In this document: positions 1-13,042 of the stretch, piece after piece | Numbering within the stretch: the first letter of the stretch is position 1 | How the letters are laid out: each line of letters begins with the position of its first letter | Origin: a virus | Taxonomy: Duplodnaviria > Heunggongvirae > Uroviricota > Caudoviricetes | IMG/VR virus record: IMGVR_UViG_2585427782_000003 | Location: 1 to 13,042 of that record | Reading direction: 5' to 3' (one strand) | Length of the DNA stretch: 13,042 nucleotides | Notes under the pieces: model-generated | What the model saw: only the letters and a program-made list of their open reading frames with translations | What the model was told of the DNA's origin: nothing | Database searches by the model: none | Position numbers and translations under genes: made by a program

Positions 1-221
1 TCCAGGTGACGTTAACCAGTTAACAATTAACGCCGGATACAGAGAATCCACCCATAACACTGTTTTTGGTTTTAACTGTTCCGCGTGCGCTCAGCCGCAT
101 TCACCGCATCACAAAATTCACTTTAAAAAGGGCGGCAGAGCAGTCACGGAGTAAAACTGATACCGCCAAACGTCACCAGAAAATTGATAACAGGGGGCGT
201 TGCAGCGGGGTTGTCACTTAA

Positions 222-237
222 GGAAGGTGCGAATAAG
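222..237. repeat. IS5 left terminal inverted repeat
   Basis: GGAAGGTGCGAATAAG read directly. Confidence 0.85.
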
Positions 238-368
238 CAGGTCATTTCTTCCCAAGCTGACTCGCTGATTAAAATTTCTCGGATCTGGGCCGATTTTTTT
301 CCCGCAAACACATCGAATCAGCCTATTTAGGCTATTTTTTCCACCATTTCTGGCGTTATTTCCGGTTT

Positions 369-1394
<1,026 letters not shown>

Positions 1395-1401
1395 TCAGGA
1401 A

Positions 1402-1417
1402 CTTGTTCGCACCTTCC
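1402..1417. repeat. IS5 right terminal inverted repeat
   Basis: CTTGTTCGCACCTTCC, reverse complement of the left IR with one mismatch. Confidence 0.85.
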
Positions 1418-1593
1418 TTAGGTATTTTAGACGTTACTAGATTAAAGAGCATTAGTTCAGATGTGAATTGACATTTTCATGGCGCAGGGTAGAGCCAGCG
1501 TGGTTGTCCGCTTTGCGTCAAAACCAGATATTACCAGATTTAGACATATATTCCCGATAGCCCTGCTCTGATGCTACACTCTGTGCTATTTTC

Positions 1594-2280
1594 ATGACCC
1601 CAATAAAAATATTTATGACTATTGCTGATTTCAAACGGCCTAAATTGGAGCTCCCAAACGGGGCAAACAAACTACTACTGCACTCTTGCTGTGCTCCATG
1701 TTCCGGTGAAGTGATGGAGGCGCTTCAGGCCTCGGGAATCGACTACACCATCTTTTTCTACAACCCGAACATTCATCCTCAGAAAGAGTATTTAATTCGT
1801 AAGGATGAAAATATTCGCTTTGCTGAACAACACGGCGTGCCGTTTATCGATGCTGATTACGACACCGACAACTGGTTTGAACGTGCCAAAGGAATGGAAT
1901 GGGAGCCTGAGAGGGGGATCCGTTGTACCATGTGTTTTGACATGCGTTTTGAGCGGACAGCGTTGTACGCTGCTGAAAATGGTTTCAGTGTGATCAGCAG
2001 TTCACTGGGCATTTCACGCTGGAAAAATATGCAGCAGGTTAACGAGTGTGGGCGGCGAGCTGTTGCGCATTATCCGGGTATGGTGTACTGGGATTATAAC
2101 TGGCGCAAGCAGGGCGGCTCGTCCCGTATGATTGAAATCAGCAAGCGCGAAAAATTCTATCAGCAGGAATATTGTGGCTGTGTGTATTCTCTGCGCGATA
2201 CCAATCTACACCGCAAATCTCAGGGACGCCCTCTTATCAAAATTGGCCAACTCCACTACGGAAAAGAAGAGAAGGAGTGA
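1594..2280 (+). CDS. queH: Epoxyqueuosine reductase QueH-like protein (DUF208 family)
   Basis: 228-aa ORF with the N-terminal [11 protein letters not shown] cysteine motif and further conserved Cys (CTMCFD, CGC) typical of QueH/DUF208; no obvious Shine-Dalgarno at the annotated ATG. Confidence 0.7.
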
Positions 2281-2517
2281 TTTTATGGATCACCTTTCTG
2301 ATTGATTTCATATTGGCGAGGTGACGTGAGTTAAGTAGAATGGCTGCGGGTGCTTGAGGCTATCTGTCTCAGGCATGAACACTGAAAGGCAGATAGAGAA
2401 AAGCCCCAGTTAACATTTCGCGTCCTGCAAGACGCTTAACATTAATCTGAGGCCCAATCTATGTCTCACAAATGTAGGTTAGCCTCTTACGTGCCGAAAG
2501 GCAAGGGGAAGCAGGCT

Positions 2518-2673
2518 ATGAAGCAGCAAAAGGCGATGTTAATCGCCCTGATCGTCATCTGTTTAACCGTCATAGTGACGGCACTGGTAACGAGGAAAGA
2601 CCTCTGCGAGGTACGACTCCGAACCGGCCAGACGGAGGTCGCTGTCTTCACAGCTTACGAACCTGAGGAGTAA
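2518..2673 (+). CDS. hok: Hok/Gef-family membrane toxin (type I toxin), HokD/RelF-like
   Basis: 51-aa product MKQQKAMLIALIVICLTVIVTALVTRKDLCEVRLRTGQTEVAVFTAYEPEE, one residue different from E. coli HokD as recalled; the six-frame ORF 2461-2673 is an in-frame upstream extension of this. Confidence 0.85.
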   Translation: MKQQKAMLIALIVICLTVIVTALVTRKDLCEVRLRTGQTEVAVFTAYEPEE

Positions 2674-2740
2674 GAGACCTGGCGGGGGAGAAATCCCTCG
2701 CCACCTCTGATGTGTCAGGCATCCTCAACGCACCCGCACT

Positions 2741-2770
2741 TAACCCGGTTCGGCGGGTTTTGTTTTTTTC
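2741..2770 (+). terminator. Intrinsic terminator downstream of hok
   Basis: Hairpin AACCCG/CGGGTT (2742-2759) followed by a T-run TTTTGTTTTTTT. Confidence 0.5.
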
Positions 2771-2840
2771 TGGCATTCTGGTTTACAATTCGCACGTCAG
2801 CCTGAACACCTGACACCTGCTGCGCCAGCAGAGAAAACAG

Positions 2841-3113
2841 ATGGCGCACAAAACCAAATTTCACAATTCTGATACCGACCTTGCCATCCGGCATGGGCGG
2901 CGTTCACACGCATTTAAAACCGACTGGTACCAACACCCACCATGTACTGAAGAACAGGCCGAATGGCTAATTCATAACTACCGCAGACGCGGATACGAGA
3001 TTAAGAAAGCCCTCAGCCTCGATTATCGTCACTGGATAATCTCCGTCAGGCTTCCTTACTCTGAACGCCCACCGCGTCCGTCCCGCACATTCCAGCAACG
3101 CATCTGGAGGTAA
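2841..3113 (+). CDS. Small nin-region phage protein of unknown function (possibly Rem-like)
   Basis: 90-aa ORF immediately upstream of the DUF968-like gene; GGAGG for the next gene overlaps its 3' end; product not recognised with certainty. Confidence 0.6.
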   Translation: MAHKTKFHNSDTDLAIRHGRRSHAFKTDWYQHPPCTEEQAEWLIHNYRRRGYEIKKALSLDYRHWIISVRLPYSERPPRPSRTFQQRIWR

Positions 3114-3114
3114 C

Positions 3115-4170
3115 GTGCGGGTATTACTTCGACCTGTTCTGGTACCGGAACTCGGGCTGGTGATCGTTAAGCCGGGCCGTGAATCCATGCCGGTATTCCA
3201 CAATACCCGGGTACTGGTGGAGCCGGAACCGAAAAGCATGCGTAATCTGCCGTCCGGGGTCGTTCCTGCCGTTCGCCAGCCGCTGGCGGAGGATAAATCA
3301 TTACTGCCATTTTTCAGCGACGAACGAGTGATTCGTGCTGCTGGTGGCGCTGGCGCATTGTCTGACTGGTTACTGCGCCATGTTAAATCCTGCCAGTGGC
3401 CACACGGCGATTATCACCACAGTGAAACCGTCATTCACCGTTATGGTACCGGCGCAATGGTGTTGTGCTGGCACTGCGACAACCAGCTGCGCGACCAGAC
3501 CTCCGAATCACTCGGGCAACTTGCTCACCAAAACCTGTTTGCATGGATGATTGACGTCATACGCCATGCAATGAATGGCTCGCAGGAACGGGAATTATCG
3601 CTGGCTGAATTATCCTGGTGGGCGGTCCGCAATCAGGTGGCGGACGCGCTACCGGAAGCGGTATTACGTCGTTCGCTGGGGTTGCGTGCGGAAAAAATCC
3701 GCTCAATGTACCGTGAAAGCGACATCGTACCGGGAGAGCAGACCGCCACCAGCATACTGAAGCAGCGCACAAAAAATCTTGCGCCGCTGCCTCACGCCCA
3801 CCAGCAAAACCCGCCACAGGAAAAGACGGTGGTCAGCATTGCCGTTGATCCGGAGTCACCGGCTCAGTATCTCCAGCGCCAGAAATCACAACGGGAAGAG
3901 ATGCCTGTATACACGCGTTGGGTAAAAACGCAGAAATGCATGACGTGTGGCAATCAGGCAGATGATCCGCATCACATCATTGGTCATGGACTGGGAGGGA
4001 TGGGAACAAAGGCTGATGATTTGTTTGTTATTCCGCTGTGCCGTAAATGCCATAGCGAACTACACGCCGGGGTAAAAGATTTTGAAGAAAAACACGGCAG
4101 CCAACTGTTGTTGCTGATTCGTTTTTTAATGCACGCGAGAAATTCGGGTGTTTTGAAGTGGAAAGCATAA
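3115..4170 (+). CDS. DUF968/YdfU-like phage protein with C-terminal Cys/His zinc-binding (HNH-like) motif
   Basis: 351-aa ORF starting at GTG 3115, 4 nt after GGAGG (3106-3110); C-terminus contains CMTCGNQADDPHHIIGH...CRKCHSELH; sits upstream of rusA and Q as in Qin-type nin regions. Confidence 0.75.
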   Translation: MRVLLRPVLVPELGLVIVKPGRESMPVFHNTRVLVEPEPKSMRNLPSGVVPAVRQPLAEDKSLLPFFSDERVIRAAGGAGALSDWLLRHVKSCQWPHGDYHHSETVIHRYGTGAMVLCWHCDNQLRDQTSESLGQLAHQNLFAWMIDVIRHAMNGSQERELSLAELSWWAVRNQVADALPEAVLRRSLGLRAEKIRSMYRESDIVPGEQTATSILKQRTKNLAPLPHAHQQNPPQEKTVVSIAVDPESPAQYLQRQKSQREEMPVYTRWVKTQKCMTCGNQADDPHHIIGHGLGGMGTKADDLFVIPLCRKCHSELHAGVKDFEEKHGSQLLLLIRFLMHARNSGVLKWKA

Positions 4171-4551
4171 ATGACTGAACGCATAGAATTTGTTTTGCCT
4201 TACCCGCCAACGGTGAACACTTACTGGCGTCGTCGTGGCAGCACATATTTTGTATCAAAAGCCGGGGAGCGTTATCGCCGGGCAGTGGCGCTTATTGTTC
4301 GCCAGCAGCGGCTGAAATTAAGCCTGTCCGGAAGGTTGGCAATAAAAATTATTGCAGAACCACCGGATAAGCGCCGCCGTGACCTGGACAATATTCTGAA
4401 AGCGCCGCTGGATGCGCTGACGCATGCGGGGTTGCTAATGGACGATGAGCAGTTTGATGAAATCAATATCGTTCGTGCTCAGCCAGTATCTGGTGGACGT
4501 CTGGGGGTGAAGATTTACCCCATAATGCTTGAAGGGCAGGTCAAAAAATGA
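4171..4551 (+). CDS. rusA: RusA-family Holliday junction resolvase
   Basis: 126-aa ORF; N-terminal LPYPPTVNTYWRRRG and central RRRDLDN motifs resemble E. coli RusA; start codon abuts the previous stop (TAAATG). Confidence 0.9.
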   Translation: MTERIEFVLPYPPTVNTYWRRRGSTYFVSKAGERYRRAVALIVRQQRLKLSLSGRLAIKIIAEPPDKRRRDLDNILKAPLDALTHAGLLMDDEQFDEINIVRAQPVSGGRLGVKIYPIMLEGQVKK

Positions 4552-5369
4552 AACTGGAAGATTTACCGAAATACTACTCCCCAAAATCCCCCGGCCTGAC
4601 TGATGCATCGGCCTCAACGTCGAAAGATGCGCTGAGTATCACTGATGTGATGGCCGCGCAGGGCATGACACAGAATCGGGCTGAGATGGGGTTTTCTGCG
4701 TTCCTTGGGAAAATGGGCATTAGTATGAATGACAGAGAGCGGGCAACAGAATTGCTGACAGAATATGCACTCAGTCGGTGTGATCGCGTGGCGGCGTTAA
4801 GAAAACTCCCGGCAGAAATAAAACCGGTAGTGATGCGCATTATGGCTTCGTACGCTTTTGAGGATTATGCCCGCAGCGCAGCGAGTAAAAAGCAGTGCCC
4901 TTGTTGCTATGGGGAAAAATTTATTGAAAGCGTAGTTTTTACAAACAAGGTCCAGTATCCGGATGGTAAGCCGCCGGTATGGGCAAAGTGTACGAAAGGT
5001 GTGTATCCGTCTTACTGGGAAGAATGGAAAAAAGTCAGGGAGGTGGTAAAAGTTGCCTGTCCGGAGTGTGGCGGAAAGGGTGAGGTTTCCACCGCCTGTA
5101 AGGATTGCCGTGGGCGTGGTGTCGCCATTCATCGTGAAGAGTCGGTAAAACGTGGTATGCCTGTTATCAGAGACTGCCAGCGTTGTGGTGGTCGTGGCTG
5201 TGAAAGGCTACCATCAACGGAGGCATTTAATGCCATATGCAAAGTGACGAGTGCTATCACGCTTGATACGTGGAAAAAATCAGTGAAACGCTTTTACGAT
5301 ACGTTGGTGGTTCGGTTTGACATTGAAGAGGCATGGGCGGAGCGGCAGTTAAAGAGGGTAACGCGATAG
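4548..5369 (+). CDS. Late-gene antiterminator Q-like protein with DnaJ-type zinc-finger repeats
   Basis: 273-aa ORF overlapping the rusA stop (ATGA); carries CPECGGKG, CKDCRGRG and CQRCGGRG (CxxCxGxG) repeats plus CPCCYGEK; lies immediately upstream of a lambda PR'-like promoter, which is the main basis for the Q assignment. Confidence 0.7.
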   Translation: MKLEDLPKYYSPKSPGLTDASASTSKDALSITDVMAAQGMTQNRAEMGFSAFLGKMGISMNDRERATELLTEYALSRCDRVAALRKLPAEIKPVVMRIMASYAFEDYARSAASKKQCPCCYGEKFIESVVFTNKVQYPDGKPPVWAKCTKGVYPSYWEEWKKVREVVKVACPECGGKGEVSTACKDCRGRGVAIHREESVKRGMPVIRDCQRCGGRGCERLPSTEAFNAICKVTSAITLDTWKKSVKRFYDTLVVRFDIEEAWAERQLKRVTR

Positions 5370-5374
5370 TGTTG

Positions 5375-5430
5375 TTGATTTTTCCCGAATCTGTGGTAAA
5401 TTTGCTCTAACGATGGGCGTTTTATGCCTG
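5375..5430 (+). promoter_or_regulatory. PR'-like late promoter with putative qut site
   Basis: TTGATT (5375-5380), 16-nt spacer, TAAATT (5397-5402), then TTGCTCTAACGATGGG, which closely resembles the lambda PR' -10/initial transcribed region as recalled (GGGTAAATTTGACTCAACGATGGG). Confidence 0.55.
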
Positions 5431-5451
5431 ACGTTAGAAGATTTTTTACAC

Positions 5452-5473
5452 CCCGCCGCCTGGCGGGTTTTTT
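5452..5473 (+). terminator. tR'-like intrinsic terminator
   Basis: Hairpin CCCGCC-GCCT-GGCGGG (5452-5467) followed by TTTTTT (5468-5473), about 50-65 nt downstream of the putative PR' start. Confidence 0.6.
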
Positions 5474-5595
5474 ATGACTGAAATCGCGTCAGTACAGTAA
5501 ACGCGCTGGTGGCGGTGAATACCTGTCTTTCAGCTTGCTGGCTTTTTCGACAAGAGTTATTGGTGTGTCACGTTAACCGGAAAAGGGAAAAAGAC

Positions 5596-5793
5596 ATGCT
5601 AAAACAGCAGGATATGACAGAAACCGCCAGAGTAGTGTTTAATGAATTAAGCGTTACCGAACCGGCGACAGTCGGGGAGATTGCACAGAATACTTACCTT
5701 TCACGCGAACGCTGCCAGTTAATACTGACCCAGCTGGTTATGGCGGGTCTGGCAGACTATCAGTTCGGTTGTTACAGACGCCTTCCGCAGTGA
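5596..5793 (+). CDS. Small hypothetical protein, possible winged-helix/HTH DNA-binding protein
   Basis: 65-aa ORF from ATG 5596 with AGGGA 7 nt upstream (six-frame ORF 5509-5793 is the longer in-frame version); helix-turn-helix-like stretch TVGEIAQNTYLSRERCQLILTQL; terminator overlaps its stop. Confidence 0.5.
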   Translation: MLKQQDMTETARVVFNELSVTEPATVGEIAQNTYLSRERCQLILTQLVMAGLADYQFGCYRRLPQ

Positions 5794-5807
5794 AGGCTTT
5801 TTTATTT
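5780..5807 (+). terminator. Intrinsic terminator
   Basis: Hairpin GCCTTC-CGCAGT-GAAGGC (5780-5797) followed by TTTTTTATTT. Confidence 0.55.
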
Positions 5808-5943
5808 GTGGTAAATGGGCGGCTGGTGGGTGTTAGGGGCACCCACCAGCCATCTGCTCATGCGTTGGGTTCACAAGCAAACCTCAGGCCCACTGCTTTG
5901 CGCAAAAGCAGAATGAGCCTATCAGAGACAGGCTTAATGATCC

Positions 5944-6993
5944 ATGCTTAATACTGTAAAAATATCCAGTTGTGAGTTAATCAACGCCGACTGCCTGGAA
6001 TTTATCCGGTCGTTACCCGAAAATTCTGTTGACCTGATAGTTACGGACCCGCCGTACTTTAAAGTGAAGCCTGAGGGCTGGGATAACCAGTGGAAGGGCG
6101 ACGATGATTACCTGAAGTGGCTGGACCAGTGTCTGGCGCAGTTCTGGCGGGTGCTGAAACCTGCCGGAAGTCTTTACCTGTTCTGTGGTCATCGCCGGGC
6201 ATCTGATATCGAAATCATGATGCGTGAACGCTTCAGTGTGCTGAACCATATTATCTGGGCGAAGCCGTCCGGACGCTGGAACGGATGCAACAAGGAAAGC
6301 CTGCGGGCGTATTTCCCCGCCACAGAGCGCATTCTGTTCGCGGAACATTATCAGGGGCCGTATCGTCCGAAAGATGCCGGGTATGCGGCGAAGGGCAGTG
6401 CACTGAAACAGCATGTGATGGCCCCGCTGATTTCTTACTTTCGTGATGCGCGCGCGGCCCTGGGGATAACGGCAAAACAGATTGCAGATGCCACAGGAAA
6501 GAAAAACATGGTGTCGCACTGGTTCAGTGCCAGTCAGTGGCAGCTACCGAACGAAAGCGATTATCTGAAATTACAGTCGCTGTTTGCCCGGGTGGCAGAA
6601 GAGAAACATCAGCGCGGTGAACTGGAAAAGCCCCACCACCAGCTGGTGGATACGTATACGTCACTGAACCGGCAGTATGTGGAGCTGCAGAGTGAATATA
6701 AGCATCTGCGGCGGTATTTTGGTGTGACGGCGCAGGTGCCGTACACGGATGTGTGGACACATAAACCGGTGCAGTTCTATCCCGGGAAACATCCGTGCGA
6801 AAAACCGGCAGAAATGCTGCAGCAGATAATCAGCGCAAGCAGTCGTCCGGGTGACCTGGTTGCAGATTTTTTTATGGGCTCAGGTTCAACGGTAAAAGCT
6901 GCACTGGCGCTCGGGCGTCGTGCGATTGGCGTTGAACTGGAGACCGGACGTTTTGAGCAGACAGTCAGGGAAGTTCAGGATTTAATCGTTTGA
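5944..6993 (+). CDS. Orphan DNA amino-methyltransferase, beta class (probably N6-adenine)
   Basis: 349-aa ORF with catalytic motif IV DPPY near the N-terminus (IVTDPPYF) and SAM-binding motif I FFMGSGST near the C-terminus, the beta-class order; no restriction endonuclease gene adjacent. Confidence 0.85.
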   Translation: MLNTVKISSCELINADCLEFIRSLPENSVDLIVTDPPYFKVKPEGWDNQWKGDDDYLKWLDQCLAQFWRVLKPAGSLYLFCGHRRASDIEIMMRERFSVLNHIIWAKPSGRWNGCNKESLRAYFPATERILFAEHYQGPYRPKDAGYAAKGSALKQHVMAPLISYFRDARAALGITAKQIADATGKKNMVSHWFSASQWQLPNESDYLKLQSLFARVAEEKHQRGELEKPHHQLVDTYTSLNRQYVELQSEYKHLRRYFGVTAQVPYTDVWTHKPVQFYPGKHPCEKPAEMLQQIISASSRPGDLVADFFMGSGSTVKAALALGRRAIGVELETGRFEQTVREVQDLIV

Positions 6994-7042
6994 AACGGAT
7001 GAGATTGCAGAATTAATTACGCACCGTTATTATGCGGCTCCC

Positions 7043-7118
7043 GGCCCTTTAGCTCAGTGGTGAGAGCGAGCGACTCATAATCGCCAGGTCGCTGGTTCAA
7101 ATCCAGCAAGGGCCACCA
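7043..7118 (+). tRNA. ileZ: tRNA-Ile2 (anticodon CAU, lysidine type; reads AUA)
   Basis: 76-nt cloverleaf: acceptor GGCCCTT/AAGGGCC, D-arm GCTCAGTGGTGAGAGC, anticodon loop CTCATAA, T-arm GGTTCAAATCC, 3' CCA; close to E. coli ileX as recalled. Confidence 0.9.
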
Positions 7119-7125
7119 TCACATA

Positions 7126-7202
7126 CCGCCATTAGCTCATCAGGATAGAGCGCCAGCCTTCGAAGCTGGTTGCGCGGGGTTCGAGTCCTCGATGGCGGTC
7201 CA
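7126..7202 (+). tRNA. argN: tRNA-Arg (anticodon UCG; reads CGA/CGG)
   Basis: 77-nt cloverleaf: acceptor CCGCCAT/ATGGCGG, anticodon stem CCAGC/GCTGG with loop CTTCGAA, T-loop TTCGAGT, 3' CCA. Confidence 0.8.
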
Positions 7203-7215
7203 TTATCTGTACCCT

Positions 7216-7292
7216 GCGTTGTTAGCTCAGCCGGACAGAGCAATTGCCTTCTAAGCAATCGGTCACTGGTTCGAATCCAGTACAACGCGCCA
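7216..7292 (+). tRNA. argO: tRNA-Arg (anticodon UCU; reads AGA/AGG)
   Basis: 77-nt cloverleaf: acceptor GCGTTGT/ACAACGC, anticodon stem ATTGC/GCAAT with loop CTTCTAA, T-arm ACTGG-TTCGAAT-CCAGT, 3' CCA. Confidence 0.85.
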
Positions 7293-7306
7293 CACTTATT
7301 TTCCCT

Positions 7307-7332
7307 GGCTCGCTTTTGCGGGCCTTTTTTTT
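7307..7332 (+). terminator. Intrinsic terminator after the tRNA cluster
   Basis: Hairpin GGCTCGC-TTTT-GCGGGCC followed by TTTTTTTT. Confidence 0.6.
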
Positions 7333-7528
7333 AAATGTCTCACAATTCAGACGGTTGACTGTTGTCTGGTTGGCGGGGAGTTTGTTAAAAGAAACTGGCA
7401 TGGTGAATCCCCCTGTGCGGAGGGGCAATCAGCGAGTAGGTATATGGGATAATCGCGGATTCAGGTGCTGGTACTGAATTCACCGGGAGGCACCCGGCAC
7501 CATGCAATGGCACATAGCGCCACTCTCC

Positions 7529-7560
7529 AGCCCCTCTCCGGAGGGGCTGTTTATATTGAT
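7529..7560 (+). terminator. Terminator-like hairpin
   Basis: Perfect 8-bp stem AGCCCCTC/GAGGGGCT with loop TCCG, followed by a T-rich tract GTTTATATTGATTTT. Confidence 0.4.
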
Positions 7561-7583
7561 TTTGTCAGATGTGAGTAAACTGC

Positions 7584-7919
7584 TTATGGACTTTGTTGTT
7601 TTAGCCCATAAGGACATATTTGCAGAGTGCAACGGTTATTAAAGCATTCATTCAATACGTTATCTGTATTTGTAGGGCATTCCTGGCTGTTTTTGATTAA
7701 ATTCCAGAATGTTTTATTGAATGGTACTACGTTGTAAATGGTTACAGGTAGCACTTTGTTATTGAGCATGATGCCTGTGTGAGTCAGTGTAAATATACTT
7801 TCAGGAGGTAAGAAAGCATCCGATTGATACCAGATTATTAATTTTATTTTACTCCATATGACTGAAAAAGATATTCCGCATGATGGCTGGATAACTGTAT
7901 CAATCACAATCCACTTCAT
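7584..7919 (-). CDS. Hypothetical protein in the AT-rich cargo slot
   Basis: 111-aa ORF opposite to late transcription; AGGA 6 nt upstream of its ATG (minus strand reads AAGGAAACTAAATG); open frame of 111 codons is unlikely by chance in AT-rich DNA (rough estimate, not computed rigorously); product not recognised. Confidence 0.3.

Positions 7920-13042: not shown

Follow-up and report, generated by a model that had tools for sequence, protein, structure and literature searches.

Why does a lambdoid prophage of Escherichia coli carry a gene predicted to complete the tRNA modification queuosine (Q), when its host already has an enzyme for this step? The question is raised by an open reading frame in a 13,042-nucleotide stretch of DNA (IMG/VR record IMGVR_UViG_2585427782_000003, positions 1 to 13,042; here referred to as “the window”), the carrier of which is a lambda-like prophage of E. 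coli. Two unrelated enzymes are relevant: QueG, which is a cobalamin/[4Fe-4S] enzyme (PMC5175355, PMC4646009), and QueH, a cobamide-independent alternative to QueG (PMC6461909). An earlier note, made from the letters of the window alone, had assigned the frame to QueH and proposed that, together with rare-codon tRNAs in the same element, it adjusts host decoding. That note missed two points that shape any view of function, namely, that QueG is present in every E. coli and that QueG needs cobalamin.

The frame runs from 1594 to 2280 on the plus strand, where the ATG at 1594 gives 228 amino acids (aa) of the QueH/DUF208 family; RefSeq (PGAP) starts the gene at the ATG at 1615, for a protein of 221 aa (WP_000150294.1) that already bears the name “epoxyqueuosine reductase QueH.” The earlier note had singled out two results that would speak against its assignment, a profile search not supporting DUF208 and the loss of conserved Cys ligands. 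A Pfam search matched the frame to PF02677 (QueH) with an E value of 1.1e-65 and 221.5 bits (cutoff, 23.5) over profile positions 1 to 174 of 175, and phmmer matched its protein to the solved QueH of Thermotoga maritima (PDB 7lc5; E = 8e-22) with the CC, CxxC, and CxC cysteines in register. All 14 columns that are invariant across 35 aligned, diverse family members are kept in the prophage protein (C25, C26, C104, C107, C187, G188, and C189, together with N52, Y59, R62, E99, R103, K137, and Q184), as is the nearly invariant C29. Thus, no family-invariant Cys motif has been lost: the CCxPC, RCxxC, and YCGC motifs, which hold the putative metal-center cysteines, are all found and align with the T. 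maritima cysteines.

Structure prediction gave the same answer. The AlphaFold2 model of the prophage protein (pLDDT 78.9, pTM 0.81) has as its best five PDB matches the five T. maritima QueH entries (TMt, 0.79 to 0.85; rmsd, 2.6 to 3.4 Å; for 7lc5 and 7lc7, TMt 0.84 and rmsd 2.6 Å), and other adenine-nucleotide alpha-hydrolase-like folds rank after these, at E values of about 5e-5. A search of NCBIfam returned no match for the protein, although PGAP names it, and the QueH family in PHROGs (phrog_3217) is still labeled “unknown function.” We consider it confirmed that the frame is an intact, full-length copy of QueH, and by homology its product is a predicted cobalamin-independent epoxyqueuosine reductase. 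With the family and its reaction both established, and the gene already named in RefSeq, the find itself is modest: a routine enzyme family in a little-noticed phage context.

Neither candidate start, ATG 1594 or ATG 1615, is preceded by a good Shine-Dalgarno sequence. Homology to the nearest chromosomal homologue, from Scandinavium sp. (84% nucleotide identity), covers positions 1565 to 2284 and hence both starts. An internal start at Met34, which has an SD-like GGTGA upstream and coincides with the beginning of the PHROG profile, was rejected because the invariant CCAPC motif would be lost and because the N-terminal region is conserved in chromosomal homologues.

The gene occupies a cassette of its own. 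Homology breakpoints at 20114 and 20866 of locus L003, converted to window coordinates, place a single-gene queH cassette at 1532 to 2282 (plus strand), with margins of ∼83 bp 5′ of the start at 1615 and 2 bp past the stop. This stretch, 1532 to 2282, is missing from a sibling prophage of strain MLI121, where genes annotated as NUDIX and HAD hydrolases lie at the same place, and in isolate F200 the same slot holds queH plus KwaA and KwaB, a complete Kiwa defense system adjoining queH. Lying upstream of the Q antiterminator gene, the slot belongs to the early-right nin-type region, and its conserved right-hand border is the type I toxin gene mok/hokD at 2461 to 2673 on the plus strand (PF01848, E = 1.6e-22; annotated as hokD). 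queH is, then, discrete accessory cargo at a conserved slot between a DUF977 gene, which belongs to the replication module, and hokD, with the cargo swapped in sibling phages.

In the window, the left-hand side of the slot has been disturbed by an insertion that is context and lies outside the queH cassette. An IS5-family (ISKpn26-like) transposase gene at 369 to 1349 on the minus strand (DDE_Tnp_1 and DUF772; RefSeq annotation) belongs to an element that ends at about 1418, roughly 175 to 195 bp upstream of queH; it cuts the DUF977 gene short (a pseudogene in RefSeq) and, in this strain, parts queH from the early-right operon. From 1418 to 2800 the window is 100% identical to a prophage of O104:H4, which is without the IS.

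Slots of this kind often gather defense or counterdefense cargo, and the Kiwa system and the NUDIX and HAD hydrolases found in this one could suggest that QueH serves phage-host or interbacterial conflict instead of housekeeping, for example, if the change from epoxyqueuosine (oQ) to Q made GUN-anticodon tRNAs more or less sensitive to anticodon nucleases or if it acted on a 7-deazaguanine-based defense; QueC-family proteins are indeed used in known defense systems (PMC13639016). We regard such a role as very unlikely. A PADLOC search gave no match for queH, the protein is 75 to 92% identical to housekeeping QueH and has no extra domain, and no link was found between the oQ/Q status and any nuclease; the idea comes from the genomic neighborhood alone.

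How widespread is the gene, and where did it come from? We found queH in 995 of 5,426 complete E. coli genomes (∼18%), among them O104:H4, O157:H7, ST131, and APEC strains and REL606, the ancestor of an evolution experiment. Among phage records, HannyBb is the only one with the window queH at the DNA level. Outside this context, prophage QueH is 88 to 92% identical to QueH of Scandinavium, Kluyvera, and Enterobacter and 75 to 86% identical to that of many other Proteobacteria. Six lambdoid marker proteins were all absent within 5 kb at 79 of the 80 species loci retrieved, and the neighbors were ordinary chromosomal genes in every case looked at (tmcA to purC in Providencia; purL to glrK/glnB/hmp/glyA in Erwinia; other nonphage genes in Enterobacter and Scandinavium). 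The best explanation is that a lambdoid phage took up a chromosomal queH, probably as the tight single-gene cassette described above.

Once captured, the gene could have been kept as a neutral passenger, redundant with QueG and carried along only by a common prophage backbone. Several observations fit: queG is universal (5,426 of 5,426 genomes) and hence present in every queH carrier; 707 of the 995 queH copies share at least 99% identity with the window allele, compatible with recent spread; and BL21(DE3) has lost queH in a clean deletion of 1,361 bp compared with REL606, with no known consequence, so the gene is dispensable in the laboratory. Yet prophage alleles differ from one another with a dN/dS ratio of 0.05 to 0.09, at dS values of up to 0.29. 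Separate captures of alleles from different donors, which would make the ratio uninformative about selection in phages, were rejected because the cassette boundaries are common to the alleles and the flanks have diverged about as far as the alleles themselves (90 to 94% identity); the divergence thus arose within the phage context. These substitution patterns indicate that queH is under purifying selection in prophages, and a decaying remnant was rejected on the same ratio. Furthermore, at least 80% of the gene length is kept in 985 of the 995 carrier genomes, and the defective prophages of REL606 and DLI.5a, in which many neighboring genes are pseudogenes, still have queH intact. That a gene in a slot where cargo is readily exchanged should look like this through neutral carriage seems to us unlikely.

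A consensus scan of the DUF977-queH interval, with or without the IS5 copy, detected no sigma-70-like promoter or terminator, although weak or nonconsensus promoters would be missed by such a scan; no terminator was detected downstream of queH either, and the sole promoter-like site around the gene is that of hok. The lack of a detected promoter would suit a passenger, and it also means that queH may be off in lysogens and switched on only by induction, in which case a model of benefit to the lysogenic host would be weaker.

What, then, would a selected queH do? E. coli is not known to make cobalamin de novo, and its own enzyme for the conversion of oQ to Q, QueG, depends on that cofactor. QueH, an iron-sulfur enzyme, would reduce oQ to Q at position 34 of host tRNA-Asp, -Asn, -His, and -Tyr, so that prophage carriers, or cells in which phage early genes are on, could finish Q synthesis without outside B12. 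Given the cofactor need of QueG and the lack of de novo synthesis in the host, B12-free completion of Q is the most likely effect. Our main reading, to which we assign a probability of about 0.6, is that queH is a working, phage-captured copy that acts as a B12-independent backup for QueG; the activity, the timing of expression, and the selected benefit are what we infer here. Having Q in place of oQ may confer very little benefit, as growth was unchanged upon queG deletion in one assay (PMC11841063), a result that neutral carriage would equally predict.

If the backup reading holds, ∼18% of complete E. coli genomes carry a second, predicted B12-independent route to queuosine, and tRNA modification in B12-free media may differ by strain. 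REL606, which has queH, and BL21(DE3), which does not, form a ready, nearly isogenic pair for comparison. A bolder version, in which QueH is a mobile trait that frees Q completion from B12 in about one-fifth of E. coli strains and in which the Q/oQ state matters for fitness or conflict, strikes us as doubtful. Were it true, the Q-versus-oQ state of four tRNAs could matter, for example, in gut colonization under corrinoid competition, in sensitivity to anticodon nucleases, or, after induction, in translating phage or virulence genes rich in NAU/NAC; QueH would also be, among phage-carried enzymes, the first one specific to the tRNA branch of queuosine synthesis.

The proposal that the prophage adjusts decoding had rested on pairing queH with tRNA genes. 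Such genes are indeed in the element, as had been claimed: ARAGORN and RefSeq place three in a late-region module at 7043 to 7292 on the plus strand (ileZ-argN-argO; tRNA-Ile/Arg/Arg in RefSeq). The first, at 7043 to 7118, has the anticodon CAT and is called Met by ARAGORN and Ile (ileZ) by RefSeq and phage records, i.e., Ile2 (CAU); the others are Arg(TCG) at 7126 to 7202 and Arg(TCT) at 7216 to 7292, both also on the plus strand. An Ile2 (CAU) tRNA reads AUA once it is lysidine modified.

Could queH and this cluster form one coselected package that reprograms host decoding? Both concern tRNA function, they share one prophage not only in the window but also in O104:H4 and several sampled genomes, and the codons read by the cluster (AUA, AGR, and CGA/CGG) are 2- to 3-fold enriched in prophage genes, at 29 to 40 per 1,000 codons versus 14 in flanking host genes. 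However, QueH acts on tRNAs with GUN anticodons, and neither the window nor any of 80 related viral loci encoding the identical QueH protein has such a tRNA (Asp, Asn, His, or Tyr) near queH; at the viral loci, queH is accompanied by tRNAs for Met/Ile(CAT), Arg, Thr, Gly, Lys, Ala, Glu, and Ile(GAT). Nor does the NAU share of Q-decoded codons in prophage genes (0.52 to 0.58) exceed that of flanking host genes (0.63).

The two features also assort independently. The stretches retrieved from the REL606 Qin prophage, isolate F200, and phage HannyBb have queH but no tRNA genes, whereas the cluster is found in 289 phage records, chiefly of Stx phages, none of which has queH. Of 53 viral loci encoding the identical QueH protein, 30 have the cluster within 6 kb of queH, and the downstream Q, methylase, and tRNA modules vary despite that identity. 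When E. coli records were sampled at even spacing, the cluster was reached in ∼6 of 9 records with queH and ∼22 of 51 without it, which is no clear association. The modules are different ones, with the cluster downstream of the Q antiterminator gene and queH upstream of it. We conclude that ileZ-argN-argO is an independent module that supplies rare-codon tRNAs and is not functionally tied to queH. From the earlier proposal, the rare-codon tRNAs stand; the joining of QueH and tRNAs into a single package does not, and we hold it to be improbable.

Could QueH instead belong to, or remain from, a phage pathway for 7-deazaguanine bases in DNA, an option that the earlier note had raised, rightly, as only a less likely alternative? 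Phages do modify DNA with enzymes of the Q pathway, such as FolE, QueC/D/E, and DpdA, but such systems use the early, preQ0-forming steps plus a DNA transglycosylase (PMC6884629), and the queH prophage is without these genes. The window lacks any tgt- or dpdA-like gene, as the note had observed, or preQ0-synthesis gene: its open reading frames of at least 250 aa (the IS5 transposase, DUF968, Q, a DNA methylase, and a SASA esterase) all belong to other families. tgt, dpdA, queC, queD, queE, and folE are likewise not annotated in the prophage regions of DLI.5a and O104:H4 or in the HannyBb genome, and their absence from two full prophages and a phage makes a DNA-modification role unlikely. Moreover, the oQ substrate of QueH is made by QueA on tRNA, and the strong purifying selection on queH speaks against a decaying remnant. 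With the published survey described next, these points make a place in DNA modification highly improbable.

That 2019 survey reported none of QueA, QueG, and QueH from the viruses analyzed, including DNA-modifying ones, and no deoxy-queuosine in the phage DNAs tested (PMC6884629). Literature searches for QueH with phage or prophage and for DUF208 with E. coli returned nothing on phage-borne QueH. Prophage queH thus qualifies the view, stated in print, that enzymes dedicated to making queuosine in tRNA (QueA, QueG, and QueH; PMC6884629) are absent from viruses.

Set beside known systems, the tRNA cluster and the enzyme have different relatives. In Stx phages, ileZ-argN-argO presumably also lies downstream of the Q gene. 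The window tRNA genes are 97 to 99% identical to those of the closest phage records (the cluster is named in AP012540, Stx2a_WGPS8), but in the window the cluster is followed not by stx genes but by an iraM-like gene and a nanS-p-like esterase. The enzyme belongs with QueH as solved for T. maritima (PDB 7lc5, 7lc7, and 9deu), with which the prophage protein shares a full-length profile match, the fold, and the CC...RCxxC...YCGC pattern; Asp13 of T. maritima, mutated in PDB 9dco, is Cys in prophage QueH, as it is in at least 90% of aligned family members. Unlike a queH at a chromosomal locus, this one is a single-gene cassette in a lambdoid prophage whose host already has QueG. QueG of E. coli has the same reaction as that predicted for prophage QueH, oQ34 to Q34 on tRNA-Asp/Asn/His/Tyr, but the two belong to unrelated protein families, and B12 is required by QueG (PMC5175355, PMC4646009, PMC6461909). 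A parallel to the proposed backup is Staphylococcus aureus, which is likewise reported to keep two redundant enzymes with different cofactors in one cell, QueG and QueH, and in which their differing expression patterns have been ascribed to cofactor availability (PMC13443448). There, both genes are chromosomal, whereas in E. coli the second enzyme rides on a mobile prophage and reaches ∼18% of strains.

The open reading frame (ORF) at positions 1594 to 2280 (+ strand), found in our ORF listing as the earlier note described it, almost certainly encodes a member of the QueH family of epoxyqueuosine reductases. Its product matched the QueH profile (DUF208/PF02677) in Pfam at an E value of 1.1e-65 (221.5 bits; profile positions 1 to 174 of 175) and the sequence of the solved Thermotoga maritima QueH at 8e-22, with the CC, CxxC, and CxC cysteines all aligned. 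Searching 1.84 billion cluster representatives gave 4,775 relatives at E ≤ 0.001, from which 33 representatives were drawn and aligned with the window protein and T. maritima QueH. The window protein keeps all 14 residues that are invariant across these 35 sequences (C25, C26, N52, Y59, R62, E99, R103, C104, C107, K137, Q184, C187, G188, and C189, numbered on the 221-aa form), as well as C29, a nearly invariant position at which T. maritima, unusually, carries Asp13. The best PDB matches of an AlphaFold2 model of the protein (mean pLDDT, 78.9; pTM, 0.81) were five T. maritima QueH entries (target-normalized TM scores of 0.79 to 0.85; RMSD of 2.6 to 3.4 Å), and other alpha-hydrolase-like folds matched far more weakly. 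The earlier note had named a lack of DUF208 support and a loss of the conserved cysteine ligands as grounds against QueH; neither applies, because the profile favors QueH and the cysteines are retained in both the T. maritima and the 35-sequence alignments. That the gene instead belongs to a 7-deazaguanine DNA-modification pathway is highly improbable: QueH works after QueA, on tRNA-bound epoxyqueuosine (oQ), and tgt/dpdA-like and preQ0-pathway genes are absent from the window (ORF listing and Pfam), where the earlier note had likewise seen no tgt/dpdA-like gene, from the annotated prophage regions of strain DLI.5a and the O104:H4 lineage, and from the genome of Escherichia phage HannyBb.

The window comes from a lambdoid Escherichia coli prophage. 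Three complete genomes, including that of DLI.5a, where the prophage adjoins potC, match positions 1400 to 2700 with 100% identity, and in the O104:H4 outbreak lineage the prophage at ompW matches positions 1418 to 2700 with 100% identity. In the gene order taken from the ORF listing and Pfam/NCBIfam scans, queH lies between an IS5-family transposase (ISKpn26-like element; 369 to 1349, − strand) and mok/hokD (2461 to 2673), followed by a small ORF, DUF968/HNH (3115 to 4170), RusA (4171 to 4551), antiterminator Q (4548 to 5369), an orphan N6/N4 DNA methyltransferase (5944 to 6993, + strand; PADLOC MTase_II, E = 4e-166), and, just downstream of it, three tRNA genes (7043 to 7292). The methyltransferase gene is split in DLI.5a by an IS4-family (IS421) insertion, so the window derives from another strain. 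An iraM-like anti-adapter gene (7584 to 7919, − strand; NCBIfam PRK09919, E = 5e-48) lies in an island of low GC content (0.37) and is flanked by the tRNA cluster and a 623-aa nanS-p-like SASA esterase (8165 to 10036, + strand; domains DUF1737, SASA, and DUF6645), at the position where Stx-converting phages carry stx. The esterase is similar to the Stx-phage nanS-p 9-O-acetyl-sialic-acid esterases and is a full-length ORF here; RefSeq marks a truncation in DLI.5a. A lysozyme-sized ORF follows (10802 to 11335) at the lysis-gene position, where the matching O104:H4 prophage has an annotated holin, lysozyme, and lysis protein.

When the gene alone was used as a DNA query, queH was located in 995 of 5,426 complete E. 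coli genomes, with at least 80% of the gene present in 985 of these. Carriers, which include O104:H4, O157:H7, ST131, and APEC O18 strains and E. coli B REL606, nearly always have a single chromosomal copy, and all 40 evenly sampled rows were labeled “epoxyqueuosine reductase QueH.” In IMG/VR, 189 viral contigs have a relative, and in the best 80 of them the protein is identical. Among 50,697 deposited phage records, HannyBb was the only carrier at the DNA level, its copy annotated as “hypothetical protein”; a protein-level search added 24 phage records (32 to 78% identity), mostly unannotated “Bacteriophage sp.” contigs from human feces. The main survey of viral 7-deazaguanine genes found no QueA, QueG, or QueH homologues (PMC6884629), and we found no paper on phage-borne QueH in the searchable literature; the enzyme is a known one, found here in a phage setting that has drawn little notice.

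Gene calling may help to explain why phage databases have left the family without a name. RefSeq places the start at 1615 (221 aa), and the HannyBb annotators took the 228-aa form; no clear ribosome-binding site precedes either candidate start (1594 or 1615), and DNA homology to the nearest chromosomal queH begins at about 1565 and covers only 1565 to 2284. An internal ATG at 1714, Met34 of the 221-aa protein, is preceded by a Shine-Dalgarno-like GGTGA. The profile of the PHROGs entry, phrog_3217 (“unknown function”), begins at residue 34, suggesting that the internal Met is used as the start in many phage annotations, which then lose the invariant CCAPC motif. No model in NCBIfam release 20 matches the protein at E ≤ 0.01, so the name given by PGAP must come from another rule type.

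The protein is 88 to 92% identical to QueH of Scandinavium, Kluyvera, and Enterobacter and 75 to 86% identical to QueH of Erwinia, Providencia, Proteus, Photorhabdus, Serratia, Pseudomonas, Stenotrophomonas, and Sphingomonas. Lambdoid markers (six proteins, among them DUF977 and HokD) occur within 5 kb at only 1 of 80 species-representative loci, that of Escherichia albertii. In Providencia queH lies between tmcA and purC, in Erwinia between purL and glrK/glrR/glnB/hmp/glyA, and in Enterobacter and Scandinavium it is surrounded by metabolic and regulatory genes of ordinary kinds; given these nonphage chromosomal settings, the phage gene is a captured cellular queH. The cassette edges emerged from comparison of the O104:H4 prophage with its sibling in strain MLI121: homology is lost about 83 bp before the start at 1615 and regained 2 bp past the stop codon, a variable stretch of about 1532 to 2282 in the window. 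MLI121 has a NUDIX hydrolase and an HAD hydrolase in place of queH (positions 2364 to 3670 of its locus, L012), E. coli isolate F200 has queH and then a complete Kiwa defense system before hokD (KwaA, E = 1e-101; KwaB, E = 3e-159; 9896 to 11535 of L005), and in REL606 and HannyBb a methyltransferase fragment precedes queH. Such differing loads mark the DUF977/hokD junction as a cargo-exchange slot, a hot spot at which queH is one alternative single-gene load.

Among four alleles (window/O104:H4, F200, REL606, and HannyBb), dS reaches 0.29 and dN is at most 0.016, with dN/dS of 0.05 to 0.09. Their phage flanks diverge similarly (90 to 94% identity), so the alleles diverged inside phage genomes, with purifying selection acting on queH there. 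A passenger that is purely neutral, or a decaying remnant, is argued against by the intact queH in two degraded prophages with many neighboring pseudogenes, that of DLI.5a and the cryptic Qin of REL606.

The earlier note had proposed that queH and the rare-codon tRNAs jointly tune translation. The window tRNAs are 97 to 99% identical to ileZ-argN-argO in the closest phage records, a cluster present in 289 phage records, mostly of Stx-converting phages. HannyBb, the only phage record with this queH, has no tRNA gene in the fetched 32 kb, and hence none of the 289 cluster records carries it; the fetched parts of the REL606 and F200 queH prophages also had no tRNA genes. Across 60 evenly spaced E. 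coli records matching the 5.7-kb queH-to-tRNA stretch, a rough count from best matches only reached the cluster in about 6 of 9 queH-positive versus about 22 of 51 queH-negative rows. The cluster lies within 6 kb in 30 of 53 viral loci with identical QueH and enough downstream sequence, and the Q and methylase modules in between vary. Ten of the 80 IMG/VR loci carry a Met-CAT, Thr-TGT, Gly-TCC, and Lys-TTT set instead, so that the tRNA cargo downstream of Q is itself exchangeable, and none of the 80 has Asp, Asn, His, or Tyr tRNAs. The proposed rare-codon count, run on prophage genes, gave 29 to 40 AUA, AGA, AGG, CGA, and CGG codons per 1,000 versus 14 in flanking host genes; usage of the Q-decoded NAU/NAC codons was not distinctive in the same comparison. 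The rare-codon rationale thus holds for the tRNAs themselves, and “translation-related cargo” is true of them and of queH separately, but a single joint program is not supported: the two are separate modules of a mosaic genome.

Consensus scans of the queH region, both in the IS5-bearing form and in the IS-free form, detected neither a sigma-70-like promoter ahead of the gene nor a terminator in its surroundings. The simplest expectation is that queH would be cotranscribed with the early-right operon after induction, and the fact that defective prophages keep it intact hints that lysogens express it to some extent. The IS5 copy in the window, inserted at about 1418, cuts the 3′ end of DUF977 some 175 to 195 bp upstream of queH; in O104:H4 the IS is absent and the sequence is otherwise identical. 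IS5 insertions are known to affect how neighboring genes are expressed, so queH may be regulated differently in the window strain and in carriers without the IS.

E. coli is not known to synthesize cobalamin de novo, and Frey et al. (1988) reportedly found the step from oQ to queuosine (Q) in E. coli and Salmonella tRNA to be B12 dependent. Because queG is present in all 5,426 E. coli genomes, prophage QueH is always a second route to this step. QueG, one of four cobamide-dependent enzymes of E. coli (PMC11841063), belongs to the cobalamin/[4Fe-4S] enzymes (PMC5175355, PMC4646009), and QueH is described as the alternative that needs no cobamide (PMC6461909). With its predicted activity, prophage QueH would free the last queuosine step from external B12 supply, which is the most economical reading of its presence; we give a probability of roughly 0.6 to the explanation that it plausibly serves as a B12-independent backup for QueG. 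REL606 has an intact queH, which BL21(DE3) lacks through a clean 1,361-bp deletion (8604 to 9964 of the REL606 locus, L004, versus about 1549 to 1550 of the BL21(DE3) locus, L173; flanks 100% identical on both sides) that takes all of queH together with the methyltransferase fragment and the last part of DUF977. The Qin prophage of K-12 MG1655 matches only from the hokD region onward, with no queH among the matches listed. REL606 and BL21(DE3) thus form a natural queH +/− pair, and Q and oQ could be compared directly in these strains and K-12 in B12-free medium. Outside phages, Staphylococcus aureus reportedly keeps both QueG and QueH and expresses them differently, which the authors of that study link to cofactor availability (PMC13443448).

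What the first reader, a model, noticed from the sequence alone, without database searches (positions are those of the whole stretch)
2290..2770. Solitary hok locus with in-frame upstream ATG and structured flanks; antisense sok not yet located
The Hok ORF is essentially HokD, but there is no relBE upstream as in Qin. Here an upstream in-frame ATG (2461) would add 19 residues. The leader (2330-2410, imperfect inverted repeats around GCTATCTGTCTC/GCAGATAGAG) and the 3' region (hairpin GGCGGGGG...CCCTCGCC at 2681-2704, then a terminator) resemble hok mRNA fold-back elements. A sok-like antisense RNA is expected on the minus strand over the leader or start, but I could not identify a convincing promoter by eye.
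Basis: partly seen in the sequence, partly recalled or inferred. Interest (0 to 1): 0.45.

Follow-up and report, generated by a model that had tools for sequence, protein, structure and literature searches.

The report
Intact prophage hok/mok/sok toxin-antitoxin locus
This is an ordinary, complete copy of the well-known hok/mok/sok RNA-controlled toxin-antitoxin cassette carried by a decayed lambda-like prophage of E. coli, and the "missing" antisense sok gene lies on the minus strand at about 2469-2397, where the family model places it.

Summary
Window 2313-2769 holds a complete hok/mok/sok type I toxin-antitoxin locus, with every family element present at sequence level.

- **Plus strand:** hok promoter, tac 5' end, 5' hairpin, ucb, mok Shine-Dalgarno and ATG (2461), dcb, hok (2518-2673), a hairpin after the stop codon, fbi (2723-2735) and a terminator.
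- **Toxin:** Hok is 50/51 identical to K-12 HokD.
- **The upstream in-frame ATG** is the classical mok start, not an anomaly.
-35 TTGCCT (2504-2499), a 17-nt spacer, -10 TAACCT (2481-2476), start near 2469, a hairpin and U-tail ending near 2397. A consensus scan does not single this promoter out. However, the 29 bases from -35 to -10 are identical to the sokW promoter of phage Sp5, whose -10 was inactivated experimentally (Takada 2021). The key promoter bases are invariant across 25 homologs from several genera of Enterobacterales.
- **Regulatory fold:** the 5'-3' tac-fbi pairing appears in the predicted fold and is kept with compensatory changes in 24 of 25 homologs.
- **Rfam caveat:** the "sok" model hits the hok-sense strand, so it marks the hok leader, not the sok gene.
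- **Prevalence:** at least 80% of the 481-nt locus query is matched in 4072 of 5426 complete E. coli genomes.
- **K-12:** its relBE-hokD arrangement is the truncated derivative.

Already known; low interest.

The parts
2313..2341 (+). hok/mok promoter: -35 TTGGCG (2313-2318), 17-nt spacer, -10 TAGAAT (2336-2341)
   Evidence: It is the only sigma-70-like site reported in 2200-2900 (9/12). The -10 ends 6 nt before G2348, where the Rfam model and cross-genus conservation both begin. A -10-like hexamer sits at the same position in all 7 loci of alignment A1. Use as a promoter is inferred.
2348..2768 (+). Full-length hok mRNA (about 421 nt), predicted to be the translationally inert form
   Evidence: MFE -170.8 kcal/mol, z -6.5. 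On 25 homologs, 81.5% of cells in this structure are paired, against 37-45% when partners are slid. 43 pairs show changes on both sides, against 16-24 in the slid controls. The 5' and 3' ends are inferred, not mapped.
2348..2359 (+). tac (translational activator) element, GGGUGCUUGAGG, at the mRNA 5' end
   Evidence: It pairs with 2723-2735 in the full-length fold. It pairs with 2401-2407 once the 3' end is removed.
2360..2396 (+).
   Evidence: It is helix 2: 88.8% of cells paired, 3 pairs with changes on both sides.
2401..2407 (+). ucb (upstream complementary box), AAGCCCC
   Evidence: It pairs with tac in the 3'-truncated fold and in the Rfam consensus. In the full-length fold, C2404-C2407 pair with the hok SD G2505-G2508 instead.
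2397..2469 (-). Predicted Sok antisense RNA (about 73 nt). The single-stranded 5' tail GUGAGACAUAGAUU (2469-2456) covers the mok AUG. The hairpin (2455-2403) has a 5' arm covering the mok SD. The U-rich tail is UUUUCU (2402-2397).
   Evidence: -31.1 kcal/mol, z -5.6 (folded as 2393-2469). The same tail-hairpin-U-tail architecture is predicted for the matching segment of Sp5-like, Rac, mEp460, IncY, hokC and R1-type loci. The sokW northern probe YO-592 of Takada 2021 (PMC8621323) corresponds to window 2440-2469. The ends are inferred to within about 3 nt.
2476..2504 (-). sok promoter: -35 TTGCCT (2504-2499), 17-nt spacer, -10 TAACCT (2481-2476)
   Evidence: All 29 bases are identical to the Sp5-type loci. 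In Sp5, primers YO-421/422 change this -10 (TAACCTA to GAGCCGG) and the promoter-less construct becomes toxic. In 25 homologs, the -10 positions 2 (A) and 6 (T) and the -35 TTGC are invariant. By consensus alone it scores only 7/12 and is not distinguishable from chance sites.
2449..2452 (+). mok Shine-Dalgarno, GAGG
   Evidence: It lies 8 nt upstream of ATG 2461 and is invariant in 25 homologs. It pairs with dcb in the full-length fold.
2461..2673 (+). mok reading frame (70 codons), in frame with hok and sharing its stop codon
   Evidence: The homologous ORF is annotated as the 70-aa ORF-33c in Stx2 phage I. mok is annotated as such in phage Rac MN652886.
2482..2486 (+). dcb (downstream complementary box), GCCUC
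   Evidence: It pairs with GAGGC 2449-2453. All five pairs are invariant among the sequences that have letters at those columns (helix 5).
2503..2508 (+). hok Shine-Dalgarno, AAGGGG (AAGGAG in 23 of 25 homologs)
   Evidence: pair 94/204.
2518..2673 (+). hok toxin gene (51 aa), HokD/HokW type
   Evidence: Pfam HOK_GEF 79.3 bits. PHROG 251 'MokW-like host killing' 114 bits. The 100%-identical DNA in strain FORC_069 is annotated hokD, WP_000813262.1.
2680..2703 (+). G+C-rich hairpin just after the stop codon; presumed 3' end of the processed, active mRNA
   Evidence: -20.6 kcal/mol, z -4.9. It corresponds to helices 17-18 (78-95% of cells paired). In R1, mutations in the equivalent last stem-loop cause loss of function (PMC9841398). 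Its role here is inferred.
2723..2735 (+). fbi (fold-back inhibitory) element, CCUCAACGCACCC
   Evidence: The duplex with tac is -21.5 kcal/mol; 0 of 200 shuffled tac sequences bind as well. The same duplex occurs 45-57 nt after the stop codon in 24 of 25 homologs, with compensatory U:A to C:G and G:C to A:U changes.
2742..2769 (+). Intrinsic terminator of hok mRNA (stem 2742-2759 plus T-run)
   Evidence: z -2.6.

Best explanation
Window 2313-2769 is a complete hok/mok/sok type I toxin-antitoxin cassette of the HokD/HokW subgroup. It lies in the nin-like region of a lambdoid prophage, between queH and a DUF968 gene.

The proposed mechanism follows the plasmid R1 model. The sequence elements are shown here; the functional steps are inferred from R1 and from hokW-sokW.

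1. A stable mRNA of about 421 nt starts near 2348.
2. It is born inert because its 5' tac box (2348-2359) pairs with the 3' fbi box (2723-2735), locking the leader.
3. Slow 3' trimming back to the hairpin at 2680-2703 removes fbi.
4. The 5' end then refolds onto ucb (2401-2407), and the mok translation start becomes available.
5. Translation of mok (ATG 2461) is needed for translation of the overlapping hok (2518-2673). Hok is a 51-aa peptide that damages the inner membrane.
6. An antisense Sok RNA of about 73 nt, presumed unstable, is made from the minus strand (promoter 2504-2476, start near 2469, end near 2397).
7. Sok pairs with the mok start codon and Shine-Dalgarno. This blocks mok, and therefore hok, and marks the duplex for RNase III.

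Hok therefore appears only when Sok synthesis stops. That could be on loss of the element or, as shown for hokW-sokW, after DNA damage and prophage induction.
For: Toxin and leader:
- Hok matches Pfam HOK_GEF at 79.3 bits (cut-off 22).
- Hok is 50/51 identical to K-12 HokD, and the hok CDS is 94% identical in DNA to the Sp5-like hokW.
- The Rfam hok-leader model RF01794 scores 120.5 bits (cut-off 59) over 2348-2523, full length.

mRNA folding:
- tac-fbi pairing is present in the MFE of the full-length RNA (z -6.5).
- The pairing is conserved at a fixed distance after the stop codon in 24 of 25 homologs from Escherichia, Shigella, Kluyvera, Photorhabdus, Pantoea, Citrobacter, Pseudocitrobacter and an R1-type plasmid. 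The compensatory changes are U4:A to C4:G and G12:C to A12:U.
- Deleting the last 62 nt in silico moves the 5' end onto ucb, as in the published R1 model (PMC9841398).

sok:
- The 29 bases from -35 to -10 are identical to the Sp5-type sokW promoter.
- Mutating that -10 abolished antitoxin activity, and sokW RNA was detected by northern blot (PMC8621323).
- Promoter positions -35 TTGC and -10 A2/T6 are invariant in 25 homologs.
- The predicted Sok has the family architecture: a free 5' tail over the mok AUG, a hairpin, and a U-tail.

Prevalence and annotation:
- At least 80% of the 481-nt locus query is matched in 4072 of 5426 complete E. coli genomes.
- Phage records annotate the match as MokW, HokD or hok/mok.
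Against: - Nothing here shows expression, processing, toxicity or neutralisation for this particular copy.
- The sok promoter is weak by consensus (7/12). Four chance sites on the same strand score 8/12, so its identification rests on homology.
- The MFE folds do not reproduce every published detail. In the full-length fold the mok SD pairs with dcb rather than with ucb, and ucb pairs with the hok SD.
- According to the introduction of bioRxiv 10.1101/2025.08.07.668861, intact chromosomal hok loci (hokA, hokB, hokC) did not mediate post-segregational killing. Sequence integrity therefore does not guarantee activity.
- The hok SD carries a rare A-to-G change at G2507.
- The host prophage is decayed: an IS5-like element replaces its immunity region.
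Confidence: 0.9

Rival explanations
1. It is a sequence-intact but physiologically silent relic. All the elements are present, but the locus no longer kills or stabilises anything, as reported for intact chromosomal hokA, hokB and hokC loci.
For: [quoted passage not shown]
- The surrounding prophage has lost about 3.9 kb of its immunity and replication region to an IS5-like element.
- The hok SD variant G2507 adds a C:G pair to the helix that sequesters the hok SD in the full-length fold.
Against: - No element is disrupted.
- The closest tested relative, hokW-sokW, is a working toxin-antitoxin pair (PMC8621323). Its leader is 91% identical, its CDS 94% identical, and its sok promoter is identical from -35 to -10.
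- HokD protein is toxic when expressed.
- Compensatory changes across genera indicate continued selection on the RNA structure of the family.
Confidence: 0.2
2. The sok gene is the plus-strand feature 2348-2523 reported by Rfam as 'sok antitoxin'. On this reading the antitoxin would be transcribed in the same direction as hok.
For: The RF01794 hit, named 'sok antitoxin (CssrC)', lies on the plus strand at 120.5 bits.
Against: - The model's last three consensus bases are the hok AUG, and its first base coincides with the predicted hok mRNA 5' end.
- The model also hits the hok-sense strand in the R1-type, Sp5-like and Rac loci.
- At 157 nt it is far longer than the antisense RNA of about 55-73 nt predicted in every locus.
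- The experimentally mutated sokW -10 lies on the opposite strand.
- The model therefore describes the hok leader; Sok is the reverse complement of its central part.
Confidence: 0.02
3. It is primarily a phage lysis-timing or abortive-infection accessory, not an addiction module. Hok would be released when prophage induction or an infecting phage shuts off Sok, helping lysis or killing the cell.
For: - hokW-sokW aids Sp5-mediated lysis and roughly doubles phage release after mitomycin C (PMC8621323).
- The window locus sits in the early-to-late region upstream of the Q antiterminator gene at 4548-5369.
Against: - This is a statement about biological role, not a different molecular mechanism. 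It is compatible with the best explanation.
- This prophage lacks its immunity and replication region, so a role in its own induction is doubtful.
Confidence: 0.3

Closest known systems
hokW-mokW-sokW of Stx2 phage Sp5 / 933W (Takada et al. 2021, PMC8621323)
   Same: - Lambdoid-prophage location.
- 51-aa Hok (CDS 94% identical in DNA) and a 70-codon in-frame mok.
- Leader 91% identical.
- sok promoter identical over all 29 bases from -35 to -10.
- Same predicted Sok architecture.
- The hokW mRNA probe YO-597 matches the window 30/30.
   Different: - The Hok C-terminus is TAYEPEE here and VDYESEK in HokW.
- The Mok N-terminus is MSHK here and MLNT in MokW.
- Within the transcribed sok region, 89% identical overall, most differences fall in the Sok 5' tail and mok start (7 mismatches in the 30-nt sokW probe region). 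This suggests a separate Sok specificity.
- The 3' UTR diverges after fbi, and the terminator is different.
- The upstream neighbour is queH here and an EaA-like ORF region there.
hokD (relF) of the Qin prophage, E. coli K-12
   Same: Hok protein is 50/51 identical (I34L). The CDS and 3' UTR, including fbi and terminator, are 97.7% identical over window 2504-2767.
   Different: K-12 has relB-relE fused 14 nt upstream of the hok ATG. It lacks the hok promoter, tac, ucb, mok start, sok transcript and sok -10, and has no RF01794 hit. The window holds the full-length form; K-12 holds the truncated derivative.
hok/mok/sok of plasmid R1 (parB), the family prototype
   Same: The order of elements is the same: tac, 5' hairpin, ucb, Sok target, mok SD, mok ATG 57 nt in frame before hok, dcb, hok, post-stop hairpin, fbi. 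RF01794 hits both loci. The Sok architecture is the same.
   Different: - Leader only 53% identical and CDS 52% identical in DNA.
- The window's Sok hairpin carries an extra inner stem (GCGUC...GACGC) of about 18 nt.
- The sok promoter hexamers are TTGCGC/TATCCT in the R1-type locus and TTGCCT/TAACCT here.
- R1 is a plasmid-stabilisation context rather than a prophage context.
hokC (gef)/mokC/sokC chromosomal locus
   Same: Same family. About 75-78% DNA identity over the locus, with tac and fbi conserved.
   Different: It lacks the inner stem of the Sok hairpin. mok is in the +1 frame because of a 1-nt insertion (GGTCAAGG). It sits at a fixed chromosomal site next to dnaJ rather than in a prophage.

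Membership tests
hok/mok/sok type I toxin-antitoxin family | Small hydrophobic Hok/Gef-family toxin ORF | tested here: met
   Pfam PF01848 at 79.3 bits against a cut-off of 22. PHROG 251 at 114 bits. The NCBIfam Hok HMMs match but fall below their cut-offs (49 against 73).
hok/mok/sok type I toxin-antitoxin family | Overlapping upstream mok reading frame with its own Shine-Dalgarno | tested here: met
   ATG 2461 lies 8 nt after GAGG (2449-2452) and 57 nt upstream of hok, in frame with it. The Sp5-like and R1-type loci have the same layout.
hok/mok/sok type I toxin-antitoxin family | Conserved, structured hok mRNA leader (tac stem, Sok-target hairpin, mok SD/dcb stem) | tested here: met
   RF01794 at 120.5 bits against a cut-off of 59, with all 157 model positions matched.
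hok/mok/sok type I toxin-antitoxin family | Long-range 5' tac to 3' fbi pairing in the full-length mRNA | tested here: met
   It is present in the MFE. The duplex is -21.5 kcal/mol, with 0 of 200 shuffles as good. It is conserved with compensatory changes in 24 of 25 homologs.
hok/mok/sok type I toxin-antitoxin family | Refolding of tac onto ucb after 3' truncation | tested here: met
   This is an in-silico result only. The MFE of 2348-2706 pairs 2348-2355 with 2401-2407. 3' processing itself cannot be tested with these tools.
hok/mok/sok type I toxin-antitoxin family | Convergent antisense sok gene complementary to the mok translation start, with its own promoter and a hairpin plus U-tail | tested here: met
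   Met at the level of sequence and homology. The promoter at 2504-2476 is identical to the mutationally validated sokW promoter. The predicted RNA at 2469-2397 has z -5.6 and the family architecture. Transcription was not observed.
hok/mok/sok type I toxin-antitoxin family | Hok toxicity, neutralisation by Sok, RNase III cleavage of the duplex | not testable with these tools
   These were shown for the close relative hokW-sokW (PMC8621323) and for HokD protein, not for this copy.
K-12-type hokD (relBE-hokD operon of Qin) | HokD protein sequence | tested here: met
   50/51 identical (I34L). RefSeq names the identical DNA hokD.
K-12-type hokD (relBE-hokD operon of Qin) | relB-relE immediately upstream, with hok lacking its own promoter, leader, mok and sok | tested here: not met
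   The window has queH upstream and a full leader. K-12 homology starts at window 2504, and RF01794 is absent from the K-12 locus.
hokW-sokW (Sp5/933W) allele | Same Sok recognition sequence (5' tail) and Hok sequence | tested here: not met
   There are 7 mismatches in the 30-nt sokW probe region, concentrated over the Sok 5' tail. The Hok C-terminus also differs. It belongs to the same subgroup but is a distinct allele.

The most novel reading that the evidence does not exclude
The most novel reading not excluded concerns specificity and tuning. The divergent Sok 5' tail could make this copy an orthogonal hok/sok pair that does not cross-talk with the other hok loci in the same genome (median of 2 places matching this locus per genome that has any). 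The rare hok SD change G2507 completes a 4-bp CCCC:GGGG helix that sequesters the hok SD in the full-length fold, and could retune the cassette to be quieter in a decayed prophage. Together with the invariant UUACGAA (TadA-type editing motif) at Tyr47, this would give allele-specific layers of control on a prophage Hok.
Probability: 0.15. Interest if true: 0.2.

Novelty: already known. Interest (0 to 1): 0.08.

Why it matters
It matters little beyond annotation.

The locus is a textbook cassette. At least 80% of the 481-nt locus query is matched in about 75% of complete E. coli genomes. Its closest relative, hokW-sokW, has already been characterised experimentally.

Three points are of practical use:
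- Automatic annotation marks only the hokD CDS. It omits mok and sok.
- The Rfam family named "sok" reports the hok-sense leader. Anyone using that hit as the antitoxin gene gets the wrong strand and the wrong ends.
- The window shows the full-length form from which the K-12 relBE-hokD arrangement was derived by truncation.

Tried and rejected
1. **Consensus promoter scans.** The standard scan found no minus-strand promoter. A relaxed scan ranked the true sok site at 7/12, behind four chance sites at 8/12. sok cannot be called from consensus alone; it was located by homology and conservation.
2. **Rfam "sok" hit as the sok gene.** Rejected. The hit lies on the hok-sense strand here and in the R1-type, Sp5-like and Rac loci, and it ends in the hok AUG.
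3. **Permissive Rfam search of 2200-2900.** It gave nothing else credible; the only other hit was a 18-bit snoRNA chance match.
4. **NCBIfam Hok HMMs.** They match but stay below their curated cut-offs, so they do not support equivalog-level naming.
5. **tRNA-anticodon-like hairpin around the UACG at Tyr47 (TadA substrate mimic).** The local fold of 2640-2675 is no better than shuffles (z 0.08). Only the invariant UUACGAA sequence stands.
6. **Published mok SD/ucb pairing of the inactive mRNA.** It was not reproduced by MFE. In the full-length fold the mok SD pairs with dcb and ucb pairs with the hok SD, so that step remains unverified here.
7. **Collinear genome for the whole window.** None was found. 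The best records cover 81-85%, because the prophage is mosaic and carries an IS.
8. **Direct blastn of the window locus against the R1-type locus.** It aligns only 63 nt. The comparison with R1 rests on the MAFFT alignment and the Rfam model.

Full report
**Observation.** The ORF at 2461-2673 (70 aa) contains the 51-aa Hok ORF at 2518-2673. It matches Pfam HOK_GEF at 79.3 bits (cut-off 22) and PHROG 251 "MokW-like host killing" at 114 bits. It differs from K-12 HokD by a single residue, I34L. The ATG at 2461 lies 57 nt upstream and in frame. The leader inverted repeat is the inner part of a 5' hairpin at 2348-2407 (-27.5 kcal/mol, z -4.3). The 3' hairpin is at 2680-2703 (z -4.9), and a terminator follows at 2742-2759 plus a T-run. 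The whole predicted transcript, 2348-2768, folds at -170.8 kcal/mol with z -6.5.

**What it is.** The Rfam leader model RF01794 matches 2348-2523 over its full length at 120.5 bits (cut-off 59). The only sigma-70-like site in 2200-2900 is TTGGCG-17-TAGAAT at 2313-2341. It would place the start at about G2348, which is also where the model and the cross-genus conservation begin.

In the full-length fold, the first 12 nt (GGGUGCUUGAGG, tac) pair with CCUCAACGCACCC at 2723-2735 (fbi). I fetched 47 related loci and aligned 25 distinct full-length ones. They come from Escherichia, Shigella, Kluyvera, Photorhabdus, Pantoea, Citrobacter, Pseudocitrobacter and an R1-type plasmid.

- The tac-fbi duplex recurs 45-57 nt after the stop codon in 24 of 25.
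- The exception is a hokC copy whose sequence diverges completely just after the post-stop hairpin and which has no fbi box; an insertion there is likely but was not checked.
- Compensatory changes are present: U4:A to C4:G, and G12:C to A12:U.
- On the whole predicted structure, 81.5% of cells are paired, against 37-45% when partners are slid.
- 43 pairs change on both sides, against 16-24 in the slid controls.
- One caveat applies: the structure was derived from one member of the alignment.

Removing the last 62 nt in silico moves the 5' end onto AAGCCCC (ucb, 2401-2407). This is the tac/fbi to tac/ucb switch described for R1 (PMC9841398).

**The in-frame ATG.** This is mok. It has a GAGG Shine-Dalgarno at 2449-2452, invariant in the 25 homologs. 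The Sp5-like phage ORF, MLNTCRLASYVPKGKEKQA followed by Hok, and the R1-type locus both have the same 57-nt in-frame spacing. Variants with a 1-nt insertion (GGTCAAGG), such as Rac 442/2, IncY plasmids and hokC, have mok in the +1 frame. Both arrangements are normal for the family.

**Locating sok.** Consensus scanning fails. The standard scan reports nothing on the minus strand. A relaxed scan gives the true site 7/12, below four chance sites at 8/12. Homology resolves it.

- Takada et al. (PMC8621323) cloned hokW-sokW of Sp5, detected sokW RNA with probe YO-592, and abolished antitoxin activity by mutating the sokW -10 with primers YO-421/422.
- Those primers replace plus-strand TAGGTTA, which is minus-strand TAACCTA.
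- The window has the same bases at 2475-2481.
- All 29 bases from -35 TTGCCT (2504-2499) through the 17-nt spacer to -10 TAACCT (2481-2476) are identical in the window and the Sp5-type loci.
- The hokW probe YO-597 matches the window 30/30.
- Across the 25 homologs, the -35 TTGC and the two critical -10 positions (A at position 2, T at position 6) are invariant, while the other -10 positions vary.

A start about 7 nt downstream of the -10, near 2469, gives an RNA of about 73 nt.

- Its free 5' tail, GUGAGACAUAGAUU, is complementary to the mok AUG.
- Its hairpin (2455-2403) has a 5' arm that covers the mok SD.
- It ends in a UUUUCU tail (-31.1 kcal/mol, z -5.6).
- The same tail-hairpin-U-tail architecture is predicted for the Sp5-like, Rac, mEp460, IncY, hokC and R1-type loci.
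- Sequence divergence is concentrated in the 5' tail.

**Rfam strand caveat.** RF01794 is named "sok antitoxin", but it hits the hok-sense strand here and in the R1-type, Sp5-like and Rac loci. Its consensus begins at the hok mRNA 5' end and ends in the hok AUG. It therefore models the hok leader in its tac/ucb (truncated mRNA) conformation, not the antisense RNA.

**Context and prevalence.** The upstream gene is queH. Downstream lie a 90-aa ORF, then DUF968, RusA, a Q antiterminator, a DNA methylase, three tRNAs and a SASA esterase. This is the nin-to-late region of a lambdoid prophage.

- The 481-nt query is 100% identical to E. coli FORC_069, where only the hokD CDS is annotated.
- At least 80% of the query is matched in 4072 of 5426 complete E. 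coli genomes and in 74 phage records, annotated as MokW, HokD, gef or hok/mok.
- In K-12 (Qin), relB-relE abuts hokD. Homology to the window starts 14 nt before the ATG, at window 2504, inside the sok -35, and RF01794 is absent.
- The K-12 copy is therefore the truncated derivative and the window holds the complete form. From memory, this agrees with Pedersen and Gerdes 1999, which I could not read here.

**Mechanism and confidence.** I am about 0.9 confident that this is a sequence-intact member of the hok/mok/sok family working by the R1 scheme. In that scheme an inert full-length mRNA is locked by tac-fbi. 3' trimming lets it refold, after which mok-coupled hok translation is possible, and Sok blocks the mok start. 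What is shown here is the presence, integrity and conservation of every element. What is inferred is transcription, processing, toxicity and neutralisation.

Activity of this particular copy is less certain, at about 0.7.

- Intact chromosomal hok loci have been reported not to mediate killing.
- The hok SD has a rare A-to-G change (G2507). It completes a CCCC:GGGG helix with ucb in the full-length fold; 23 of 25 homologs have a C·A mismatch there.
- The prophage is decayed.

**Novelty.** Already known. The closest characterised system is hokW-sokW. This copy is a distinct allele of the same subgroup, and nothing about it is unexpected.

Noticed in passing
window 222-1417: There is an IS5-like element: 16-bp terminal inverted repeats GGAAGGTGCGAATAAG and a 326-aa DDE transposase on the minus strand at 369-1349. 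Its two flanks map about 3.9 kb apart in the otherwise near-identical FORC_069 prophage. The repressor, cro, YdaT and replication gene block is therefore missing here, and the 4-bp flanks differ (TTAA and TTAG). This looks like an IS-associated deletion, leaving a defective prophage.
   Followed up: partly
window 130-181 (-): A DicF antisense sRNA gene matches Rfam RF00039 at 76.7 bits over the full model length. It lies immediately left of the IS5-like element.
   Followed up: no
window 7043-7292 and 7369-7558 (+): Three phage-borne tRNAs (CAU, annotated Ile in RefSeq; Arg-UCG; Arg-UCU) are followed by an STnc100-family sRNA (133 bits). They lie downstream of the Q antiterminator and methylase genes, in the layout seen upstream of stx in Stx phages. 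No stx gene follows here; iraM and a SASA esterase do.
   Followed up: no
window 2348-2523 (+); also L005 332-503, L003 1521-1695, L002 1518-1694: Rfam RF01794, 'sok antitoxin (CssrC)', consistently hits the hok-sense strand and ends in the hok AUG, including in an R1-type locus. The family models the hok mRNA leader rather than Sok, so annotations derived from it have the wrong strand and ends for the antitoxin.
   Followed up: yes
window 2655-2661 (Tyr47 codon UAC at 2656-2658): UUACGAA is invariant at nucleotide level in all 25 aligned hok homologs, including synonymous positions. The introduction of a 2026 preprint states that hokC, hokD and hokE mRNAs are A-to-I edited by TadA at this position, changing Tyr to Cys. 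A local tRNA-like hairpin was not supported by folding (z 0.08).
   Followed up: partly
window 2507: The hok Shine-Dalgarno is AAGGGG here, where 23 of 25 homologs have AAGGAG. The change turns a C·A mismatch into a C:G pair in the predicted CCCC(2404-2407):GGGG(2505-2508) helix of the full-length mRNA. An E. albertii locus has a leader identical to the window over the 75 nt upstream of the hok ATG, including this variant.
   Followed up: partly
window 2499-2504 and alignment A2 columns about 196-200: A 1-nt indel inside the sok -35 (TTGCCT or TTGACC) also switches mok between in frame with hok (57 nt) and the +1 frame (58 nt). One base thus affects the antisense promoter, the mok frame and the stem just upstream of the hok SD.
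   Followed up: partly
window 2715-2894 (-): The 59-aa minus-strand ORF that RefSeq annotates as a hypothetical protein in FORC_069 overlaps the hok fbi box and terminator. It is probably a spurious call.
   Followed up: no
loci L023 (Acinetobacter idrijaensis, 275 bp), L027 (Xanthomonas pisi, 431 bp) and phage hit H5 (Actinobacillus phage vB_Apl-pPE4): Near-identical E. coli-type hok loci appear on tiny contigs of unrelated genera and in an 'Actinobacillus' phage record (97.9% identity). These look like assembly contamination or misattributed hosts.
   Followed up: no

Follow-up and report, generated by a model that had tools for sequence, protein, structure and literature searches.

The closest described relatives of the locus reported here are M.EcoGI and M.EcoGII, orphan β-class methyltransferases (MTases) of 349 aa that are borne by prophages of the E. 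coli O104:H4 strain C227-11 (Murray et al. 2018, PMC5778455). M.EcoGII was shown to methylate adenine non-specifically, and it is both toxic and silent in its host (PMC5778455); the target-recognition region (TRD) of the two enzymes is a helix-turn-helix four-helix bundle. M.EcoMV (prophage Phi4 of EC958) and M.Eco95JB1I/II (O111 STEC) belong to the same family, match M.EcoGI/M.EcoGII at 92–99% and are annotated as non-specific, and in lysogens these homologues gave undetectable methylation or were untranscribed (PMC4659465, PMC6602927); they are likened here to the enzyme under study from their descriptions, as other alleles in other host prophages. The promiscuous phage adenine MTases of the α class (Drozdz et al. 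2012, as cited in PMC5778455) are likewise phage-borne and relaxed in specificity, with a presumed anti-restriction role, but they have the opposite order of motifs (FxGxG, TRD, DPPY) and form an unrelated lineage. Two further systems are comparable in gene order rather than in enzyme. The controller (C) proteins of Type II restriction–modification (R-M) systems are also small products with a DNA-binding fold, encoded just upstream of the modification gene. In com-mom of phage Mu, a small regulatory gene and a structured leader lie 5' of a toxic DNA-modifying enzyme, which is expressed late and stays silent in the lysogen. Mom itself has been cited as silent and toxic (PMC12707154).

The window analysed here is a stretch of 13,042 nt from a virus of the Caudoviricetes (IMG/VR record IMGVR_UViG_2585427782_000003). 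In it, the late operon of a lambdoid prophage includes an MTase of the M.EcoGI/M.EcoGII family, accompanied by a small gene and a structured leader RNA.

The methyltransferase and its relatives

The MTase gene lies on the + strand at positions 5944–6993 and encodes a 349-aa protein that matches Pfam PF01555 (N6_N4_Mtase) with E = 7.9e-45. The coordinates and the motif order read in the initial annotation are borne out, the order being that of β-class N6-adenine MTases with DPPY at residues 35–38 and F-M-G-S-G (FxGxG) at residues 310–314. Degeneracy of these motifs had been raised as a possibility; on alignment, both the catalytic and the SAM-binding motif are intact and unchanged across 17 homologues. 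From an alignment of 17 sequences, AlphaFold2 gave a model of the enzyme with a mean pLDDT of 49, too low for use.

Over its full length the protein shares 330 of 349 residues (~95%) with M.EcoGII as a raw count against a reference machine-read from a supplementary PDF, which contains evident errors (NHHIW, RRRAIG, TKVPQYY); once the obvious misreadings are discounted, the figure is at least 334 of 349, leaving ~15 substitutions. Exact sequence look-up of two hand-corrected versions of the reference gave no match. The TRD is included in the ~95% likeness, with only ~3 differences from the machine-read M.EcoGII across residues ~160–237. The MTase of phage 1720a-02, which has been named as very similar to M.EcoGII (PMC5778455), is also ~95% identical to the window enzyme. 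Judging from this near-identity, the prophage carries its own copy of M.EcoGI/M.EcoGII, a non-specific adenine MTase that has been characterised before, and non-specific activity of this allele is predicted from the same likeness. The earlier remark that some prophage β-class adenine MTases have relaxed specificity is therefore directly relevant, given the ~95% identity to an enzyme of that kind (PMC5778455). M.EcoGI, M.EcoGII and the window MTase belong to one common and very large E. coli prophage family: the region was matched in 3391 of 5426 complete E. coli genomes, and the protein is exactly WP_032304845.1, a RefSeq entry on 264 contigs that is found identically in E. coli and E. albertii.

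The orphan status proposed in the initial annotation also held. Among PADLOC models, the MTase was the sole match in the window, with no endonuclease partner. A cognate restriction gene lying nearby but outside the window was looked for in the complete prophage of the nearest relative, which carries an identical MTase, and no restriction gene was present from integrase to tail. A DUF968/HNH gene at 3115–4170 was considered as a cognate nuclease and rejected: it is one of the standard genes of the nin region, lies 5' of RusA and Q and was not matched by PADLOC.

Late-operon setting and comparison with phage 933W

Upstream of the module, a Q-type late antiterminator gene (4548–5369, + strand) encodes a QuuQ-like protein of 273 aa that matches Pfam PF03589 (E = 5e-51) and phrog_127 ('anti-termination protein Q-like') and contains a DnaJ-type zinc finger. 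The predicted late promoter PR' follows at 5375–5414 (+ strand), with a −35 element TTGATT at 5375–5380, an extended −10 element TGgTAAATT at 5394–5402 and a pause-inducing −10-like AACGAT at 5409–5414, all assigned by eye; pairwise alignment shows that GGTAAATTTG and AACGATGGG match the lambda PR' core exactly, and the PR' and pT assignments are made by homology to lambda and 933W. A generic promoter scan of the + strand from 5200 to 8200 returned no promoter; PR' scored 8/12, below the threshold of 9, and was passed over. Next comes a strong intrinsic terminator, tR' (CCCGCCGCCTGGCGGG plus TTTTTTAT; 5452–5475, + strand), identified by terminator scan and RNA folding (−21.9 kcal/mol, z = −2.9), with a hairpin at 5452–5467 and a T run behind it. 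An equivalent terminator is present 5' of the module in all aligned loci, and a PR' transcript ending at tR' would be ~65 nt long. PR' is constitutive, with its transcription stopped at tR' in lysogens and read through in the presence of Q (PMC7547250).

Directly downstream of the MTase are three tRNA genes (7043–7118, 7126–7202 and 7216–7292), and beyond them genes for an esterase, holin, lysozyme and Rz. The placement of the module between Q/PR'/tR' and the tRNA genes given in the initial annotation is thus correct in all its coordinates, and late, Q-dependent expression of the MTase is the natural reading, with the timing deduced from position. An extended −10-like TGTGrAA(A)T lies just 5' of the leader and may permit Q-independent transcription of the MTase.

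The gene order is that of the Stx2 phage 933W, whose late region runs Q-pR'-tR'-ileZ/argN/argO-stx2AB-esterase-S-R and whose annotation (pR', qut, terminators, tRNAs and late genes) matches the architecture of the window. The tRNA block is ~91% and the lysis block ~92% identical between the two, the esterase gene only 69–85%. The stx2AB genes of 933W sit exactly at window position 7333/7336, where the window has nothing. Of the module, in turn, 933W retains just the last ~100 nt of the MTase coding sequence, upstream of its tRNAs, and has neither the small ORF nor the leader. Because this 3'-end scar is retained, 933W is, on this comparison, a deletion derivative that lost the module, rather than the window phage having gained it; the initial annotation, which described the MTase as inserted between tR' and the tRNA genes, had the direction wrong.

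The winged-helix gene, hairpin T1 and leader RNA

The 65-aa ORF at 5596–5793 (+ strand), preceded by a purine-rich stretch, matches phrog_331 with E = 1.4e-37. Its Pfam TrmB score of 18 bits is below the cut-off of 25.6, and no NCBIfam match and no Xre/HTH_3 Pfam match was found. The AlphaFold2 model (pLDDT 91) shows three helices (H1-H2-H3) and a β-wing hairpin, so the helix-turn-helix-like protein with its own terminator that was initially annotated is confirmed as a protein of the winged-helix type. Its best PDB fold matches are winged-helix domains of the IclR/MarR type (TM 0.8–0.83, E ≥ 1.5e-3), with SelB among the fold matches, and the product is a bare winged-helix domain without a dimerisation or effector domain.

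Conservation of the ORF had been left as a point to check. It is a real gene and not a chance ORF, since more than 50 diverged loci have it intact and dN/dS, where computable, is 0.04–0.45, consistent with purifying selection. It is linked to the MTase in 57 of 75 genome loci and 65 of 67 viral contigs, across a range from Escherichia to Xenorhabdus, and this tight linkage suggests a related function. A conserved element, CTTGCTG-N(9-13)-AGAGTTAyyTGTrTGTCA, lies upstream at 5534–5571 (+ strand); this element is found within 150 nt upstream of the ORF at 54 of the 57 loci that have it and at none of the 21 that do not, and is a candidate weak sigma-70 promoter and/or operator. Most likely, the winged-helix gene is an optional accessory sub-module that encodes a DNA-binding, or possibly RNA-binding, regulator of the module.

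The terminator scan also found a terminator-like hairpin, T1 (GCCTTCCGCAGTGAAGGC plus TTTTTTATTT; 5780–5805, + strand), whose stem at 5780–5797 contains the stop codon of the small ORF. Every locus, with or without the ORF, has a hairpin of this type 5' of the leader; its stem varies, and a T run usually comes after it. T1 would insulate the MTase from upstream transcription.

Between T1 and the MTase, and abutting the MTase ATG, lies a conserved structured leader RNA of ~130 nt (5815–5943, + strand) with strong covariation. Its helices are H1 (5816–5820/5887–5891), H2 (5821–5832/5840–5851), H3 (5855–5858/5876–5879) and H4 (5894–5897/5906–5909). The leader retains 80–85% nucleotide identity where dS is saturated and the coding sequence is 63–77% identical; 93.6% of cells in the helices are paired, and double changes occur in 13 of 24 pairs, compared with 4.9 ± 1.5 in shuffled controls (0/500) and 3–8 when the helices are slid. 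A first RNAalifold model, built on close relatives only, placed an AAGCG/CGCUU pairing beside the ATG, which was dropped because covariation among diverged leaders favours an xGCU/AGCx hairpin. The + strand of 5800–5943 has no Rfam match at E ≤ 1; a minus-strand match to Rfam P26 (24 bits, gathering score 36) was sub-threshold and treated as chance. The MTase follows the leader in 76 of 76 viral contigs, the leader is found only before MTases of this type, and the MTase start codon has no canonical Shine–Dalgarno sequence. An upstream ORF within the leader, coupled to the MTase start by an ATGA overlap (loci L005 and L046), was rejected: indels shift its frame and most loci stop after 7 codons.

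We tentatively propose, as a possibility and not as the probable outcome, that the winged-helix gene with its own element, the hairpin and the covarying leader form a dedicated, undescribed circuit for dosing a toxic, non-specific MTase. The role of the leader in such a circuit, as we infer it, would be that of a cis-regulatory RNA of a new class, which senses a protein or a ligand (e.g. SAM/SAH) and gates translation of an mRNA that has no Shine–Dalgarno sequence.

Proposed role and competing explanations

The most likely role of the module is the Q-dependent late expression of an enzyme that would methylate progeny DNA against host restriction, as had been suggested initially and as is proposed in the M.EcoGII literature (PMC5778455). 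We assign a probability of roughly three in four to the reading that a lambdoid prophage without stx carries, in its late operon, an M.EcoGI/M.EcoGII-type non-specific N6-adenine MTase that is silent in the lysogen, depends on Q and methylates phage DNA against restriction. In a lysogen, PR' would fire constitutively and its transcripts would end at tR' (5452–5475) or else at T1 (5780–5805), so that the toxic MTase would stay silent. Upon induction, Q would render RNA polymerase terminator-resistant, and the MTase would be co-transcribed with the tRNAs and lysis genes. With its start codon at the 3' edge of the folded ~130-nt leader and no Shine–Dalgarno sequence, translation would probably be kept low. 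The enzyme would then methylate adenines in any context in replicating and packaged phage DNA, and this methylation would blunt restriction of Types I, II and III when the next host is infected. Heavily M.EcoGII-methylated plasmid transforms E. coli 10^4–10^5-fold worse (PMC5778455); complete methylation of progeny DNA could thus do harm, and only a partial level may be of use.

The alternative that deserves most weight concerns the allele itself. The window MTase has R at residue 85 (codon CGG, 6196–6198), where L is found in 16 of 16 diverged homologues (75–94% identity), in M.EcoGII, in the reconstructed ancestors and in the phage 1720a-02 MTase; among the 5426 complete E. coli genomes, R85 occurs in 14 and L85 in 1361. 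As R85 is rare and L otherwise invariant, the enzyme may be weakened or inactive, and the module in this prophage could be a decaying, functionally inert cargo; IS insertions into the MTase gene in other strains (H41, H42) fit such decay. We consider this doubtful, though worth keeping in mind: the ORF is otherwise intact with all motifs present, and residue 85 lies outside both the catalytic motifs and the dimer-interface residues 97–110 and 116–140 named in PMC11551740. Moreover, the identical protein occurs on 264 contigs in two species, which indicates that phages carrying the R85 allele spread. Rather less likely is a main target other than phage DNA, either RNA or the host chromosome, in the service of host takeover or of modifying the adjacent phage tRNAs and late mRNAs. 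M.EcoGII does methylate ssDNA, RNA and hybrids in vitro and slows growth when expressed (PMC5778455), and in E. coli phages the tRNA genes lie directly 3' of the MTase; however, its activity on RNA is ~100-fold below that on DNA (PMC11551740, Table S3), and in other genera there are no tRNAs and the lysis genes follow the MTase directly. It is very unlikely that the orphan MTase is sequence-specific and serves the lysogen epigenetically or as a regulator in the manner of Dam or CcrM, an option left open by the initial annotation. The Pfam family and class are shared with CcrM and YhdJ, yet the protein scores far under the NCBIfam equivalog cut-offs of both (113 vs 292 and 73 vs 830 bits), it shares ~95% of its residues, those of the TRD among them, with an enzyme of demonstrated non-specificity (PMC5778455), its homologues are silent in lysogens (PMC4659465, PMC6602927), and the gene stands behind two terminators in a late operon.

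Two further alternatives turn on the small gene. A circuit like com/mom of Mu, in which the winged-helix protein binds the leader RNA and unmasks the MTase start as an obligatory translational activator, would fit the order seen here, in which a small gene comes first, then a folded leader and then a toxic modification enzyme that lacks a Shine–Dalgarno sequence, and some winged-helix domains, with SelB among the fold matches here, bind RNA hairpins. The likeness to Mu is one of arrangement, and the proteins and chemistry are unrelated. Against it, an intact MTase and its leader persist in 17 of the 21 loci that lack the small ORF, in the Xenorhabdus/Photorhabdus clade the ORF is accompanied by a different and shorter leader, and the element that tracks the presence of the ORF is a DNA motif upstream of it rather than the leader. 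The small gene is dispensable in many loci, and an obligatory Com-like activator is therefore not supported; we regard this reading as unlikely. That the module is what is left of a Type II R-M system, or a variant of one, with the small protein as its C protein, the controller-like regulator of the initial annotation, is barely credible. A small HTH-like gene does lie 5' of the MTase, but C proteins have an Xre-type HTH, whereas this protein is a winged helix without an Xre/HTH_3 match, encoded in a phage late operon; no C-box was identified at the locus, and neither the window nor the complete related prophage contains an endonuclease gene. RusA and Q stand between the module and the HNH/DUF968 gene upstream of it, and the dispensability of the ORF noted above applies here as well.

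The enzyme in itself adds little: M.EcoGII has already been characterised, is a commercial product in wide use for chromatin footprinting, and comes from a family known to be frequent in E. coli prophages. What the present analysis adds is the precise placement of that family in a Q-controlled late operon behind two terminators, which offers a concrete explanation for the published silence in lysogens, and the view of 933W-type Stx phages as deletion derivatives of the window arrangement. The natural L85R allele may be of interest to enzyme engineers. The late-operon position, a partner gene and a leader are not described in the publications on M.EcoGI and M.EcoGII, and the linked 65-aa winged-helix gene, its conserved upstream element and the covarying ~130-nt leader appear to be undescribed features; the phrog_331 protein and the leader offer ways to test how phages set the dose of a toxic methyltransferase that acts on DNA and RNA in any context.

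A prophage methyltransferase of a known family

The ORF at 5944–6993 (+) encodes a 349-aa protein matching Pfam N6_N4_Mtase (E = 7.9e-45), with its motifs in beta-class order (DPPY at residues 35–38, FMGSG at 310–314), in agreement with the initial annotation of a beta-class methyltransferase (MTase) at this position. Neither motif is degenerate: aligned with 16 homologues (75–94% identity), both are invariant, as is most of the protein. An identical protein (RefSeq WP_032304845.1) is encoded by the prophage of the nearest relative, E. coli YDC107; the exact sequence occurs in 264 contigs and its 90%-identity cluster has 5932 members. At the DNA level, region 5380–7300 is matched in 3391 of 5426 complete E. 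coli genomes (at least 80% covered in 1790 of these) and in 292 phage records. The nearest solved structures are distant beta-class MTases only.

M.EcoGII, a non-specific adenine MTase from E. coli O104:H4, is also a 349-aa, beta-class, prophage-borne enzyme, assigned to "a very large family" of enzymes carried by E. coli prophages; phage 1720a-02 encodes a very similar one (PMC5778455). Compared with an M.EcoGII reference machine-read from Supplementary Table S1 of PMC11551740, which contains obvious reading errors, the MTase matches at 330 of 349 positions raw and ~334 once those errors are discounted, with only about three differences in the target-recognition domain; it is about 95% identical to the 1720a-02 enzyme. 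The MTase is a member of an already known family in its usual genomic setting. Homologues at 92–99% identity are routinely labelled non-specific and occur in lysogens without methylation signal or transcript (PMC6602927; PMC4659465), and M.EcoGII is toxic on expression and silent in its own host.

One caveat attaches to this allele: residue 85 of the MTase is arginine (CGG at 6196–6198) in place of the leucine (CTG) present in all 16 diverged homologues, M.EcoGII and phage 1720a-02. With a 41-nt probe centred on codon 85, the arginine allele was found in 14 of 5426 complete E. coli genomes, versus 1361 for the leucine allele; the MTase of E. albertii NBRC 107761 (locus L003) is 100% identical and therefore also carries R85. 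The structure model of the MTase is poor, and the surroundings of residue 85 are not readable from it.

The description of the MTase as an orphan, lacking a partner endonuclease, was borne out: the prophage of the nearest relative, taken in full from the integrase through to the tail genes, has no restriction gene, and the MTase was the sole match to the PADLOC models. The HNH/DUF968 gene at 3115–4170 was considered and rejected; it is a common nin-region gene, and RusA and Q stand between it and the module formed by the MTase, its leader and a small upstream ORF.

The late region and its counterpart in phage 933W

The prophage is lambdoid, and the window is its region of late regulation. The last position of a Q-family antiterminator gene (PF03589) is 5369, and directly 3' of that gene lies a PR' core (5375–5414) identical to that of lambda, including the −10 region GGTAAATTTG (−10 TAAATT) and the pause-inducing element AACGATGGG (AACGAT). 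The core is lambda-identical, yet the adjoining Q is of the QuuQ-like PF03589 kind with a DnaJ-type zinc finger; no further Q family was matched in Pfam. The strong terminator tR' follows at 5452–5475 (hairpin 5452–5467 plus T run), placing the module downstream of PR'/tR' as initially proposed. Terminator-like hairpins with T runs also occur at 5780–5797 (T1, overlapping the small-ORF stop) and 7307–7324, the latter beyond three tRNA genes (7043–7292) 3' of the MTase. Just 5' of the first tRNA, TTGCAG-17-TATTAT was noted by eye at 7005–7033, where 933W annotates the tRNA promoter pT.

This order is shared with 933W, whose late region is annotated as Q, pR', qut, two terminators, pT, ileZ-argN-argO, terminator, stx2AB, esterase, S and R. 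In Stx phages PR' is constitutive, tR' terminates transcription in lysogens and Q gives read-through (PMC7547250). From the order of Q, lambda-like PR' and tR', and the 933W layout, the MTase is therefore placed upstream of the lysis genes but beyond two intrinsic terminators, tR' and T1. This position fits late, Q-dependent expression, the predicted timing following from gene order.

Homology between 933W and the window starts at 6892, in the terminal ~100 nt of the MTase coding sequence, and continues through the tRNAs at 91% identity. Because it opens inside coding sequence, the ~100-nt MTase 3'-end remnant upstream of the 933W tRNA genes (window 6892–6993, 933W locus L084 2970–3070) is a deletion scar, and 933W-type phages have lost the module; the earlier view that it was inserted between tR' and the tRNA genes had the direction wrong. 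The stx2AB genes of 933W (L084 3463–4703) map precisely to the junction at window positions 7333/7336; the window is therefore a form of the Stx-phage late region that lacks stx, with the gene order shared but no stx2AB at this point. Downstream of stx2B, 933W is 72% identical to window 7336–7506 (STnc100 region).

The stretch from the tRNA block to the esterase gene contains a full-length match to the STnc100 sRNA (7369–7558, +; Rfam RF02076, 133 bits versus a gathering score of 47), which ends in a terminator (7528–7549). An IraM-family anti-adaptor (RssB inhibitor) gene at 7584–7919 (−; NCBIfam NF007393, 162 bits versus a cut-off of 121; phrog_4407) is intact at 111 aa; its copy in YDC107 is annotated as frameshifted. 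A QueH-type epoxyqueuosine reductase (1594–2280, +; PF02677, E = 1e-65) adjoins a 326-aa transposase ORF (369–1349, −), which we take to be IS5, its translation judged by eye. QueH was not found at the corresponding place of the YDC107 prophage, and so may be cargo carried in with the IS. A Hok-family type I toxin gene (2521–2673, +; NCBIfam NF007279, E = 6e-13, below the curated cut-off) corresponds to a gene annotated hokD in the related prophage.

The winged-helix ORF and the leader RNA

The small ORF (5596–5793, +; 65 aa) is a member of phrog_331 (E = 1.4e-37), a family of unknown function, and the hairpin at 5780–5797 over its stop provides the terminator of its own that had been described. 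It has more than 300 database relatives and is intact, at 62–67 codons, in more than 50 diverged loci, with dN/dS of 0.04–0.45 (only where synonymous sites are unsaturated); by these measures of conservation it is a real gene. The AlphaFold2 model is a confident winged helix (pLDDT 91), its best PDB matches being IclR/MarR-type and O-methyltransferase N-terminal winged-helix domains (TM up to 0.83, E at least 1.5e-3); a Pfam TrmB match was below threshold and NCBIfam gave none. The suggestion of a controller-like regulator was not upheld, as a C-protein is ruled out by the wrong fold and the lack of an R gene.

Linkage of the small ORF to the MTase is strong both ways: it lies 76–200 nt upstream in 57 of 75 MTase loci, from Escherichia to Xenorhabdus and Photorhabdus, and a full MTase follows in 65 of the 67 viral contigs that carry it. 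Upstream, at 5534–5571, the conserved element CTTGCTG-N9-13-AGAGTTAyyTGTrTGTCA, found in 54 of 57 loci with the small ORF and 0 of 21 without, looks like a candidate weak sigma-70 promoter and/or operator.

The ~130-nt leader (5815–5943) abuts the MTase ATG and is 80–85% identical across genera, in comparisons where synonymous sites are saturated and both coding sequences are 63–77% identical. Four helices are supported, diverged members included, with 93.6% of cells paired; 13 of 24 pairs change on both sides, versus 4.9 ± 1.5 in shuffles (0/500) and 3–8 in slid controls, and the G-U pairs tie the structure to the + strand. The leader was unmatched in Rfam. It is present in 48 of 80 genome loci and in 17 of the 21 loci without the small ORF, the MTase lies downstream in 76 of 76 viral contigs, and 5' of the leader there is always a hairpin, its stem variable and usually with a T run after it. 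No canonical Shine-Dalgarno sequence accompanies the MTase start, and a single-sequence fold shows the start region paired.

After T1 and before the leader comes a conserved yTGTGrAA(A)T (5806–5816 and equivalents in loci L005–L079, also where the small ORF is absent). It resembles an extended −10, and may serve as a promoter for Q-independent MTase transcription or else belong to the leader RNA. The Xenorhabdus/Photorhabdus loci (L051–L082) keep the small ORF and its upstream element and have a shorter, different leader ~100 nt upstream of the MTase, in which a covarying GC hairpin and the U run after it resemble an intrinsic terminator.

A model for the module

In the lysogen, PR' transcripts would end at tR' and T1; on induction, Q-modified polymerase would pass these terminators, with the leader holding MTase translation low. 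The MTase would then methylate adenines of progeny DNA and so blunt the restriction that they meet in a next host; the small winged-helix protein would be an optional regulator of the sub-module. What the analysis establishes is the sequence, the gene order, the linkage and the covariation, whereas the MTase activity, when it is expressed and what the accessory parts do are inferred. The initial annotation was broadly right apart from the controller and the insertion. The MTase itself is of little interest; a moderate lead lies in its undescribed winged-helix partner and its structured leader.

Follow-up and report, generated by a model that had tools for sequence, protein, structure and literature searches.

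Genes and Features of the Prophage Region

The window, by which we mean the whole stretch of 13,042 nucleotides of DNA that was analyzed, is the late region of a lambdoid prophage. The features recognized within it are listed below by coordinates and strand, together with the evidence that was used for the assignment.

130-181, minus strand, match to the DicF sRNA (Rfam, 77 bits)
369-1349, minus strand, IS5-family transposase gene (ORF list)
1594-2280, plus strand, homologue of the epoxyqueuosine reductase QueH, a tRNA-modification enzyme (Pfam PF02677, 221 bits)
2348-2673, plus strand, hok/sok type I toxin-antitoxin (Rfam sok, 120 bits; ORF matching Pfam HOK_GEF)
3115-4170, plus strand, DUF968 gene
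4171-4551, plus strand, rusA
4548-5369, plus strand, Q antiterminator gene
5944-6993, plus strand, DNA methyltransferase gene
7043-7292, plus strand, three tRNA genes
7369-7558, plus strand, sRNA gene of the STnc100/PasD family (Rfam RF02076, 133 bits against a gathering score of 47)
7549-8178, no strand, AT-rich iraL cassette of 630 bp with a GC content of about 0.33, flanked by the sRNA terminator and the start codon of the esterase gene (comparison with O157)
7584-7919, minus strand, iraL coding sequence, 111 codons plus stop (ORF list, protein identity, NCBIfam, PDB 8TWD, PHROG 4407)
7584-7676, minus strand, C-terminal tail of IraL, residues 81-111 (alignment of the four-cysteine motif)
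7920-7952, minus strand, iraL 5' UTR of 33 nt, with the +1 A at 7952 and the Shine-Dalgarno sequence AGGA at 7929-7926 (match to published 5'-RACE)
7960-7986, minus strand, iraL core promoter of the sigma-70 type (inspection of the sequence upstream of the mapped +1)
8180-10036, plus strand, SASA-family carbohydrate esterase gene (DUF1737 + SASA + DUF6645; NanS-p-like), divergent from iraL (Pfam)
After the esterase gene, which extends to 10036, plus strand, genes for a P21-type holin, DUF1327/YdfR, lysozyme, and Rz

The DicF match adjoins the IS5 transposase gene, and the nin-region genes come directly next. The immunity and replication region seems to have been lost or moved, an indication that the prophage is defective and disrupted by the IS element. 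The 70-residue ORF of the hok/sok locus probably overstates the length of Hok, and the QueH homologue shares the prophage with the three tRNA genes at 7043-7292. None of the complete E. coli genomes matched the window over its whole length; the best match had 81% coverage at 98.8% identity. The GC content of the window is 0.51, and the profile drops from about 0.51 to 0.32-0.39 between approximately 7500 and 8250. The GC content of the ORF under study is 0.35, and that of the adjoining region from 7920 to 8164 is 0.29.

Identification of the Open Reading Frame as iraL

The ORF begins with an ATG at 7919, ends with a stop codon at 7584-7586 on the minus strand, and encodes a product of 111 residues. 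A preliminary description, made from the sequence alone, had reported this ORF as the only one of appreciable size in the AT-rich stretch, with an AGGA Shine-Dalgarno sequence at good spacing. The ORF list and the position of the AGGA motif (7929-7926, 6 nt before the ATG) bear this account out. The same description had held that the product could not be assigned to any family, and on this point it was wrong. In a direct comparison the product was found to be identical to IraL from the uropathogenic E. coli strain CFT073 at 111 of 111 residues. The NCBIfam model for IraM (NF007393) was matched with 162 bits against a curated cutoff of 121 (E 4.7e-48), and the match spans residues 1-110 of the protein and positions 1-113 of 114 in the profile. 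The protein is also annotated in RefSeq, where WP_000871291.1 is the entry for both the CFT073 locus and strain FDAARGOS_536 and is labeled "anti-adapter protein IraM". By these comparisons the ORF is iraL, the gene for an anti-adaptor of RssB and a paralogue of iraM from E. coli K-12.

The coding DNA, as read from the alignment, differs from that of CFT073 at a single synonymous position (GGG versus GGA). In PMC4045071 a sequence counts as iraL when it is at least 95% identical to the entire coding sequence of the CFT073 gene, and the ORF in the window falls within this definition. A megablast search with positions 7480-8170 as the query located a stretch 100% identical to the window in FDAARGOS_536. 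The query was present in 2233 of 5426 complete E. coli genomes, with at least 80% coverage in 1428 of them. Among these 1428 genomes, "anti-adapter protein IraM" was the annotation in 19 of the 19 full-length matches listed.

The solved N-terminal beta-barrel of IraM (PDB 8TWD) was found with phmmer at an E value of 9e-32 over residues 1-78 and in a search of the PDB with the family profile at 2e-39. PHROG 4407 matches the product over its full length and is listed by PHROGs as a family of unknown function. A local Pfam scan returned no family for the product, even at E <= 10. In contrast to this local scan, the IraL/IraM clusters in the protein database carry a precomputed PF11183 domain. PF11183 is the PmrD family.

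The iraL gene is already known. Its name, its mapping, and the biochemical tests of its product date from 2014, and it is routinely annotated by RefSeq. The value of the correction is that RefSeq says "IraM" for the paralogue IraL, which differs from IraM in its regulation and in its binding of RssB. The earlier verdict that the product was unassignable illustrates the limits of reading a sequence without tools.

Conservation of the Coding Sequence

Comparison of iraL with iraM gave a dN/dS of approximately 0.17, with dS near saturation at about 1.5. The values for the barrel (0.16) and the tail (0.18) were determined separately. In a first survey of 75 copies of the locus, 3% of the sites in the ORF were variable, compared with 8-18% in the flanks, and there were no indels. 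This survey was biased because the loci had been picked by protein identity, and it was therefore redone with loci chosen by their 5'-UTR sequence alone, independently of the ORF. The second survey comprised 117 complete copies, of which 116 have an intact frame of 111 codons and one lacks the stop codon. Among the 117 copies, variation is silent at 11 sites and replaces the residue at 10, against an approximately 4-fold excess of positions at which a change would be a replacement. The preliminary description had proposed to look in related prophages for a conserved reading frame with an excess of synonymous substitutions. Homologues do keep the frame, and the synonymous bias is present both against iraM and among the UTR-anchored copies.

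The copy without a stop codon is on an IMG/VR contig (L208 in our set), where the protein continues beyond ...QQSP as SGVYSHL.... The iraL gene was also found in four deposited E. coli phage records, 252 viral stretches in IMG/VR encode a relative of IraL, and the type strain of E. albertii encodes the identical protein. In E. coli ECGI0523 a relative with 32% identity was detected by tblastn near 1.2 Mb (positions 4001-4318 of locus L011), at a place that has no ORF of at least 80 residues. This relative lies near the coordinate of iraM in K-12 (about 1.2 Mb) and may be a decayed, iraM-like pseudogene.

Promoter and Transcription Start Site

[quoted passage not shown] This sequence is found at 7923-7952 on the minus strand of the window, over 30 nt with 0 mismatches and against a chance expectation of 0, and the match places the +1 at 7952. 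Upstream are a -35 hexamer, TTTACA (7986-7981), a spacer of 15 nt, and a -10 hexamer, TATACT (7965-7960), which is followed by 7 nt to the +1. A spacer of 15 nt is short for sigma-70, and the promoter was missed by a generic scan because the scanner requires 16-18 nt. PMC4045071 predicts sigma-70 -10 and -35 elements for iraL. The preliminary description had suggested a promoter in the AT-rich upstream region (7920-8164), where the published start does map. It had also named minus-strand transcription as a point to be verified, and both 5' RACE and RNA-seq have detected it in CFT073 (PMC4045071, PMC12890032). In that strain, shifting the cells to 37 °C increases the iraL (c1429) mRNA by 1.6 log2 units (PMC12890032), and the level of IraL protein is raised in a fur mutant (PMC7157518).

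The window and CFT073 share the sequence of the mRNA 5' end and both promoter hexamers, as they share the protein. Three single-base differences were found between them in the promoter and UTR, at the first spacer base after the -35 element, at position -1, and at position -4 from the ATG. The version in the window is the commonest natural variant (47 of 75 copies). The -10 and -35 hexamers are kept in most of the 75 copies, and the natural variants of the -35 element are TTTATA and TTTA-A. As a guess, one of these variants may equal the change in iraL2 of JJ1886 that is mentioned in PMC4045071.

These data bear on the proposal that the gene is an intact-looking remnant in a defective prophage, silent or decaying, for example silenced by H-NS or damaged in its promoter, and that it contributes nothing. 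The IS5 insertion in the prophage (369-1349), the high AT content of the locus, and the three promoter differences from CFT073 are compatible with such a state, as is the occurrence of -35 mutations in some natural copies, whose expression PMC4045071 could not state. However, both hexamers are intact in the window, the published +1 sequence is present exactly, and the promoter variant is the commonest one in nature. The ORF is likewise intact and encodes a protein identical to a functional one, and the family is under purifying selection. We regard a silent remnant as very unlikely.

Comparison with IraM and the Binding of RssB

IraL of CFT073 (c1429, formerly ycgW) was reported by Hryckowian et al. 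to be 58.9% identical to IraM and to be encoded on the potB island (PMC4045071). In our alignment, the product of the ORF is 62% identical to K-12 IraM (b1160; PDB 8TWD, with RssB) without gaps over 107 residues. [quoted passage not shown] Salmonella RssC belongs to the same iraL-iraM-rssC family, with approximately 49% identity to iraL (PMC4045071). RssC was not retrieved in a word-seeded protein search with IraL.

The function of IraL was established in CFT073 (PMC4045071). [quoted passage not shown] IraL was found to act independently of stress, in log phase. [quoted passage not shown]

The crystal structure of the IraM-RssB complex contains three clusters of contacts (PMC10844676). [quoted passage not shown] Cluster II is identical at 3 of 5 positions, with two conservative changes, and cluster III at 2 of 4. 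Outside cluster I, where the contacts are to the C-terminal domain and the linker of RssB, the substitutions are T13S, L75I, H63N, and I64V, and IraL differs from IraM further in having four extra C-terminal residues. The retention of cluster I and the substitutions in the other clusters fit the reported binding of IraL to the N-terminal domain only (PMC4045071). We infer from this pattern a possible sequence-level rationale for the difference in binding between IraL and IraM.

The names in RefSeq and NCBIfam would make the gene an orthologue of K-12 iraM, induced by PhoP/PhoQ under Mg2+ starvation and binding both domains of RssB. A PhoP-box-like direct repeat, TGTTTATTGTTTATTTA, is in fact present with one mismatch at 8015-8031 on the plus strand, approximately 71 nt upstream of the +1, and is the sole such site in the window. 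This site is not beyond chance, since at least one match was obtained in 36 of 200 shuffles, and the same search of the region upstream of K-12 iraM gave nothing better than 2 mismatches. The identity of the product to IraM is 62%, as against 100% to IraL. The upstream region can be aligned with that of CFT073 iraL and cannot be aligned with that of K-12 iraM. The genomic context is also unlike that of K-12, where iraM is chromosomal and adjoins e14, while iraL in the window is on a lambdoid prophage. Induction by PhoP under Mg2+ starvation, as known for iraM, differs from the action of iraL in unstressed log-phase cells, and the sequence groups of iraL and iraM reported in PMC4045071 do not overlap. 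Assignment of the gene as an iraM orthologue is highly improbable.

Protein Features and the Cysteine-Rich Tail

The preliminary description had drawn attention to five cysteines and a hydrophobic N-terminal half. The cysteines are residues 14, 81, 92, 97, and 102, and the mean Kyte-Doolittle value is +0.52 for the N-terminal half and -0.31 for the other. The best window of 19 residues scores just 1.44, so no transmembrane helix is indicated. These features are those of an IraM/PmrD-like beta-barrel followed by a tail and not those of a membrane or secreted protein. An AF2 model built from a 13-sequence alignment had a mean pLDDT of 40 and a pTM of 0.32. The order of strands and then helix in this low-confidence model is compatible with the IraM fold. 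The model is unusable for fold assignment, which rests instead on the sequence similarity to 8TWD.

The beta-barrel of IraM superposes on PmrD with an r.m.s.d. of approximately 1 Å (PMC10844676). IraL resembles PmrD, the polymyxin-resistance connector (PDB 4HN7), as a small connector protein that binds a protein of the response-regulator type. They differ in their targets, which are PmrA for PmrD and RssB for IraL. No sequence match to PmrD was detectable; the profile search of the PDB found 8TWD only, and the local Pfam scan found nothing.

In the C-terminal tail the motif CP-x9-C-x4-C-x3-ICPYG (C81-P, C92, C97, and I-C102-P-Y-G) is invariant in 13 of 13 aligned proteins of the IraL/IraM family, down to 53% identity, whereas Cys14 is variable in the same alignment. 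The tail is absent from the structure of IraM, having been removed as proteolytically unstable, and it was called less conserved and flexible (PMC10844676). The pattern of conserved cysteines makes a metal-binding or redox role of the tail possible.

The preliminary description had suggested that the ORF may be a moron for a toxin, for superinfection exclusion, or for anti-phage defense. Its position in the cargo region and its opposite orientation are typical of such genes, and PHROGs assigns no function to the family. However, there was no PADLOC match at E <= 1, the protein has no hydrophobic segment of transmembrane grade, and RssB, the target demonstrated for the identical protein, is cytoplasmic (PMC4045071). 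The known function is the regulation of RpoS proteolysis in the host, and a toxin, exclusion, or defense gene is extremely unlikely. An effect of iraL on phage infection that is mediated by RpoS is conceivable. A chance ORF in AT-rich DNA can be dismissed: open stretches of at least 111 codons arose in 35 of 2000 dinucleotide-preserving shuffles of 7560-8164, so that a length this modestly unusual is weak evidence by itself and the case for a gene is made by homology and conservation, namely the NF007393 score above its cutoff, the solved homologue, the dN/dS of 0.17, the 116 of 117 intact copies, and the genetics and biochemistry of PMC4045071.

The iraL Cassette and Its Neighbors

Homology between the window and the Stx1 prophage of E. 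coli O157:H7 ends at 7548 and restarts at 8179, immediately ahead of the esterase ATG (8180). These breaks place iraL on a cassette of 630 bp (GC 0.33) that replaces an O157 spacer of 232 bp (GC 0.48). The match of O157 genomes to the 7480-8170 query is limited to positions 7480-7555 of the window. Judged by this comparison, the cargo slot of iraL is adjacent to, and not identical with, the position of stx in Stx1 phages. A search for repeats from 7500 to 8200 returned only short pairs at the level of chance and no direct repeats at the flanks from which a mechanism of insertion could be read. The start of the esterase gene is probably the ATG at 8180 rather than the start at 8165 in the ORF list, since the RefSeq protein begins at 8180 (MAFKHYD) and the O157 homology resumes at 8179. 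The block that travels with iraL usually extends from approximately 7328-7339 to at least approximately 8399, and it takes in STnc100, iraL, and the beginning of the esterase gene, along with the AT-rich sequence between the last two.

The STnc100 gene is a neighbor of iraL and not a part of it. A terminator scan located its hairpin at 7528-7549; the T-tract is approximately 25 nt from the stop codon of iraL, and the two genes are convergent. Both CFT073 and phage vB_EcoS-640R1 have STnc100 beside iraL, and in O157 STnc100 is located between stxB1 and the esterase gene. A 2026 preprint describes STnc100 as a relative of the PasD sRNA that is associated with esterase genes. Phage vB_EcoS-640R1 has two tandem copies of STnc100 upstream of iraL (positions 5342-5535 and 5811-5999 of locus L005), and the window has one. 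A partial "hypothetical protein" pseudogene annotated by RefSeq antisense to the equivalent of STnc100 is probably spurious. The STnc100 match was also considered as the short late transcript from P_R' to tR', a homologue of StxS, and this was rejected on the ground that the element is downstream of stxB1 in the O157 Stx1 prophage.

The prophage of the window has the same order as that of CFT073, which is Q, the tRNA genes, STnc100, iraL on the minus strand, DUF1737/esterase, holin, and lysozyme. The two differ in that the esterase gene of the window is full length and a DNA methyltransferase gene is present, while CFT073 has a truncated DUF1737 gene and an IS200. The preliminary description had regarded the ORF as an AT-rich, horizontally acquired moron in a cargo slot, possibly with its own promoter upstream. 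This holds true, the prophage is lambdoid, and the orientation is opposite to that of Q and the esterase, holin, lysozyme, and Rz genes. The context of the cassette (630 bp, between STnc100 and the esterase gene and next to the stx site) was absent from the papers examined and is a modest addition to them.

Proposed Function and Significance

We conclude, with a probability of approximately 0.95, that the ORF is a prophage-borne iraL that stabilizes RpoS by sequestering RssB. The protein, the promoter and transcription start sequences, and the genomic position match those of the characterized gene of CFT073, and the gene is under purifying selection. Expression in the window's own host, and RssB and RpoS as the target there, are expected by analogy with the identical protein of CFT073.

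During lysogeny, iraL would be transcribed from its own sigma-70-type promoter with a +1 at 7952 on the minus strand, opposite to the Q-dependent late operon and independently of it. The product of 111 residues is predicted to consist of a PmrD-like beta-barrel (residues 1 to approximately 78) and a cysteine-rich tail, and it would bind the response-regulator-like adaptor RssB, mainly through the N-terminal receiver domain of RssB. RssB held by IraL would not deliver sigma-S (RpoS) to the ClpXP protease, and sigma-S would thereby be elevated even during exponential growth. The lysogen would be armed for stress in advance, which may benefit both the host and the resident prophage.

Two additions to this scheme are possible but appear doubtful. 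One is that the tail is a zinc- or redox-sensing module that would tune the stability or activity of the anti-adaptor. The other is that late transcription or the sRNA would interfere with iraL when the prophage is induced. Late transcription under Q antitermination runs head-on toward iraL, and STnc100 is tail-to-tail with it; induction could shut iraL off through transcriptional interference or antisense RNA. If so, the RpoS level of the host would be coupled to the lysis-lysogeny state. Copies of iraL are found in phage isolates obtained by induction and in E. albertii, which lends support to the idea that temperate phages disseminate a means of raising RpoS in their hosts.
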